Shown here one piece after another: positions 1 to 64,000 of a stretch of DNA of 64,000 nt (the stretch's first letter is position 1; each line of letters starts with the position of its first letter). The notes under the pieces are model-generated. The model saw only the letters and a list, made by a program, of their open reading frames with translations, ran no database searches and was not told the DNA's origin. This DNA is from an uncultured Veillonellaceae bacterium (GTDB taxonomy: Bacteria > Bacillota > Negativicutes > UBA1444): positions 48,207 through 112,206 of the forward strand of contig CAZRLN010000002.1 in the NCBI GenBank assembly GCA_964601085.1, in the 5' to 3' direction. The position numbers were made by a program, and so were the translations under genes.

Positions 1-237
1 GCCGGAATTTCAGAGTCGATCAATATAGAGGCCGAAGGCAGGGAATACGAACTGTTGCTGGAAGGGCACGATGAAGAGGAGCCTTTATTGGGTTATGGAC
101 GAACGGAACGGGAAGCTCCGGATATCGACGGGACGGTTTATGTCGAAGATGCGAAGGATCTGACAGTTGGCGAATTCGTCAAGGTTAGAATCATTCAGGG
201 GTTCTGTTACGACCGGGTTGCCGAAGTCGCCCGCTGA
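1..237 (+). CDS. rimO: ribosomal protein S12 methylthiotransferase RimO, C-terminal fragment (TRAM domain); 5' end outside window
   Basis: Track ORF 55..237 is in frame 1 and open back to nt 1. Motif GRTEREAPDIDGTVYV...GEFVKVRI...YDRV matches the RimO/MiaB-family TRAM C-terminus. Confidence 0.55.
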   Translation, partial: AGISESINIEAEGREYELLLEGHDEEEPLLGYGRTEREAPDIDGTVYVEDAKDLTVGEFVKVRIIQGFCYDRVAEVAR

Positions 238-261
238 ACCCACGAAAGGAAGAAAACGAGG

Positions 262-1506
262 ATGATTGTAGAAATTGTCAGTACCGGCACGGAATTGTTG
301 CTGGGGCAGATCGTAAACACAAACGCTCCCTATTTAGCCCGAAAACTGAATGAATTGGGCTACGATGCCGTGTATCAGACTACCGTGGGAGATAACCGGC
401 GCCGGATGGCCGGTGTGTTGGCGATTGCGTTGGAGCGGGCGGATATTGTCATTACCAGCGGCGGACTTGGTCCAACCCGTGGTGATATTACGAAGGAAGT
501 AACGGCGGAATTGTTGGGGCGTCCCATGACTTTGCACGAAGACAGCGTGGCGCACATCAAATGCTTCTTTGAACATCGAAACCTTTCCATGCCGCAAAAC
601 AATTTGCGGCAAGCCATGATGCCGGAAGGCGCGATTGTTGTGAAAAATTACCGGGGAACGGCGCCCGGCGTCATTTTGGAGCATGAAGGCAAGACGATCA
701 TCCACTTGCCGGGGCCACCGATTGAATTAGAACACATGTTCGAAAAGGGAATATTGCCCTATTTGGCGGATCGATTTGGCGATCAGGGCCAGATTGTTTC
801 TAAAGTTCTCCGTACCTTTGGTTTGGGAGAATCCGCGCTTGAAGAACGAATTCACGATTTCATTCTGGCTCAGAATAATCCTACGTTGGCGTTGCTGGCC
901 CGCAGCGGCGAAATTCACGTTCGCCTGACCGCCAAGGGGGAAACCGCCGAATTGGCGCATCAATTGATTTCGGAGCTGGAACCGAAGATCAGGGAACGGA
1001 TTGGCGAGTTTGTCTTCGGCACAGATGAGCAGGCGATGGAACAAGTGGTCGGAGAGACTTTGAAGGAAAAACAGTTCACGATCGCGCTGGCGGAATCGTG
1101 CACCGGTGGAGCCATTGCAGCGCGACTGACGGATATTCCCGGTAGTTCGGCCTATCTGAAAGGATCGATTGTCTGCTATAGCAATGAGGTGAAAACGAGC
1201 TTTGTTGGAGTACCTTCGGCAACAATCCAGGAAAAGGGCGCGGTTAGCTCCGAGACGGCCCGGGCGATGGCGGAAGGAATTCGGCAACGTCTTGATGCTA
1301 CTATTGGTGTAGGCGTAACCGGGATCGCCGGCCCAGAAGGCGGAACCGCTGACAAACCGGTGGGATTGGTTTATATCGCCGTTGCCGGACCCAAGGGAAC
1401 AGTCGTCGAAGAACAGCGGTTTGCAGGACAACGCAGCGGAATCCGGACTCGGAGTGTAAATGCCGCTTTGAATTTGGTGCGCCGATATCTGAAATTAATC
1501 AATTAA
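262..1506 (+). CDS. cinA: competence/damage-inducible protein CinA (MocF-like N-domain plus CinA C-domain)
   Basis: 414 aa ORF; N-terminus MIVEIVSTGTELLLGQIVNTNAPYLARKL is the classic CinA start. Conserved cinA-recA synteny in Firmicutes. Confidence 0.85.
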   Translation: MIVEIVSTGTELLLGQIVNTNAPYLARKLNELGYDAVYQTTVGDNRRRMAGVLAIALERADIVITSGGLGPTRGDITKEVTAELLGRPMTLHEDSVAHIKCFFEHRNLSMPQNNLRQAMMPEGAIVVKNYRGTAPGVILEHEGKTIIHLPGPPIELEHMFEKGILPYLADRFGDQGQIVSKVLRTFGLGESALEERIHDFILAQNNPTLALLARSGEIHVRLTAKGETAELAHQLISELEPKIRERIGEFVFGTDEQAMEQVVGETLKEKQFTIALAESCTGGAIAARLTDIPGSSAYLKGSIVCYSNEVKTSFVGVPSATIQEKGAVSSETARAMAEGIRQRLDATIGVGVTGIAGPEGGTADKPVGLVYIAVAGPKGTVVEEQRFAGQRSGIRTRSVNAALNLVRRYLKLIN

Positions 1507-1512
1507 CGAGCA

Positions 1513-1541
1513 TTGACATGCCGAACGTATGTTTGTATAAT
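1513..1541 (+). promoter_or_regulatory. recA sigma-A promoter TTGACA-17-TATAAT with LexA (Cheo) box CGAACGTATGTTTG at about 1522..1535 in the spacer
   Basis: Read directly: cattgacatgccgaacgtatgtttgtataatg 44 nt upstream of the recA ATG. The box matches the Gram-positive consensus CGAACRNRYGTTYG. Confidence 0.7.
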
Positions 1542-1584
1542 GACATTGAGCTAAAATGCGCCACTCAGAAGAGGAGGACATGTC

Positions 1585-2631
1585 ATGGATAAAGAAAAGA
1601 GCAAAGCGCTCGACATTGCCTTGCACCAGATTGAAAAGGATTTTGGCAAAGGTTCCATCTGGAAGTTGGGGGAAGCCGCCGCAAAAATGAATGTGGAGTA
1701 TATTCCTACCGGTTCCATTGGTTTGGATATTGCGTTGGGGATTGGCGGCGTGCCACGAGGGCGGGTTGTGGAGATTTATGGACCGGAGTCCTCCGGCAAG
1801 ACAACCGTGGCTCTTCAGATTATTGCGCAAGCCCAAAAAGCTGGAGGCGTTGCTGCTTTCATCGATGCGGAACATGCTCTGGACCCGTTGTACGCGCGAA
1901 AATTGGGCGTCGATATTGACAATTTGCTGATTTCGCAACCGGATTATGGCGAGCAAGCCTTGGAAATCGCCGATGCGCTGGTTCGCAGCGGCGCCATTGA
2001 CATCATCGTTGTCGACTCGGTTGCGGCGTTGGTTCCGAAAGCTGAAATCGAAGGCGACATGGGAGATTCCCACGTCGGGCTGCAAGCCCGGTTGATGTCC
2101 CAGGCTTTGCGAAAACTGACCGGGATCATTTCCAAGTCCAGGACAACGGCAATTTTCATTAATCAGCTTCGGGAAAAGGTCGGCGTAATGTTTGGGAATC
2201 CGGAAACGACGACCGGCGGCCGCGCCCTGAAATTTTACGCCAGTATTCGTCTGGATGTTCGGCGCATTGAAAGCATAAAGGTAGATAATGTGGTGGTCGG
2301 CAACCGCACCCGGGTGAAAGTGGTTAAGAACAAAGTCGCGCCGCCATTTCGGCAGGCGGAATTCGATATTATTTTTGGTGAAGGCATTTCTCGGGAGGGC
2401 AGTGTTGTGGATTTGGCGACCGAAATGGAGATTTTCGCCAAGAGCGGCGCCTGGTACTCCTATAAAGACACTCGGATCGGCCAAGGCCGGGAAAATGTGA
2501 AAGAATACTTGCGCAAAAATCCACAACTGACGGACGAATTGGAAGCAAGAATCCGTGAATCCGCCATGGGAAAATTGCTTGCCATGCCGGAATCGCCGGA
2601 ATCAACGGATGATGCGGCGGAAACAGAATGA
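1585..2631 (+). CDS. recA: recombinase RecA
   Basis: 348 aa; Walker [10 protein letters not shown]; near-identity to Firmicute RecA throughout. SD GAGGAGG 7 nt upstream of the ATG. Confidence 0.97.
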
Positions 2632-3086
2632 CAAGAAATCAAACGACAGGACCGTTGGAAACAGCGGTCCGTTTGCTTGCCCGGCGGGAATATGCTGAGA
2701 AGGAACTTCGACAAAAATTGTTGCGGCAAAATTTTGACCCGGATTCGATTTCCACCGTCATGGCGACACTGAAAGAGAAGGGATATTTGAATGACACCCA
2801 GTATATGCAGCGGACCATCGAACGACTAGTGGCGGAAAAACGCTGCGGCGTGCGTGGCATAATCGCTAAACTTCGACAAATGGGACTGACGGTAACCAAC
2901 GAAGAAGTTCGGGAGTATTGCCCTATGGAGGAAGAATGGAATATCGCCAGTCAATTGGTGGAAAAAAAGTTTCATTTGTTGGATTCCGAAGCTTTTCCCC
3001 GGATTGCCCGCTTTCTTGTCAACCGGGGTTTTTCCGCTGAAACGGTGAGCCGGTTTGCCGACGAATGCCGCAAACATCAGTACTGA
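2628..3086 (+). CDS. recX: RecA regulator RecX
   Basis: 152 aa ORF overlapping the recA stop (ATGA). Length and position are typical of recX; helical-repeat protein. Confidence 0.8.
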
Positions 3087-3099
3087 TGCGGCTCTAACC

Positions 3100-3128
3100 T
3101 TGACACTTTGGCGAAAAAGAATTACAAT
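3100..3128 (+). promoter_or_regulatory. sigma-A promoter TTGACA-17-TACAAT upstream of rny
   Basis: ccttgacactttggcgaaaaagaattacaatg read directly. About 55 nt before the rny ORF. Confidence 0.6.
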
Positions 3129-3183
3129 GAAATCGCCAATCGTGTGACCGGATACTGTCAAGTTGTAACACGAGACAATTTGA

Positions 3184-4800
3184 TTGAGGAAAGGTTACTT
3201 TGAAAAGCCGAGTATGTACTCGGCTTTCCCCTTACTATCGGATATGGAGAGGAGGCAAACTACCATTGTTGAAAAGTTAATCTTTGTATTGGTTGCCGCG
3301 GCAATCGGAACGGCTGCCGGTTATTGGATTCGAAAAAAACTGGCGGAAGCCAAGATCGCTTCGGCGGAAGAGGCCGCCCGGAAAATTCTCGACGATGCTC
3401 AGCACAGCGCGGATGCTCGAAAGAAAGAATCCCTGATTGAAGCCAAAGAGGAGATTCATCGTTTTAGGGCGGAAGCCGAGCGTGAACTCAAGGAACGCCG
3501 CTCCGAAGTTCAGCGGATGGAACGCCGCTTGCAGCAAAAAGAAGAGAACTTGGATCGAAAAATTGAGTCCATGGAGAAAAAGGAAGAGAATATCGGCAAA
3601 CGTGAATTGGAAGTAGACGGCAAACAGGCGGAGATCAACGAACTGTTTCAAAAGCAGGTCGACGAACTGGAACGTTTGGCCGGTTTGACACAAGAAGAAG
3701 CCAAAGCAGTTTTGCTTTCCAATGTTGAGCAAGAAACCCGTCATGAAATGGCAATTCTGATCAAAGATCTGGAGCACCAGGCGAAGGAAGAATCCGAGAA
3801 AAAAGCCCGTGAAATTATTTCGTTGGCGATTCAACGCTGTGCTGCTGATCATGCTGCAGAAACCACTGTTTCTGTAGTGAGTCTGCCCAACGACGAAATG
3901 AAAGGGCGAATTATTGGCCGGGAGGGCAGAAACATTCGGACCCTGGAAGCGCTGACCGGGATTGATCTGATTATTGACGATACCCCGGAAGCGATCCTTA
4001 TCTCCGGTTTTGATCCGGTTCGACGGGAAGTCGCCCGGATTGCCCTGGAAAAACTGATCAGTGATGGCCGCATTCATCCCGCACGGATTGAAGAAACTGT
4101 CGAAAAAGCGCAAAGGGAAGTGGAACAGCGGATCAAGGACGCCGGAGAACAGGCAACCTTTGAAACGGGTATCCATGGTTTGCACCCGGAATTGATCCGA
4201 TTGTTGGGCCGTTTGAAGTATCGTACCAGCTATGGCCAGAACGTATTGAAACATTCGATTGAAGTTTCGCATCTGGCCGGAGTGATGGCGGCGGAACTGG
4301 GCGTGGATGTTACATTGGCCAAACGGGCCGGATTGTTGCATGACATTGGCAAAGCGATCGATCATGAAGTGGAAGGCCCCCATGTGACAATTGGCGGGGA
4401 CCTGGCCAAGAAATATCGGGAATCAGCGGAAGTCATCAATGCGATAGTTGCGCATCATGGCGATGAGGAACCCAAAACAATCCAGGCGGTTCTCGTGGCC
4501 GCTGCAGATGCTGTTTCCGCCGCAAGACCTGGTGCACGGCGTGAAACCTTGGAAAGCTATATCAAGCGTTTGACCAAACTGGAAGAAATCGCCGATTCCT
4601 TTGATGGGGTCGACAAGTCGTATGCGATTCAAGCAGGACGTGAAGTCCGTATTATTGTCAAACCGGAAAAAATCGACGATCTGGCCTCGATTCGCTTAGC
4701 GAAGGACATCGTGAAACAAATCGAATCGGATATGGATTATCCGGGTCAAATCCGCGTAACAGTAATTCGGGAAACTCGTGCCGTTGATTACGCAAAATAA
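3184..4800 (+). CDS. rny: ribonuclease Y (N-terminal TM helix, KH and HD domains)
   Basis: Near-colinear with B. subtilis Rny (KH motif [12 protein letters not shown]; HD motif LLHDIGKA; C-terminus [13 protein letters not shown]-like). Track start is TTG 3184; an in-frame ATG at 3244 is the alternative. The only strong SD (GGAGAGGAGG about 3246-3255) lies just downstream of that ATG, so the start is ambiguous. Confidence 0.9.
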
Positions 4801-4840
4801 TCATTTTTAAACAACGGTTTCCCGATAGGGAAGATGATCT

Positions 4841-4882
4841 GGAAACGACCTTGTTTAAGGTCGTTTCCGATTTTTGGTTTTT
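4841..4882 (+). terminator. rho-independent terminator after rny
   Basis: GGAAACGACC-ttgtttaa-GGTCGTTTCC, a perfect 10-bp stem followed by GATTTTTGGTTTTT. Confidence 0.75.
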
Positions 4883-4900
4883 GAAGTGAGGGACGCAACC

Positions 4901-5437
4901 ATGGTACCTAAAATTAATTCGAATAGTTCAGATACGCGCTCTTCCGATGGCGTTAGTCTGTTAATTTCTTTATTGATGCGGTTTCCTCAAATTGGAACCC
5001 TTCAATTTGATTCCAAGCATCGCTTGCTGACGATGAACTTTATGTTGGCGCAAACTGTGTCGGCAACCGATCTGAATTCTGTAAAAATGGCCATAGACTC
5101 TCATCTGAAGGCGTATCATTTCATCACGGGAAAAGCTCCCTCCTGCTTAAAGATTACTACTAAACAGCCTTATGAAAAATTTTGCATGTTGTCGATTGTT
5201 CGAGACATTGCGACTTTGTCAAAAGGTGAAATTACTTTATTAAGCACGCTTTTGTCGGAAAACTTTCGGGAATGTCTGATTCTTGACGATTCGGAATACA
5301 TTGCCGATTTTGTTGATGACTTCGAGATTCCGGAAGAGATGATCGACAGTATGTTTGAAGTCGTTCGGGCGCAACGGGCGGCAAATAGTTTGACGGCGTT
5401 ACGTGAGAACGGACGCGTTCTTGTTTTTAGCAAGTAA
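4901..5437 (+). CDS. hypothetical protein (178 aa), no recognisable domain; occupies the ymdB-like position between rny and spoVS
   Basis: Track ORF 4874..5437. Chosen start ATG 4901 (M10) has SD GAGGGA 7 nt upstream. Visibly AT-richer than its neighbours. Confidence 0.5.
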   Translation: MVPKINSNSSDTRSSDGVSLLISLLMRFPQIGTLQFDSKHRLLTMNFMLAQTVSATDLNSVKMAIDSHLKAYHFITGKAPSCLKITTKQPYEKFCMLSIVRDIATLSKGEITLLSTLLSENFRECLILDDSEYIADFVDDFEIPEEMIDSMFEVVRAQRAANSLTALRENGRVLVFSK

Positions 5438-5514
5438 GTGGCAGGAGTTTTGAGAATTCTGACGAAACGTTAATCAGTACGGTGAAATATGGAGGAGGAG
5501 GGTGCAACGAAAGC

Positions 5515-5775
5515 ATGGGCGTTTTGAAGGTTTCAGCCAAATCTAATCCTAATTCGGTCGCAGGCGCATTGGCAGGCGTGATTCGCGAACAGGGATCCGC
5601 CGAAATTCAGGCAATTGGTGCTGGTGCGCTAAACCAGGCCGCCAAAGCGGTGGCTATTGCCCGTGGTTTTGTTGCCCCGCAGGGGATTGATTTGATTTGT
5701 ATTCCCGCTTTCGCGGATATTCTGATTGATGGAGAAGAAAGAACCGCTATTAAATTGATTGTCGAGCCGCGATAA
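5515..5775 (+). CDS. spoVS: stage V sporulation protein S
   Basis: 86 aa from M12 of track ORF 5482..5775; near-identical to B. subtilis SpoVS (LKVSAKS.PNSVAGALAGV...IKLIVEPR). Multiple GGAGG SDs upstream. Confidence 0.9.
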   Translation: MGVLKVSAKSNPNSVAGALAGVIREQGSAEIQAIGAGALNQAAKAVAIARGFVAPQGIDLICIPAFADILIDGEERTAIKLIVEPR

Positions 5776-5788
5776 ATCATTCGCAAGA

Positions 5789-5820
5789 GGAACCTGTTTG
5801 AGGACAGGTTCCGCTTTTAT
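5789..5820 (+). terminator. rho-independent terminator after spoVS
   Basis: GGAACCTGT-ttgagg-ACAGGTTCC followed by GCTTTTATC. Confidence 0.75.
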
Positions 5821-5894
5821 CGGAAAATTCCTGCGGCGGATTCGATTCCATTGAAACCGGTAATCGGATATTGTAGCTGCCGGGAGGGTATGGG

Positions 5895-6731
5895 TTGGAC
5901 GTAGTCGCATTCATCGGGCCGACAGGCACGGGAAAAAGCCATCGGGCTTCGAAAGTGGCTCATGATTGTGGCGCCGATGTAATTATTGACGATGGGCTGC
6001 TAATCAAAGATAATAAAATTATTGCGGGTTCGTCGGCCAAATATGAGACGAATAAGATTCGCTCGGTAAAAAAGGCCATCTTTGCGGATGACGATCATGC
6101 CGATCAAGTGCGAAACGCACTGGCGAAAATGCAGATTTCGCGTGTATTGGTGCTGGGAACTTCCCGAAATATGGTGGAAAAAATTATTCGTGTGCTGAAG
6201 TTGCCACCCGTCTCGCAAGTTATTAATATTCATGATGTTTCCACCCCGGATGCGATCCGTAAGGCCCGGGAGACAAGACGGACGCAAAACAAGCATATTG
6301 TACCCGTCCCGAAGATTGAACTTCAGCCGCATCTGCCGAATTTCATGATTGATCCGATGCGCTTGTTCGCCAAATCGACCCGGCAAGCCAGACATCATTA
6401 TGGCGAAGTATCCGTGGTCCGGCCCAATCGATTTTCGGTATTCGGCAAACTGATTATTACGGAACGCGCTGTGGCCATGATTGTACGGGAAGAGTTATTA
6501 AAAGATAAATCCTGGGTCGCGCTAACGCGTATTTCCGTAAAAAATATGGAAAAACCGGAACGTGGGTTGGTTTTACGTCTGGATGTGACGGTTCGATATG
6601 GCGTTAATATCCCGAACGCAGTTCGTGCCGCACAAGATCGGATCAAAATGCAGGTTGAATATATGACCTGGATGACGGTTACGGATGTTGACATTTTTGT
6701 TCGTAGCATTGTTGCGGAGACAAAAGGATAG
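5895..6731 (+). CDS. two-domain protein: N-terminal P-loop NTPase (Walker A GPTGTGKS, Walker-B-like VIIDDG) fused to a C-terminal Asp23/Gls24 (alkaline shock protein, DUF322-like) domain
   Basis: 278 aa; TTG start with SD GGGAGGG 6 nt upstream. The C-terminal about 110 aa (ITERAVAMIVREELL...LRLDVTVRYGVNIPNAVRAAQDRIKMQVEYMTW...) match the Asp23 family pattern. Confidence 0.6.
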   Translation: MDVVAFIGPTGTGKSHRASKVAHDCGADVIIDDGLLIKDNKIIAGSSAKYETNKIRSVKKAIFADDDHADQVRNALAKMQISRVLVLGTSRNMVEKIIRVLKLPPVSQVINIHDVSTPDAIRKARETRRTQNKHIVPVPKIELQPHLPNFMIDPMRLFAKSTRQARHHYGEVSVVRPNRFSVFGKLIITERAVAMIVREELLKDKSWVALTRISVKNMEKPERGLVLRLDVTVRYGVNIPNAVRAAQDRIKMQVEYMTWMTVTDVDIFVRSIVAETKG

Positions 6732-6751
6732 AAAGGGGGCCGTGTAACGAT

Positions 6752-7105
6752 TTGGCTACAAATGACGATGGGTTGGTTCTTTTTTCGGGTTATGCAAAAT
6801 TGCCGGTTGGAATTACTGCCAGTGAAATGTATAAAGTGATCGGGATGATTCTAGTCATCCGGGTGGAAACGGGTGAGATTGTGGAAGCTGATTGTACACT
6901 GGCGACAAAAGTTGCCCGGGAATATGTTTCCCAGGTTTTACTGGGACAGTCGTTGAAAAACGGACCAGACGCCGTCTTGCGAATTGTGGACAAACGTTAT
7001 CAGGGAAGCGCTAAAAAAGCCATTATGACTTCACTGCGGATTATTTATGATAAGTATCGGAGTTTTATGGAGGAGCAAATGGCATCCGAAACGGAGTTTC
7101 ATTGA
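6752..7105 (+). CDS. small conserved hypothetical protein (117 aa), likely co-transcribed with the P-loop/Asp23 gene
   Basis: Track ORF; 20-nt gap after the upstream gene. No domain recognised with confidence. Confidence 0.55.
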   Translation: MATNDDGLVLFSGYAKLPVGITASEMYKVIGMILVIRVETGEIVEADCTLATKVAREYVSQVLLGQSLKNGPDAVLRIVDKRYQGSAKKAIMTSLRIIYDKYRSFMEEQMASETEFH

Positions 7106-7137
7106 GTAGTTGATTGTTTGTTTGTTCAGGAGAAGAG

Positions 7138-7417
7138 ATGTCGTTTTATATCGATAGGGGTCCTGATAGGTATTTTGATTGGTTTGCTGAGGGTTGGCGG
7201 TGTTTTATTCGTTCCGATTATGGTGACGTAGCTGGCGGTTCCCAACATTCAGCGCCGATGAATGGTATTGTTGCTGGCGGCAGGATCAATCTTAGGCAGC
7301 CTGGTCAGCTTAAATTTGGTCCAGCGGATTGATGGAACGATACTAATGCGTATTTTGGGCATCCTTTTGATTTACTCCAGCTATAAAATGATTTTTCCTC
7401 ACGCCCAGAAATCTTAG
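7138..7417 (+). pseudogene. decayed TSUP/TauE-SafE family membrane transporter gene (frameshifted and internally deleted)
   Basis: Frame A gives MSFY...; frame B gives ISIGVLIGILIGLLRVGGVLFVPIMVT*, a typical TSUP N-terminal helix with a GG motif. Frame C ends AGSILGSLVSLNLVQRIDGTILMRILGILLIYSSYKMIF*, a typical TSUP C-terminus. The three pieces lie in three frames within about 280 nt, against about 750 nt for an intact gene. Confidence 0.6.
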
Positions 7418-7434
7418 AGGAAGAAATCATTCCG

Positions 7435-7463
7435 CGCTCTGCCGGTTTTGTGCCGGGAGAGCG
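7435..7463 (+). terminator. hairpin (11-bp stem, 1 mismatch) with T-rich tail; probable relic terminator of the decayed TSUP gene, or an attenuator before miaB
   Basis: CGCTCTGCCGG-ttttgtg-CCGGGAGAGCG followed by ACTTTGCATTTATG. Confidence 0.35.
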
Positions 7464-7500
7464 ACTTTGCATTTATGAAGTTTTATGGAGAGGAGTCCCT

Positions 7501-8844
7501 ATGCAGATTCAGTCCTACCATATTGAGAGTTTCGGCTGCCAGATGAACCTGAGCGATTCCGAACGCTTGGCCGCTCAACTGGAGAGTTTGGGTTGCGTTT
7601 CGGTGGATCAGGCGGAACAGGCCGATGTGATCATCCTGAACACCTGTTGCGTGCGCGAAAGCGCCGAAAACCGGATTTTTGGCCGTATTGGTGCTTTAAA
7701 GCGATGGAAACAGAATAATCCGGAATTAATCCTCGTGATTGCCGGATGCTTGGCGCAAAAGGATCAGGATGCGATTTTCCGTCGGGCGCCGCATGTGGAT
7801 ATTGTATTGGGAACTCAAAATATTGATCGCCTCGCGGAAATCCTCGGGGAAAAACAACGACGGCGGCGGATTGTCGAATCCCAGCCGCATAATGAGGACG
7901 GATTGGGCGAAGTGGCGGGTTCCCGTCGCCATGTCGGCATCAGCGCCTGGATTCCTGTCATGTACGGTTGTGATAATTTTTGCAGCTATTGCATTGTGCC
8001 ATATGTGCGAGGTCGGGAGCGCAGCAGGTCTCCCGAGGCGATCCTGCAGGAAATTCGAGACTTCGTAGCGTCTGGTGGACGTGAAGTGACGTTGTTGGGG
8101 CAGAACGTCAATTCCTATGGCAAAAATTTGCCGGAGCCGTGGAGTTTCCCCCAACTGTTATCGGCGGTGGACCAAATTCCCGGCTTGCGTCGAATCCGCT
8201 TCATGACCTCGCATCCGAAAGATTTCGGTGAAGAGTTGATCCAAGTGATGGCCACGGGCCGGAATATCTGCGCTCATCTTCATTTGCCGGTACAGTCGGG
8301 TTGTGACGAGATTTTGCGCCGAATGAATCGCCACTATACGACCGATGAATATCGGCGTCATGTCGCCGCCTTGCGCGCCGTTCTTCCCAAAGTCAGTCTC
8401 ACAACGGACCTCATTGTCGGTTTTCCGGGCGAGACGGACGCCATGTTTGACGAAACTTTGCAGTTTATTGGCGAAATGAAATTTGATGCCGCTTTTACTT
8501 TCCTATATTCCAAACGATCAGGAACTCCGGCGGCAACCCTGGAACAGCAAGTTCCACCGGAAGTAAAGCAGGCTCGTTTGCAGCGGCTGATGGATTTGCA
8601 AAATGAGATCAGTCTGCGTCGCAACGAACAGTGGTTGGATCAAACCGTCGAGGTGCTTGCCGATGGGCCGAGCAAGACGGATGCCGCCACCTATTCGGGG
8701 CGAACCGTTCAGAATAAGATTGTTCTTTGGCCTACGGAACCGGATGATGCTCCTGGTGTATTCCGGCGGATACGGATTACTTCCGCCCAGACATTTTTGC
8801 TCAAGGGAACCGCAGTTTCGGAAAGGAACGGGATGCAACCTTGA
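7501..8844 (+). CDS. miaB: tRNA-2-methylthio-N6-dimethylallyladenosine synthase MiaB
   Basis: Radical-SAM CxxxCxxC, MTTase N-domain and TRAM domain. Start ATG 7501 (M18 of the track ORF) follows SD GGAGAGGAG. Confidence 0.9.
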   Translation: MQIQSYHIESFGCQMNLSDSERLAAQLESLGCVSVDQAEQADVIILNTCCVRESAENRIFGRIGALKRWKQNNPELILVIAGCLAQKDQDAIFRRAPHVDIVLGTQNIDRLAEILGEKQRRRRIVESQPHNEDGLGEVAGSRRHVGISAWIPVMYGCDNFCSYCIVPYVRGRERSRSPEAILQEIRDFVASGGREVTLLGQNVNSYGKNLPEPWSFPQLLSAVDQIPGLRRIRFMTSHPKDFGEELIQVMATGRNICAHLHLPVQSGCDEILRRMNRHYTTDEYRRHVAALRAVLPKVSLTTDLIVGFPGETDAMFDETLQFIGEMKFDAAFTFLYSKRSGTPAATLEQQVPPEVKQARLQRLMDLQNEISLRRNEQWLDQTVEVLADGPSKTDAATYSGRTVQNKIVLWPTEPDDAPGVFRRIRITSAQTFLLKGTAVSERNGMQP

Positions 8845-11429
8845 ATTACACCCCCATGATGGAACAGTATCGTGAGGTAAAAAAACAACATCCGCAGGAT
8901 TTGCTGATGTTCCGTCTCGGCGATTTTTACGAATTGTTTTTTGACGATGCGGAACTGGCGGCGCGGGAGCTGGAAATCACCCTGACTTCCCGGGAAGCCG
9001 GTAACAACAACCGCGTTCCGATGTGCGGAGTGCCTTACCACGCTGTCGACGGCTACCTTGCCCGTTTGATCGCCAAAGGTTACCGGGTTGCGATTTGCGA
9101 ACAGATGGAAGATCCCCGGCAGGCGAAAGGGATCGTGAAACGGGAAGTCGTCCGGGTGGTGACGCCGGGAACGATTTTGTCCGAAAACGTACTGGCCGAA
9201 CGGGGAAATAATTATCTGGCCTTGGTATGGGAAGAAGGAGCGGAACTGGCGCTGGCCGCCGCCGATATTTCAACCGGTGAGTTCTTGTGGGCGATATTTG
9301 GCGGCGCCGATCGTTATTCGGCGCTATTGAATCAATTGTCGCGGTTGTTTCCGGCCGAACTGGTGGTGACGGGAAAACTTGAGCGATGGGATGAAATGGA
9401 GCGTTTTCTGCAAACGCGGTTAAGCGGCTGCACCGTAACCAACTTTGTGAACGAGACGACGGATACCTGGCGGGAATTGCCGGCAAAGCACTTTCCGACG
9501 GCGGAACTTCCGGCGGAGGCGGTTGCCTTTACAGCCGTTGCTCGACTCTTGCAATACCTGCATCAAACTTTGAAAACGGATTTATCCCATGTGAACCGGC
9601 TGACGCGGTTCCGGCTGCAAGATGCCCTGATGTTGGACGCGACTACGTTGCGAAATCTGGAAATTACCCGCAACATGCGCGAAGGAAGCAAACGCGGCAG
9701 CCTGCTGGGAGTTCTGGACTACACGACGACGGCCATGGGCGGTCGGTTGTTGCGGCAGTGGCTGGAAACTCCGTTGGTGAACTTGCTGGAAATCCGACGT
9801 CGCCATGATGCCGTTGAGGAGTTACTCGGCGCTCCGGCTGTCCGCCAAATCGTGCGCGAACGCTTGAAATCCGTATATGATCTGGAGCGGATTTTGACGC
9901 GGATTGAAGTAGGCAGCGCCAATGCCCGGGATCTGGCCGCCTTGCGGAGCTCCTTCGAAATCCTTCCCGAACTGAAACAGATTCTGCGGGAACTGAAAAC
10001 GACCGCATTGGCGGAGATCGGGTTGGGGATGGTGACTCATGTCGATTGCGCGGAAATGATCGGGGCGGCGATTGTCGATTCCCCGCCGTTTTCCGTGCGC
10101 GAAGGCGGCTTTATCCGTGATGGCTACGATCTGGAGCTGGATGAATTGCGCAGCTTGTCGCGCGACAGCCGGCAATGGGTTCAAGATTTGGAAACACGGG
10201 AAAAGGAAAGCACTGGCATCAAATCCCTGAAAATCAGCTACAATAAAGTGTTCGGTTATTATATCGAAGTGACTCACGCCAATACGACGGCCGTACCGGC
10301 CAACTATGTCCGCAAGCAGACCCTGGTCAACGCGGAACGGTATATCACGCCCGAATTGAAGGAATTTGAAACCAAGATTCTTGGGGCACAGGAAAAGATC
10401 GTCAACATTGAGTATCATTTGTTCTGCACGGTTCGGGATTTCATCAAGAAACAGTTGCCGGAAATTCAGGCAACCGCCCGACATCTGGCTGTTTTGGATT
10501 GCCTGCTGTCGTTTGCGGAGGCGGCGTCGAATCATCGCTATGTCCGGCCCGAAATGACCGAAGATCAGCGCATTGTCATTCGGGATGGCCGCCATCCCGT
10601 GGTGGAGCGGCTGTTGGCGGGAGAGATTTTTGTACCCAACGATACATTTCTGGATCCGGCGGAGTGTGAAGTGATGATTCTGACCGGCCCCAATATGGCG
10701 GGAAAATCGACCTATATGCGTCAGGTCGCCTTGTTGACGCTGATGGCGCAAGCCGGGTCGTTCATTCCGGCGAAAGAAGCGAGCATTTCTCCGGTGGACC
10801 GAATCTTTACCCGGGTTGGCGCCAGCGATGACCTGGCGACCGGACAGTCTACATTCATGTTGGAAATGAACGAGGTGTCGCAAATTTTAAAACATGCGAC
10901 ATCCCGTAGCCTGATCATTCTTGACGAAATTGGCCGGGGCACCAGTACCTTCGATGGGATGAGCATTGCCCGCGCCGTGGTCGAGTACGTCAGGGAAAAA
11001 ATACGCGCCAAAACGATTTTCGCCACCCATTATCACGAACTGACCTGTCTGGCGGAGTGGCGTCCCGGGATTCGGAACTATTCCATGGCCGTCAAGGAAC
11101 GGGGCAACGATGTGATGTTTCTGCGGCGCGTTGTCGCCGGCGGCGCGGATAAGAGCTACGGAATTCATGTCGCAAAACTTGCCGGATTGCCGGGAAAAGT
11201 CGTGGAACGGGCCCAGGAACTCCTGATTCAGATTGAATTGGAATCGCCCTGTGCGCCGACGGCGCCGACAGGCAAACCGGCGGAACCCGAGCCGACTCTG
11301 TCGCTGTTCCAGTCCACACTGGCGGACGAAATCATGGCGATCGACGTGATGACGCTGACCCCGCTGGAAGCGCTGAATGTGCTGAACAAACTGAATTTGC
11401 AGGCGAAGCAGGAGGCGGGCAAGCTATGA
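8841..11429 (+). CDS. mutS: DNA mismatch repair protein MutS
   Basis: 862 aa; N-terminal YTPMMEQY and Walker A GPNMAGKST. TTG start overlaps the miaB stop; an alternative ATG lies at 8856. Confidence 0.95.
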   Translation: MNYTPMMEQYREVKKQHPQDLLMFRLGDFYELFFDDAELAARELEITLTSREAGNNNRVPMCGVPYHAVDGYLARLIAKGYRVAICEQMEDPRQAKGIVKREVVRVVTPGTILSENVLAERGNNYLALVWEEGAELALAAADISTGEFLWAIFGGADRYSALLNQLSRLFPAELVVTGKLERWDEMERFLQTRLSGCTVTNFVNETTDTWRELPAKHFPTAELPAEAVAFTAVARLLQYLHQTLKTDLSHVNRLTRFRLQDALMLDATTLRNLEITRNMREGSKRGSLLGVLDYTTTAMGGRLLRQWLETPLVNLLEIRRRHDAVEELLGAPAVRQIVRERLKSVYDLERILTRIEVGSANARDLAALRSSFEILPELKQILRELKTTALAEIGLGMVTHVDCAEMIGAAIVDSPPFSVREGGFIRDGYDLELDELRSLSRDSRQWVQDLETREKESTGIKSLKISYNKVFGYYIEVTHANTTAVPANYVRKQTLVNAERYITPELKEFETKILGAQEKIVNIEYHLFCTVRDFIKKQLPEIQATARHLAVLDCLLSFAEAASNHRYVRPEMTEDQRIVIRDGRHPVVERLLAGEIFVPNDTFLDPAECEVMILTGPNMAGKSTYMRQVALLTLMAQAGSFIPAKEASISPVDRIFTRVGASDDLATGQSTFMLEMNEVSQILKHATSRSLIILDEIGRGTSTFDGMSIARAVVEYVREKIRAKTIFATHYHELTCLAEWRPGIRNYSMAVKERGNDVMFLRRVVAGGADKSYGIHVAKLAGLPGKVVERAQELLIQIELESPCAPTAPTGKPAEPEPTLSLFQSTLADEIMAIDVMTLTPLEALNVLNKLNLQAKQEAGKL

Positions 11430-13306
11430 GTACTTCGATCATTGCTTTGTTGGATGATACCTCGATCAATAAAATCGCCGCCGGCGAAGTAATCGACCGT
11501 CCGTCTTCCGTAGTCAAGGAACTGGTGGAGAATTCCCTGGATGCCGGTGCGCGCCGTATTGAAGTGGAGATCGTCGCGGGTGGTGTGGGAAAAATCACCG
11601 TAATCGATGACGGTTGCGGAATGTCGGCGGCCGATGTCCGGTTGGCGGTTTTGCGGCATGCAACCAGTAAAATCCGGAGCGCGGATGATTTGCTGATGGT
11701 GAAGTCGCTGGGGTTTCGCGGCGAAGCGCTGCCAAGCATCGCTTCGGTTTCCCGGTTTCAACTGGTGAGTCGTCAACCGGGGTCCGAGTTTGGTATACGA
11801 CTGGAGATGGAAGGCGGCCAGTTGCTGGATGTGCAGGAATGCGGCGCAGAGGTCGGCACCGTGGTCCGGGTCGCCGATTTGTTTTACAATACGCCGGCGC
11901 GGTTGAAATTCATGAAAACGGCTGCGGCGGAGAGCGCCCATATCCATGACGCGTTGGTCCGGCTGTCCATTTCCCGGCCTGATGTCACTTTTCGCCTGAC
12001 CAATAATGACCGGACTTCCTTGCATACCCCGGGCAGCGGTCAGCTGTCGGATACCTTGTCGTCCCTGTATGGTCCGGACACCCTGCAACTGTTATTTCCG
12101 ATCGATTATCGACAGGATGAAATCCGCATAACGGGCTTTGCGGCGCGGCCTTCGGTCCGCAAAGGGTCGCGGCAGTGGCAGAGTTTCACGGTAAATCGCC
12201 GGGTGATCGGCAGCCGGATGCTGAACCGGGCAGTCGACACCGCGTATCAGTCGTTGCTGCCAGTGGGCAGTTATCCGCTGGTTGCCTTGCAAATCGAAGT
12301 GGCGTCGGAACAAGTGGATGTCAACGTGCACCCGCAAAAAGCCGAAGTAAAGTTTCAGGATGAACGGGCGGTGTTCCGGGCCGTTCACGCCGCGTTGAAG
12401 GAAGCGTTGACGATATCGTCCCAGCCGGCGGCGGCGGCCGCCGCTTTTGACCATGAAGTCTATCGTCCGCAATATTCCGCGTCGTTCTTGCGGGAAAACC
12501 CGCCGCCTTCTCGCGTGCAGTCCAGCTTTTCGTTCGAAACGCCGGTCCTGGACGCCGCGGGCACAGAGGGCCGTTCATTAGGAGAAGAGGAAGCGAGGAG
12601 CCTACGGCCTTCTCACCTTGCTGATTCGGCAGAGGATGTAAGTTTTTACGTACCTGCGCCGGTAAGCAGGGAAGAAGTTCCGATCAATACCGTGAATAAT
12701 TCGACAACGGAACCGGACACCGCAACGCCGGCGGTGGAAAACCGGCTCAAAGCTTTGGCGCAGTATGCCCGGTGCTATATTCTCGCGGACGATGGCGACA
12801 GCTTGTATATTGTCGATCAACATGCGGCGCATGAACGGCTGCTGTTTGATCTATTGTCGAAAAAACAGGCGCCGGCCGCTTTTCAGACGTTGCTGATTCC
12901 CCGGGTGTTTGATTTGGATCCATTGGAAGTGCAGGCGGCGGAAACTTATGTCCATGAACTTGCCGGCCTGGGATTCGCCTATGATTGGGTGGGGCCCTGC
13001 GCCGTCCGGATTTCCGAACTGCCGACCCATATACCGCCCGATGAGGCGGAAAGCTTGTTTCATCAGATTTTGTCCTCGGCGTTGACCTTGAAAACGCCCG
13101 ATACGGAAACATTCCGTCAGTTGTGGATTGAAACCGCCGCCTGCCATATGGCGGTCCGGGCCGGGCAAACGTTGAATCAGCCGCAGATGCAAGGTTTGTT
13201 GGATGACTTGATGAAAGCGGAGCGACCCTATACCTGCCCGCATGGGCGGCCGACGCTGATCCGGCTGACGGAAAAAGACCTTGCCCGTCTGTTTAAGAGA
13301 ATATGA
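11426..13306 (+). CDS. mutL: DNA mismatch repair protein MutL
   Basis: 626 aa; GHKL ATPase motifs (IAAGEVIDRP; ELVENSLDAG); start overlaps the mutS stop. Confidence 0.95.
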   Translation: MSTSIIALLDDTSINKIAAGEVIDRPSSVVKELVENSLDAGARRIEVEIVAGGVGKITVIDDGCGMSAADVRLAVLRHATSKIRSADDLLMVKSLGFRGEALPSIASVSRFQLVSRQPGSEFGIRLEMEGGQLLDVQECGAEVGTVVRVADLFYNTPARLKFMKTAAAESAHIHDALVRLSISRPDVTFRLTNNDRTSLHTPGSGQLSDTLSSLYGPDTLQLLFPIDYRQDEIRITGFAARPSVRKGSRQWQSFTVNRRVIGSRMLNRAVDTAYQSLLPVGSYPLVALQIEVASEQVDVNVHPQKAEVKFQDERAVFRAVHAALKEALTISSQPAAAAAAFDHEVYRPQYSASFLRENPPPSRVQSSFSFETPVLDAAGTEGRSLGEEEARSLRPSHLADSAEDVSFYVPAPVSREEVPINTVNNSTTEPDTATPAVENRLKALAQYARCYILADDGDSLYIVDQHAAHERLLFDLLSKKQAPAAFQTLLIPRVFDLDPLEVQAAETYVHELAGLGFAYDWVGPCAVRISELPTHIPPDEAESLFHQILSSALTLKTPDTETFRQLWIETAACHMAVRAGQTLNQPQMQGLLDDLMKAERPYTCPHGRPTLIRLTEKDLARLFKRI

Positions 13307-14100
13307 TTGTTACCACTTCTTTGCGTGCGTTAGCCGCCGATGTGACGCTGGCCTGCCGGTTGGCGCAGGAGCTCGGTGCGGAATACGCCCCACGCCAGGA
13401 ACGACCGCTGGCCGTCATGCAGGCGGAATATCATACGAATTTGATGATCGTTTTCGAACAGGGGCAGCCCGTCGCCTATCAGGGAGACAGCCGCTTTTTC
13501 TTTCATCGGGGGATGGCGGAGTTGCGGATTCTGAATCTTATCCGCACCGGCCATGATCCGATGATTAAAGCCATGGAATTGTCAGCGGGCCTGTCGGTGC
13601 TGGATTGTACGCTGGGCCTGGCGGCCGATGCACTGGTCGCCGCTTTTGTCGCCGGCGACGCCGGCAGTGTGCTGGGAGTCGAAGCCTCGCCGATTGTGGC
13701 GGCATTGACCCGCTGGGGCTTGGCGGAACTTCAGGCAGCCGGTTCGGATGCCCGTGCGCAGACCAAACTGGCCGCCGGGAGAATTTGGGTGAGAAACGGC
13801 CGACATCAGGATGTTCTGGCCGAACTGCCGGACAATTCGTTTGACATCGTGTACTTTGACCCCATGTTTCGCCGCCCCAAGGTCGGTAGCTGCGGGATTC
13901 AGCCCTTACGGGACTTCGCCGCCGCCGACCCGTTGGATATTACATCCCTGCGGGAAGCGCTTCGTGTCGCCCGGTTGCGGGTTGTGGTCAAGGAAACGCA
14001 AGGCAGCCGGGAATTCGAACGTTTGGGAATCCGACGGATTGCCGGCGGGCGATATAGTTCCGTTCATTACGGAATTTTGCTCAAGGAGGAACAGAGTTGA
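13303..14100 (+). CDS. class I SAM-dependent methyltransferase, RsmJ/DUF548-like
   Basis: 265 aa; SAM fold motif VLDCTLGLAADAL and FDIVYFDPMF, similar to E. coli RsmJ (VVYLDPMF). ATGA overlap with the mutL stop. Confidence 0.6.
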   Translation: MIVTTSLRALAADVTLACRLAQELGAEYAPRQERPLAVMQAEYHTNLMIVFEQGQPVAYQGDSRFFFHRGMAELRILNLIRTGHDPMIKAMELSAGLSVLDCTLGLAADALVAAFVAGDAGSVLGVEASPIVAALTRWGLAELQAAGSDARAQTKLAAGRIWVRNGRHQDVLAELPDNSFDIVYFDPMFRRPKVGSCGIQPLRDFAAADPLDITSLREALRVARLRVVVKETQGSREFERLGIRRIAGGRYSSVHYGILLKEEQS

Positions 14101-15032
14101 ACCGTCTGCTTGTGATTGTCGGACCGACTGCCGTGGGGAAAAGCGGTTTGGCCATGCAATTGGCCCAGCACTTTGGCTGCGAGATCGTTTCCGGCGATTC
14201 GATGTGCGTTTATCATGGCCTGAATATTGGCGCCGCCAAGCCGTCCATTGCCGACCGGCAACAGATTCCGCATCATTTGATCGACATCCGGCAGCCGGAG
14301 GAAGAGTTTTCTGTCGTGGATTTCCAGCAGCTGGCCGCAGCAGCGATCGAATCCTCGAACCAGCGCGGCCGACTTCCCTTGTTGGTCGGAGGAACCGGCT
14401 TATATGTGCAGGCATTGCTGGAAGGCTATCAATTTAACCCCACCCGGCGAAATCCTGCTTCCGCATTGCAAAATCAGTTTGAAACCGAGGAAACGTCGGC
14501 ATTGCATCAGCGGTTAAGTTTGCTTGATCCGGCAACGGCGGCACGGATTCATCCCCACGATCGGAAACGGGTTCTACGGGCATTGGAGATTTTTTCTACG
14601 GAAGAACAGTCCATTTCCCGAACGAAAACAAGCACGGATCACGGGTTGCTATACGACTGTCTGGTATTGGGGATTACGATGGAACGAAGCGAACTATATC
14701 GACGTATTGATGCCAGGGTTGATCAGATGCTTGCGGACGGGTTGGTGGAGGAAGTGCGGGCGTTGTGGCAGAGGGATTTGACTGGCCAGGCGACCGCTCT
14801 GCAGGCGATCGGCTATAAAGAACTGATTGCCTGGTTCCAGGGGAAAGTCAGCCTGGAAGAGGCGGTTTCCCAAATCAAGCAATCGAGCCGCCGTTATGCC
14901 AAGCGACAATTGACCTGGTTTCGCCGAATGCCTTATATTCATTGGCTGGAGCGGACGGCGGACGATGAAACCGGCGCAGTGGTATTCCATGAAGCAACGC
15001 GGCAGGTTGCGGAAAAATTTTCAATCAAGTAG
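14097..15032 (+). CDS. miaA: tRNA dimethylallyltransferase MiaA
   Basis: P-loop GPTAVGKS; full-length similarity. TTG start overlaps the upstream stop. Confidence 0.93.
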   Translation: MNRLLVIVGPTAVGKSGLAMQLAQHFGCEIVSGDSMCVYHGLNIGAAKPSIADRQQIPHHLIDIRQPEEEFSVVDFQQLAAAAIESSNQRGRLPLLVGGTGLYVQALLEGYQFNPTRRNPASALQNQFETEETSALHQRLSLLDPATAARIHPHDRKRVLRALEIFSTEEQSISRTKTSTDHGLLYDCLVLGITMERSELYRRIDARVDQMLADGLVEEVRALWQRDLTGQATALQAIGYKELIAWFQGKVSLEEAVSQIKQSSRRYAKRQLTWFRRMPYIHWLERTADDETGAVVFHEATRQVAEKFSIK

Positions 15033-15065
15033 AATAATCATAGAATCAATTGGCGGAGGTGTGCT

Positions 15066-15317
15066 ATGACCGTTAAACTGTTGAATTTACAGGACAGTTT
15101 CTTGAACCAGATTCGCAAGGAAAATATTCCGGTGATTGTCTATCTGGCCAACGGATTTCAGTTGCGTGGCTCGGTGCGCGGCTTCGATAGCTTCACGGTG
15201 ATTCTGGAGAATGATGGAAAACAACAGTTGGTCTACAAGCACGCAATTTCCACCATAACGCCGATTCGGCCATTGCAGCCGATCTTTATGGAAAAACGTG
15301 AGGACTCGGCCGAATGA
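15066..15317 (+). CDS. hfq: RNA chaperone Hfq
   Basis: 83 aa; Sm motifs ([26 protein letters not shown]...YKHAISTI). SD GGAGGTG. Confidence 0.93.
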
Positions 15318-15340
15318 GCCGGTGCAGGAAAGGAGAGAGG

Positions 15341-15367
15341 CCCCGGGTTGATCGCCTGGGGTTTTCC
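15341..15367 (+). terminator. short GC hairpin with U-tail after hfq (partial terminator/attenuator before hflX)
   Basis: CCCCGGG-ttgatcg-CCTGGGG, a 7-bp stem with one G-U pair, followed by TTTTCC. Confidence 0.45.
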
Positions 15368-15376
15368 TGTGATTGA

Positions 15377-16657
15377 ATGTACGATCAGCAAGATACTAAT
15401 CACCAAGACAGAGTTGTAATCGTCGGCACTGACATTGACAAGGAACAAAAAGTCGAGGAAACGCTGCAGGAACTGGAACGCCTGGTGGAAACGGCCGGCG
15501 GCGAAACCGTGGGCCGCATCATTCAGCGACGGGAGTCGCCGGATCCGGCGACCTACATCGGCAAGGGAAAGCTGGAGGAACTGAAAGCGTTACAGACGGA
15601 AACACAGGCGACAACCGTGATTTTCGATGATCAGCTTTCACCGGCCCAACAGCGTAATCTGGAAAAGGCTCTCGAAGTCAAGGTGCTGGATCGAACGGCT
15701 CTGATCCTCGATATTTTTGCCCAACGGGCCCGATCGCATGAAGGCCAACTGCAGGTGGAACTGGCGCAGATGCGCTATGTTTTGCCCCGACTTGGCGGGA
15801 AGGGCCTGGTGTTGTCGCGTCTGGGCGGCGGCATCGGTACGCGGGGACCGGGGGAAACCAAGCTTGAAGTCGATCGCCGAAGAATTCGCAGCAAGATTCA
15901 CGACATTGAGGAAGAAATCAAGAATGTCTGCGCCCAACGCGCCGTACACCGCTCCCGCCGGGTGCAGTCGGGCTTGCCTTGTATCGCGATTGTCGGTTAC
16001 ACCAACGCGGGCAAGTCGACGCTGCTGAATCGACTGACGGATGCCGGCGTGTTGGTGGAAGACAAGTTGTTCGCCACGCTGGATCCTACCATCCGCTTGC
16101 TGGTACTTCCTTCCGGACGAAAAGTATTGCTGGCGGATACCGTCGGTTTTATCCGCAAGTTGCCGCATGCCTTGATTGCTGCCTTTCGGGCGACACTGGA
16201 AGAAGTGGTTTACGCGGATGTTCTGATGCATGTGCTGGATGCCGGCGCGCCCGATTGGCAGGAACAGAGCAAAGCCGTGTATGATGTGCTGAAGGAACTT
16301 GGGGTTGCCGATAAGCCGATGATCACCGTGATGAACAAGATCGACAGCCTTAGCGGACCGGCCAAATTCCAGCAATTGTTCTGGAAGGCTGGTGCCGTGG
16401 GGATTTCGGCCAAAGAAGGAAGCGGTATTGAAAAACTGTTTGAAAGCATCGAAGAGGTATTAAGCCGCTTGAATCGGGCGGTGACGCTCTTAATCCCCTA
16501 TGAAGAATCCGGTTTGATGAATTTGTTGTTTGAACAGGCCGTTGTTCAGGAAAAGGAATACAAACCGGAAGGGATTGAAGTCCGGGCGCTATTGACGCCT
16601 GCGGTAGCCGGCCAGTTGGCGGAATATATTATTTCAGGAAAGGAACCAAAAGAGTGA
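15377..16657 (+). CDS. hflX: GTPase HflX
   Basis: 426 aa; G1 GYTNAGKST, G3 DTVGF, and an HflX-type N-domain. No clear SD at the annotated ATG. Confidence 0.9.
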   Translation: MYDQQDTNHQDRVVIVGTDIDKEQKVEETLQELERLVETAGGETVGRIIQRRESPDPATYIGKGKLEELKALQTETQATTVIFDDQLSPAQQRNLEKALEVKVLDRTALILDIFAQRARSHEGQLQVELAQMRYVLPRLGGKGLVLSRLGGGIGTRGPGETKLEVDRRRIRSKIHDIEEEIKNVCAQRAVHRSRRVQSGLPCIAIVGYTNAGKSTLLNRLTDAGVLVEDKLFATLDPTIRLLVLPSGRKVLLADTVGFIRKLPHALIAAFRATLEEVVYADVLMHVLDAGAPDWQEQSKAVYDVLKELGVADKPMITVMNKIDSLSGPAKFQQLFWKAGAVGISAKEGSGIEKLFESIEEVLSRLNRAVTLLIPYEESGLMNLLFEQAVVQEKEYKPEGIEVRALLTPAVAGQLAEYIISGKEPKE

Positions 16658-17910
16658 AGCGATTTTCCCGGAAAAACATTGAACTGAAGAATCAAATTTT
16701 AGAGCAACTTTCTTCCCGTTTCCAAGCGATTGACGAGATTGCGCAACAAAACACCGCGCGAATATTGGATGCTTTTCGAACGCATCAGGTATCCGATTAT
16801 GATTTTCGGCAGACGACAGGGTATGGATATGGCGACAGCGGCCGCGACAAGTTGGATGCGGTCTGGGCGGATATTTTCGGCGCTCCGGCTGCTTTGGTGC
16901 GAAACCAGTTTGTATCCGGCACTCATGCGTTGGCGACCGCTTTGTTCGGAGCACTGCGACCCGGCGATGAATTGTTGTCGCTTACCGGAACCCCGTATGA
17001 CACTTTGTGCACCGTAATCGGCACTTCTTCCCGATCACCGGGCTGTCTTGCGGAATATGGCGTTCGTTATCGGGAAACTCCGTTTGAACAGATTCGTCGG
17101 CCCGAAACATTCGCCGGAATATTGGCGCCGGAAACACGATTGGTATTGATTCAGCGGTCCTGCGGCTACAGTTTGCGGGAATCGCTTTCGGTGGCCGAGA
17201 TTGGCGCCGTTTGTTCGGCGATTAAGGCGATAAAGCCGGATTGCATTGTCATGGTGGACAATTGTTACGGTGAATTCACGGAAGCCTGTGAACCTACGTC
17301 GGTCGGCGTGGATCTGATCGCCGGTTCCCTCATCAAGAACCCTGGCGGTGGGATTGCTCCCACGGGAGGATATATCGCCGGCAGGGCCGATTTGGTGGAG
17401 AGGGCGGCGGCACGTCTGACAGCGCCGGGAATCGGCGCCGAAGTGGGATCGTTTGTCGAAGGCTATCGTCTTTTTTTCCAGGGATTATTTTTGGCGCCGC
17501 ACGTTACGGCCCAGGCGATGAAGAGCGCCTTGTTCGCGGCCGCTTTTTTTGCGGCAAAAGGTTATTCCGTTCAACCGTCTTGCGATGTAGCGCGCCATGA
17601 TATTATCCAGGCTATCGAACTGGGTTCACCGGAAAAACTGACTGCGTTTTGCCGGGGACTGCAACAATATTCACCCGTCGACTCCCATTTAAAGCCAGAA
17701 CCGGCGCCAATGCCTGGATATGCCGATCCTGTCGTCATGGCCGGCGGTACTTTTATTCAAGGGTCTTCGATTGAACTGAGCGCCGACGGTCCGCTTCGCG
17801 AACCTTATGCCATCTATCTGCAGGGAGGGCTGACTTTTGAGCACGCCCTGTTAGCGCTGCTGGGGGCCGCTGAGGAAATGGAAAGAACGTTCACGGAAAC
17901 CAATCATTAA
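16654..17910 (+). CDS. PLP-dependent Cys/Met-metabolism family enzyme (YnbB / aluminium-resistance-protein-like, methionine gamma-lyase family)
   Basis: 418 aa; GTGA overlap with the hflX stop. hflX(ynbA)-ynbB synteny as in B. subtilis. Confidence 0.7.
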   Translation: MKRFSRKNIELKNQILEQLSSRFQAIDEIAQQNTARILDAFRTHQVSDYDFRQTTGYGYGDSGRDKLDAVWADIFGAPAALVRNQFVSGTHALATALFGALRPGDELLSLTGTPYDTLCTVIGTSSRSPGCLAEYGVRYRETPFEQIRRPETFAGILAPETRLVLIQRSCGYSLRESLSVAEIGAVCSAIKAIKPDCIVMVDNCYGEFTEACEPTSVGVDLIAGSLIKNPGGGIAPTGGYIAGRADLVERAAARLTAPGIGAEVGSFVEGYRLFFQGLFLAPHVTAQAMKSALFAAAFFAAKGYSVQPSCDVARHDIIQAIELGSPEKLTAFCRGLQQYSPVDSHLKPEPAPMPGYADPVVMAGGTFIQGSSIELSADGPLREPYAIYLQGGLTFEHALLALLGAAEEMERTFTETNH

Positions 17911-17950
17911 TCTCCTGTTTGCAGGACTCCGTGTTGCGCCTGTCGAACCA

Positions 17951-18205
17951 ATGAATATGGCATACGAGATTGTTGCTTTTTTCGTGGTTTGTTGTGTCTG
18001 TTTGTTGTTGATTGCTACGATGCGATGTTTTCAATGGGCCGTGAGTCTCCGTGCCCTTCTTTGGTGCGGAGCTTTTTCTTATATTGCTCTGTTGATTTTG
18101 CCACAAGTGGTGGTCTGGCCGAGCTCGGAAACAGCGATTCTATTGGCCTTCATAGGAGTAGTGGCGGCCTTGCTCGCCTGGATAATGGCCTATCATGGAT
18201 TTTAA
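17951..18205 (+). CDS. possible small two-TM membrane protein (84 aa), translationally coupled to the vanW-like gene
   Basis: Track ORF; two hydrophobic helices. Its stop (18203-18205) lies 8 nt before the vanW-like ATG. No SD at its own start. Confidence 0.3.
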   Translation: MNMAYEIVAFFVVCCVCLLLIATMRCFQWAVSLRALLWCGAFSYIALLILPQVVVWPSSETAILLAFIGVVAALLAWIMAYHGF

Positions 18206-18213
18206 ACCGGAGA

Positions 18214-19752
18214 ATGGCGGGGCTGTTGAATGTTAGTGGGGTGCATGCCGTGAACAGGAAGCAGAAAATCGGGTTGGGGATTGCAACGTTGGCTCTAGCC
18301 TGTGTGATTGGCTTCGCTGTCGCCGATCAATGGATTCTGCGCGACTCGAAAATTATGCCGGGTGTGCATGTTGCAAATGTGGATGTGGGCGGATTGGAGC
18401 CCCACGAAGCGGAAGCCAAGATTAAAGACGCTATACAGCCGGTATTGTCTTCGCCAATTTTGATTACTGATAGCCGCCAGATTTGGCCGGTTGCACCCGG
18501 AGACATCGATTTTTCCGTTGATGTCAAACGCAGTGTCGCGACGGCTTATTCGTCCGGCCGGGACGAAGATATTGTCCACCGGTGGGTGAACCTTCTGACG
18601 GGAGAGTCGCGTCCCATACTCCATGTACCGGTATCCGTGAGTATGAATCGTGATAAATTGGGCCGCCTTCTCGCTGCGCTGGCGCTTAAAACCAACCGTG
18701 ATGCCCGTGACGCCTCCCTTCAGGTAACGCTCCCAAACAAGAAGGTTACACTAATTCCGGCAGTGGAAGGGCGCAAACTCAATATTGAAAAAACCTTGGC
18801 GCAAGCGTTCAACTCACCGCAAAAACAGCTATCTTTTCAATTGAATCTAGTCTTTGATCAACAGATTCCCCGGATCACCGATGCGCATTATGCGGGGATC
18901 AATGCGGTATTGGCTACATATTCGACGTATTTCAAACCGTGGGATGCAGACAGGAACGCAAATTTGCGCCTTGCGACAAGCCGGATTCACGGCAAGGTAC
19001 TGAAACCCGGCGAAGTGTTTTCCTATAATACGCTTGTTGGCCATCGGAACCAGAAGGAAGGATTCCGCATGGCGCCGGTAATCTTGGATGGAAAGCTGGT
19101 TCCGGATTGGGGCGGCGGAGTTTGCCAGGTCAGCAGTACTCTTTATAATGCCGCGTTGTTGGCGGATCTGGAGATCGTCGATCGCAGCAATCATGGTCGA
19201 GCGATCGGTTATGTGCCGCTTGGCTTCGATGCCACGGTCGTGGACGGGCAGATCGATTTTAAATTCAAGAATAACCTTAAGCGTTCCATCCTCCTTTACT
19301 CAACGGTGACGGAAGATGAGCTGGTTTTTGCGGTATTAGGCAATGCGACGGATTCACCTCCGCCGATTGAATTGGACTACGTGGTTCATAAAGTAATCGA
19401 GCCAGTGGAGATTAAGCAACCGGACCCAACACTTGAAATTGGCAAAGAAGTGATTGACGAGTCGCCACAACGCGGCTTCAAGGTTTCCACCTATCGCATT
19501 CGCACCATCAATGGCAAACAGGTCAGTCAATTGTTGTTCACGGATGATTATGATCCGGTGAATCGAATTGTTAAAGTGGGCACAAAACCTCTTGGCGAAG
19601 CCGCATCGGCAAATTCTGACCCAGCCAAAAAAACGGCTCCGTCACCGAAACCCGATTCTCCGGTCAAAAAACCCGTCGCAAGCGGAACAATCACATTGAA
19701 TGGAGCAATAAACCAGCCGTCACACAAATCTTCCTCATCCCCGGCACGTTAA
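18214..19752 (+). CDS. VanW-family protein (YoaR-like; N-terminal TM anchor, VanW domain, C-terminal G5-like region and Pro/Ser-rich tail)
   Basis: Start chosen at ATG 18214 (M76 of track ORF 17989..19752) because the TM helix KIGLGIATLALACVIGFAV follows immediately. The upstream 75 codons overlap the small-ORF frame and lack homology. Confidence 0.8.
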   Translation: MAGLLNVSGVHAVNRKQKIGLGIATLALACVIGFAVADQWILRDSKIMPGVHVANVDVGGLEPHEAEAKIKDAIQPVLSSPILITDSRQIWPVAPGDIDFSVDVKRSVATAYSSGRDEDIVHRWVNLLTGESRPILHVPVSVSMNRDKLGRLLAALALKTNRDARDASLQVTLPNKKVTLIPAVEGRKLNIEKTLAQAFNSPQKQLSFQLNLVFDQQIPRITDAHYAGINAVLATYSTYFKPWDADRNANLRLATSRIHGKVLKPGEVFSYNTLVGHRNQKEGFRMAPVILDGKLVPDWGGGVCQVSSTLYNAALLADLEIVDRSNHGRAIGYVPLGFDATVVDGQIDFKFKNNLKRSILLYSTVTEDELVFAVLGNATDSPPPIELDYVVHKVIEPVEIKQPDPTLEIGKEVIDESPQRGFKVSTYRIRTINGKQVSQLLFTDDYDPVNRIVKVGTKPLGEAASANSDPAKKTAPSPKPDSPVKKPVASGTITLNGAINQPSHKSSSSPAR

Positions 19753-19774
19753 ATATTTATTTCGCACCAATGAG

Positions 19775-19822
19775 TCAAGAAGACCGGATTCGTAGGTAAT
19801 ACTACGAATCCGGTCTTCTTGA
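19775..19822. repeat. perfect 21-bp inverted repeat with 6-nt loop between convergent vanW-like and lexA genes (bidirectional terminator-like hairpin without U-tract)
   Basis: TCAAGAAGACCGGATTCGTAG-gtaata-CTACGAATCCGGTCTTCTTGA read directly. Confidence 0.8.
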
Positions 19823-19865
19823 GTTAAAAATGCTAACAATTCAACAATTATAAGTAATTCAATGG

Positions 19866-20483
19866 TTACATTTTTCGATATACGCCGATTACTTTGCCCA
19901 AAACAGAAACATCCCGGGAATAAATGGGGGAGAGACGGTCATTTTCAGGTTGCAGCCGGACGCGGTCCTTTTCGTGGAAAAACCGTTTAACTGTCGCTTC
20001 TTCGCCATCCACGAGCGCGACGACAATGTCACCGTTGCGGGCAGAATCCTGATCGCGAACAATGATATAGTCCCCATCAAAAATACCAGCCTGGATCATG
20101 CTGTCACCGTCAACTTTCAACATAAAGACACTCTCCTGGCCAACCAAGTCCATCGGCATCGGATAGGTCTCCTCAATATTTTCCACTGCCAGCACTGGCT
20201 GACCTGCCGTAACCCGGCCGACATAAGGGACCGAAACCATGGAAACATTGCGCATCGAAGCGTCACCTACAACATCGATCGCCCGGTTTTTGTCCGATTC
20301 GCGGCGAATGGCGCCAAGCTGCTCCAGTTTGCTGAGGTGCATATGGACAGTGGAAGGGGATTTGAGGCCGACTAATTCGCCAATTTCCCGAACGCTTGGC
20401 GGGTAACCCTTTTGTCGGATGGAGGTTTGAATAACGTCCAGAATTTGTTGCTGTTTTGAACTGAGGGAAGCGACTTTGCCCAT
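19866..20483 (-). CDS. lexA: SOS repressor LexA
   Basis: 205 aa; winged HTH (VREIGELVGLKSPSTVHMHLSKLE), Ala-Gly cleavage site, S24 peptidase Ser/Lys. SD GGAGG 6 nt upstream. Confidence 0.95.
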   Translation of the reverse strand: MGKVASLSSKQQQILDVIQTSIRQKGYPPSVREIGELVGLKSPSTVHMHLSKLEQLGAIRRESDKNRAIDVVGDASMRNVSMVSVPYVGRVTAGQPVLAVENIEETYPMPMDLVGQESVFMLKVDGDSMIQAGIFDGDYIIVRDQDSARNGDIVVALVDGEEATVKRFFHEKDRVRLQPENDRLSPIYSRDVSVLGKVIGVYRKM

Positions 20484-20513
20484 CTCATACCTCCGCGATG
20501 ATTTCTTATCTGT

Positions 20514-20553
20514 ATTATAGCAATATTATCACTTATTCGCAAACGTTTGTTCG
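20514..20553 (-). promoter_or_regulatory. lexA promoter (minus strand TTGCGA-17-TATAAT) overlapped by LexA box 1, CGAACAAACGTTTGCG (about 20538..20553)
   Basis: Read on the minus strand as gtttgcgaataagtgataatattgctataata. The box carries one mismatch to the Cheo consensus. Confidence 0.6.
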
Positions 20554-20571
20554 AAAAAGCATGAAAAACTA

Positions 20572-20600
20572 TTGCAAGAACGTTTGTTCTATACTATAAT
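20572..20600 (+). promoter_or_regulatory. sigma-A promoter TTGCAA-17-TATAAT for the divergent LysM gene
   Basis: attgcaagaacgtttgttctatactataat read directly; perfect 17-nt spacer. Confidence 0.7.
20576..20590. promoter_or_regulatory. LexA/Cheo box 2 (AGAACGTTTGTTCT) overlapping the -35/spacer of the LysM-gene promoter
   Basis: Palindromic GAAC-N4-GTTC core. Confidence 0.7.
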
Positions 20601-20608
20601 AATTTACA

Positions 20609-20623
20609 AGAACGTGTGTTCGA
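20609..20623. promoter_or_regulatory. LexA/Cheo box 3 (AGAACGTGTGTTCGA) just downstream of the -10, before the SD
   Basis: GAAC-N4-GTTC core; the reverse complement CGAACACACGTTCT closely matches the consensus. Confidence 0.7.
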
Positions 20624-20637
20624 AAGGTGGTTGCGCT

Positions 20638-21006
20638 ATGACACTGAAATCAAGAATCAAACGACAACGGCTTTGGAATGATTGCGTTATTGTACTGAGT
20701 TTACTGGTATTAACCGCCTGCGTTGGCCAAATCATAATGGAGCGTATGTTCGTTTCTTATAATGAATTGTTTGGCAAACGCACCATTCAAGAGATTTCTT
20801 GTAGAGTTTCCGCCGGGGATACACTTTGGACCATCGCTGGACAAATAACACAACCGGATGAGGATGTTCGGGATAAGGTGATTGCCATTCAAAAATTGAA
20901 CGGGTTAGCGGCAAATCAAACGATACAGCCAGGCCAGGTCATTAAGATTCCGGTTAAGCAACTACAGGATTCGGGCTGGCGCTATACATGGAATGATCGT
21001 CAGTGA
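20638..21006 (+). CDS. SOS-regulated LysM-domain membrane protein, YneA-like putative cell-division inhibitor (123 aa: N-terminal TM, C-terminal LysM)
   Basis: Start ATG 20638 (M23 of track ORF 20572..21006) with SD AAAGGTGG 7 nt upstream. TM helix CVIVLSLLVLTACV; LysM core VSAGDTLWTIAG...IQPGQVIKIP. Divergent from lexA with two Cheo boxes in its promoter. Confidence 0.75.
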   Translation: MTLKSRIKRQRLWNDCVIVLSLLVLTACVGQIIMERMFVSYNELFGKRTIQEISCRVSAGDTLWTIAGQITQPDEDVRDKVIAIQKLNGLAANQTIQPGQVIKIPVKQLQDSGWRYTWNDRQ

Positions 21007-21319
21007 TACTCGATGTGTGAACGTGTTAAAAATAGAGATTCTGTGAACCAGATGTCCGAAGATACATTTAGCGTGGAATGATTTTTAAGAATAGAGTATC
21101 GATCCGGTAGTTGACTCCAGAATGTCGGATTGCGGTAAGGGCTTGATGAAGGTTGATCCCTTTTATCTTTATATTAATAACGTCCTATAATATATATTAT
21201 GTAAAGTAAATGCGGGGCAAAGGTATAATCGTGAATTGTCAGCAAATCCAACATGCTTCTCGAAACTATACGGACATGATAAAATATAGTTTGAAATTGA
21301 ATTTGGTGGTGTTCTATTC

Positions 21320-22051
21320 TTGCATTATTGCAGTCATTGCGGTCGTGAGATTCCGCACCGTGAAAAATTTTGCCAACATTGCGGCACTCGGGTTGAATAT
21401 TTGTGCGCTTTGCCGCCATTACCATCCGAACCGGCGCAGCGTCGCGAGGTTCGCAGCGCAGCTTCAATTACAAAATGGATTGTATTCTATTTCTTTGCAA
21501 TTTTGCTTACGTTTGGCGCATCCTTCTTGTATTATTCCTCACCGGAATCGTTTTCCTGGAAGTGGCCGTTCGGCAACTCCAAGTCGGCGTCAACTTCTCA
21601 AACGCTCCCGCCGCAGGCTGTTTCTCAGCGTGTCGATCCGGCCGCCGGCGCCACTGCTTTGAAGAATGCCTATAATCAACTGTCTGTCGGCACCCAAAAA
21701 GCCGTCCAGCTAATTAGCGATGCACGAAAAGTCAATGTGGCCGGGGATCCCAAACGTACCGCCGCCAATTATCGTTCAGTGCAGAGCGGCAGCGATACCA
21801 TACTGGCCCAATTATCATTGCCTCCGGATGCTTCGACCGAAGTTGGAGCGGTCGTGATGCCGCTAAAAGAATGTCTGTCCCTGCTCAGCAAGTCTTCCTC
21901 CATTATGGCGGATTATCTGGATGGAAAGCTGTCGCTGGCGCCGCCTAATCCTGACTGGGTTGGACGCTCGCAGGAATACTTCGCTCAGTCTCAGGCCCGG
22001 TTAAAAGAATCTCAGCAGGCGTTATCTGTATTGCGGAAAAAAATCGAATAG
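21320..22051 (+). CDS. zinc-ribbon (CxxC-N13-CxxC) single-pass membrane protein, hypothetical
   Basis: 243 aa; TTG start with SD-like GGTGGTG; N-terminal HYCSHCGREI...CQHCG; TM helix ITKWIVFYFFAILLTFGASFLYY; followed by a terminator. Confidence 0.6.
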   Translation: MHYCSHCGREIPHREKFCQHCGTRVEYLCALPPLPSEPAQRREVRSAASITKWIVFYFFAILLTFGASFLYYSSPESFSWKWPFGNSKSASTSQTLPPQAVSQRVDPAAGATALKNAYNQLSVGTQKAVQLISDARKVNVAGDPKRTAANYRSVQSGSDTILAQLSLPPDASTEVGAVVMPLKECLSLLSKSSSIMADYLDGKLSLAPPNPDWVGRSQEYFAQSQARLKESQQALSVLRKKIE

Positions 22052-22107
22052 AACTCCTTCTATCCATTCTTTCTTCTGTGAAGAGAGGATTACAAAAAGA
22101 TCACAAC

Positions 22108-22154
22108 AAAAAACAGCCTGTGGCCGTTAGTACGGATACAGACTGTTTTTTTTT
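22108..22154. terminator. bidirectional rho-independent terminator between the convergent zinc-ribbon gene (+) and pfp (-)
   Basis: A-run, then ACAGCCTGT, an inner GGCCGT-tagt-ACGG hairpin, ACAGACTGT, then T9. Confidence 0.7.
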
Positions 22155-22205
22155 GTTGCAGTCTTTCAATTTTCAAGTGGAGTTGCGCCCTGAACAAAAA
22201 TGAAT

Positions 22206-23441
22206 TTAGATGTTCTTTCTTAAAATCTTTTCCGCCCGTGGCGCCCGTAAATGAGTCGCCGACCCCAAGCCCGAGCCTAACAGGGGGCGAAGATAAAATT
22301 TGAAAGCATCGGTGATATGGTTGCCGGCCGTATTAATGAACTCATCCGGCATATGACGGGTTTTTCCGGCTACATCGGCCAGCGCCGCCAAACGGTAGTC
22401 GACAGAATAATATCCGGTCCGCTCCATAACCACAGAACCGTCCATATTATGCCACAGAGCGAATTGTACGGCTCGCTCCCCGACTTCACGAGCTTCATGT
22501 TGGTCAACGTCCGAAACGCACCCAAAGAAGGATCGTTGCAGATAGCCGAATGTGTCCGAACGCACCCGACTGATTTTTAATTTATTTTTGATTTGTTCGG
22601 CCAACAAATCGCCGAGCATACCGGTTCCCGATAACTGAACATTTCCATGTGCATCTTTCTCAACACAATCGAGCAATTTGGACATGATAGGCGTGCCTTC
22701 CTGATCCTGAATGCCTTCCGAAACAGCCACCACGCAACATCCAAGACGGTCATACACTTTTTTGACATCCATCAGAAATTTATCCATGTCGAACGCACGT
22801 TCCGGCAAGTAAATTAGATGTGGTCCATCAGTGGGATATTTTTGGGCGATCGCCGAGGCCGCCGTCAGGAAGCCGGCGTGCCGGCCCATGACCACACCGA
22901 TATAGACTCCTGGTAAAGCCCGATTATCCAGGTTGGCGCCGATAAAGGCCTGCGCGACAAAGCGGGCGGCCGAACCGTATCCCGGTGTATGGTCATTCAA
23001 CACCAAATCATTATCGATTGTTTTGGGAATATGAATCGCCCGGAAATCATAATGGGCGTTTTCCGCTCGTTCATTGATGATGCGAACCGTGTCGGAGGAA
23101 TCGTTGCCGCCAATATAAAAGAAATAGCGAACATCATGGGCCCGCATCACTTCAAACATGGCGTCGCAATAATTTTCATCCGGTTTCTCGCGTGTCGACA
23201 ACAACGCCGAAGAGGGTGTCACCGCAACCTGTTCAAGATTGTGGGTGGTTTCTTGCGTCAGATCGAGAAAATCTTCGTTTACGATTCCTTTTACGCCGTT
23301 AATTGCGCCGTACACGCGGGTGACCTGAGAAAATTTGCGCGACTCCAGCACAACTCCCGCCATGGATTGATTAATTACAGCAGTCGGGCCGCCGCCCTGG
23401 GCAACCAAAACTTTTCCGTGCAGTTTGCTTTCCTCGTACAT
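22206..23441 (-). CDS. pfp: pyrophosphate-dependent 6-phosphofructokinase (PPi-PFK, PfkA family long form)
   Basis: 411 aa; GGGPTAVIN P-loop-like motif, MGRHAGF and typical PFK domains. Confidence 0.88.
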   Translation of the reverse strand: MYEESKLHGKVLVAQGGGPTAVINQSMAGVVLESRKFSQVTRVYGAINGVKGIVNEDFLDLTQETTHNLEQVAVTPSSALLSTREKPDENYCDAMFEVMRAHDVRYFFYIGGNDSSDTVRIINERAENAHYDFRAIHIPKTIDNDLVLNDHTPGYGSAARFVAQAFIGANLDNRALPGVYIGVVMGRHAGFLTAASAIAQKYPTDGPHLIYLPERAFDMDKFLMDVKKVYDRLGCCVVAVSEGIQDQEGTPIMSKLLDCVEKDAHGNVQLSGTGMLGDLLAEQIKNKLKISRVRSDTFGYLQRSFFGCVSDVDQHEAREVGERAVQFALWHNMDGSVVMERTGYYSVDYRLAALADVAGKTRHMPDEFINTAGNHITDAFKFYLRPLLGSGLGSATHLRAPRAEKILRKNI

Positions 23442-23507
23442 AAGCAGTCCTCCCTACTCAAGAATTTATTAGGTATTCCCCTTTTAACGCCGGTTTTCCT
23501 GCTGCTT

Positions 23508-24401
23508 TCAATGATTTGGCGGTTGATTGCTGGCGTAAGGGGGAGGATTTGACATTGTCTTCATTTTTTGCCGCCGTTTCCACCACCACCAGATCCCGGC
23601 CACCAATACTCCGAGCGGCGACAGTACGATAACCGTTGCAATGAGATATAGGACTACGTCCCCTGCCGCGACCCAGCTATCACGCAAAATGGCCTTCAGC
23701 TTGCCAAAGAAGTTAGTTTCCGTGATCACCGCGACTTCGCTGATTCGAAGCTGAAGCGTGGACATTTCAATTTTTCCGCTCAACGCTTTGAGCTTTCCAG
23801 TGGTGCTTTCGATCTGTGTTCGCACGGTCGCCAGCTCTTTCTCCACCTTGAGTACTTCTTCCACCGTATTGGCGGTAGCTAGTATCTCGCGCAATCGTTT
23901 TTCCTGTCGTTGCATGTTTTCCAAACGAGCGGAAATATCAACAACTTCTTCTGTGACATCCTGTGAAGAGATGCTGCGTTGCCGGACAATGACATCGGGC
24001 AGGATCGACAGTTCGTTGACAAAATCCTGCAACTGTCCGGCGGGAATTCGCAGGGTAAAGTTACCCGTTCGTCTGCCATTTCCATCCAGCGTGACATTGG
24101 CAGAACTCAGAATTCCCTTGCGCGCGGACAGGCGGTCCCGTACCCGGCCTTCGGTGGCCGGCAAATCTTTAGTCTCAAGCGCAACTTGCGCTGTTTCGAT
24201 GACCTTTCGCAGTTCGGGAAGCGGTTTGATGTTACCGTTAGCTGGCGCTGGAGCGGCGGTTTTCGAGGCAGGCTGCGGCGCAGAGGATGGTCTGGGCGAA
24301 TCGCTTTTGGAACCGCTGCCACAAGCCGCGGTAAGGATCAGAATCATTAGCATAGCCAGGAGCAGGATGCTATGGCGAACAAGTCGTCTGGATGAGTACA
24401 T
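23508..24401 (-). CDS. lipoprotein with coiled-coil region and C-terminal TM anchor (DUF4349-like)
   Basis: Start at M60 of the track ORF (ATG 24401, SD GGGAGG 9 nt upstream). Signal plus lipobox MLMILILTAAC; coiled-coil middle; C-terminus ...LVAGIWWWWKRRQK. Confidence 0.7.
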   Translation of the reverse strand: MYSSRRLVRHSILLLAMLMILILTAACGSGSKSDSPRPSSAPQPASKTAAPAPANGNIKPLPELRKVIETAQVALETKDLPATEGRVRDRLSARKGILSSANVTLDGNGRRTGNFTLRIPAGQLQDFVNELSILPDVIVRQRSISSQDVTEEVVDISARLENMQRQEKRLREILATANTVEEVLKVEKELATVRTQIESTTGKLKALSGKIEMSTLQLRISEVAVITETNFFGKLKAILRDSWVAAGDVVLYLIATVIVLSPLGVLVAGIWWWWKRRQKMKTMSNPPPYASNQPPNH

Positions 24402-24441
24402 TGCATACGCCTCCCTGCTGTCTGTTCTATTACAGACCAGA

Positions 24442-25215
24442 CTATAAGTTTTGGCCGCAATGGCTGCAAAATCGTGAATTTGGGGGAACCGCGGCGCCGC
24501 AATGCGGACAAGCGCCAAACGACGGCTGTTGCGGTTGGTTGTAGTTTTGATAACCTGGTTGAGGCGGATATGACGCATAGGCGGGCTGTTTGGTGAGAAC
24601 GAGGGTGCCGGCGATCAGATCATGCAATGCTTGTTTTCGCTGAGTAAAGAAAGCCATGATGTAACCGATCAGAAACCAACCGCTGAGACAAGCTTTGACC
24701 ACGAGGCGGGCAGTTGCCCGTCCGACGGAGATACGGGCTCCATTTAAGTCGGTAACCTGAATGCCCATTATTTTTTTGCCGACAGTCCCTTGCCAACCGG
24801 AGCTTTCCATTAACGCAAAATACGCCCAAGTCAAGAGAAAAGAGATGATCATGATCATGCCGAAACCGGCGAGAAAAGTTCCGATGGCGTCAGCCGCCAT
24901 GCCCGGATTAAATGAAGTATCCTTACCACCGGTGCGGTGAATGACTCTCACTGCCATCATGGCGCTAAGTACTGAAGAGATAATTCCGATGGGAATCCCT
25001 AGTATGATGCCATCAATCAAAGCAGCCAGAAAACGTTGCCCAATACCGGCATAGCTCATTGGCGGTCCATACGCAGGAAAAGATGGCTGTTGCGGTGGAT
25101 ATCCTGGATACCCGGGCGGCGGCATTGGCGGCGGAGCGGTTGTCAACGGGGTTGCACAGGCTTGGCAGTAATATACCTCTGGAGGGTTGTCCCGGCCACA
25201 TCGTGGGCATATCAT
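24442..25215 (-). CDS. RDD-family membrane protein flanked by N- and C-terminal zinc ribbons and Pro/Gln/Tyr-rich linkers
   Basis: 257 aa; N-terminal CPRCGR...CQAC and C-terminal CPHCG...CSHCG; central RDD domain (RFLAALIDGIIL...RQALHDLIAGTLV). Confidence 0.75.
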   Translation of the reverse strand: MICPRCGRDNPPEVYYCQACATPLTTAPPPMPPPGYPGYPPQQPSFPAYGPPMSYAGIGQRFLAALIDGIILGIPIGIISSVLSAMMAVRVIHRTGGKDTSFNPGMAADAIGTFLAGFGMIMIISFLLTWAYFALMESSGWQGTVGKKIMGIQVTDLNGARISVGRATARLVVKACLSGWFLIGYIMAFFTQRKQALHDLIAGTLVLTKQPAYASYPPQPGYQNYNQPQQPSFGACPHCGAAVPPNSRFCSHCGQNL

Positions 25216-25269
25216 ATTATCTTATCCTGCCTTTCTTTCAACTTCGGTACAATGAAAAGCGTTGCCGGA

Positions 25270-25950
25270 TCAGGAGGCTGAACTGGTTTCGCTTTTTTCC
25301 AGCCGTCGGAGCAATTCCATCGGATGTTCCAGCAGAACGGATTCCAAAATTTCGACGGGAATGCCTGCGCCTTGCGCGACTTTGGCGGCAAACCCTTCTT
25401 TCATTAGATTATCGGGCGAATGGGCGTCGCTGTTGACCAGAAGTTTCGCTCCGACCGCGAGCCCAACTTTCACGACGTGGCCGTTCGTTAAGGAGTGACC
25501 GGCCCGGGCCGTAACCTCCAGAAAGATATCGTTGACTACGGCAATTTGGGCTTCTTCTGTCGTAAGAAAACCTGGATGAGCCAACACATCGACGAAGGAA
25601 GACATCAAAGCGGCTCGATTGGTTCCTGGTTCAACCGGCTCAACCGGTGTTTCACCATGAACGACGACAATTCGTGCACCGAACGACTTGGCCTGCCGCG
25701 CGCATTCATTGATGGCTGCCGCTGGAACATGGGTCAACTCAACACCAGGCAACGCTTTGATACCCCAGTGCTTTTCCGCCAAGGCGCAATCTTTTGCCAC
25801 TTCCCGGATCGTTGATTCCATATTGGCCAGACCAATGTGGTCGGTTACTGCGATGGCGCGATAACCGGCAACATGGGCGCGTCGAATCAGTTCAATCGGT
25901 GACAGGACTCCATCGCTGAAAAATGAGTGCGTATGAAAATCAAAAGTCAT
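25270..25950 (-). CDS. PHP-domain (polymerase/histidinol-phosphatase) metal-dependent phosphoesterase
   Basis: Start at M5 of the track ORF (MTFDFHTHSFFSDG, the PHP motif); Asp/His-rich metal ligands throughout. Confidence 0.75.
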   Translation of the reverse strand: MTFDFHTHSFFSDGVLSPIELIRRAHVAGYRAIAVTDHIGLANMESTIREVAKDCALAEKHWGIKALPGVELTHVPAAAINECARQAKSFGARIVVVHGETPVEPVEPGTNRAALMSSFVDVLAHPGFLTTEEAQIAVVNDIFLEVTARAGHSLTNGHVVKVGLAVGAKLLVNSDAHSPDNLMKEGFAAKVAQGAGIPVEILESVLLEHPMELLRRLEKSETSSAS

Positions 25951-26076
25951 TCTTCTTCCCAACCTTTCTGGCTATAACTATTCGTTCGCCGCTTCTCCGG
26001 CGCTTTCCTGCTCGTCTCTTACAAAATGCGGAAAAATGCCGGGCTTAAATAGCGAACCGAAAATTGATCGATTCAT

Positions 26077-26110
26077 AAAAAAAATGACTGAGACAAAATC
26101 CCAGTCACTT
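26077..26110 (-). terminator. terminator after the 2-oxoacid oxidoreductase operon (6-bp stem plus T8 on the minus strand)
   Basis: Minus strand: TGACTG-ggattttgtct-CAGTCA followed by TTTTTTTT. Confidence 0.45.
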
Positions 26111-26130
26111 TCTTTATGAGAGAGTGAAGT

Positions 26131-26673
26131 TTATTTACCGGTTACACATTCCAAACCGCGTCGGATTGCCTGTTCATTGATAGGCATCACTTTTGGTTTA
26201 TTTTTGAAGATCTTTTTGGCCAGAACCGTGATAACCGAATCGATGTTCACTACCCCGCTGGCGGCGATGATCGCTCCCACCATGACCATATTGGCGACTT
26301 TCAGGTTTCCGAGTTCCTGCGCAATATCATTACAGGGAACATAATGCGTTTTAACATCCGTGCGATGCGGTTTGCGGTCAATCAGCGAACTGTTTATCAG
26401 CAGGGTTCCCCCTACGGGCAACATCGGCTCAAATTTATCCAGGGACGGCAGATTCATCGCCACGACCACGCTGGGTTCAGTAACGATGGGAGTTCCTACG
26501 GGTTCGTCACCAATGATGATCGAGCAGTTGGCGGTGCCACCGCGCATTTCAGGGCCATAGGCGGGAAACCAAGAAACTTGTTGGCCTTCCAGCATTCCAG
26601 CATAGGCCAGAATTTGTCCCATCAGCATGACGCCTTGACCACCGAATCCGGCAAAAATCATTTCCTTATTCAT
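26131..26673 (-). CDS. 2-oxoacid:ferredoxin oxidoreductase, gamma subunit
   Basis: Start ATG 26673 (SD AGGAGGTG; ATGA overlap with the beta stop). [19 protein letters not shown] is the typical POR/VOR/KOR gamma N-terminus. Confidence 0.85.
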
Positions 26674-27422
26674 TTCACCACCTCCTCGCCGGTGCGGAAG
26701 GTTCCGAGCGGATAATACGGCATCATGTTCTTTTCCATCCAGCCAACCGCTTCCAGTGGACTCATACCCCAGTTGGTCGGACAAATCGACAACACTTCGA
26801 CCAAACTGAACCCAAGACCGGCGATCTGAATTTCGAACGCCTTTTTGATGGCGGCTTTGGCTTTGGCCATATTGGCAGGAGTGTTTACGGCTACTCGAGC
26901 CAGATATTTGGCGCCATCCAGCGTGGCCAGCATTTCCGTCATCCGGATCGGCATTCCGGCGGATTCCAGTTTGCGTCCGTAAGGCGATGTGGTCGTGACC
27001 TGGTTCACCAAGGTTGTCGGCGCCATTTGACCGCCGGTCATGCCGTAGATGGCATTATTGACAAAGATGGTGGTGATTTTTTCGCCCCGGGCGGCGGCAT
27101 GGACGATTTCCGCCGTGCCGATGGCGGCAAGGTCGCCGTCTCCCTGATAGGTAAAGACGACTCCGTCGGGATGCACCCGTTTGACCCCGGTAGCGACGGC
27201 GGGCGCCCGACCATGGGCGGCTCCGACCATATCCACGTTGAAATAATCGTAGGCCAGCACCGAACAACCGACCGAAGCTACCCCTATTGCCTTGTCCATC
27301 ACCTTGAGCTCATCGAGGGCTTCGGCCACCAGACGATGGACGATGCCATGATGGCAGCCGGGGCAATAGTGTGTTGGCATATCCGCCAACGACTCGGGAC
27401 GGCCGAATACTCTTTCCGCCAT
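26670..27422 (-). CDS. 2-oxoacid:ferredoxin oxidoreductase, beta subunit (TPP-binding)
   Basis: Start at M30 of the track ORF (ATG 27422, SD AAGGAGGG). CPGCHHG plus a GDG...NN TPP motif. Confidence 0.87.
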
Positions 27423-27423
27423 C

Positions 27424-28500
27424 TTACTTCCCTCCTTCGCCGCGCGAGACGGACATAATGAAATCGAACAGTTCCTTGGGATTCGGCAACATGCCGCCGG
27501 TGCGTCCATGGAAGAACACCGGACAGGCGCCGTTCAGCGACAGCTTTACGTCTTCTACCATTTGGCCGGCACTCATCTCGAAGACTATAAAGGTTTTGGC
27601 CGTTTTGCCAAGATCAGCCAAAGGTTTTTCCGGGAATGGCCACAGGCTTATCGGTCGGAACAGGCCGACTTTCACGCCGGCTGCCCGCGCCTTGGCGATG
27701 GCGGTCTGGGCGATTCGGCTGGTGATGCCGTAGGCGACGACAATAATGTCGGCGTCGTCGGTTTGAAGCGTCTCCCAACGAGTTTCCTCGGCCTGAATGC
27801 GGGCAAATTTTTCCTGCAAGTCATGATTGTGTTTTTCACACAAATCCGGCTGCAGATACAAGGAATTTATGACATTGTGTTTTTTTCTTCCATGAAGCCC
27901 GGTTGCTGCCCACGGTTTTTCCGGCAGCGCACCGGTTTTCTCCTTGAATTCGACCGGTTCCATCATTTGACCCAGTGCACCATCGCCGAGAATCATCACG
28001 GCATTGCGCCATTTATCCGCCAAATCGAAAGCTTCGACCGTGATGTCCGCCATTTCCTGCACCGAATTGGGCGCCAGCACGATGTTTCGATAATCGCCGT
28101 GTCCGCCTCCCTTGGTCGCCTGAAAATAATCGGCCTGACCCGGTTGGATACTCCCCAGACCAGGGCCGCCACGTTGCATGTTCACGATCACGCAAGGCAG
28201 CTGGGAGCCGGCGATATAGGAAATCCCTTCCTGCTTCAAGCTGATCCCGGGGCTTGATGATGAGGTCATTACCCGGCAGCCGGCGGCTGCGGCGCCATAA
28301 ACCATATTGATGGCCGAGATCTCGCTTTCCGCTTGCAAAAATACTCCGTCAACCTGTGGCAGGCGTTTGGCCATATATTCGATCAATTCACTCTGAGGTG
28401 TAATCGGGTAACCGAAGTAGTGGCGACATCCGGCAACAACAGCGGCTTCGCCGATGGCTTCGTTTCCCTTCATCAGGACTTTTTCCGCCAAATCTCTCAC
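27424..28500 (-). CDS. 2-oxoacid:ferredoxin oxidoreductase, alpha subunit
   Basis: 358 aa; [25 protein letters not shown] is the typical alpha N-terminus. The true start may be TTG at about 28491 (SD AAGGAG 7 nt upstream) rather than the GTG at 28500. Confidence 0.87.
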
Positions 28501-28503
28501 TCC

Positions 28504-28707
28504 TTATTTCCAGATTTCGATCACTACATCCGGACAAGTCCGGGCGCACATTGCACAGCCGATACATTGGGACTCGTCAATGCAGCTGGAAGGGTGATAC
28601 CCTTTGCTATTGAAGTGGTCCGCCAGAACGATGATTTTTTTTGGGCAGACAACTGTGCACAGTCCGCAACCCTTGCATCGTTCTTCGTTGAATACTGGTT
28701 TTGGCAT
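28504..28707 (-). CDS. 2-oxoacid:ferredoxin oxidoreductase, delta subunit (2x[4Fe-4S] ferredoxin)
   Basis: 67 aa; two CxxCxxCxxxCP motifs; SD AAGGAGG. Confidence 0.85.
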   Translation of the reverse strand: MPKPVFNEERCKGCGLCTVVCPKKIIVLADHFNSKGYHPSSCIDESQCIGCAMCARTCPDVVIEIWK

Positions 28708-28764
28708 TCATCTCGCCTCCTTTACCCTACTGGATTATGCTGTTTTGCCGCGATTTTGGCGGCA

Positions 28765-29571
28765 TTAGAAGCCGATCATCCGAGAAATCTCTGCGGCTTT
28801 GGTTTTCAGGATGTTGGCCATTTCGTCGTATTTATTGACTGACAGGCGGGCCGATGCGCTGGATATGGATACCGCTGCCGCCAGTTTGCCATGGGCGCCG
28901 AAAATTGGGGCTCCCATGCAGGTCAACCCTTCAATGGTTTCATTACAGGACACGGCGAAACCTTGCTTTCGAATTTGCTGTATTTCCGCCGAAATTTCTT
29001 CTTCCGTACTCAATGTAAATGGAGTGTAGCGTGATAACGGTTGGGAAAGGATTGTCCGGCGAATCTGCTCGCCGCCAAAGGCCAGAAAGATCTTACCAAG
29101 GGCTGTGCAATGAAAGGTACGGGCAAAATCGATTCGGGGCACAATGAACGTGCTGCGCGGCGGCGCCACACTATCAATGATCGCAACTTCATCCCGATTC
29201 AACACACCCAATAGAACATATTCGTTTGCACCTTCCGCCAACTCACGCAACACCGGATCGGCAATGCGGCGGATATCCAGCCGGTCCGCCGCCGCTGCGC
29301 CAAGCCTCATCAGGCGAAAGCCAAGCGTAAAGCGACCGGACTCGGTTTGTCGGACAAAATCGCGGGCCAACAGAGTTTGTAATAGATTATGAACCGTGCT
29401 TTTCTGCACACCCAACAGCTTGCTCAATTCCGTAACTCCGATTTCGCGCGGAGAGGCTTCAAGAAGCAACAACAGTTCAATGGCCCTGTCGACGGAGGCA
29501 ATGGTATAGGAAAACTCTTTTTTTTGCGCTATAGGTTTGATCGGATTGTCGATTGATTCGGAAAGGTTCAT
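28765..29571 (-). CDS. IclR-family transcriptional regulator
   Basis: 268 aa; N-terminal wHTH (SVDRAIELLLLLEASPREIGVTELSKLLGV.KSTVHNLL) and C-terminal IclR effector domain. Confidence 0.88.
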   Translation of the reverse strand: MNLSESIDNPIKPIAQKKEFSYTIASVDRAIELLLLLEASPREIGVTELSKLLGVQKSTVHNLLQTLLARDFVRQTESGRFTLGFRLMRLGAAAADRLDIRRIADPVLRELAEGANEYVLLGVLNRDEVAIIDSVAPPRSTFIVPRIDFARTFHCTALGKIFLAFGGEQIRRTILSQPLSRYTPFTLSTEEEISAEIQQIRKQGFAVSCNETIEGLTCMGAPIFGAHGKLAAAVSISSASARLSVNKYDEMANILKTKAAEISRMIGF

Positions 29572-29590
29572 CCTCTGTGATTAGCTCCTT

Positions 29591-29613
29591 ACTGTTCATC
29601 TATAATGAACAGT
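29591..29613. promoter_or_regulatory. 9-bp perfect inverted repeat ACTGTTCAT-ctata-ATGAACAGT immediately upstream of the iclR SD; candidate IclR autoregulatory operator
   Basis: Read directly; no U-tail on the minus strand, so not a terminator for pduL. Confidence 0.4.
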
Positions 29614-29702
29614 GTTTTTATTTTTGGGCATAAAATAATTTTCGACTCTTCCTTGCAAAATCCTGCATGGTTTACAAAAAAAAGTCGAAGAATATTCACG
29701 GA

Positions 29703-30290
29703 TCAAACGATGCGGACTTTATCCCCCGTTTTTAGACAGGCCGCGTTTCCTTCGTCCGTATCGACGTGCATTTCCAGGGCATACTGATCGTTGACGCGAA
29801 CCAGAACCTGCCCCATGATCATGCCTCGCTCGCCCGAACATTCCACTTGAACAATGTCCTTGTCTTTGACGCCAAAACGTTCGGCATCGGCCGGGGTCAT
29901 GTGAATATGACGCAAAGCAGCGATAGCGCCCTGATCCAGAGTAATCGTTCCGTTCGGTCCGACCAGCACGACGCCCGGTGAACCGGCGACATTTCCGGAA
30001 TCCCGGATCGGTGGATTGATTCCCAACTTAACGGCATCCGTCAAGGATAGTTCGATTTGGGTATCTTTTCGGACTGGTCCCAGAATCCGGACACGAGTAA
30101 AGGCGCCTTTCGTAGTCATGATGTCTACCGTTTCTTCCGAAGCATATTGCCCGGGTTGTGACAAGTCTTTCTTCTTGGTCAGTTCGTAACCAGGTCCGAA
30201 CAGGGCATCCAGATGAGCTCGGCTCAAGTGTAGGTGTCTTCCGGATACTCCTACCGGAATACAGGCCTCGGTGATTTTTGGTTCAGTCAC
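29703..30290 (-). CDS. pduL: PduL/EutD-type phosphate acyltransferase (phosphate propanoyl/acetyl-transferase)
   Basis: Start GTG 30290 (V42 of the track ORF, SD GGAGGGA 9 nt upstream). IPVGVSGRHLHLS and two PduL repeats with the HxH motif. Confidence 0.8.
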   Translation of the reverse strand: MTEPKITEACIPVGVSGRHLHLSRAHLDALFGPGYELTKKKDLSQPGQYASEETVDIMTTKGAFTRVRILGPVRKDTQIELSLTDAVKLGINPPIRDSGNVAGSPGVVLVGPNGTITLDQGAIAALRHIHMTPADAERFGVKDKDIVQVECSGERGMIMGQVLVRVNDQYALEMHVDTDEGNAACLKTGDKVRIV

Positions 30291-30321
30291 GTTGTTGATC
30301 CCTCCATCTTTCTTTTGGCGA

Positions 30322-30669
30322 TTACTCGATGATTTCGGAAAAATACACCACGGATACCGTGTCGGACTCCAGGATCTTTTTATTATAGATCCCTTCCAAA
30401 AATGAAATGACATCCTTCACGTTTTCAATGTCCGGATTCTCGCCCCGCAGATCATCCTGCGTCAATTCCGAAATGCTCTTCACAAGCACGCGGTCAATCA
30501 TGGCCGTGTAAATACGCTTCTTTTGGGCGAACTTCTTGCCAACGGTAACCCAGACGATGTCGCCTTCGGCATATTTGTCCGTTTTGTCGCCCATACGAAT
30601 CGTACACGTTTTGCGCCGACAAATCAATTGATTGTGATACGTGGAAGAATAGAAATTCAACGCGCGCAA
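30322..30669 (-). CDS. ASCH-domain protein (YqfB-like small RNA/nucleotide-binding fold)
   Basis: 115 aa; TTG start with SD AGGAGG; GDKTDKYAEGDIVWV fits the ASCH pattern. Confidence 0.6.
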   Translation of the reverse strand: MRALNFYSSTYHNQLICRRKTCTIRMGDKTDKYAEGDIVWVTVGKKFAQKKRIYTAMIDRVLVKSISELTQDDLRGENPDIENVKDVISFLEGIYNKKILESDTVSVVYFSEIIE

Positions 30670-30701
30670 ACTAACACCCTCCTTACTTCACATGGGAGCT
30701 C

Positions 30702-31868
30702 TTATTTTGCCAGCCATTTTTCGGCCCGATCAACAAATTCAGCCAGCCGAGCTTCGGATTGGACGAGGGCGATTCGAACGTAACCTTCGCCGCAATCGCC
30801 AAAACCAATGCCGGGAACCACCGCTACCCCCGTATTCTTTAGTAGATCAGCGACAAAATCAAAGGAGGTTTGGCGAGTTGGCACGGGTGCCCAAATATAC
30901 ATGGAGGCTTTGGGTCGCTCCACTTTCCAGCCAAACCGGGCAAAACCGTCTACCAAGACATCCCTTCGCCGTTGATAACGCAGGGCAGTTTCGAGGATGC
31001 AATCGTCCGGACCGTTCAATGCGGCGATAGCCCCCTGTTGGATCGCATAAAAGATCCCATAATCAAAATTGGATTTCAAGCGCCCCAGCAAGGCGATGAC
31101 TTCCGCATTGCCCACGACGAAAGCTACCCGGCAGCCAGCCATGCTATAGGTTTTGGACAGGGAATGAAATTCAATGGCCACATCCTTGGCGCCCGGAATG
31201 GACAAAAAACTGTCAGGGCGATAACCGTCAAACACCAGTTCGCTATAGGCGAAATCATGAATCACCAAGAAATTATATTGTTTTGCCAAGGCAACAACTT
31301 TGACGAAGAAATCCCGGGGCGCGGTTGCAGCAAGCGGGTTGTTGGGATAATTCAGGATCATGATTTTGGCTCGACGCAAGATTGCGGGATCAATCGCGTC
31401 CAGGTCCGGCAGGTACGCATTTTCCGGTTTCAATGGCATCGTTACGATTTCCGCGCCGGCAACCAGCGGTCCGGCGAAGAAAATCGGATACCCGGGATCG
31501 GGAACCAGGACGACATCACCAGGATTGACCAAGCATAACCCGATGTGGGCCAGGCCGTCCTGGGATCCCATTAAGGAATGAATTTCAGTGGCGGGATCCA
31601 GACCGACGGAAAACTTTCTTTGGTACCAATTGGCGACTGCCTGAAGGAATTCCGGCGTTCCCTTCGACAAGGTGTAGCCATAACTGGCATCGTTGTCCAG
31701 GGCGTCCTTCATGGCGGCTACGATATGGGGCGCCGGAGCCAAATCGGGACTGCCCAAACTGAGGGTAATGACATCCTTTCCTTCCGCAATCGCCTGCTTT
31801 CGCATCGTATCCACTTGCGTGAATATGGCGGAAGAAAGTCCTTTAAGTCGTTCAGCCTGTTGAAACAT
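30702..31868 (-). CDS. class I/II PLP-dependent aminotransferase (aspartate/aromatic/branched-chain type)
   Basis: Start at M6 of the track ORF (SD GGGAGAG). SLSKTYSMAGCRVAF carries the PLP-lysine motif. Confidence 0.85.
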   Translation of the reverse strand: MFQQAERLKGLSSAIFTQVDTMRKQAIAEGKDVITLSLGSPDLAPAPHIVAAMKDALDNDASYGYTLSKGTPEFLQAVANWYQRKFSVGLDPATEIHSLMGSQDGLAHIGLCLVNPGDVVLVPDPGYPIFFAGPLVAGAEIVTMPLKPENAYLPDLDAIDPAILRRAKIMILNYPNNPLAATAPRDFFVKVVALAKQYNFLVIHDFAYSELVFDGYRPDSFLSIPGAKDVAIEFHSLSKTYSMAGCRVAFVVGNAEVIALLGRLKSNFDYGIFYAIQQGAIAALNGPDDCILETALRYQRRRDVLVDGFARFGWKVERPKASMYIWAPVPTRQTSFDFVADLLKNTGVAVVPGIGFGDCGEGYVRIALVQSEARLAEFVDRAEKWLAK

Positions 31869-31957
31869 CACATTCTCTCCCATCTGTTCATGCCCATTGG
31901 TAATGGATTTCTACATGTATTATTCTCGGCGCAAAGAGAAAATCCTTGTTTTCCGGA

Positions 31958-32006
31958 GAAGAAAAATACTATCCTGGCGATCATTGAAATGCTGCCAGGA
32001 TAGTAT
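31958..32006 (-). terminator. strong rho-independent terminator closing the ior...nfnAB operon
   Basis: Minus strand: ATACTATCCTGGC-(15 nt)-GCCAGGATAGTAT, a 13-bp stem, followed by TTTTTCTTC. Confidence 0.8.
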
Positions 32007-32030
32007 GGTTTTGAGTTTGACCGAAAAAAA

Positions 32031-33434
32031 TTATTTTTTGGCGTTTTGTTTCTGTTGCACGTATTCGTGAATGGCTTCGGCCGCCTTTTTCCCGGCGCCC
32101 ATGGCCAAAATGACGGTGGCGGCGCCGGTAACGATATCGCCGCCGGCGAAAACCCCTTCTTTAGTTGTTTTGCCGTTTTCATCCGCGACGATATTGCCGT
32201 GCTTATTTGTTTCCATCCCCGGGGTGGTGTTCTGGATCAATGGATTGGGGCCCTGACCGATGGCGATGACCACGGTGTCCACATCCAGTACGAAGTTGGA
32301 TCCTGCTTTTTCTACCGGACGACGGCGACCCGACGCATCCGGTTCGCCCAGCTCCATCCGAACGCATTCCAGTCCCTTGACCCAGCCGGCTTCATCGCCA
32401 ATCACCTGAATCGGGTTGGTCAGCAATTGGAAATCGACGCCTTCTTCGTGAGCATGTTCCACTTCTTCGGCCCTTGCCGGCATTTCATCCTTGGAGCGGC
32501 GGTACACGATATAGACGTTTTCCGCACCAAGACGCAAGGCGGTACGCGCGGAGTCCATGGCGACATTGCCGCCGCCGACGACGGCGACATTTCGGCCAAC
32601 GCGAACCGGGGTGGCGGTTTCCGGGAACTTGTACGCTTTCATGAGATTCACGCGGGTCAAAAATTCATTGGCAGAATAAACGCCGTTGAGATTTTCGCCC
32701 AGCATTTTCATGAAGTGCGGCAATCCGGCGCCGGTGCCGATAAATACCGCGTCATATTTCTCTTCTTCCATCAGTTCGTCGACGGTGTAGGTTTTGCCAA
32801 TGACGGCATTGACTACCACTTCGACGCCGAGATATTTCAGGGTTTCGATTTCGCATTTTACGATTTCCTTCGGCAGCCGGAATTCGGGAATCCCGTACAT
32901 CAGAACGCCGCCGGGCGTATGCAATGCTTCAAACAGGGTTACCTGATACCCGAGGCGGACCAAATCGCCGGCCGCGGTCAGGCTGGCCGGTCCCCCACCG
33001 ATGACCGCCACTTTGCCGATTTTTTTCTCGGGCGGCAATTCCGGCATCGGGCAGCTTCCGCCCAACGAAAAGTCGGCGACAAACCGTTCCAGACGGCCAA
33101 TGGCGACCGGTTCCCCTTTTATTCCGCGGATACAGAGCTTTTCGCACTGATTTTCCTGGGGGCAGACCCGACCGCAGACCGCCGGCAGATTGTTATACTG
33201 GCGGATGATTTTATTGGCGGCGATATAATCGCCTTCTTTAACTTTACTGATGAATGCGGGAATATCAATTCCAACCGGGCAGCCATTACGGCAGGGCGAG
33301 TTTTTGCACTGCAGGCAGCGGGCGGCTTCGGCTTTGGCGGTTTCTTCATCATAACCCAAGGTAACTTCGTTAAAATTATGCCGGCGAACGTTGGCTTCCT
33401 GTTCCGGCATTTTATGTTTTACTTGTTGTGACAT
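32031..33434 (-). CDS. nfnB: NADH-dependent reduced ferredoxin:NADP+ oxidoreductase subunit B (GltD-like; 2x[4Fe-4S], FAD/NADPH)
   Basis: CLQCKNSPC...CPV...CGRVCPQENQCE; two Rossmann GxGxxG/A motifs. Start ATG 33434 with SD GGGGGA. Confidence 0.85.
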   Translation of the reverse strand: MSQQVKHKMPEQEANVRRHNFNEVTLGYDEETAKAEAARCLQCKNSPCRNGCPVGIDIPAFISKVKEGDYIAANKIIRQYNNLPAVCGRVCPQENQCEKLCIRGIKGEPVAIGRLERFVADFSLGGSCPMPELPPEKKIGKVAVIGGGPASLTAAGDLVRLGYQVTLFEALHTPGGVLMYGIPEFRLPKEIVKCEIETLKYLGVEVVVNAVIGKTYTVDELMEEEKYDAVFIGTGAGLPHFMKMLGENLNGVYSANEFLTRVNLMKAYKFPETATPVRVGRNVAVVGGGNVAMDSARTALRLGAENVYIVYRRSKDEMPARAEEVEHAHEEGVDFQLLTNPIQVIGDEAGWVKGLECVRMELGEPDASGRRRPVEKAGSNFVLDVDTVVIAIGQGPNPLIQNTTPGMETNKHGNIVADENGKTTKEGVFAGGDIVTGAATVILAMGAGKKAAEAIHEYVQQKQNAKK

Positions 33435-34249
33435 GATCCATCCCCCTTGCATTGCCGTTCCTGCGTTTGATACATGCGCGCCCGGGACATCAGTCCGTTG
33501 AAGTCGACGGCATGACCGTCAAACTCCGGTCCATCCACACAGGCGAATTTGGTTTCGCCGCCAACGCTGCAACGGCAACCGCCGCACATGCCGGTTCCGT
33601 CCACCATGATCGGGTTGAGGCTGACCAATGTGGGAATCTTATAGGGACGGGTTACCTCGGCAACGCCCCGCATCATGATCATTGGTCCGATCGCCATGAC
33701 CCGGTCGATTTTTTCGCCGGCGGCAATCATGTCTTTCAGGGGATCGACAACCAATCCCTTGCGTCCGGCGGAGCCGTCATCGGTGGTAATGTGCAGAACA
33801 TCGCTGACCGAACGCATTTCTTTCTCCATGATCAACAAATCCGCATTACGGGCGCCGATGATGGATACTACACGGTTGCCTGCTTCCTTATAAGCACGGG
33901 CGATGGGATAGACCGGCGCGACACCGATGCCGCCGCCAATGCAAACCACCGTGCCGAAATTTTCAATTTCAGTTGCTTTGCCGAGCGGTCCGGCAACGTC
34001 CAGAAGCGCATCACCGGCTTTTAGTGTGCCGAGTTGACGGGTAGTGTCGCCCACTTCTTGAAAAATCAAGTGAATGGAGCCCTGTTCGCGATTATAGTCG
34101 GCGATCGTCAAGGGAATCCGTTCGCCGTTTTCATCAATCCGCAGGATGATGAATTGTCCGGCCTGACATTTGCGAGCAACCATCGGCGCTTCCACGATAA
34201 AGGACTTCACGCCGGCGGACAGCTCTTCCGCACTGAGAATTTTGTACAA
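33419..34249 (-). CDS. nfnA: NfnA / sulfide dehydrogenase beta-like ferredoxin-NADP+ reductase subunit (PyrK fold, 2Fe-2S)
   Basis: Start TTG 34249 (L51 of the track ORF, SD AAGGAGG 7 nt upstream). C-terminus GMCGGCRCSVGGETKFACVDGP. Confidence 0.85.
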   Translation of the reverse strand: MYKILSAEELSAGVKSFIVEAPMVARKCQAGQFIILRIDENGERIPLTIADYNREQGSIHLIFQEVGDTTRQLGTLKAGDALLDVAGPLGKATEIENFGTVVCIGGGIGVAPVYPIARAYKEAGNRVVSIIGARNADLLIMEKEMRSVSDVLHITTDDGSAGRKGLVVDPLKDMIAAGEKIDRVMAIGPMIMMRGVAEVTRPYKIPTLVSLNPIMVDGTGMCGGCRCSVGGETKFACVDGPEFDGHAVDFNGLMSRARMYQTQERQCKGDGSCHNK

Positions 34250-34262
34250 TTGAATTCCTCCT

Positions 34263-35546
34263 TTATTTAACCAGCCGTAACCCGCGTGCGTTGGTTTCGG
34301 CTTTAACCTTGGCAATGTCGAGAGTGGTGAATTCCCCGTTGCGATAAAGAATGCGTCCATCGACCAAGGTATGGCTGACATCGGCCGAAGCCGCCGCATA
34401 CGTTAGGATGGAGGCAAGGTCGTGTTTGGGGTACCAATGGGGCGCCGTGATGTCGTAAATCGCCAAATCAGCTTTATAACCCGGCTCAATACGACCCAAA
34501 GCGTCACTTTGACCAATGGCGGCGGCGCCGCCTTGATGGGCAATTTGTAATACCTGGCTGGAAGGCAGTACCGTCGGATCCATACGGTCAAGCTTTTGCA
34601 GGAATGAGGCCATCCGGATCTCTTCCAGCATGTCCAGTTTATTGTTGCTGGTGGCGCCGTCCGTTCCCAGCGCGACGGTGACCCCGGCGTTCAGCATGGC
34701 GGCGACTGGTGCGGCGCCGCTGGCCAGTTTTAGATTACTGGAAGGATTGTGGACCACTCGGACTTTTTTTTCGGCGAGAATTCGGATATCATCTTCGGAA
34801 ACCCATACGCAGTGCGCTGCCAAAGTGCCGCAATCGAACACTCCCAGGCCGTCAAGCAAGGCAACCGGCGATTTTCCATAGATGTTTTTGCATTTTTCGA
34901 CTTCATCTTTGGTTTCCGACAAATGAACATGAATTTCCGCCCCGATCCGCCGGGCGATGCCAACGACTTTTTCCATGCAGCGCGGCGGACAGGTGTACGG
35001 GGCATGCGGCCCCAACATCACGGTAATCCGGCCGTCTGCGGCGCCATGGAAGTCATGGAACAATTGTTCATTCTCGGCGAATCGTTCCTCTTGACCTGGA
35101 CCGTCGACCGCAATGAGTCCGCGGGACAACGACGCCCGCATTCCAGTCTCGACGCAGGCCTTCGCCACTTGATCCATAAAAAAGTACATATCGGCAAAAG
35201 CGGTTGTGCCCGAGGCCAGCATTTCGGCAATGGCCAGCTGCGTTCCCCAATATACGTCTTCGGCGGTCAAGTTGGCTTCCGCCGGCCAGATTTTCTTTTG
35301 CAGCCAGTCCATCAGGGCCATGTCGTCGGCATAGCTGCGGAACAGAGTCATAGCCGCATGGGTATGGGCGTTCACCAGACCCGGGGTCGTCAGTTTATTC
35401 CCGCAATCGATTTTCTCTTCCGCTTCCCAATTCGGCGGAGCTTCGCCGCAGAACAGGATACGGCCGTTCTCGATGCCGATATCGCCGTCGATAATTTTGC
35501 CGGCTGGATCAAGGTAGCGCCCGGAGTGCAACAGCAATCTACTCAT
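34263..35546 (-). CDS. mtaD: 5'-methylthioadenosine / S-adenosylhomocysteine / 5'-deoxyadenosine deaminase (amidohydrolase MtaD/DadD family)
   Basis: 427 aa; metal ligands HTH...H...H...D; full-length match to MtaD-type deaminases. Confidence 0.85.
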   Translation of the reverse strand: MSRLLLHSGRYLDPAGKIIDGDIGIENGRILFCGEAPPNWEAEEKIDCGNKLTTPGLVNAHTHAAMTLFRSYADDMALMDWLQKKIWPAEANLTAEDVYWGTQLAIAEMLASGTTAFADMYFFMDQVAKACVETGMRASLSRGLIAVDGPGQEERFAENEQLFHDFHGAADGRITVMLGPHAPYTCPPRCMEKVVGIARRIGAEIHVHLSETKDEVEKCKNIYGKSPVALLDGLGVFDCGTLAAHCVWVSEDDIRILAEKKVRVVHNPSSNLKLASGAAPVAAMLNAGVTVALGTDGATSNNKLDMLEEIRMASFLQKLDRMDPTVLPSSQVLQIAHQGGAAAIGQSDALGRIEPGYKADLAIYDITAPHWYPKHDLASILTYAAASADVSHTLVDGRILYRNGEFTTLDIAKVKAETNARGLRLVK

Positions 35547-35550
35547 ACGA

Positions 35551-36207
35551 TCATCCTTTCCGTTTCAACTGACAATAGTTTTCCACGTAAAACCGGCGCA
35601 TTTGCAGAATATCTTCTTCGTTCAGGCTGCGGGCGCCGCCCAGTTGGCTGGCGATGGCATGGATCTGCGCTGCTTTTTCGACCAATTCGGCGACTAGCAA
35701 CGCTTCCGCCAGGGAGGGCCCGCAAGCAACCGCTCCATGATTCGCCAGTAATACCGCTGTTCTGTCGCCAAGCGCCAAGACGGCGTTTTGGGCCAGCTCG
35801 GGTGTTCCCGGCAACGCATATGGGGCGACAGCCACTTCGCCGCCCACGACTTGCACCATTTCCTCCAGACTGGGCGGAATCGCCTTTCCTGCGACAGCGC
35901 AGGCCGTTGCATAAATGCTGTGGGTGTGGACGACAGCCTGAACTTCAGGATGGGCTTGATAAATCGCCAAATGCAATGGCAATTCGGAGGAAGGGCGTTC
36001 GCCTTCCAGAATATTACCGGCCAAATCGACCACGACGAGGTCGGTGGTCTGCAACTCGGGATATGGACGGCCCGACGGCGTGATCACGACCTGATTGTCC
36101 CGGTCGCCGCGACAACTGATGTTTCCCCAGGTTCCGGCAACCAGGCCCCGCTCGATCATTTGACGCCCGGTATCGATGACGGCCTGTTTGATTTCCGACA
36201 AACTCTT
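35551..36207 (-). CDS. class II aldolase (FucA-like; DHAP-shunt Ald2 / 5-deoxyribulose-1-P aldolase candidate, not MtnB-like)
   Basis: GTWGNIS, catalytic PSSE (as in FucA PSSEW), HTHS; start at M14 of the track ORF (36207) or M1 (36246). Confidence 0.75.
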   Translation of the reverse strand, partial: KSLSEIKQAVIDTGRQMIERGLVAGTWGNISCRGDRDNQVVITPSGRPYPELQTTDLVVVDLAGNILEGERPSSELPLHLAIYQAHPEVQAVVHTHSIYATACAVAGKAIPPSLEEMVQVVGGEVAVAPYALPGTPELAQNAVLALGDRTAVLLANHGAVACGPSLAEALLVAELVEKAAQIHAIASQLGGARSLNEEDILQMRRFYVENYCQLKRKG

Positions 36208-36215
36208 CATTTGGG

Positions 36216-37457
36216 TTACGCCTGATGGAGATAGTCGGTTTGGCAACTGGTCAATGCGTCGATTTTTATGCCCATTGCCGCCAGCTTCAGGTGGGCGACC
36301 TGCAAATCCAGTTCGTGCGGCAAATTATGAACCTCATTGGTCATGGCGTCGTGATTCTTCAAGATATGCAACGCGGCCAGCGCTTGCATTGCAAAGGAAA
36401 GATCCATGATTTCCGTCGGATGGCCGTCGCCGGCCGCCAAATTCACCAGTCGGCCTTCCGCCAGCAAATAAATTTTTCGGCCATCGGCCATTTCGAATTC
36501 TTCGATATTCTTTCGCACAGTACGGGTCGATTTGGCCAAGGCCGCCAGATCGATCTTGTTGATTTCTACGTCGAAGTGACCGGCATTCGCCATGATGGCG
36601 CCCGGCTTCATCCGTTCCAGGTGCTCCCGTCGAATGACATCGTTGCAGCCGGTAACCGTGACAAAGATGTCTCCTGTTTCCGCCGCCGCCAGCATCGGCA
36701 GGACCTGATATCCGTCAAAAACCGCTTCCGCCGCCTTGATCGGATTGATTTCGGTTACGATGACATGAGCTCCCAGACCACGGGCCCGCATCGCCACGCC
36801 TTTGCCGCACCAACCGTAACCGGCGACGACGACGGTTTTGCCGGCGATCGACAGATTCGTCGTTCGCATGATGCCATCCCATACGGACTGGCCGGTACCG
36901 TAACGATTGTCGAACAAATGTTTGCAATCGGCATCGTTCACTGAAATCATGGGGAATTTCAGGCGTCCCTGGGCCGCCAGCGCCCGCAGACGCAATACGC
37001 CGGTGGTGGTTTCTTCCGATCCACCCATCACATTGACGGCCAAGTCGGCGCGTTCGCCATGCAGCAGGGATACCAGGTCGCCGCCGTCGTCGATGATAAT
37101 TTGCGGTTTGGTGTCCAGGGCATGATGCAAAAATTGATCATATTCCGCCGCCGTAGTATTGTACCAAGCGAACACCCCGACTCCGGATTCAGCCAGCGCC
37201 GCCGCCACATCATCCTGCGTGGACAAGGGATTGCTGCCGGTGACCACTACATTGGCCCCCGCATTTTTCAATACCATGCAGAGATAGGCTGTTTTGGCTT
37301 CCAAATGGACCGTCACAACCATGTTGATGCCGGCCAGCGGCTTGGTTTTCGTAAATTCGGCGTTCAGGGAATTCAGTACCGGCATATGCTCCATAACCCA
37401 GTGAATTTTGTCCCATCCCTGCGGCGCAAGTTTAGGATCCCGGATAATTGATTTCAT
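36216..37457 (-). CDS. ahcY: adenosylhomocysteinase, short archaeal/Firmicute type (possibly S-inosylhomocysteine hydrolase)
   Basis: 413 aa; NAD-binding GYGWCGKG; full-length AhcY. Confidence 0.92.
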   Translation of the reverse strand: MKSIIRDPKLAPQGWDKIHWVMEHMPVLNSLNAEFTKTKPLAGINMVVTVHLEAKTAYLCMVLKNAGANVVVTGSNPLSTQDDVAAALAESGVGVFAWYNTTAAEYDQFLHHALDTKPQIIIDDGGDLVSLLHGERADLAVNVMGGSEETTTGVLRLRALAAQGRLKFPMISVNDADCKHLFDNRYGTGQSVWDGIMRTTNLSIAGKTVVVAGYGWCGKGVAMRARGLGAHVIVTEINPIKAAEAVFDGYQVLPMLAAAETGDIFVTVTGCNDVIRREHLERMKPGAIMANAGHFDVEINKIDLAALAKSTRTVRKNIEEFEMADGRKIYLLAEGRLVNLAAGDGHPTEIMDLSFAMQALAALHILKNHDAMTNEVHNLPHELDLQVAHLKLAAMGIKIDALTSCQTDYLHQA

Positions 37458-38518
37458 TGTTTTTCCTCCTCAGAATGTTTCGTGGCCAACTTGCCAATGG
37501 ATAGATCATAAGGCGCTTTCAGAACGCCGGCTTCAGTAATGATGGCCGTCACCAAGTCCGCCGGAGTTACATCGAACGCCGGATTGAAAGCCTGGATTCC
37601 ATACGGCGCGGTGCGGACTCCGCCAAACTGGAAGATTTCATCGTGATGACGTTCCTCGATCGGGATGCCGGACCCATCCGGCAATGAAAAATCAAACGTT
37701 GACAACGGGGCCGCGACATAAAATGGAATATCATGCGCCTGAGCCAATACGGCCAAACCATAGGTGCCGATTTTGTTGGCGACATCGCCATTGCTGGCGA
37801 TGCGGTCGGCGCCGACGATCACCGCTTGCACCCGGCCGGTTTTCATGACCCAGGCGGCCATATTGTCGGTAATCAAGGTGACGGGAATTCCCTGCCGTGA
37901 CAGTTCAAATGCAGTCAGGCGGGCGCCCTGCAACAACGGACGAGTTTCATCGGCATAGACGCCGGTCACGTTTCCGTCGAGCCAGGCCTGCTGAATGACG
38001 CCGAGCGCGGTGCCGACAGCGACGGTCGCCAGAGCTCCGGCATTGCAATGCGTCAGGATGGTCGTCGGCCGACTGAACAACGTAGCTCCATAACGGGAAA
38101 TTTTTTCGTTCATGGCCCGGTCGTCGCGAGCGATGGTTTCCGCCTCTGCTTCCAGCCGACGGAGAAGTTCGGCATCCGACACTTGCTCCCCCGCTTCCCG
38201 GCAGACGTGCATCAGGCGGCGGAGCGCCCAGGACAGGTTCACCGCCGTGGGACGGGTTGCGTTTAACTCGGCGGCGATTCCGGGCAGTTCCGTCCGTAGG
38301 GATTTTCCGGATCTCACCAGTTCGATTGCACCCAGAACCAAGCCAAACGCAGCTGCCGCGCCAATGGCGGGAGCGCCCCTCACTTCCAGCCGCCGGATGG
38401 CTTCCGCCACCCTGCGGTAGTCATGGCAATCAATATAAGATTCCATTAATGGCAGGCGGGTTTGATCCAACAGAATCAAAACTCCGTTTTCCCAACGCAA
38501 AGATGCTGTCATGGCCAT
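37454..38518 (-). CDS. mtnA: S-methyl-5-thioribose-1-phosphate isomerase (eIF-2B-like)
   Basis: LRWENGVLILLDQTRLP and AIGAAAAFG; start at M19 of the track ORF, 1 nt after the mtnP stop. Confidence 0.88.
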   Translation of the reverse strand: MAMTASLRWENGVLILLDQTRLPLMESYIDCHDYRRVAEAIRRLEVRGAPAIGAAAAFGLVLGAIELVRSGKSLRTELPGIAAELNATRPTAVNLSWALRRLMHVCREAGEQVSDAELLRRLEAEAETIARDDRAMNEKISRYGATLFSRPTTILTHCNAGALATVAVGTALGVIQQAWLDGNVTGVYADETRPLLQGARLTAFELSRQGIPVTLITDNMAAWVMKTGRVQAVIVGADRIASNGDVANKIGTYGLAVLAQAHDIPFYVAAPLSTFDFSLPDGSGIPIEERHHDEIFQFGGVRTAPYGIQAFNPAFDVTPADLVTAIITEAGVLKAPYDLSIGKLATKHSEEEKQ

Positions 38519-38519
38519 A

Positions 38520-39323
38520 TCAGAGTTTGAACCCGCCGAATTCACGCAACGCATGCGGGCAGGAACATTCATCCGTCCGGGTCGCGATAAGAATGGTCTG
38601 TTTCAGCAAAGCCCGAATGTTGGCGGCATTTTGTTTCATGGTGTCAACCACTTCGGCATGGGTCAACGGCGTTGAACTGATGCCGGCTGCAAAATTGGTA
38701 ACCATCGAAATCGTTGCATAACAAATTTCCGCTTCGCGCGCCAGCCCGGCTTCCGGAACACCGGTCATTCCCACCAGATCACCGCCCAGCATTGCATAGG
38801 CTTTGATTTCCGCCGCCGTTTCAAACCGGGGGCCCTCGGTGCAGACATAACAGCCGTTTCCATGCAGGGGCAATTCCAGAGTCGCGGCGGCGGCGGCAAT
38901 CGCTTGCCGCAGGGTCGGACAATAAGGGGAAGTCATGTCCACATGCACGACACCCCGATCGCTGCCCTCGTAAAAAGTAGGAATCCGGAGTTTGGTAAAA
39001 TCGAGAAACTGATCCGGCAATACAATATCGCCCGGTTTCATGGTCGCATTTAACGACCCGACAGCCGTAGTCGCGAGGATTTGCTGCACGCCCAGTTTTT
39101 TTAGCGCCCAAATATTCGCCCGATAATTGATCAAATGCGGTGGAATGGAATGATGGCGGCCATGTCGCGGAATAAAGGCAACCGGTCGGCCTTCCAGCAG
39201 TCCGGTCTGGCAGGATACTTCGCCATAGGGTGTATCGACAACAACGGTGGAAACCTGGTCCAGCACGGCGGGATCATAAACTCCCGTACCGCCAATGACG
39301 GCAAGCGACGGCTTGATGCTCAA
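38520..39323 (-). CDS. mtnP: S-methyl-5'-thioadenosine (or methylthioinosine) phosphorylase
   Basis: 267 aa; PNP family II motifs (AVIGGTGVY; HGRHHS). Confidence 0.9.
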   Translation of the reverse strand: MSIKPSLAVIGGTGVYDPAVLDQVSTVVVDTPYGEVSCQTGLLEGRPVAFIPRHGRHHSIPPHLINYRANIWALKKLGVQQILATTAVGSLNATMKPGDIVLPDQFLDFTKLRIPTFYEGSDRGVVHVDMTSPYCPTLRQAIAAAAATLELPLHGNGCYVCTEGPRFETAAEIKAYAMLGGDLVGMTGVPEAGLAREAEICYATISMVTNFAAGISSTPLTHAEVVDTMKQNAANIRALLKQTILIATRTDECSCPHALREFGGFKL

Positions 39324-40000
39324 CTTTGCTCCTCCTTCTGCTCCGCGAAAACGATCTTCAGCAAATCAGACATGGTTTCCAGAATATAATCGGGATTGAC
39401 TGCGATCAGTTCTTCCCAGGGAACGTGGGTCCAACGCACGGCGGCTGTTTTCACGCCGGCGCCCTTCCCGCTCAGCAAATCATGGGCACTGTCGCCGATC
39501 ATGATGCATTCTCCCGCGTCGAGACGGGTATGTTGCAGGGCCGTTAGCACCGGTTCGGGCTCGGGCTTGTGACGAACGGTTTCATCGACGCCGATGACCG
39601 TCGAGAAATACTGTTCGATGTCGAACAGCTTCAAGCCCCGCCGGGCCATGACCGAAGTTTTGGATGTGACGATCGCCAGTTTTACACCGGCGTCATGCAA
39701 AGCGCGGATGGTTTCCGGCACGCTCTCAAAAATGCCGGCCAACTGATCGTGATGAATATGATTGAAGGCACGATAGGTCGCGATCACGGCATCCTCTTCG
39801 CCAGGCGCCAATACTTCCATGGCGGCCCGCAGAGGTTTTCCCATGTAGGGCTGGATGTCCTTCAAAGTGATTGAACGCTGATAATGGGTTTGGAAAGCGT
39901 GCTGAAACGACTTGACGATGAGAGGTGTGGTGTCCAGCAATGTGCCGTCAAGATCAAAAAAAACTCCCCGAAAAAAAGGTAAACTCACGAAATGTTCCAT
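39320..40000 (-). CDS. HAD-superfamily hydrolase (phosphatase, subfamily IA)
   Basis: Start at M25 of the track ORF; motif I FFDLDGTL and motif IV GDSAHD. Confidence 0.7.
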   Translation of the reverse strand: MEHFVSLPFFRGVFFDLDGTLLDTTPLIVKSFQHAFQTHYQRSITLKDIQPYMGKPLRAAMEVLAPGEEDAVIATYRAFNHIHHDQLAGIFESVPETIRALHDAGVKLAIVTSKTSVMARRGLKLFDIEQYFSTVIGVDETVRHKPEPEPVLTALQHTRLDAGECIMIGDSAHDLLSGKGAGVKTAAVRWTHVPWEELIAVNPDYILETMSDLLKIVFAEQKEEQS

Positions 40001-40563
40001 CCTTTGTTGAAAGCTTCTTGATTGGCGGTTACAAATGCCGCCGGGCTTTTGGCCGCGATAGCATCCAACCATAACTCGCGGGTCATGGGCAAACGTTTGG
40101 CCAGCATTCCCAGCAATACGATATTGACTGCTTTGGGATTGCCGGACCGGGCGGCAATGGCGGGGGCATCGACCCTCACAGTTTGGACGCCGGCCCTGTC
40201 CAACCGGTCAAAAACATCGGCAGGGTATTTGGCGGCGCCGATGATGACGGGCATGGGCGAAATCATCTGCTCGTTCACGATGACGATGCCGTTTGGTTTT
40301 AAAAATTCTATCCACCGCAGCGCTTCCAATTGCTCGAAGGCTACAATGAGATCCGCCTCGCCTTTTTCAATCAGCGGCGATATCACCTGATCGCCGATCC
40401 GAACATAGGTCACGACGCTGCCGCCGCGTTGGGCCATACCATGGACTTCCGACTGCTTGACAGACAGGCCGCTTTTTTCGGCAACTTCGCCAATCACTTT
40501 GCCTGCGAACAGGGTCCCCTGTCCGCCAACGCCGACAATCAGAACATTAATGGTGTCCGTCAT
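39985..40563 (-). CDS. iorB: indolepyruvate:ferredoxin oxidoreductase beta subunit
   Basis: 192 aa; VLIVGVGGQGTLFAGKV N-terminus. Confidence 0.8.
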   Translation of the reverse strand: MTDTINVLIVGVGGQGTLFAGKVIGEVAEKSGLSVKQSEVHGMAQRGGSVVTYVRIGDQVISPLIEKGEADLIVAFEQLEALRWIEFLKPNGIVIVNEQMISPMPVIIGAAKYPADVFDRLDRAGVQTVRVDAPAIAARSGNPKAVNIVLLGMLAKRLPMTRELWLDAIAAKSPAAFVTANQEAFNKGWNIS

Positions 40564-42305
40564 TTTTCCCCACCTGCCTTCCGGATCGCCTGGAATTTAC
40601 AAACCTGTTGGCAGACGCCACAACCGGTGCACATTTTGCTTTCAATGCGCACCTTGCCGTCCTTCAGTTCAATCGCCGGACAGCCGATTTTCAGACAAGA
40701 GCGGCAAAGTTTGCAGGCGTCGGAGTCGATCCAATACGATTCGCGAACGGGATTGCGCAGAATCAACATGCAGGGGCGACGGGCAATAATGACTGCCGGC
40801 TCACGGGCGACCAGCGCTTCCCGTAGCGCCGAAGCGGTTTCTTCCAGGTTGTATGCGTCAACAATCCACAGTTTTTCGACGCCGCAGGCGCGCACAATTT
40901 CTTCTATACGGACTTGCGGAGCCGGTTTGCCGGAAATGTCGAAGCCGGTGGCGGGGTTTTGCTGATGACCGGTCATGCCGGTAATGCTGTTGTCCAGAAT
41001 AACGACCGTAACCAGGCCTTTGTTGTAGACCACATCGATCAGGCCGGTGATGCCCGAATGCAAAAATGTCGAATCGCCGATGGTGGCGACGATTTTCTTA
41101 TCCGGCAGGACTTTGGAAAACCCCAGGGCATTTGGAATGCTGGCGCCCATGTCGATGCAGGTGTCGCCCGCGCTGAGCGGCGGCATGTATCCCAATGAAT
41201 AACAACCGATGTCGCTGGTGATGATATCCGCCATTTTTGCGATGACGGAAAACACTCCCCGATGTGGGCACCCGGCGCATAATACCGGCGGCCGGCCCGG
41301 CACTTCCGAACAATCCACGGTTAACAAAGGCAACCGGATACCCAGCAATTTTTCGCGGATTATCGCCACGCTTAATTCGCCGATCCGGGGAAAAATCTCC
41401 TTGCCCTTTACCGGCAAGCCCAAGGCTTTGATTTGCTCTTCGAGGAATGGTTCCCCTTCTTCAATCACCAAAACCTCGCCGTGATTGGCGATGAAATCCC
41501 GGATCAATCCTTCCGGCAATGGCCAGGTCAAGCTGAGTTTCAGGTACGTGGCCCGGTCGCCGAGCGCTTCCCGGGCATACAGATAGCCGGGACCGCTGGT
41601 AATGACCGCAAATTCCTTGCCGTCGCCTTCCACGCGATTGCCGGGGAAACGATCCGCATACTTGGACAGACGCAGTACCCGGTCTTCAATGATCGGGCGT
41701 TTTGGACGTTGATTCGCCGGTACCACGAAATATTTCGCGGAGTCTTTTTTGTAGGGTTTAACCGGGATTTCCACTCGTTCCTGTAATTCCACGAGACTTT
41801 TGGAATGTGAAATCCGTGTGGTGGTCCGCAACATAACTGGAGTATCAAACAATTCGCTGATTTCCAGGGCGGCTGCGACAAAATCTTTGGCTTCCTGACT
41901 ATCGGTAGGTTCCAACAGGGCAATCTTCATAAATTTGGCGTAATAGCGGTTGTCCTGTTCATCCTGGGAACTGTGCATGCCGGGATCGTCGGCGGAAACC
42001 AGAACAAATCCGCCGCTCACTCCATTGTAGCCCGCCGTGAACAAGGGATCGGCTGCAACATTCACACCAACGTGTTTCATCGCGGCAAGGACGCGGGCGC
42101 CGGCGATCGAAGCGCCCTGCGCCACTTCCACGGCAACTTTTTCATTGGTGGACCATTGCGCATTAATTTCCGGATATCGGGCGATGTTTTCCAAAATTTC
42201 CGTGCTCGGTGTTCCGGGATAGGCGCAGGCAACCCGAACGCCTGCCTCATAGGCTCCCCGGGCGATGGCCTCATTGCCGGTCAACAATTTTTTGATAACG
42301 TCCAC
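40560..42305 (-). CDS. iorA: indolepyruvate:ferredoxin oxidoreductase alpha subunit
   Basis: KKLLTGNEAIARGAYEAG, a TPP motif, and C-terminal 2x[4Fe-4S]. Start approximated at GTG (V43 of the track ORF); uncertain by a few codons. Confidence 0.85.
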   Translation of the reverse strand: MDVIKKLLTGNEAIARGAYEAGVRVACAYPGTPSTEILENIARYPEINAQWSTNEKVAVEVAQGASIAGARVLAAMKHVGVNVAADPLFTAGYNGVSGGFVLVSADDPGMHSSQDEQDNRYYAKFMKIALLEPTDSQEAKDFVAAALEISELFDTPVMLRTTTRISHSKSLVELQERVEIPVKPYKKDSAKYFVVPANQRPKRPIIEDRVLRLSKYADRFPGNRVEGDGKEFAVITSGPGYLYAREALGDRATYLKLSLTWPLPEGLIRDFIANHGEVLVIEEGEPFLEEQIKALGLPVKGKEIFPRIGELSVAIIREKLLGIRLPLLTVDCSEVPGRPPVLCAGCPHRGVFSVIAKMADIITSDIGCYSLGYMPPLSAGDTCIDMGASIPNALGFSKVLPDKKIVATIGDSTFLHSGITGLIDVVYNKGLVTVVILDNSITGMTGHQQNPATGFDISGKPAPQVRIEEIVRACGVEKLWIVDAYNLEETASALREALVAREPAVIIARRPCMLILRNPVRESYWIDSDACKLCRSCLKIGCPAIELKDGKVRIESKMCTGCGVCQQVCKFQAIRKAGGEK

Positions 42306-42360
42306 CCTCTTTTCACGAAATCGGAATTTTAAGCCCAAATTTTTTATCTTCTCGCAAAAC

Positions 42361-43134
42361 TTAAAAAATCCTGCTAATCGACTCGTTCCATTGTTGCAGA
42401 TTTTTAAGACGTGAATAATCCGTAAGATCAAAATGAATCGGCGTCAAGGAAATTTGATTAGCTCGGATGGCAGCTACGTCAGTATCGTCGGAATTCGGCG
42501 TTTCCATGGGTGTTCCCGCCATCCAGTAATAGATCCGTCCACGCGGATCAACCCGTTTTTCGAAAGCATTTTCATATTCTATGCTTCCCAGCCGGGTGAT
42601 CGATACGCCACGGATTTCTGTCGTCGGAACGGGTGGTACGTTAATGTTGATCAGGCTAAAAGCAGGAAATGTCTTGTCGATGATTTGCTGCACAACACTA
42701 CGACAAAAGGCGGCCGCCGGAGCGAAATCCGGCTCACCATCTGTGGCCAGGGAAACAGCGATGGCCGGAATCCCGTGCATCGCCCCTTCCACGGCCGCAC
42801 TGACCGTGCCGGAATACAAGACATCGGTTGCCAGATTCGGACCGTGATTGATTCCGGAGATCACCAAATCAGGCTTCTCCGTCATTAACGTGTCCAGGGC
42901 AATTTTGACGCTGTCGGCCGGAGTGCCGCCAATGCGCCAACCGGTGATGCGGGAATCCTCAAATGATTGTTTATTGACCCAGATGGGATGGTAGACTGTG
43001 ATGGAATGACCGGTGGCGCTTTGTTGCTGGCTTGGCGCGGCTACTATAATTTCAGCGATTGATTTTAGTTGCTCCCAAAGCGCCTGGATTCCCGGCGCCC
43101 GGATCCCGTCGTCGTTTGTTAGTAATATGTGCAA
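42361..43134 (-). CDS. surE: 5'/3'-nucleotidase SurE
   Basis: MHILLTNDDGIRAPGI N-terminus. Confidence 0.9.
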   Translation of the reverse strand: MHILLTNDDGIRAPGIQALWEQLKSIAEIIVAAPSQQQSATGHSITVYHPIWVNKQSFEDSRITGWRIGGTPADSVKIALDTLMTEKPDLVISGINHGPNLATDVLYSGTVSAAVEGAMHGIPAIAVSLATDGEPDFAPAAAFCRSVVQQIIDKTFPAFSLININVPPVPTTEIRGVSITRLGSIEYENAFEKRVDPRGRIYYWMAGTPMETPNSDDTDVAAIRANQISLTPIHFDLTDYSRLKNLQQWNESISRIF

Positions 43135-43164
43135 TTTTTGTCCCTGCCTTTTTGCTTGTAGTAT

Positions 43165-43923
43165 TTAAAGCTGTCCCATCAGTTTATGGGTCTGCGGAAT
43201 CACCCGTACGTTTTGGAGGCTCGCCAAGGCCAGCTCCTGCCACCGCAAGACTTGCTCCGGAACTACCGGCGTGACGCCGTGGACCGGTGTGACGGGCTGG
43301 AGAATCAGGGGAATTGCGGGATTAATATCACAAATCAAAGCAATGGCTCTTTCTAGTTCGCTCGGAGATGTCCGCCCGCTCAGCACGATTTTTACAAAGA
43401 CTTCGCGTTGGCAGGCCACTTTTAAAAATTCAGCGTGTTCTTGCCAATACTCTTGTTGTTCCGGCAATTCGCTGGGGAGTTTAAAATCCATGGAAACAAT
43501 ATCGATATGTTGAATCACTTGCGCCAATATCGTCGGCAAAGTTCCGTTCGTTTCCAGATATAGCCTTACACCTTTGTCCCGCAACGGCGATAATGCAACA
43601 ACCGCCTGGGGCTGCAGCAAGGGTTCACCGCCAGTCAGACTGATGGAATGATGCGGGGTGCGGCAGAGATTGGCGACGGCAGCGAACAGTTCGGAGGCTG
43701 CGACTGGATTCGTAATGGATCCGAACATCCTGCTTCCCGCCTCCGTCTCGACGCGTGCCGCCGCCGGAACGGCGAAAGAGTCCCGGGTATCGCAATACCG
43801 GCAGAAAAGATTGCAGCCGGCCAAGCGAACGAACACTTGCCGGCAGCCTACAAATAGCCCTTCTCCCTGAATCGATGAAAAGATTTCTACTAAGTTCATG
43901 GGTGAGACAACATTTTCCTGCAT
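43165..43923 (-). CDS. queE: 7-carboxy-7-deazaguanine synthase QueE (radical SAM)
   Basis: CNLFCRYCDT cluster; start at M4 of the track ORF (SD GGAGG). Confidence 0.85.
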   Translation of the reverse strand: MQENVVSPMNLVEIFSSIQGEGLFVGCRQVFVRLAGCNLFCRYCDTRDSFAVPAAARVETEAGSRMFGSITNPVAASELFAAVANLCRTPHHSISLTGGEPLLQPQAVVALSPLRDKGVRLYLETNGTLPTILAQVIQHIDIVSMDFKLPSELPEQQEYWQEHAEFLKVACQREVFVKIVLSGRTSPSELERAIALICDINPAIPLILQPVTPVHGVTPVVPEQVLRWQELALASLQNVRVIPQTHKLMGQL

Positions 43924-43928
43924 GGGAA

Positions 43929-44306
43929 TCACGCCTCCGGAATGTAAGAAGCACAGGAACGAGGGGATTCCCAGACTCTTACGGCAAAGACCCTTACCCG
44001 GTCCGAGAAGGCCGGGTTGTTGGCAAGAGTATCATACACATATTTAGCGATATGTTCGGCAGTTGGCGGCAGCGATGAAAACACCGGCGTCTCGTTCAGG
44101 TAATAATGATCCAATGTTGCCAGGACCTCCGCCACATGGGATTTCAGAACCTTGAAATCCATTAACAGGCCCGAGGAATCCAGCGTCGATCCCCGTACGG
44201 ACACTTCCACCTTCCAGTTGTGGCCGTGCAGACGGCAGCATTTTCCTTCGTAATCGGGCAAACGATGTGCCGCTTCAAACTCTTCAATAATGGTCAGTTC
44301 AAACAT
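43929..44306 (-). CDS. queD: 6-carboxy-5,6,7,8-tetrahydropterin synthase QueD
   Basis: CxxxHGH motif (CCRLHGHNW); start at M16 of the track ORF (SD GGAGA). Confidence 0.85.
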   Translation of the reverse strand: MFELTIIEEFEAAHRLPDYEGKCCRLHGHNWKVEVSVRGSTLDSSGLLMDFKVLKSHVAEVLATLDHYYLNETPVFSSLPPTAEHIAKYVYDTLANNPAFSDRVRVFAVRVWESPRSCASYIPEA

Positions 44307-44351
44307 CTGATTTCTCCATTCGCAATGAAATGCAAAAAGTGAGCCATGCAC

Positions 44352-45629
44352 TCACCTTTCATTTGCCGCCTGTTTGGTTAGCATATTTTCTTTTGGAAAT
44401 GTTCCCAGAACTTCCTGGTAACTCAGGCTCCGCGAGTGCGGCGTATGGCTCCAGTTCTTATCATGCCGCTGTTGGTAACCAATGAAGGTAACCGGCACCC
44501 AACTGTAAATAAATACCGGATAAAGCAGCATGTAGAACCAGGATTTCAGCGGCGCCCGGATTTTTGTGAGCACAATGAGCGGGAAAATATATTGGCCGAC
44601 GGCGACTACCGCCCACACTTCTCCGGGAAGAATCGTGTAGAGAATGTTGGTGTAAAACGGAACGTGTTGATGAATCATACTCAAAAGAACAAAAAAGGTT
44701 GACAGAATAAGAAAATGCGGCTGAAACAAATGCAGGATTCCATCCAACAGACGGATATCCCGGCGCCGGATTCCTTCCGCAAACAAACGCGGAATAAATC
44801 GGGCGGCAACGTCAAAATGACCCTGCGCCCAGCGTTTGCGCTGATTCCAGGATTGCATGAAGGTCAGCGGTTTTTCATCGTAGACGACCGCATCGTGCGC
44901 CCACGAAGTCGGAATCCCTTCCAACAAACATTTCATCGTAAATTCCAGATCTTCGGTCAGACAGGTCGCTCCCCAACCATGCCGTTTCAGCAGCTCGGTG
45001 GAAATCACCATGCCGGTACCGCCCAGGCAACTACTCAAGCCGATGTTGTACTTTGCGAGATGCCAGATATGATCAACCACCCAGAAGCAAATGGCGAAGG
45101 TTCCGGCAACCCAAGTGTCGGTGGGGTTTTTGGCGTCAAGATAGCCCTGAATAACCAACTCACCGTTCAGAAGATGATGGTTCATTACCCGCAGAAATTG
45201 CGGATCCACCAGATTATCGGCGTCAAAGACCGCAATGGCGTCATACTGACGATCCAACGCAAATAATCGGGCGAATCCCCATTCCATGGCGAAACCTTTG
45301 CCGCGATTTTCGGAATCGAACCGTTCCATTACAATCGCGCCGGTGTTTCGGGCGACGATTGCGGTTTTGTCCGTGCAGTTGTCGGCAATGACATACACAT
45401 CGAACAATTGTCGGGGGTAATCCATGATCTTGAAATTTTCAACCAACTGGCCAATGACAGATTCTTCATTATGGGCGGCGACCAGCACCGCGAATCTTTT
45501 TTGAGGGGCGGCCGTGATCTTTTTTGGCGAACGGAACAAACCGAAAAATGCCAATACAAAATAGTATAGCGTAAAGAACACTACGATCAATTGTACGGGA
45601 ATCATGATGAGATCCAAAGGAAAATTCAT
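44352..45629 (-). CDS. family 2 processive glycosyltransferase (multi-TM; DxD and Q-x-x-R-W motifs)
   Basis: 425 aa; VFDADN; QRKRWAQG; N- and C-terminal TM helices. Confidence 0.8.
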   Translation of the reverse strand: MNFPLDLIMIPVQLIVVFFTLYYFVLAFFGLFRSPKKITAAPQKRFAVLVAAHNEESVIGQLVENFKIMDYPRQLFDVYVIADNCTDKTAIVARNTGAIVMERFDSENRGKGFAMEWGFARLFALDRQYDAIAVFDADNLVDPQFLRVMNHHLLNGELVIQGYLDAKNPTDTWVAGTFAICFWVVDHIWHLAKYNIGLSSCLGGTGMVISTELLKRHGWGATCLTEDLEFTMKCLLEGIPTSWAHDAVVYDEKPLTFMQSWNQRKRWAQGHFDVAARFIPRLFAEGIRRRDIRLLDGILHLFQPHFLILSTFFVLLSMIHQHVPFYTNILYTILPGEVWAVVAVGQYIFPLIVLTKIRAPLKSWFYMLLYPVFIYSWVPVTFIGYQQRHDKNWSHTPHSRSLSYQEVLGTFPKENMLTKQAANER

Positions 45630-45654
45630 TTAGGATGTCCTTTCTAATACCTAC

Positions 45655-46320
45655 CTATTTGCTTATTGAGAATAAACTGTTGATTAGTCCGAAAAGCATA
45701 AACGTTAAAAATGGGGCGAACAACCAACTTTGCGGGAAATAGTACACCATTGCGATTACGATCATCAACGTGATTATCACAGGCGCCCGCTTGATTTTTT
45801 CTCCGTGGCCTTTGAAGTCCGGATATTTCACTTTGCTGACCATCAGAAAGCCGACAAATACGACAAATCCGACGAACAGCCAGCCAGGTAACAGCTTCGG
45901 AATCATCGTGCCGGTCGCGACCAAGGCTCCGCCGCAGGGAATCGGCAATCCCATGAAATATCCCTTGACTGTTGAGACATTCACGTTAAAGCGCGCCAGC
46001 CGAAAAGCGCCGCAACAGGCAAAAAACGCTGCAACTGCGTAACCGATCCAGCCAAAGTCTTTTAAGGCGAACATGTATGCCATCGCCGCCGGGGCAACGC
46101 CAAAGGAACCCAGATCACACAAAGAATCCAGCTCTTTGCCAAACTCTCCGCTAACGCCAAAATAGCGGGCGGCTCGTCCGTCAAGACTGTCGGCCGCGAG
46201 GGCGGCAACCACAAAATACGCCGCAAACGTAAAATCTCCGTGAAAAACGGTCAGCACGGCAAATACGCCAAATACAAGGTTCATGGCTGTTAACGCATTG
46301 GGAATCCAGGCTTTGCTCAA
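45655..46320 (-). CDS. pssA: CDP-diacylglycerol--serine O-phosphatidyltransferase (CDP-alcohol phosphatidyltransferase family)
   Basis: Start TTG 46320 (SD GGGAGG 9 nt upstream); D-x2-DG-x2-AR...G-x3-D-x3-D motif. Confidence 0.8.
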   Translation of the reverse strand: MSKAWIPNALTAMNLVFGVFAVLTVFHGDFTFAAYFVVAALAADSLDGRAARYFGVSGEFGKELDSLCDLGSFGVAPAAMAYMFALKDFGWIGYAVAAFFACCGAFRLARFNVNVSTVKGYFMGLPIPCGGALVATGTMIPKLLPGWLFVGFVVFVGFLMVSKVKYPDFKGHGEKIKRAPVIITLMIVIAMVYYFPQSWLFAPFLTFMLFGLINSLFSISK

Positions 46321-46955
46321 GATGGAAGCCTCCCTATTATCGTTACCCCGGCCCGAACGCGCTGGCCTTTGTGAACCAGGATATCCACATTGTTCGGAAC
46401 GATAAGTTCCGTACAGGAACCGAACTTGATCATTCCATATAGTTGTCCTTGGGAAAGCTCCGTTCCCAATGTGACCCAGGAGACGATGCGTCGGGCCAGA
46501 ATGCCGGCGATTTGGGTAACCAGGATCCGGCAATGTTCGGATTCAATACCAATGGCGTGCCGCTCATTTTCCCAGGCCGCGATCGCCTTGTAGGCCGGTC
46601 GGAATCGTCCGCAGACATACTGTTGAAATTTGATCGTTCCCTCCATGGGGCTACGGTTGACATGCACGTCAAATGGAGAAAGGAAAATCGTAACTTTTTT
46701 TCCGTCCTCACCGAGATATTCATCATCATGGACCTCGGTGATGCTCATAACCTTTCCGTCAGCCGGAGAAAGCAAATGCGATGGATTATAGTCCACTCTT
46801 CGGGGAGGGTTGCGAAAAAAATAAGTAAAAAAACAGCATACAACGGCGGGCAATATCGCCCAATAAACGTTCACGACCGTCGCCACCAAGGCTGTGACGC
46901 AAATCATGATGCCGATAAAAGACCAGCCTTCTTTCACAATCGGGAAAGCCGTCAT
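46317..46955 (-). CDS. psd: phosphatidylserine decarboxylase proenzyme (short form)
   Basis: 212 aa; C-terminal GST cleavage motif region; SD GGAGG 7 nt upstream. Confidence 0.85.
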   Translation of the reverse strand: MTAFPIVKEGWSFIGIMICVTALVATVVNVYWAILPAVVCCFFTYFFRNPPRRVDYNPSHLLSPADGKVMSITEVHDDEYLGEDGKKVTIFLSPFDVHVNRSPMEGTIKFQQYVCGRFRPAYKAIAAWENERHAIGIESEHCRILVTQIAGILARRIVSWVTLGTELSQGQLYGMIKFGSCTELIVPNNVDILVHKGQRVRAGVTIIGRLPS

Positions 46956-46994
46956 CTATTCGCCTCCAACCTTTTCGTATTCGTTAAACAGCAG

Positions 46995-47020
46995 AATAAA
47001 AGCAAGTGTGGCCACTTGCT
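46995..47020 (-). terminator. hairpin with T-rich tail between tagA and psd (minus strand); weak terminator/attenuator
   Basis: AGCAAGTG-gcca-CACTTGCT followed by TTTATTCTGC on the minus strand. Confidence 0.4.
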
Positions 47021-47053
47021 CTTATCAATTTCACAATTATTATAAACCATTGG

Positions 47054-47797
47054 TCATCGGGTTGTCCATGAGGCCAGCAGAACTCTCAGGGCGAATTTTG
47101 GCAGAGCCAGCATGCGAATCAGTCGGCTGGGTTGGCGAATGAGACGATAGGACCATTCCAGCCCCGCTCTTTGCATCCAAACTGGCGCCCGTTTCACTTT
47201 TCCGGCCATGACGTCAAAAGTACCGCCGATCCCGATCGAGACCGGAACCTGAAGTTGGGCCAGATGTTCCCGCAGCCATTTTTCCTGCTTGGGGACGCCC
47301 AGTGCGCAAAGCAGAATATCTGGTCGGGTTTCCCGGACCATCTGTATGATCGTTCGATCCTCCGATGCAAAATATCCATCATGGATTCCCACCGTGATCA
47401 ATCCCGGATAACGCCGCGACGCATTTTGCGCCGCCGTTTCGGCGATTCCCGGCGCGGCGCCCAACCAAAAAATTCGGTACCCTGAAATGGCGGCCCGCGC
47501 CAGCAGTTCCTGTGTCAAGTCGAACCCGGCCACACGTTCCGGCACTCCCGTACCCAAACGTTTCGCAGCCCAAACGACCCCTGCTCCGTCAGCCAGAACC
47601 AAGTCGGCGGAATTGAGGATACCGGACAAGAGTTGGTCTTCTTGCGCCAGCATTACCATTTCCGCATTCGCAGTCGCTACCAGACGGGGCTGGCGTTCGC
47701 ATATAAAGGTTTCGACCTGGTTAAGGGCCTCGGCCATTGTTATGGCATCAACCCTGATTCCCAGAATATTTACCTGAACCCTGTTCATGCTTGACAA
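47054..47797 (-). CDS. tagA: WecB/TagA/CpsF-family glycosyltransferase (N-acetylmannosaminyltransferase-like)
   Basis: 247 aa full-length match. Confidence 0.85.
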   Translation of the reverse strand: MSSMNRVQVNILGIRVDAITMAEALNQVETFICERQPRLVATANAEMVMLAQEDQLLSGILNSADLVLADGAGVVWAAKRLGTGVPERVAGFDLTQELLARAAISGYRIFWLGAAPGIAETAAQNASRRYPGLITVGIHDGYFASEDRTIIQMVRETRPDILLCALGVPKQEKWLREHLAQLQVPVSIGIGGTFDVMAGKVKRAPVWMQRAGLEWSYRLIRQPSRLIRMLALPKFALRVLLASWTTR

Positions 47798-47805
47798 TAT
47801 CCTGA

Positions 47806-49278
<1,473 letters not shown>

Positions 49279-49303
49279 TTATTTTAAATAGTATATCACA
49301 ACA

Positions 49304-49335
49304 AAATTCCGGTATCTAGGGAAATGCCGGAATTT
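49304..49335. repeat. 9-bp inverted repeat AAATTCCGG-(14 nt)-CCGGAATTT in the guaB/ppx divergent intergenic region
   Basis: Read directly; function unknown (operator or RNA structure). Confidence 0.5.
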
Positions 49336-49386
49336 TACCAAGGAATATTTACGGGTTAACGCAAACTTAACGTTTTGGGCAAGGGT

Positions 49387-49414
49387 TTGCTTCAAAACCG
49401 TCGAATTATACAAT
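49387..49414 (+). promoter_or_regulatory. candidate sigma-A promoter TTGCTT-16-TACAAT for ppx
   Basis: tttgcttcaaaaccgtcgaattatacaatatt, 25 nt before the ppx SD. Confidence 0.5.
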
Positions 49415-49438
49415 ATTAGGGTAAGGAGGCTGACGCAT

Positions 49439-51007
49439 TTGGCCAAAAAAAACACCCCCCGTTTATTTGCGATCATTCATATCGGCTCCGAGCAGATTAC
49501 CTTCCAAATTAGCGAGTTTTCCGATTTGAGCGATCTGCATGTCATCGAACGAACGTCCCGGGAAGTTTTTTTAGGGGAAGAAACCTTTAAAACCGGTCGG
49601 ATCAGCTTTACCACATCTGGACAGTTGTGTTCATTGCTGCGCAGTTATAAGCGTTTGATGACCGAATACGGCGTGAAGGATTATCGGGTGATCGCCACGA
49701 CAGCCTTGCGTGAAGCCGAAAATCAGCATTACATTGTCGATCAGATCCGGATCCGAACCGGATTTGAACTGGAAGTCGTCGACATGTTGCAGGAAATTTT
49801 CTTCAAGTATGCCGCGCTCTATCACATGATTCGCAAACATCGGATCGAACGATCCGACGAAGCTCTTCTGTTTGTGGACATTTCTTCCGGTGGACTGGGC
49901 TTTACGCTGCTCAAGAACGGAGTCATTCACTATCAGCAAAATATCCATATCGGTGCGGTCAGAATCAAAGAAAGCTTTGACAAGAACGAAAGGGATTCGA
50001 TTCATTTTCACCAGGCATTGTCCGAGTATATATATAGTTCGATAGAATCGGTAAAATCCGGACTGTCCCAACACTCCATCAAATACATCGTGACTTCAGG
50101 AAATGAAAATCATCTGCTACTCCAAATGCTGGGCCGTGGCGCCGCCGATGGACTGACCTGTGTAAGCCGCCGGGAGTTTCAGTCCCTTTACGAGAATGTT
50201 CAGAGTCTGAATCTTCCCCAACTGATGAAAACTTATCGGTTGAGCGAAAATAAAGCGGAGATGGCTTTACCGACCATCGTTCTCTATAGTCAAATCTTAT
50301 CCATTACCAACGCGCCGGAAATCATTTTCCCCGACGCGCAGTTGGTTGACGGGGTTACGTTGTTGCATGCGGCGGAAAAGGTTGATGATTCGCTAATTGC
50401 CATGTTGGAGCAGCAAGTCTTGTCACTCGTTCGCAATATTGGCGCAAAATATTGCTATGAACGCCCCCATTCCGAAGCCGTGGAAGAAGGATCACTGAAA
50501 ATTTTTGACGCCATGGCATCCCTGCACGGCATGCAGCGACGCGACCGGTTGCTGTTACAGGTGGCGGCGATACTCCATGACATCGGTAAATTCGTAAATT
50601 TGCGACGACATTACTTTTATTCTTACCGCCTCATCCTGTCATCTGACATTATCGGGTTTTCTGAACAAGAAAAGGCTATGATCGCCAATATCGCCCATTA
50701 TCATTCCAAAGGAACCCCCTCGGACATGGATTCGAACTTTGCCCGTCTTGGCAAGGAAGAAAAAGTCAAAGTGGCCAAATTAGCCTCCATGATTCGGCTA
50801 GCCGACGCGATTGACCGAAGTCACAGGCAAAAAGCATCTTCCTACGAAATACGACTGCATGGCGATAATTTGGAAGTGATCGTATTGCCGTTGGAGGATT
50901 TTTCCCTGGAACAATGGACCTTTGACGACAAGGCCGATTTTTTCGAGCATGTTCACGGCGTCAAACCGGTTCTGATCCTTAAATCTGGAGGCGCGTATGG
51001 AGTTTAA
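49439..51007 (+). CDS. ppx: Ppx/GppA-family exopolyphosphatase with C-terminal HD domain
   Basis: 522 aa; TTG start with SD AAGGAGG 9 nt upstream; actin-like ATPase fold N-terminus; HD motif ILHDIGKF. Confidence 0.85.
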   Translation: MAKKNTPRLFAIIHIGSEQITFQISEFSDLSDLHVIERTSREVFLGEETFKTGRISFTTSGQLCSLLRSYKRLMTEYGVKDYRVIATTALREAENQHYIVDQIRIRTGFELEVVDMLQEIFFKYAALYHMIRKHRIERSDEALLFVDISSGGLGFTLLKNGVIHYQQNIHIGAVRIKESFDKNERDSIHFHQALSEYIYSSIESVKSGLSQHSIKYIVTSGNENHLLLQMLGRGAADGLTCVSRREFQSLYENVQSLNLPQLMKTYRLSENKAEMALPTIVLYSQILSITNAPEIIFPDAQLVDGVTLLHAAEKVDDSLIAMLEQQVLSLVRNIGAKYCYERPHSEAVEEGSLKIFDAMASLHGMQRRDRLLLQVAAILHDIGKFVNLRRHYFYSYRLILSSDIIGFSEQEKAMIANIAHYHSKGTPSDMDSNFARLGKEEKVKVAKLASMIRLADAIDRSHRQKASSYEIRLHGDNLEVIVLPLEDFSLEQWTFDDKADFFEHVHGVKPVLILKSGGAYGV

Positions 51008-53102
51008 CAAACCGGAATATTATCTGAATCGGGAATTAAGTTGGTTGAAATTTAACGAACGGGTTCTGGGCGAAGCGTCGATCCCCGTCACTCCCCTGCT
51101 GGAACGCTTGAAGTTTATCGCCATTGCCTGTTCCAACCTGGATGAGTTTTTCATGGTGCGAGTCGGCACGTTGAAAAACCAACAGGAAGAATCCCCGGAC
51201 TGGCTTGACGCCGCAGGGATGTCCCCGGCCCAGCAACTTTCGGAAATTGCCAAATCCACGCATAAACAGGTAAAGCAGCAATATCGCCTGCTCAAAGAAT
51301 TGCGGCGAAAATTGGAATCCGAGCAAATTGTGTTTTTTAACGCCGAAAATTTGTCACCCATTTCCGCCGAGTGGATCCGCAAATATTTCGAGAGCACGAT
51401 TGCGCCGGTATTAACTCCATTGGCAGTCGATGCCAGCCACCCTTTCCCGTTTTTATCGAATCGAAGCCTGAACCTTGGCGTAACACTACTGGACAAAACG
51501 GGAGAGGCAAATATTGCCGTGATCCAGGTTCCCAGCGTTTTGCCCCGACTGTTGGAAATCCCGATAGAAAAAGGTAAACGGTGCTTTGTCTTTTTGGAGG
51601 ATGTAATCCGCCTATATTGCCGGAAACTTTTTCACGGGTATAAAATTAAAAACATCGTACCCTTTCGGATCACCCGAAATGCCGATTTTCTCATTGATGA
51701 AGAAGAAGCGGATGATCTGCTGCTGGAGGTTGAGCGATCTCTGCGTCAACGCAAGCGCGGGCGGGCGGTTCGTCTGGAGATCGGCGCCGTTGATAACAAA
51801 TCTCTGAAGAAGTTTTTGCTTGCCGAACTTCGGATATCCGAGGATGATTTGTATGAAATCCATGGTCCGCTGGATTTGACCTGCTTTAATAAATTCGCCG
51901 ACATCGCCGGCCTGGATCATTTGCGGCAGGCGCCGTTGCAGCCCCAGCGTCCTTTGGATTTGTTATACCGGGATAATCTGTTCGATGCAATTCGGGAACG
52001 GGATCTATTGTTGCATCATCCGTATGAATCGTTTCGTCCGGTTGTCGAATTCGTCCGGCAGGCGGCGGAGGATCCGGATGTTCTGGCGATTAAGCAAACC
52101 TTATATCGTGTCAGTGGCAACTCCCCCATTGTCCGGGCGCTGGCCCAGGCGGCGGAGAACGGCAAACAGGTTACGGTCGTGGTCGAAATCATGGCGCGAT
52201 TCGATGAAGAAAACAACATTTTATGGGCTCGTCGGTTGGAAGAGGCCGGATGCCACGTGATTTACGGTCTGGTTGGGTTGAAAACGCATGCGAAAATGTG
52301 TCTCGTCGTCCGTCGTGAAAACAGTGGAATCCGCCGCTATGTTCACATGGGAACCGGCAACTATAATGACGCAACCGCCCGTGTATATACCGATATGGGT
52401 CTTTTTACCGCCAATGACCAGTTTGGCGCCGATGCCTCTGGGTTTTTCAATGTTCTCACCGGCTATTCCGATCCACCGGTCTGGAATAAGATTTCTGTGG
52501 CCCCGCTGGGCCTACGGGACCGGATCGTTGAACTTATCGACCAGGAAATCCAATTTGCCAGGGAAGGAAAACCGGCCCGGATCATTGCCAAGATGAATTC
52601 TCTCGTGGACAAGGATATTATTGCCCAATTGTACGAGGCCTCCGCCGCCGGCGTCAGAATCGATCTGATTGTCAGGGGAATTTGCGTTCTGCGTCCTGGT
52701 CTGCCCGGCGTCAGCGCCAACATTTTGGTCCGAAGTATCGTTGGTCGTTTTCTTGAACACAGCCGCATCTTCTATTTTAACGGCGGCGGCGAAGAAAAAT
52801 GTTTTCTGTCGAGCGCGGATTGGATGCCGCGTAATCTGAACAGTCGCGTGGAGTTGTTTTTTCCGGTGGAAACCGAAGTGCACCGTAAGCGTATTCTGGG
52901 AGTATTGGAACTCCTTCTCACCGACAATCAAAAAGCGTACGAAATGCGAGAGGATGGCTCCTATCGACGCCGGAAGCTCAGTGGAAAACCTAAAATCGGC
53001 GCGCAGGATGAATTGCTTCGTCAAGCCCGCGACAATGCCGTTGATGCCACGCCGGCAACCTGGCAGGTTGTACCGCTTAACAAAACCCTGGAACAACGAT
53101 AA
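50997..53102 (+). CDS. ppk: polyphosphate kinase 1
   Basis: 701 aa; full-length PPK1 with PLD-like domains and catalytic His region. Confidence 0.93.
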   Translation: MEFNKPEYYLNRELSWLKFNERVLGEASIPVTPLLERLKFIAIACSNLDEFFMVRVGTLKNQQEESPDWLDAAGMSPAQQLSEIAKSTHKQVKQQYRLLKELRRKLESEQIVFFNAENLSPISAEWIRKYFESTIAPVLTPLAVDASHPFPFLSNRSLNLGVTLLDKTGEANIAVIQVPSVLPRLLEIPIEKGKRCFVFLEDVIRLYCRKLFHGYKIKNIVPFRITRNADFLIDEEEADDLLLEVERSLRQRKRGRAVRLEIGAVDNKSLKKFLLAELRISEDDLYEIHGPLDLTCFNKFADIAGLDHLRQAPLQPQRPLDLLYRDNLFDAIRERDLLLHHPYESFRPVVEFVRQAAEDPDVLAIKQTLYRVSGNSPIVRALAQAAENGKQVTVVVEIMARFDEENNILWARRLEEAGCHVIYGLVGLKTHAKMCLVVRRENSGIRRYVHMGTGNYNDATARVYTDMGLFTANDQFGADASGFFNVLTGYSDPPVWNKISVAPLGLRDRIVELIDQEIQFAREGKPARIIAKMNSLVDKDIIAQLYEASAAGVRIDLIVRGICVLRPGLPGVSANILVRSIVGRFLEHSRIFYFNGGGEEKCFLSSADWMPRNLNSRVELFFPVETEVHRKRILGVLELLLTDNQKAYEMREDGSYRRRKLSGKPKIGAQDELLRQARDNAVDATPATWQVVPLNKTLEQR

Positions 53103-53117
53103 GGCAGGTGAATTTTT

Positions 53118-53633
53118 ATGGAACTGGTTTTTATGCGCCACGGCAAGGCCGAGCCGCGTTCGGATGCGAAACCGGATTATGAACGAGAGTTGACATCGAT
53201 CGGCCGTAAAAAAGTGAAACAGGCGGCGCGCGGATTGGCGCACTGCCTGTATTACGGTCGCAATATCATTATTTGGTCCAGTCCGGTCAAAAGAGCCATT
53301 CAAACCGCCGATCTACTGCGCAGCGCTTTCGGCAGAAAAAACAAGATTCAGGTCATAGATGCCATTGCCAACGGAGATTTTGCGGAATTACAGACCGAGT
53401 GGGAAAAAATCTCCAATCAGGATGTGTTGATTGTCGTCGGGCATGAGCCGTTACTTAGTGAATGGACGAAAAAACTTAGCGACGCCAGCCTGACATTTCG
53501 TCCGGCCAGTGCAACGGCCATTCTGCTTGCAGACCCAGCTCAACCGAAAGGGTCACTTGCATGGTTCATGCGTTCCAGCATCTTGGCGCGTCTTTGCCCC
53601 CCGGTTTGTCCGCATCGCCGCCAACGTTCGTAA
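53118..53633 (+). CDS. sixA: phosphohistidine phosphatase SixA-like (histidine phosphatase superfamily)
   Basis: MELVFMRHGKAE (RHG motif), an HEP motif, and C-terminal similarity to E. coli SixA. The 3' end overlaps the convergent CHAD gene by about 80 nt. Confidence 0.7.
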   Translation: MELVFMRHGKAEPRSDAKPDYERELTSIGRKKVKQAARGLAHCLYYGRNIIIWSSPVKRAIQTADLLRSAFGRKNKIQVIDAIANGDFAELQTEWEKISNQDVLIVVGHEPLLSEWTKKLSDASLTFRPASATAILLADPAQPKGSLAWFMRSSILARLCPPVCPHRRQRS

Positions 53634-55163
53634 ACGTTGTTTGGCCGATTGACGGAAGGTCACCACCGCTTTGGGAAGCTCGTCGTAATAACTCAAAAGA
53701 TCACGTGTACGCCAACTGATAAAAAGTTCTTTTTCCAATCGCAAAACATCATTTTCACCGCCTGCATCGAATTGATCGAGCAGGCATTTAATTTGGGCGG
53801 CATCGTGGATTTTGCCCATTTGTCCCTGCAACTTTTTCAATGCGGCGCAGAATTCGTCATCATGATATCGAGGGTAGAAATTGAATGACTCCTGAATATA
53901 ACGTAGTCTTTTGACGCGGATACGAAATCGATGCAGCACCTTGATGGGTTCCAGACTTCTCAGCTCCTGCACATCTTCCCTCAGCTCCTTGATCGTCTGA
54001 AAAAATGACTTTTGCACATAATGATCCGCCCAATGATCTTCCCGACCGGATTGCTGTTGTTCTTCCATCTGATACAACCATCCTTGAATCTCCAGCAGGA
54101 GTTGTGTCAGGTTGCCCAGGCGCAGGCGGTGAAATACATCTTCCGCCAAGAATTCTCGTCGTTCCCGAACGGGGTCCAACCACGATGAGGATGTCGAGAC
54201 AATCGGCTGAAACCGGATCGTGAATTTTTCCCACGAATTGATCAGTACATCGAGATCACGAATTTGGCCCAACAATACCCCCCACTGTTGCAGACGTTCT
54301 GAATACATATGAAATGATTCTTTGACAAAGCAGGGTTGAAAAAATTTCAAGAGAGATCGCAAACGCCGGAATTGAATCCGCAGAGCCTTAATATTTTCCG
54401 GTGTGGACATTGCATTGGACAGGTCGGATTGAAGCAGAAACAATTCCTTCATTTGGGCATTCAGCAAGACCATCGGTGTTGGTTCCGGCATTCTTTCGGG
54501 AATGATTTGATTACAAATCTCTTTTAGTTCGGGATTGCTGGTTTGCAACAATTCCAGACCGCGGGCAAACTTGCTTTTTATTTCCGGCAACAAATGCCAG
54601 CGCCCGGCGATCCGGGCCGCCAATTTCATCAATTCGCTTGGCGAGCCTTCTTTCAGTTCCAGCTCCAATTCACTAATCGGAATTCCGGCCAGCCCACTCC
54701 ATATTGAACCCTTATCCAGCGCCATCTCGATGGTGGCGCCGCCGTCAGTCAGCAAACACGCCGTCGTTCGTGAGAACCGGGTGGAAAATAGCAATTTCAA
54801 CTTTTCCGCGCCAAGGATCAGCGCAAGGCGGTCACCCACATTGGTTCCGGCGAACGGCTTGGGCGACGGCTCCGGTCCGGCGACCTTTTCATTCCATTCT
54901 TCCCGTTCCGAAAGACCACCGCTACTCAACAGATCGCTTTTCACCGTGGCGACCCAATCCTGCCCTTCGTGGCGGATGCGGTAGGCATACCCGGTCTTTT
55001 GCAGCAAAAATTGCGGTGTATCATAATAAAAAGCTTCAAAAGCGCGAACAACAGGTTTTTGCTCCTGCATCATCGCCACAATTTCCGGATCATTCAAAAT
55101 CAGGTCAAAGAATCGATGCTCCGGTATCGCCAGTTTAATTTCCAATTCCGATCCGTCGGGCAT
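53553..55163 (-). CDS. CYTH (triphosphate tunnel metalloenzyme) plus CHAD domain protein, polyphosphate-associated
   Basis: 536 aa; N-terminal ELEIKLAIPE (the CYTH ExExK motif), C-terminal helical CHAD; SD AGGAGG 8 nt upstream. Confidence 0.8.
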   Translation of the reverse strand: MPDGSELEIKLAIPEHRFFDLILNDPEIVAMMQEQKPVVRAFEAFYYDTPQFLLQKTGYAYRIRHEGQDWVATVKSDLLSSGGLSEREEWNEKVAGPEPSPKPFAGTNVGDRLALILGAEKLKLLFSTRFSRTTACLLTDGGATIEMALDKGSIWSGLAGIPISELELELKEGSPSELMKLAARIAGRWHLLPEIKSKFARGLELLQTSNPELKEICNQIIPERMPEPTPMVLLNAQMKELFLLQSDLSNAMSTPENIKALRIQFRRLRSLLKFFQPCFVKESFHMYSERLQQWGVLLGQIRDLDVLINSWEKFTIRFQPIVSTSSSWLDPVRERREFLAEDVFHRLRLGNLTQLLLEIQGWLYQMEEQQQSGREDHWADHYVQKSFFQTIKELREDVQELRSLEPIKVLHRFRIRVKRLRYIQESFNFYPRYHDDEFCAALKKLQGQMGKIHDAAQIKCLLDQFDAGGENDVLRLEKELFISWRTRDLLSYYDELPKAVVTFRQSAKQRLRTLAAMRTNRGAKTRQDAGTHEPCK

Positions 55164-55185
55164 ATCTTCAACCTCCTAAAATCCG

Positions 55186-55209
55186 CAGGGGACCGATATC
55201 GGTCCCCTG
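55186..55209 (-). terminator. perfect 24-nt palindrome (GC-rich 10-12 bp stem) after the 4-OT gene, followed by GGAUUUUAGGAGG that includes the SD of the CHAD gene
   Basis: CAGGGGACCGATATCGGTCCCCTG read directly. Confidence 0.5.
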
Positions 55210-55261
55210 TTGGTCTCTTCTCCCTGTCCGTCACGTCAATGAGTTTTCCCACGGTGAAGGC

Positions 55262-55447
55262 CTAAGCGTCGGAACGTAGCTTGCCGCCTTTACCCAGATG
55301 TGTGGGAGGCATTTCGCGAATGATGATGGTCACTGCATCGGCAGGACACTTGGCGGTCTCCTGGATTGCTTCGGTGACTTTGGCGACCATGGCGCGTTTT
55401 TGTTCCACTGTCCGTCCTTCCAGCAAATCAATCTGAACGATGGGCAT
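55262..55447 (-). CDS. 4-oxalocrotonate tautomerase family enzyme
   Basis: 61 aa; catalytic Pro1 (MPIVQIDLLEGR); SD GGAGGAACC. Confidence 0.8.
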   Translation of the reverse strand: MPIVQIDLLEGRTVEQKRAMVAKVTEAIQETAKCPADAVTIIIREMPPTHLGKGGKLRSDA

Positions 55448-55523
55448 GGGGGTTCCTCCTTCAAATGAAATAATTACTGGGGTGTTTAATAGTTTATTAT
55501 TCTGCGCAGTTGTCTATATCCCT

Positions 55524-57566
55524 TCAACCGGCGAACAGAACGCCAAAAAAACTGTTGAACCGTTGTTGGAGAAGCGGCATAATTTCCGATGACAGTCCTG
55601 GGGTGTTCATTACCATGAGGCCGGCTTGCCGGGCTTCTTCCAGAACGTGAAGGTCATCGGCCAGGTTGGCCATTTTCATTTCCGGCAGGCCATGTTGCCG
55701 ATACCCGAGGAACTGTCCCGGACCGCGCAGCAACAAATCTTTCTCGGCAACAATGAACCCATCGCCGGTTTCCGCCAGCACTTTCAAGCGTTCTGGCGCG
55801 GCTGCGGTTTTATCATCATGCAAGAGGACGCAGTAAGATCGGTCGGCGCCCCGGCCAACCCGGCCGCGCAGCTGATGCAATTGCGCCAGCCCAAATCGCT
55901 CCGCATTTTCAATGATCATCATTGTCGCTTTCGGGACATTGATCCCGACCTCTATCACCGTAGTGGCAATCAGTACCGAAATGCGTCCCCCGGCGAAGTC
56001 CTGCATGATCGCCTCTTTGTCCGCCGCGCTCATTCTGCCATGCAAAAGCCCGCAACGGACCTGTTGCAACATCGAGGAAGTCAGTTCATTGAACACTTCC
56101 GTCGCCGACTGGGCGGATAACTTATCGGATTCCTCCACCAGCGGACAGACAACATATCCCTGCCTCCCTGCCGCGACTTCCGTCTCCAGAAATCGATATA
56201 CTTTTTCCCGTGCGGCCTGACCGGACCGAATCGCCGTAACAATCGGCTGACGTCCTGGCGGAAGCTGACGAATGACGGAAACATCCATATCCCCATAAAG
56301 AGTTAGCGCCATGGTTCGGGGAATCGGCGTAGCCGACATCACCAGGGTGTGGGGAACCGGACCTTTTTCCTGCAATGCAGCCCGTTGCCCCACGCCGAAG
56401 CGGTGCTGTTCATCGGTGACGACCAAGCCCAGATTATTAAAAATGACATCGGGCTGCAGCAAAGCGTGAGTGCCGATCAATAGCTGAATTTCTCCATTCT
56501 GTAAAGAATCGAGCAGCTTTTGACGGTTGCTTCCTTTGACCCGCCCGGTTAATAATGCAGCTTCCAGACCGAGCTGTTTATAAAGAGGAGCGCAAGTTCG
56601 ATAATGCTGTTCCGCCAAAATTTCGGTCGGCGCCATCAAGGCTCCCTGAAAACCATTTTCGATCGTTTTGGCGAGCGCCAGCAGAGCAACGGCGGTTTTG
56701 CCGGATCCGACATCCCCTTGCAACAGTCGAAGCATGGGACGTATTGATTCCATGTCTCGCGCAATGTCCAGATAAGCCGCCTGCTGATCGGCGGTAAGCT
56801 GGAATGGCAGAAGCGACTGCAACATTCTCACCATCTTGCCATCGGGAGAGTGGGCCTTGCTGCGCCGGTCTTCCACCCGCTGTCGACGCAGAAAAGCCAA
56901 CGCGCATTGAAGAAAAAACAATTCCTCGAAGACAATCCGGCGTTTGGCCTGCTGCATCAAGTTCCAATCGGTAGGAAAATGGATTTCATTCAACGCCTTG
57001 GTTCGGTCGATCAGTCGATGATCTTGCAAGATTTGTTCAGGCAACGTTTCGGCAATTTGCCGCTCAGTGTGCAGCGCTGCGGAAATCAGCTTTCGCAGGA
57101 CACGGGCGCCGAGGCCCTGTGTCAGAGGATATACCGGAACAATCCGCGCCGAGTTCAAAAGTTCGGCATCAGAAACCGGATCGACTTCCGGCGCTTCGAT
57201 CTGCAAATTATCTCGAAATCGATTGACTTTTCCGTATACCATGAGCTTGGCGCCGCTTTTCCAGGCAGTCGCCCGATAGGGCTGGTTGAACCAGACCAAC
57301 ACGGCGACTCCTGTTTCATCCTGAACAAAAACGCGGGCAAGAGATTTTCCCCGAACCCTTTGCACATCTCCCCGCTCCACCGTGGCGGTAAAAGTAGCGA
57401 AGTCACCATGGCGCAATTGATTGATTTGGATCAGGCGGCTCCGGTCTTCATAGCGTAGCGGAAAATGTTCCAACAAATCGTCGATGGTGTGAATGCCCAG
57501 CCGCTGCAGCCGGAAAGCCATGGCTTCGCCGACGCCCTTAAGGTTTTTTATCGATTCTTTACCCAT
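55524..57566 (-). CDS. recG: ATP-dependent DNA helicase RecG
   Basis: Start at M29 of the track ORF (SD GAGGAG 8 nt upstream); wedge domain, Walker A GDVGSGKT, DEQH box. Confidence 0.93.
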   Translation of the reverse strand: MGKESIKNLKGVGEAMAFRLQRLGIHTIDDLLEHFPLRYEDRSRLIQINQLRHGDFATFTATVERGDVQRVRGKSLARVFVQDETGVAVLVWFNQPYRATAWKSGAKLMVYGKVNRFRDNLQIEAPEVDPVSDAELLNSARIVPVYPLTQGLGARVLRKLISAALHTERQIAETLPEQILQDHRLIDRTKALNEIHFPTDWNLMQQAKRRIVFEELFFLQCALAFLRRQRVEDRRSKAHSPDGKMVRMLQSLLPFQLTADQQAAYLDIARDMESIRPMLRLLQGDVGSGKTAVALLALAKTIENGFQGALMAPTEILAEQHYRTCAPLYKQLGLEAALLTGRVKGSNRQKLLDSLQNGEIQLLIGTHALLQPDVIFNNLGLVVTDEQHRFGVGQRAALQEKGPVPHTLVMSATPIPRTMALTLYGDMDVSVIRQLPPGRQPIVTAIRSGQAAREKVYRFLETEVAAGRQGYVVCPLVEESDKLSAQSATEVFNELTSSMLQQVRCGLLHGRMSAADKEAIMQDFAGGRISVLIATTVIEVGINVPKATMMIIENAERFGLAQLHQLRGRVGRGADRSYCVLLHDDKTAAAPERLKVLAETGDGFIVAEKDLLLRGPGQFLGYRQHGLPEMKMANLADDLHVLEEARQAGLMVMNTPGLSSEIMPLLQQRFNSFFGVLFAG

Positions 57567-58485
57567 GATTACGCTCCTCGTCTGCCTGGTTGGATGGTAT
57601 TGTTCCTTGTAATGATTTCTGGGCATACCGCAGCCATTGACGCGCCGCAAAAGAAAGATGGCGATTCTTCTCCCAAATAACAGCCAAGTTCCAGCGTAAT
57701 GGAGAATCTTCCAGCATGAGCATCTGAACCTGATTTTTTGCGTTCATTTCCCATACTTTTTGCGGCAGAAAGCCGATTCCTAAATTTTCCGCAACCATAC
57801 CGACAATAAAATCCCATTGGGAAGTCTGACAGGCAATCTGTGGAGAAAAACCCAGTTCTCGACATTGATCGATGATTTGATCATGGAGCGTGAAATCTTC
57901 GCGAAACATGATGAACTTGTCCATCGACAAACTTTTCATGGACACGCTCGTTTCCCCGTGAAAGCGATGTCCGGGACCAACAATGACAACTACCGGTTCA
58001 CAAACAAACTCAAACACTTCGAAATGAGAATCCCGCAACGGCAACTGCACGATGCCCAAATCCAGTTCCCCCGCTAATAATCCCTGCTCTACCCGTTTGG
58101 AACCGAATTCGAGCCATTGGATCGAGATTTGGGGAAATTTCTTACTGAACTCGCCGGCTATCTTCGAGAAGTATCCGACGCCAGCCATCGGCGGCATACC
58201 GATCCGAATGTTTCCTGTTCGTAAATTCGCTACGTCATCCAGTTCTGCGCTCAGATTCTGAAATGCTTTCACAATATCTTGGGCCGGTTTTATTATCGCC
58301 TTGCCGGCATCGGTCAGTTCCACTTTTTTTGTCGCCCGGTTGAATAACGCGACGCCGAGTTCTTCTTCCAGATTGCGAACCATTTTACTTATGGTTGGTT
58401 GCGTGATAAACAGTTCTTCGGCCGCAGCCGAAAAACTGCGTTTTCTGGCTACTTCCGTAAAATAAAGCAAATGCCGGATTTCCAT
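57559..58485 (-). CDS. LysR-family transcriptional regulator
   Basis: 308 aa; HTH MEIRHLLYFTEVARKRSFSAAAEELFITQPTISK; overlaps the recG start by 8 nt. Confidence 0.88.
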   Translation of the reverse strand: MEIRHLLYFTEVARKRSFSAAAEELFITQPTISKMVRNLEEELGVALFNRATKKVELTDAGKAIIKPAQDIVKAFQNLSAELDDVANLRTGNIRIGMPPMAGVGYFSKIAGEFSKKFPQISIQWLEFGSKRVEQGLLAGELDLGIVQLPLRDSHFEVFEFVCEPVVVIVGPGHRFHGETSVSMKSLSMDKFIMFREDFTLHDQIIDQCRELGFSPQIACQTSQWDFIVGMVAENLGIGFLPQKVWEMNAKNQVQMLMLEDSPLRWNLAVIWEKNRHLSFAARQWLRYAQKSLQGTIPSNQADEERNHG

Positions 58486-58522
58486 CTCATCCTCCTAAAA
58501 TAGACATCGAGAATGATCGCCA

Positions 58523-58550
58523 TTGATACTATTCATTTTACATATATTAT
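58523..58550 (+). promoter_or_regulatory. candidate sigma-A promoter TTGATA-16-TATTAT for the small-ORF pair, divergent from lysR
   Basis: cattgatactattcattttacatatattatt read directly. Confidence 0.45.
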
Positions 58551-58609
58551 TGCTGGAAGTACACTAAAAGAAAAGAGTATTTAAATGAAGAACTCGAGGA
58601 GGTAGACCG

Positions 58610-58705
58610 ATGGACAAAAACACACTGATTGCTTATACCAATTTGGCGACGTTACTGGACAAAATCATGCGACGTTACCACAATATCAACACTTGCCAAT
58701 TTTAA
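58610..58705 (+). CDS. unannotated small ORF, 31 aa (MDKNTLIAYTNLATLLDKIMRRYHNINTCQF)
   Basis: Not in the ORF track (below the size cutoff). SD GAGGAGG with 7-nt spacing to the ATG; its stop TAA overlaps the SD of the next ORF. Confidence 0.4.
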   Translation: MDKNTLIAYTNLATLLDKIMRRYHNINTCQF

Positions 58706-58720
58706 AGGAGATGAAGCTTT

Positions 58721-58861
58721 ATGGAACGTTACTGTGAATATTGCGGCAAAGATATCCGGGACGAAGCCGTGTTCTGCCCTTTTTGCGGCAGCAATCCAGT
58801 CGCGGTAACCGGCAATTTCGAGCGGAAGGAAGATGCCGAACCCATAAAATCGGTCGCGTAA
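58721..58861 (+). CDS. unannotated small zinc-ribbon protein, 46 aa (MERYCEYCGKDIRDEAVFCPFCGSNPVAVTGNFERKEDAEPIKSVA)
   Basis: SD AAAGGAG 10 nt upstream; CxxC-N9-CxxC; followed 25 nt later by a strong terminator. Confidence 0.5.
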   Translation: MERYCEYCGKDIRDEAVFCPFCGSNPVAVTGNFERKEDAEPIKSVA

Positions 58862-58885
58862 TAAAAACATGCCGGATTTATTCTT

Positions 58886-58915
58886 AAGCAAGGCGATATG
58901 CCTTGCTTTTTCCTT
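58886..58915 (+). terminator. rho-independent terminator after the small-ORF pair
   Basis: AAGCAAGGC-gatat-GCCTTGCTT followed by TTTCCTTTC. Confidence 0.75.
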
Positions 58916-58991
58916 TCTGCCTATGTTAAAATTACTTCGTTGTTCAGCGTGAATACGTACTTAACCCTCAAGATTGAAGGAGGTGTAATTG

Positions 58992-59180
58992 ATGGCCAAT
59001 TTGTGTGAAGTCTGCGGAAAAGGTGAACGCAGCGGATTTAATGTCAGCCATTCCCACCTTAAAACCAAACGGACTTGGAAACCGAACATTCAACGCGTCC
59101 GCGCTTTGGTGAAAGGTGAAATCACTCGTCTGAATGTTTGCACCCGTTGCCTGCGCTCCGGGAAAGTCGTTCGTCCCTAG
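58992..59180 (+). CDS. rpmB: 50S ribosomal protein L28 (Zn-ribbon C+ form)
   Basis: 62 aa MANLCEVCGKG...CTRC; SD AAGGAGG 8 nt upstream. Confidence 0.92.
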   Translation: MANLCEVCGKGERSGFNVSHSHLKTKRTWKPNIQRVRALVKGEITRLNVCTRCLRSGKVVRP

Positions 59181-59213
59181 TTTTTCGAGTTTCCATTAAA
59201 TTCGAATTAAAAA

Positions 59214-59251
59214 AGATTGTGCTGAAAATTTGTTTCGGCACAATCTTTTTT
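59214..59251. terminator. bidirectional terminator between rpmB (+) and hslO (-)
   Basis: A-run, then AGATTGTGC-(15 nt)-GCACAATCT, then T6. Confidence 0.8.
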
Positions 59252-59283
59252 ATTGTCATTGTATTGCATCGGTACAATCGAAC

Positions 59284-60162
59284 CTACTGGTCGGCTTTTT
59301 TCTTGCCTGACTGAATTTGTTTTAATTCCGCCGCATCAAAGCGATAAAGCTCGTTGCAGAAATTGCAGCGAACTTCCGCCTGCCCGTCCTGTAACATGGC
59401 GGTGAGTTCCGCTTCCCCCAGGCTGTTGATCATCGCAGTTACGCGTTGCCGGCTGCACGTACAGGAAAAAGCAACCGGTTCCGGGTCATAGACGGTGTCG
59501 TCGGCTACTCCCGCCAGCAGCAGCCGAATCATTCCGGCTGCTGTCACTCCCTCAAAGGCCAGCTGGGAAGGTGAGGAAACCAGAATCAGATTTTTTTCAA
59601 TGGCGCCCAATACCTCTTCCGTGGCATCAGGCATCACCTGCACCAAAAATCCGGCGGCGCCGGCGACATGGCCGTCGGAATCGACCAACACGCCCAACCC
59701 AACTGTGGACGGAATCTGTTCCGACTCCAAAAGATACCGGGTGATGTCTTCGGCGATTTCACCGGAAACGAGCTCCACGGTTCCCGTGAATACTTCACGC
59801 TGTGGATTGAACCGGGTTACATACAGCATCCCCCATCCGATTCCTTCGCCCACCGGAAGTTTTCCATTTACGGCCGGCAAATCGGCAGCGGGGTTGTGAA
59901 CATAGCCGCGCACACAATGCCTCGAAGGCGTATCGCCGACAACATCGCCCAGGGGTCCATCGCCGGATAGCCGAACTGTGATGCATTCATCGCCCTTGAG
60001 GTTTTCCGAGAGCAGTAACGCCGCCGTCATCGCTCGTCCTATTGCCGCAGTCGCCAGTGGGCTGCAATGATGGCGTTTTCTGGCCTCTTCCGTCAACTCC
60101 GTGGTAATGGCGGCTACCAGGCGAACTCCCGGCGCAATCGCCGTCACGATATGGTCAGACAT
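59284..60162 (-). CDS. hslO: redox-regulated chaperone Hsp33
   Basis: 292 aa; C-terminal zinc centre CTCS...CNFC. Confidence 0.92.
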
Positions 60163-60631
60163 TGCCGGGTTCCCAACTTTTGAGAAGGTTGGCCATCTCG
60201 ATTGCGGTCATGGCCGCATCGAATCCTTTATTGCCGGCCTTGGTTCCGGCCCGTTCAATCGCCTGCTCGATAGTGTCGGTGGTCAATACGCCAAATACGG
60301 TAGGTACGCCGGTTTGCAGGCCAACATGCGCTACCCCTTTTGTCACTTCGTTCGAGACGTAATCAAAATGCGGAGTGCTGCCACGAATCACCGCGCCCAG
60401 ACAAATGACCGCGTCAAACTTGCCGCTGTTGGCCATTTTCTGCGCCGCCAGCGGGATTTCAAACGCGCCCGGCACCCAGGCCATCGTCATATTGTCCTCC
60501 AACGCGCCATGTCGGGTCAAGGCATCGATTGCTCCGCTAACCAGTTTATTGGTGATGAATTCGTTGAACCGGGCCGCGACAATTCCGATTCGCAACCCTT
60601 CCGCCGTCAGTTTTCCTTCCAATACTTTCAT
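60155..60631 (-). CDS. ribH: 6,7-dimethyl-8-ribityllumazine synthase
   Basis: 158 aa full-length match. Confidence 0.93.
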
Positions 60632-61845
60632 TTCGACTCACCCTCCACTTTCAGTAAATGTCCCATTTTGGCCTTTTTGACTGCCAGATATTTTTTATTG
60701 AAGGCATTCGCCGTGATTTCCACTGGAACCCGCTCGGTGATTGTCAGGCCATAGCCTTCCAGACCGGCGCGTTTTTCCGGATTGTTGGTCAACAGGCGAA
60801 TGGTGGTAAGTCCAAGATCCGATAAAATCTGGGCGCCAATCCCATATTCCCGCATATCCGGCGCAAATCCCAGCAGGACATTCGCTTCCACGGTGTCCTT
60901 GCCTTGATCCTGCAACGCATAGGCCCGGATCTTATTCGCCAACCCAATCCCCCGTCCCTCCTGCCGCATATAGAGGAGTACGCCGGAGCCTTCCTGCTCG
61001 ATCCGCTTCATGGCGACCCCCAACTGATCGCCGCAGTCGCAGCGTAGAGAGCCCAATACATCGCCGGTCAGGCATTCCGAATGAACCCGCACCAAAACGT
61101 TGGCTTGATTCTCTACATCCCCCTTGACCAAAGCAAGATGGCATTGTTGGTCAATTGAACTTTCATAGGCAATCACCCGGAACGAACCGTATTTGGTCGG
61201 CAAATTAGCTTCCGCCACTCTTTCCACAACCCGTTCGTGGTGTTTGCGGTACTTGATCAAATCGGCCACCGTAATCAATTTGAGGCCATGATGGTTGGCG
61301 AACTCCATTAATTGAGGCACCCGGGCCATTGTTCCGTCTTCATTCATGATTTCGCAGATGACAGCCGCCGGATATAACCCCGCCATAATCGCCAAATCGA
61401 CCGAGGCTTCCGTGTGGCCGGTCCGCCGCAAAACGCCGCCTTCACGATAACGAAGCGGGAACATGTGTCCGGGGCGACGTATGTGCTCAGGTCCCTTGCT
61501 TGGGTCAATCAATGTCTCTACTGTCAGGGCCCGTTCAAAAGCCGAAATGCCAGTTGCGACCTCGTAAGCGTCGACCGATACGGTGAAGGCGGTGCAATGC
61601 GAATCAGTGTTTTCGCAGACCATGGGACCGATTCCCAGTTGATCAAGTCGTTCGCCCTTCATGGGAACGCAGATCAATCCCCGGGCGTTTTTGGCCATAA
61701 AATTGATCATCTCCGGTGTCGCCTTGGACGCGGCGATCACCAAATCGCCTTCATTTTCGCGGTCTTCGTCATCGACTACGATGACCATCCGGCCTTCCCG
61801 GATATCCTCAACCGCTTCTTCCACAGTACTAAATTGGAACGCCAT
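60628..61845 (-). CDS. ribBA: bifunctional 3,4-dihydroxy-2-butanone-4-phosphate synthase / GTP cyclohydrolase II
   Basis: 405 aa; DHBP synthase N-domain and GCHII C-domain with the CxCxxxxC zinc site. Confidence 0.93.
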
Positions 61846-61860
61846 AACTTTTCTCCCCTT

Positions 61861-62526
61861 TCAATCCATAAACCCATGTTTCATTAAAAAACCAGTATCG
61901 ATGGGTGTGGTTGCCGGTTTTGTTTTGCCTGTCTGTTCGCCGCAACGCAGCAACCGATGAACATACTTTCCTAAAACATCCGTTTCGACGTTGACCCGAC
62001 CGCCGGCTTGTTTCCGGGACAACACCGTTACATCCCACGTGTGGGGAATCAGGGAAACTTCAAACCAATCGTCACCGCAATCGACGATGGTCAGACTGAC
62101 GCCGTCGACAGCCACCGATCCCTGCGGGATGACGAAGGCCCCCAAAGAGGCCGGGATTTGGATTCGCAAAATGTTGGCATTGTCCCGCGGTGTGACCGAA
62201 ACAATTGTTCCAGTGGCGTCAACATGACCACTGACAATGTGGCCGCCCAGCCGGTCCCCTACGCGGAGCGTTCGTTCGAGATTGACAGATTCACCGGGTT
62301 TTCGCGACGACAACGTTGTTCGATCATATGTTTCGGGCATGATGTCGACGGTGAAATTGCGGGAATCATATTCCACGACCGTCAGGCAAGCGCCATCTAC
62401 GGCGATGCTGTCGCCGATCTTCACATCCGCCAGTACTTTTTCTGCACCAACCGTCAAACGGATGGAATGGGCGCCGCGGGATACGGCCCGAACTTTACCC
62501 AATTCCTCCACAAGTCCTGTAAACAT
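61861..62526 (-). CDS. ribE: riboflavin synthase alpha chain
   Basis: [10 protein letters not shown] with an internal repeat. Confidence 0.92.
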
Positions 62527-63640
62527 CGCGAGCCTCCCTTCGTTTTACCCATCCTTCAATCATCAGATCATCGCCGGTATTTTGAACCCTCACATCTTCC
62601 AATTCAACGGCCTCCGACAAACGGTCGCAGCCTGTTCCGCCGTAGGGTCCGGGTGCGCCGGCGCCGCCGATGATTTTTGGGGCGACGAACATCACCACTT
62701 TGTCGACATAGTTGCCGAACAGGAACGAAGAATTCAGGGTTCCGCCGGCTTCTACCATGACGTGGGTTAAACAGCGTTCTCCCAAAATCCGTAACAATGC
62801 GCCCAGATTCAACCGCCCGTTCGAGTCTTCGGGAAGCGGCAAAATCTCGATATTCTTTGCTTTCAGAGCAGCGACCCTCTCGATGGGAGCCTTATTAGAT
62901 ATGGCGATAATCGTCGGCGCTTTGCCGTCGTTAACGAGTTTCGCTGACAACGGGGTTCGCGCCAGACTGTCGACAACAACCCTGACTGGCGATTTTCCAC
63001 CCTCCGGCAAACGGGTGGTCAGTTCCGGGTCGTCGGCCAGAACCGTGCCGACACCGGTAATGATGGCATCGGCGGCATCACGCAGGTGGTGAACCTCCAG
63101 CCGGGACGCTTCCCCGGTGATCCACCGGGAGTCGCCGGTGCGGGTCGCAATTTTTCCATCCAGGCTGATTCCGTTTTTCAACGTGACAAAGGGCAACTTG
63201 CAGGTAATCCACTTGATGAACGGGGCGTTCAGACTGGCGGCTTCGGTGGCCAATACGCCCGTATCGACACGGATCCCACGTTGTCGCAGTGTTTCAATGC
63301 CGCAACCGGCAACTAATGGATTGGGGTCGGTCATGGCCACGACCACCCGCTGAATACCGGCGGTTGCAATCGCTTCCGTGCAGGGGCCCGTCCGACCAAA
63401 ATGACAGCATGGTTCCAATGTCACATATATAGTCGCGTTTCTGGTTTCATTTCCGGCATCGGCAATCGCGTGGACTTCCGCATGGGCGGTACCGGCTTTT
63501 TGATGCCAGCCTCGGCCAATGACCTTGTCATCTTTCACGATGACAGCGCCCACGACCGGATTGGGGCTGGTTCGTCCCCGGCCCCGTCGGGCCAGCTCCA
63601 GCGCTTCCCGCATGTACTTTTCGTCTGTCTCCCGCTGCAT
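62495..63640 (-). CDS. ribD: bifunctional diaminohydroxyphosphoribosylaminopyrimidine deaminase / 5-amino-6-(5-phosphoribosylamino)uracil reductase
   Basis: Start at M26 of the track ORF (SD GGGGGAAGG). Deaminase zinc motif HAE...PCxxC and a reductase domain. Confidence 0.9.
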   Translation of the reverse strand: MQRETDEKYMREALELARRGRGRTSPNPVVGAVIVKDDKVIGRGWHQKAGTAHAEVHAIADAGNETRNATIYVTLEPCCHFGRTGPCTEAIATAGIQRVVVAMTDPNPLVAGCGIETLRQRGIRVDTGVLATEAASLNAPFIKWITCKLPFVTLKNGISLDGKIATRTGDSRWITGEASRLEVHHLRDAADAIITGVGTVLADDPELTTRLPEGGKSPVRVVVDSLARTPLSAKLVNDGKAPTIIAISNKAPIERVAALKAKNIEILPLPEDSNGRLNLGALLRILGERCLTHVMVEAGGTLNSSFLFGNYVDKVVMFVAPKIIGGAGAPGPYGGTGCDRLSEAVELEDVRVQNTGDDLMIEGWVKRREARDVYRTCGGIG

Positions 63641-63690
63641 AAACCTTCCCCCAAAAAATAAAATCCCAAAGAAAAAATTCTTTGGGAAAA
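63641..63690 (-). terminator. terminator hairpin of the FMN-riboswitch expression platform
   Basis: Minus strand: CCCAAAGAA-tttt-TTCTTTGGG followed by ATTTTATTTTTTGGGGG, immediately 5' of the ribD SD. Confidence 0.7.
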
Positions 63691-63699
63691 TAACCACAG

Positions 63700-63880
63700 A
63701 CCTGTAACAGGTCATATTTTGCCTTTTCCCATCCAGACTTTACTGTCGGCTCCGGAATTCATACCGGATCAACCTCTCGGCTCGCGGGCTTAACCGCCGG
63801 TCAGGAATTGAAGGTTTCCCTTCTCACCATGCCCCAAAGGCGCTATTCAGTTGTCCTGTTCGTATATAGGATAACACTGG
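63700..63880 (-). promoter_or_regulatory. FMN riboswitch (RFN element) aptamer in the ribD leader
   Basis: Minus strand contains GGGGCATGGTGAGAAGGGAAACC, GACCGGCGGTTAAGCCCGCGAGCC and CCGGAGCCGACAGTAAAGTCTGGATGGGAAAAGG. These match the conserved RFN helices P1/P2 and the invariant CCGACAGT.AAGTCTGGATGGGAGA core. Confidence 0.8.
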
Positions 63881-64000
63881 AATTATTAAAATGCAAGCAT
63901 TCGGCAGAGTGATGTTTGGTTCAGCCGAGAAATTCACCAGTCTCCACGTTATATTTTATCGAACCCGACATTTCCGATACCACGCCCGTCCGGATCACCT

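Follow-up and report, generated by a model that had tools for sequence, protein, structure and literature searches.

Two tiny genes, ORF1 (31 aa) and ORF2 (46 aa), lie between a lysR gene and rpmB in the window, i.e., the whole 64-kb stretch of DNA analysed here, and both are coding. They probably form a bicistronic operon controlled by the divergently encoded CidR-family LysR-type regulator, with the two small proteins acting in trans as its output. ORF1 and ORF2 occupy the genomic and regulatory position that is held by cidA/cidB in Bacilli; in other words, this clade keeps a CidR-type regulator and its operator/promoter, yet two tiny soluble proteins replace CidAB downstream.

Locus Organization and Synteny

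The lysR gene (57559-58485, minus strand, 308 aa) is read leftward, and its stop overlaps the start of recG by 8 nt. On the other side of the intergenic region, ORF1 (58610-58705), ORF2 (58721-58861) and rpmB, coding for ribosomal protein L28 (58992-59180), are all on the plus strand, followed by hslO, again leftward. We compared the window with 12 further distinct syntenic loci, taken from Negativicutes MAGs and unbinned metagenome contigs; the order lysR, ORF1-ORF2, rpmB, hslO is repeated in L001, L002, L004, L007, L008, L025, L026, L030, L031/32, and L033. The ORF1/ORF2 family is narrow and confined to one uncultured Negativicutes clade. Called neighbours are a tautomerase, RecG, LysR, L28, Hsp33, Rib genes, CYTH/CHAD, a polyphosphate kinase, a His_Phos_1 phosphatase-family protein, and one 164-aa protein without a Pfam match.

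The original prediction described here an unannotated micro-operon with its own Shine-Dalgarno sites, promoter and terminator, and every one of these elements was found in place. “Unannotated” is right for a track with a 60-aa cut-off and goes too far otherwise, as public collections of gene calls already contain the two proteins with identical sequences, under entries that are unnamed or called “hypothetical”. Since ORFs this short are abundant by chance (71 ORFs of 20 aa or more can be counted over the 4-kb stretch around the pair), the sequence alone proves nothing; what sets ORF1 and ORF2 above this background is their conservation.

Coding Potential of ORF1, ORF2 and the Minus-Strand ORF

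ORF1 runs from an ATG at 58610 to a TAA at 58703-58705 and codes for MDKNTLIAYTNLATLLDKIMRRYHNINTCQF. Its Shine-Dalgarno site, GAGGAGG (58596-58602, plus strand), can be read directly 7 nt before the ATG, and a GGAGG core is present at this place in all loci. The reading frame and the exact length of 31 codons are identical in every relative, with a stop codon that differs among loci (TAA, TGA or TAG). Pooled pN is 0.19 versus a pS of 0.83, and the variable sites are distributed 18/13/30 over the three codon positions. In the C-terminal block RYHNINTCQY, the differences between loci are nearly all synonymous, third-position changes. The three control frames tested all gave pN close to pS. ORF1 was proposed as a genuine gene, and the kept frame and length, the low pN relative to pS and the third-position bias all say the same.

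ORF2 begins with an ATG at 58721, ends with a TAA at 58859-58861 (46 aa), and is preceded at a distance of 10 nt by the Shine-Dalgarno site AAAGGAG (58704-58710, plus strand). Its frame is kept across relatives with substitutions concentrated at third codon positions and a pooled pN of 0.21 versus a pS of 0.69 (0.13 versus 0.69 for the zinc-ribbon part), which bears out its status as a gene. Four of the five control frames had pN close to pS; the exception, antisense +1 (0.23/0.52), has its third positions in common with the sense frame, as expected.

Short ORFs being so common, one could take ORF1 and ORF2 for chance ORFs on a non-coding RNA or in a plain intergenic spacer. This reading, to which we give almost no credit, is effectively refuted by the codon-substitution pattern in the alignments: the sense frames have a pN much lower than their pS, a signal that is not repeated in any independent frame, ORF length and the Shine-Dalgarno sites hold throughout 13 loci, and an Rfam search of the region gave no credible family at the E-value threshold and none at the gathering threshold.

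A longer ORF of 79 aa on the minus strand (58652-58891) overlaps both genes and had been suspected of being only their shadow, a suspicion that our comparison supports. Its pN (0.31-0.32) is about equal to its pS (0.28-0.29), it uses the same triplet register as the sense genes, read antisense, its length among relatives goes from 64 to 114 aa, and it has no match in Pfam. Comparing codons across metagenomic relatives can thus confirm tiny genes and reveal that a longer ORF on the opposite strand is only their shadow. The pair is an evolution-backed example of functional genes below 50 aa that are missed by length-filtered annotation tracks.

ORF1, a Predicted Amphipathic Helix

AlphaFold2 models ORF1 as a helix over residues 3-29 (pLDDT 88), with a hydrophobic moment of about 0.38 and a mean Eisenberg hydrophobicity of −0.01 to −0.21; the protein is thus predicted to be a single amphipathic helix. 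A type I toxin or another membrane micro-protein was considered and rejected, the helix being amphipathic, with no hydrophobic transmembrane segment. ORF1 and ORF2 are both soluble. The last 10 codons are the most conserved part of ORF1, and conservation extends to the N-terminal MD(K/R)NTL and to a hydrophobic stripe over the whole length, which suggests binding to a partner.

Homology searches did not give ORF1 a family. Nothing passed the Pfam threshold (best, WH_Rok, E = 0.051, 14.1 bits versus a 27.6-bit cut-off), NCBIfam, PHROG and PADLOC searches gave no match, a profile search of PDB sequences returned only a non-significant BirA helix (E = 0.23), and a query made of a doubled ORF1 found nothing. 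phmmer, run exhaustively against 1.84 billion representatives, retrieved only three 31-aa cluster representatives; two long repetitive proteins that also matched are treated as spurious. We also considered SpoVM, a small sporulation peptide whose gene adjoins rpmB in B. subtilis; this candidate was discarded, as it has no similarity to ORF1 (hhalign probability of 0.1%).

A short protein with a conserved C-terminal Cys-x-Tyr and a helical, “leader”-like N-terminus may also bring to mind the precursor of a modified or signalling peptide (RiPP), the C-terminal ...TCQY being the core; some radical-SAM-modified peptides do have C-terminal cores containing Cys or Tyr. We consider this very improbable for ORF1, as none of the loci has a gene called as a maturase, radical-SAM enzyme, protease or exporter in the 5 kb or so to each side, Asn takes the place of the Cys in L028, and ORF1 has no signal peptide.

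ORF2, a Zinc Ribbon Separated from rpmB

ORF2 is organized as a CxxC-N10-CxxC zinc ribbon (residues 1-29), a variable, disordered linker and a conserved C-terminal K-S-V-A. It passes the Pfam threshold for Zn_Ribbon_1 (PF13240) with 31.6 bits versus a cut-off of 25 (E = 1.3e-7), and in the AlphaFold2 model, pLDDT is 70-80 over residues 1-29 and falls below 50 over residues 30-39. In an alignment of 12 sequences, C5, C8 and C19 are invariant, and C22 is found in 11 of the 12, with a Phe in P0027. ORF2 is thereby predicted to bind zinc. Searches against PDB/solved structures and PHROGs retrieved generic zinc-ribbon matches only. ORF2 shares with generic Zn_Ribbon_1 proteins the CxxC-N10-CxxC layout and a score above the Pfam threshold, but stands apart as a narrow sub-family of 12 cluster representatives only, recognizable by RYCEYCGKDI...FCPxCGSNP and a C-terminal K-x-[VA]-A, and always adjoining ORF1 and lysR.

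The pair is followed by an intrinsic terminator (58886-58918, plus strand) with a 9-bp stem, a 5-nt loop and a T-rich tail. The hairpin, AAGCAAGGC-GATAT-GCCTTGCTT at 58886-58908, has a folding energy of −13.5 kcal/mol and precedes the T-rich tract; its stem is kept in all relatives, including the lineage without ORF2 (see below), so that the “clean” terminator of the original prediction is both present and conserved. A candidate rpmB promoter (58903-58932, plus strand) follows, with a −35 TTGCTT (58903-58908) that lies within the terminator's descending arm and is separated by 18 nt from an extended −10 TGtTAAAAT (58924-58932); TATG(T/C)TAAAAT is kept in all relatives. We infer from this consensus a promoter of its own for rpmB.

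These signals bear on a possible partnership of the pair, and especially of ORF2, with the zinc proteins L28 and Hsp33, in a ribosome-associated or zinc/redox-handling function. The position directly upstream of rpmB and near hslO is kept in all loci, ORF2 is a four-cysteine zinc ribbon, and the L28 of the window is itself of the four-cysteine form (CxxC...CxxC). Against such a partnership, which we regard as unlikely, the conserved terminator and the separate, conserved rpmB promoter stand between ORF2 and rpmB and leave their adjacency without demonstrated meaning; synteny says little because the loci all come from one narrow clade; moreover, ORF2 can be lost, and its matches among solved structures are only generic zinc ribbons.

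The ORF1/ORF2 Junction

The Shine-Dalgarno site of ORF2 (58704-58710) overlaps the ORF1 stop (58703-58705), as had been proposed. In 8/8 tabulated loci, 13-15 nt separate the ORF1 stop from the ORF2 start, with a Shine-Dalgarno site for ORF2 (in L033, the gap is 14 nt by sequence), the frame relation of ORF1 to ORF2 varying among the eight. This conserved gap is the only hint at translational coupling from ORF1 to ORF2, which it suggests. We found no RNA structure that would sequester the Shine-Dalgarno site of ORF2: junction folds are not conserved among the 10 loci folded and are equal to or weaker than those of shuffled sequences in 9/10, the fold of L008 being about 1 sd more stable.

The junction raises the question of a leader or arrest peptide acting in cis, i.e., stalling on RYHNINTCQY, right ahead of the stop codon, would control the translation of ORF2, and ORF1 would lack a role in trans. 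ORF1 does resemble the MifM, TnaC and Erm leaders in being short, located upstream, conserved at its C-terminus and terminated at the Shine-Dalgarno site of the following gene. Both the conservation peak in the last 10 codons and the position of the stop, which is within or adjacent to the Shine-Dalgarno site of ORF2 in all 8 tabulated loci, go in this direction. Unlike these leaders, however, ORF1 is conserved over its full length, N-terminus and hydrophobic stripe included, has no regulatory RNA structure that we could find, and persists without ORF2: in the L027/L028/L029 lineage, ORF1 is intact and ORF2 is absent. We therefore hold a leader function to be improbable. As this lineage lacks ORF2, the two genes are not an obligate pair, and ORF1 is its core member.

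A CidR-like Regulator

The lysR product carries the Pfam domains HTH_1 and LysR_substrate. Its best NCBIfam match is CidR (NF047520), with 366.8 bits, the second-best family being GltC with 186 bits. As 366.8 bits is below the 415-bit equivalog cut-off, we call the regulator CidR-like rather than CidR, and its effector may therefore differ from that of CidR.

LysR homologues that are 42-50% identical were found in Brevibacillus, Tumebacillus and Paenibacillus, where, with the exception of P. koleovorans (L021), they are divergent from a pair of genes for membrane proteins of 123 aa and about 226 aa, which we read as CidA/CidB-like. A tblastn search with the Brevibacillus CidA and CidB-like proteins found neither cidA nor cidB in the 64-kb window or in 10 related loci, the loci being up to about 11 kb long. 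CidR activates cidABC under excess glucose or acetate, with pyruvate as the believed co-inducer (PMC10332168). In S. aureus, overflow metabolism (excess glucose, acetate or pyruvate) triggers this response.

Predicted Operator and Promoter of the Small Operon

The lysR-ORF1 intergenic region contains an operator/promoter block (58500-58565, plus strand) made of elements with little or no variation across 9-11 Negativicutes loci: ATAGAC (58500-58505); an imperfect dyad, GAATG-N5-CATTG (58511-58525), which is a putative LysR-type box upstream of the −35; TATTCATTTTACATAT (58530-58545), which contains the −35 TTTACA (58537-58542); and, after a 17-nt spacer, the −10 TACACT (58560-58565). In the dyad, the GAAT half-site and, in the second arm, the AT are kept in nearly all loci. 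Being an imperfect dyad in the shared intergenic region, GAATG-N5-CATTG is a predicted site of the LysR type, and its geometry corresponds to that of the ATAC-N7-GTAT-type LysR boxes (PMC11495319).

We compared this region with its counterparts in Bacilli using nucleotide profiles. A profile built from the cidR-cidA intergenic regions of Bacilli only, run with nhmmer on the whole window and both strands, matched 58500-58565 (plus strand) with E = 0.0015 and 14 bits, the next best match having E = 7; in this direction, the homology is statistically modest. The reciprocal Negativicutes profile matched four loci of Bacilli, L011 (1.3e-5), L017 (1.8e-5), L012 (0.0017) and L015 (0.0055), each time directly upstream of the LysR gene. 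Judged from these profiles, the lysR-ORF1 intergenic region is homologous to the cidR-cidA regions of Brevibacillus, Tumebacillus and Paenibacillus; the elements in common are ATAGA, GAAT-N7-ATT, the TAT-CATTTTAC block and TACACT. The proposal that ORF1-ORF2 is a LysR target, which came from the divergent arrangement, appears strengthened by this homology.

The promoter itself has to be revised. The one first proposed, TTGATA (58523)-16-TATTAT (58550) on the plus strand, is present at 58523-58550 with a 10/12 match to the consensus, but its −10 is not conserved, relatives having GATCCG, TATCTG or TATCCA at the equivalent positions. TACACT, for its part, is invariant in seven aligned Negativicutes relatives, and TACACT or TATACT is kept in the cidA promoters of Brevibacillus, Tumebacillus and P. 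contaminans, although not in Paenibacillus L010 and L019. From this conservation, TTTACA (58537)-17-TACACT (58565) is more likely to be the functional promoter than TTGATA-16-TATTAT.

In the mechanism that we favour, the divergently encoded LysR would bind an operator made of ATAGAC and the GAATG-N5-CATTG dyad, with the block overlapping the −35 next to it, and would drive the sigma-A-type promoter TTTACA-17-TACACT, with a predicted transcription start near 58572. The transcript would be about 340 nt long and end at the intrinsic terminator (58886-58918); ORF1 would be translated first, then ORF2 from its start 13-15 nt downstream, with a Shine-Dalgarno site overlapping the ORF1 stop, and both proteins would act in trans as the output of a CidR-type response. 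A point against this mechanism is that the centre of the dyad is at about −54 relative to the predicted start, LysR-type recognition sites typically lying at about −65.

It may also be that the genes are real and independent of LysR, the operator serving only the autoregulation of lysR-recG and the divergent arrangement being a leftover of an ancestral cidR-cidAB locus. In favour of this reading, cidAB is missing here and the regulator scores below the CidR cut-off. LysR-type regulators also often autoregulate through the same intergenic site (PMC11495319). On the other hand, the −35 TTTACA and the −10 TACACT face ORF1, as they face cidA in Brevibacillus, Tumebacillus and P. contaminans, and the operator block is conserved across relatives whose LysR proteins are only about 65% identical. 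We consider independence from LysR rather unlikely, and retain control of the small operon by the CidR-like regulator as the better explanation.

Comparison with Known LysR-Controlled Systems

The closest known systems are CidR-cidABC of S. aureus and the cidR(ywbI)-cidAB-like loci of Bacilli: the LysR-type regulator of the window best matches CidR, and the target is transcribed divergently from the regulator in both cases. The differences are that the target here consists of soluble proteins of 31 and 46 aa instead of the CidA/CidB membrane pair, and that lysR is also in an operon with recG and its product falls below the CidR equivalog cut-off.

It is conceivable, and we put it forward tentatively, that ORF1, together with ORF2 where it is present, is a soluble effector that took over the CidR output from CidAB; such an effector could, for instance, bind and modulate an enzyme of pyruvate or acetate metabolism, or feed back on LysR. 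If this is true, the sensing module of CidR, itself conserved, can be reconnected to effectors of an altogether different class. Whether the Cid/Lrg system and CidR serve physiologically to control cell death or to transport overflow metabolites is debated, and the binding partner of the 31-aa helix could reveal what the CidR signal ultimately controls. The immediate impact is modest, as the family is narrow and belongs to one uncultured clade.

Another point of comparison is WatR-watS1-5 of Methylomonas sp. DH-1, in which a LysR-type regulator activates small ORFs under acetate stress (PMC10355033). WatS1-4 are predicted to be membrane peptides with one transmembrane pass and are believed to act on an RND efflux pump as modulators (PMC10355033), whereas ORF1 and ORF2 are soluble and have no sequence relation to them. 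What the two systems have in common is that a LysR-type regulator responding to a weak acid or metabolite, a presumed role in our case, controls small ORFs, not exceeding about 50 aa, that had gone unnoticed before.

Small ORFs between lysR and rpmB

Short ORFs are uninformative by themselves, since 71 ORFs with a length of 20 aa or more overlap this 4-kb stretch, and a comparative test was therefore required. The two tiny ORFs that the original prediction placed at 58486-58915, each with a strong Shine-Dalgarno sequence, are present: ORF1 (58610..58705, +; 31 aa, MDKNTLIAYTNLATLLDKIMRRYHNINTCQF) has GAGGAGG (58596-58602, +) 7 nt ahead of its ATG, and ORF2 (58721..58861, +; 46 aa, MERYCEYCGKDIRDEAVFCPFCGSNPVAVTGNFERKEDAEPIKSVA) has AAAGGAG (58704-58710, +) 10 nt ahead of its own, overlapping the ORF1 TAA (58703-58705) as had been described. 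The terminator expected after ORF2 was recovered in a consensus scan as a terminator-like hairpin (58886-58908, +; stem energy -13.5 kcal/mol) with a T-rich tail, and its stem is conserved in all loci. Gene calls place the pair divergent from a LysR-family gene of 308 aa on the left (57559..58485, −) and upstream of rpmB, coding for ribosomal protein L28, on the right (58992..59180, +). The pair is unannotated in the gene-call track, which has a 60-aa cut-off, but not publicly: both exact proteins are already in gene-call collections, unnamed, as “hypothetical protein”, or under automatic zinc-ribbon-driven misnomers.

Judged by their substitution patterns, ORF1 and ORF2 are both genuine genes. 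ORF1 is 31 codons long in every locus, always preceded by a GGAGG Shine-Dalgarno core, with a stop codon that varies between TAA, TGA, and TAG; its variable sites at codon positions 1/2/3 number 18/13/30 (nine aligned sequences). In seven of these nine, the block R22-Y-H-N-I-N-T-C-Q-Y31 shows synonymous third-position differences only, bar Y/F at residue 31; the exceptions are locus L030 (H24Y) and locus L028 (ending NMY). Pooled Nei-Gojobori estimates in the ORF1 sense frame are pN 0.19 vs. pS 0.83, against pN 0.31-0.32 and pS 0.25-0.30 in the other frames tested; ORF2 gives 0.21 vs. 0.69, and its zinc-ribbon part 0.13 vs. 0.69. With pN far below pS and the reading frames kept in relatives, it is hardly conceivable that these are chance ORFs. 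The 79-aa minus-strand ORF (58652..58891, −), which uses the same triplets in antisense, had been taken for a shadow and behaves as one: its pN (0.31-0.32) is close to its pS (0.28-0.29), its length in relatives ranges from 64 to 114 aa, and a Pfam search returned no match.

Conservation in Relatives

The window comes from an uncultured Negativicutes bacterium: its LysR protein is 78% identical to that of the Negativicutes MAG UBA1444 and 72% identical to those of a “Veillonellaceae” MAG and of a further Negativicutes MAG. Look-ups with ORF1 and ORF2, together with a scan of metagenomes, added more contigs. Conservation and synteny with lysR and rpmB held, the arrangement recurring in 13 distinct loci, window included: tautomerase, recG, and lysR leftward; ORF1-ORF2 and rpmB rightward; hslO and ribH leftward. 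One could read this neighbourhood as tying the pair functionally to the ribosome, to zinc, or to Hsp33; the L28 and Hsp33 adjacency is weak evidence of such a link, as it is conserved only within one clade, and we regard this reading as improbable. An exhaustive phmmer search with ORF1 against 1.84 billion representatives found only three 31-aa clusters, so the family is confined to this clade; two long repetitive proteins that also scored were regarded as spurious. Overall, the genomic evidence is robust, though it comes from a narrow clade.

The lysR stop and recG start overlap by 8 nt (57559..57566), likewise in relatives, so that lysR-recG form one operon, which probably also includes the tautomerase gene. 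The recG ORF as listed (708 aa, TTG start, 55524..57650) is probably overlong; recG of relatives is called at 679-681 aa, corresponding to the window ATG at 57566.

The LysR Regulator and Its Putative Operator

By family models, the window LysR is CidR-like: the NCBIfam CidR model is by far the best (366.8 bits; next family 186), its equivalog cut-off of 415 bits not being reached. Brevibacillus, Tumebacillus, and Paenibacillus carry LysR homologues 42-50% identical to it; except in P. koleovorans (L021), these are transcribed divergently from two genes for membrane proteins of 123 aa and about 226 aa, which, from their sequences, we take to be CidA/CidB (LrgA/LrgB-family). A tblastn search of the window and ten related loci returned neither cidA nor cidB, so ORF1 and ORF2 occupy the cidAB position behind a cidA-type operator and promoter.

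A Bacilli-only nhmmer profile of ten cidR-cidA intergenic regions, scanned over both strands of the entire 64-kb window, gave a sole significant match at 58500-58565 (+; E=0.0015; next best E=7). The reciprocal profile (eleven Negativicutes regions, searched against 168 kb of loci) matched, beyond the window itself, Brevibacillus L011 (1.3e-5), L017 (1.8e-5), and L012 (0.0017) and Tumebacillus L015 (0.0055), with weaker top matches in six more LysR loci, all directly upstream of the LysR gene and in the corresponding orientation. Profile similarity in both directions thus marks the lysR-ORF1 intergenic region as homologous to the cidR-cidA operator. The aligned loci share the order ATAGA, GAAT-N7-ATT, TAT-CATTTTAC-TAT, about 12 nt, TACACT.

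Within the Negativicutes, four blocks vary little or not at all: ATAGAC (58500-05, +), the imperfect dyad GAATG-N5-CATTG (58511-25, +), TATTCATTTTACATAT (58530-45, +), and GAAGTACACTA (58557-67, +). The dyad is a putative LysR-type box by its geometry, which matches that of boxes such as ATAC-N7-GTAT (review PMC11495319). It follows from these blocks that the conserved promoter is TTTACA(58537)-17-TACACT(58565) (58537-58565, +; 9/12 matches in a consensus scan). The promoter proposed originally, TTGATA-16-TATTAT (58523-58550, +), scores 10/12, but its -10 is not conserved, relatives having GATCCG, TATCTG, or TATCCA there. With the promoter so corrected, the original interpretation is supported and the finding is real.

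Our preferred explanation, which we hold to be somewhat probable, is that a CidR-family regulator would control the ORF1-ORF2 operon, whose soluble products would carry out the regulator's metabolic response as effectors acting in trans. Expression of ORF1 and ORF2 independently of LysR, with the operator serving autoregulation only, seems rather unlikely. In S. aureus, CidR activates cidABC under glucose or acetate excess, with pyruvate believed to be the co-inducer (review PMC10332168); by analogy, the window regulator may sense the same signal. The window system resembles CidR-cidABC in regulator family and homologous operator but differs in equivalog score and in having a target other than cidAB. 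Like WatR-watS (PMC10355033), it pairs a LysR-type regulator with small-ORF targets; WatS, however, are membrane peptides unrelated in sequence to ORF1/ORF2. The known part is thus the pairing of a LysR-type regulator and a divergent operon; the new part is a CidR-type operator apparently rewired to tiny soluble proteins.

In Planococcus (L022, L023, L024), LysR homologues 39-42% identical are transcribed divergently from a gene for a 439-aa transporter-like membrane protein, not cidAB; the best operator-profile match there (about 3916-3956) is weak (E 0.3-0.6), each time directly upstream of the LysR gene. These loci hint at an operator type older than any single target.

Positions 58500..58680 (operator spacer, 5'UTR, ORF1 codons 1-20) form a local mosaic patch, where nucleotide identity to the related loci L001/L002 falls to 54-72%; its flanks are mostly 85-100% identical to L001, and the dip in L002 begins earlier, at the lysR 5' end (77% at 58380, 68% at 58440). 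Synonymous divergence from L001/L002 is 0.76-1.0 in ORF1 codons 1-20, 0.30 in lysR, and 0.10-0.25 in ORF2. These values are better explained by recombination that brought in a divergent allele, a breakpoint lying within ORF1, than by local positive selection.

The ORF1 and ORF2 Products

AlphaFold2 predicts ORF1 as a single helix (residues 3-29, mean pLDDT 88), with the conserved L6, Y9, L12, L16, I/L19, M/L20, Y23, and I26 all along the same face; a hydrophobic moment of about 0.38 goes with a negative mean hydrophobicity. This is the profile of a soluble, amphipathic, partner-packing helix, not of a membrane peptide. No Pfam family passed threshold (best WH_Rok, E=0.051, below its cut-off), NCBIfam, PHROGs, and PADLOC gave no match, and a profile search of PDB sequences gave nothing significant; ORF1 founds a family without relatives outside this clade.

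ORF2 belongs to the generic domain family Zn_Ribbon_1 (Pfam, 31.6 bits; threshold 25), and PHROGs and PDB searches gave generic zinc-ribbon matches only. Twelve homologues conserve a CxxC-N10-CxxC core, RYCEYCGKDI...FCPxCGSNP, and a C-terminal K-x-[VA]-A, with a variable linker; the AlphaFold2 model has two zinc knuckles (residues 1-29, pLDDT 70-80), then a disordered stretch. Among related proteins, P0027 carries Phe where the fourth zinc-ligand Cys would be, and P0030, on a 1.85-Mb contig, is 443 aa long yet clustered with 47-aa ORF2 homologues; both may be real variants or may stem from artefacts of gene calling or sequencing.

ORF1 is the core gene of the pair. The most divergent lineage (L027/L028/L029; LysR about 65% identical) retains ORF1 as MDKNTLLYLTFLDQLLEKIMQRYHNINTNMY and the terminator, and lacks ORF2. 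This argues against a mere leader peptide for ORF2, so that a cis-acting leader role for ORF1 is quite unlikely, and also against an obligate two-protein complex. In L028 (1606..1890), as in L027 and L029, ORF1 carries C29N and Q30M, and about 100 nt of unrelated sequence stands in ORF2's place. That ORF1 might be a modified-peptide precursor is highly improbable, with no maturase gene nearby and an ORF1 Cys that is not invariant.

Operon Structure and Downstream Region

ORF1 stop and ORF2 start are 13-15 nt apart in the eight loci tabulated (14 nt by sequence in L033), and in each of the eight a Shine-Dalgarno lies at or overlaps the ORF1 stop; the frame relation is not conserved. No shared RNA fold was found at the junction in ten loci, its MFE being equal to or weaker than shuffled in 9/10 (in L008 it is more stable by about 1 sd). 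With the junction unstructured, the putative coupling is plausible by ribosome proximity, without hairpin unmasking.

Downstream of the terminator, TATGTTAAAAT (extended -10, TGtTAAAAT, 58924-32) is conserved; with a -35 TTGCTT inside the terminator's descending arm, it would form a putative rpmB promoter (58903..58932, +), so that, judged by consensus, rpmB seems to be served by a promoter of its own. The convergent rpmB and hslO are separated by an AT-rich hairpin of 20 bp (59208..59252), flanked by runs of A and T, which is likely a bidirectional terminator; it yields weak spurious Rfam matches. Finally, an FMN riboswitch (Rfam RF00050, 88.4 bits; 63717..63845, −) lies upstream of the ribD-ribE-ribBA-ribH operon, which ends beside hslO.
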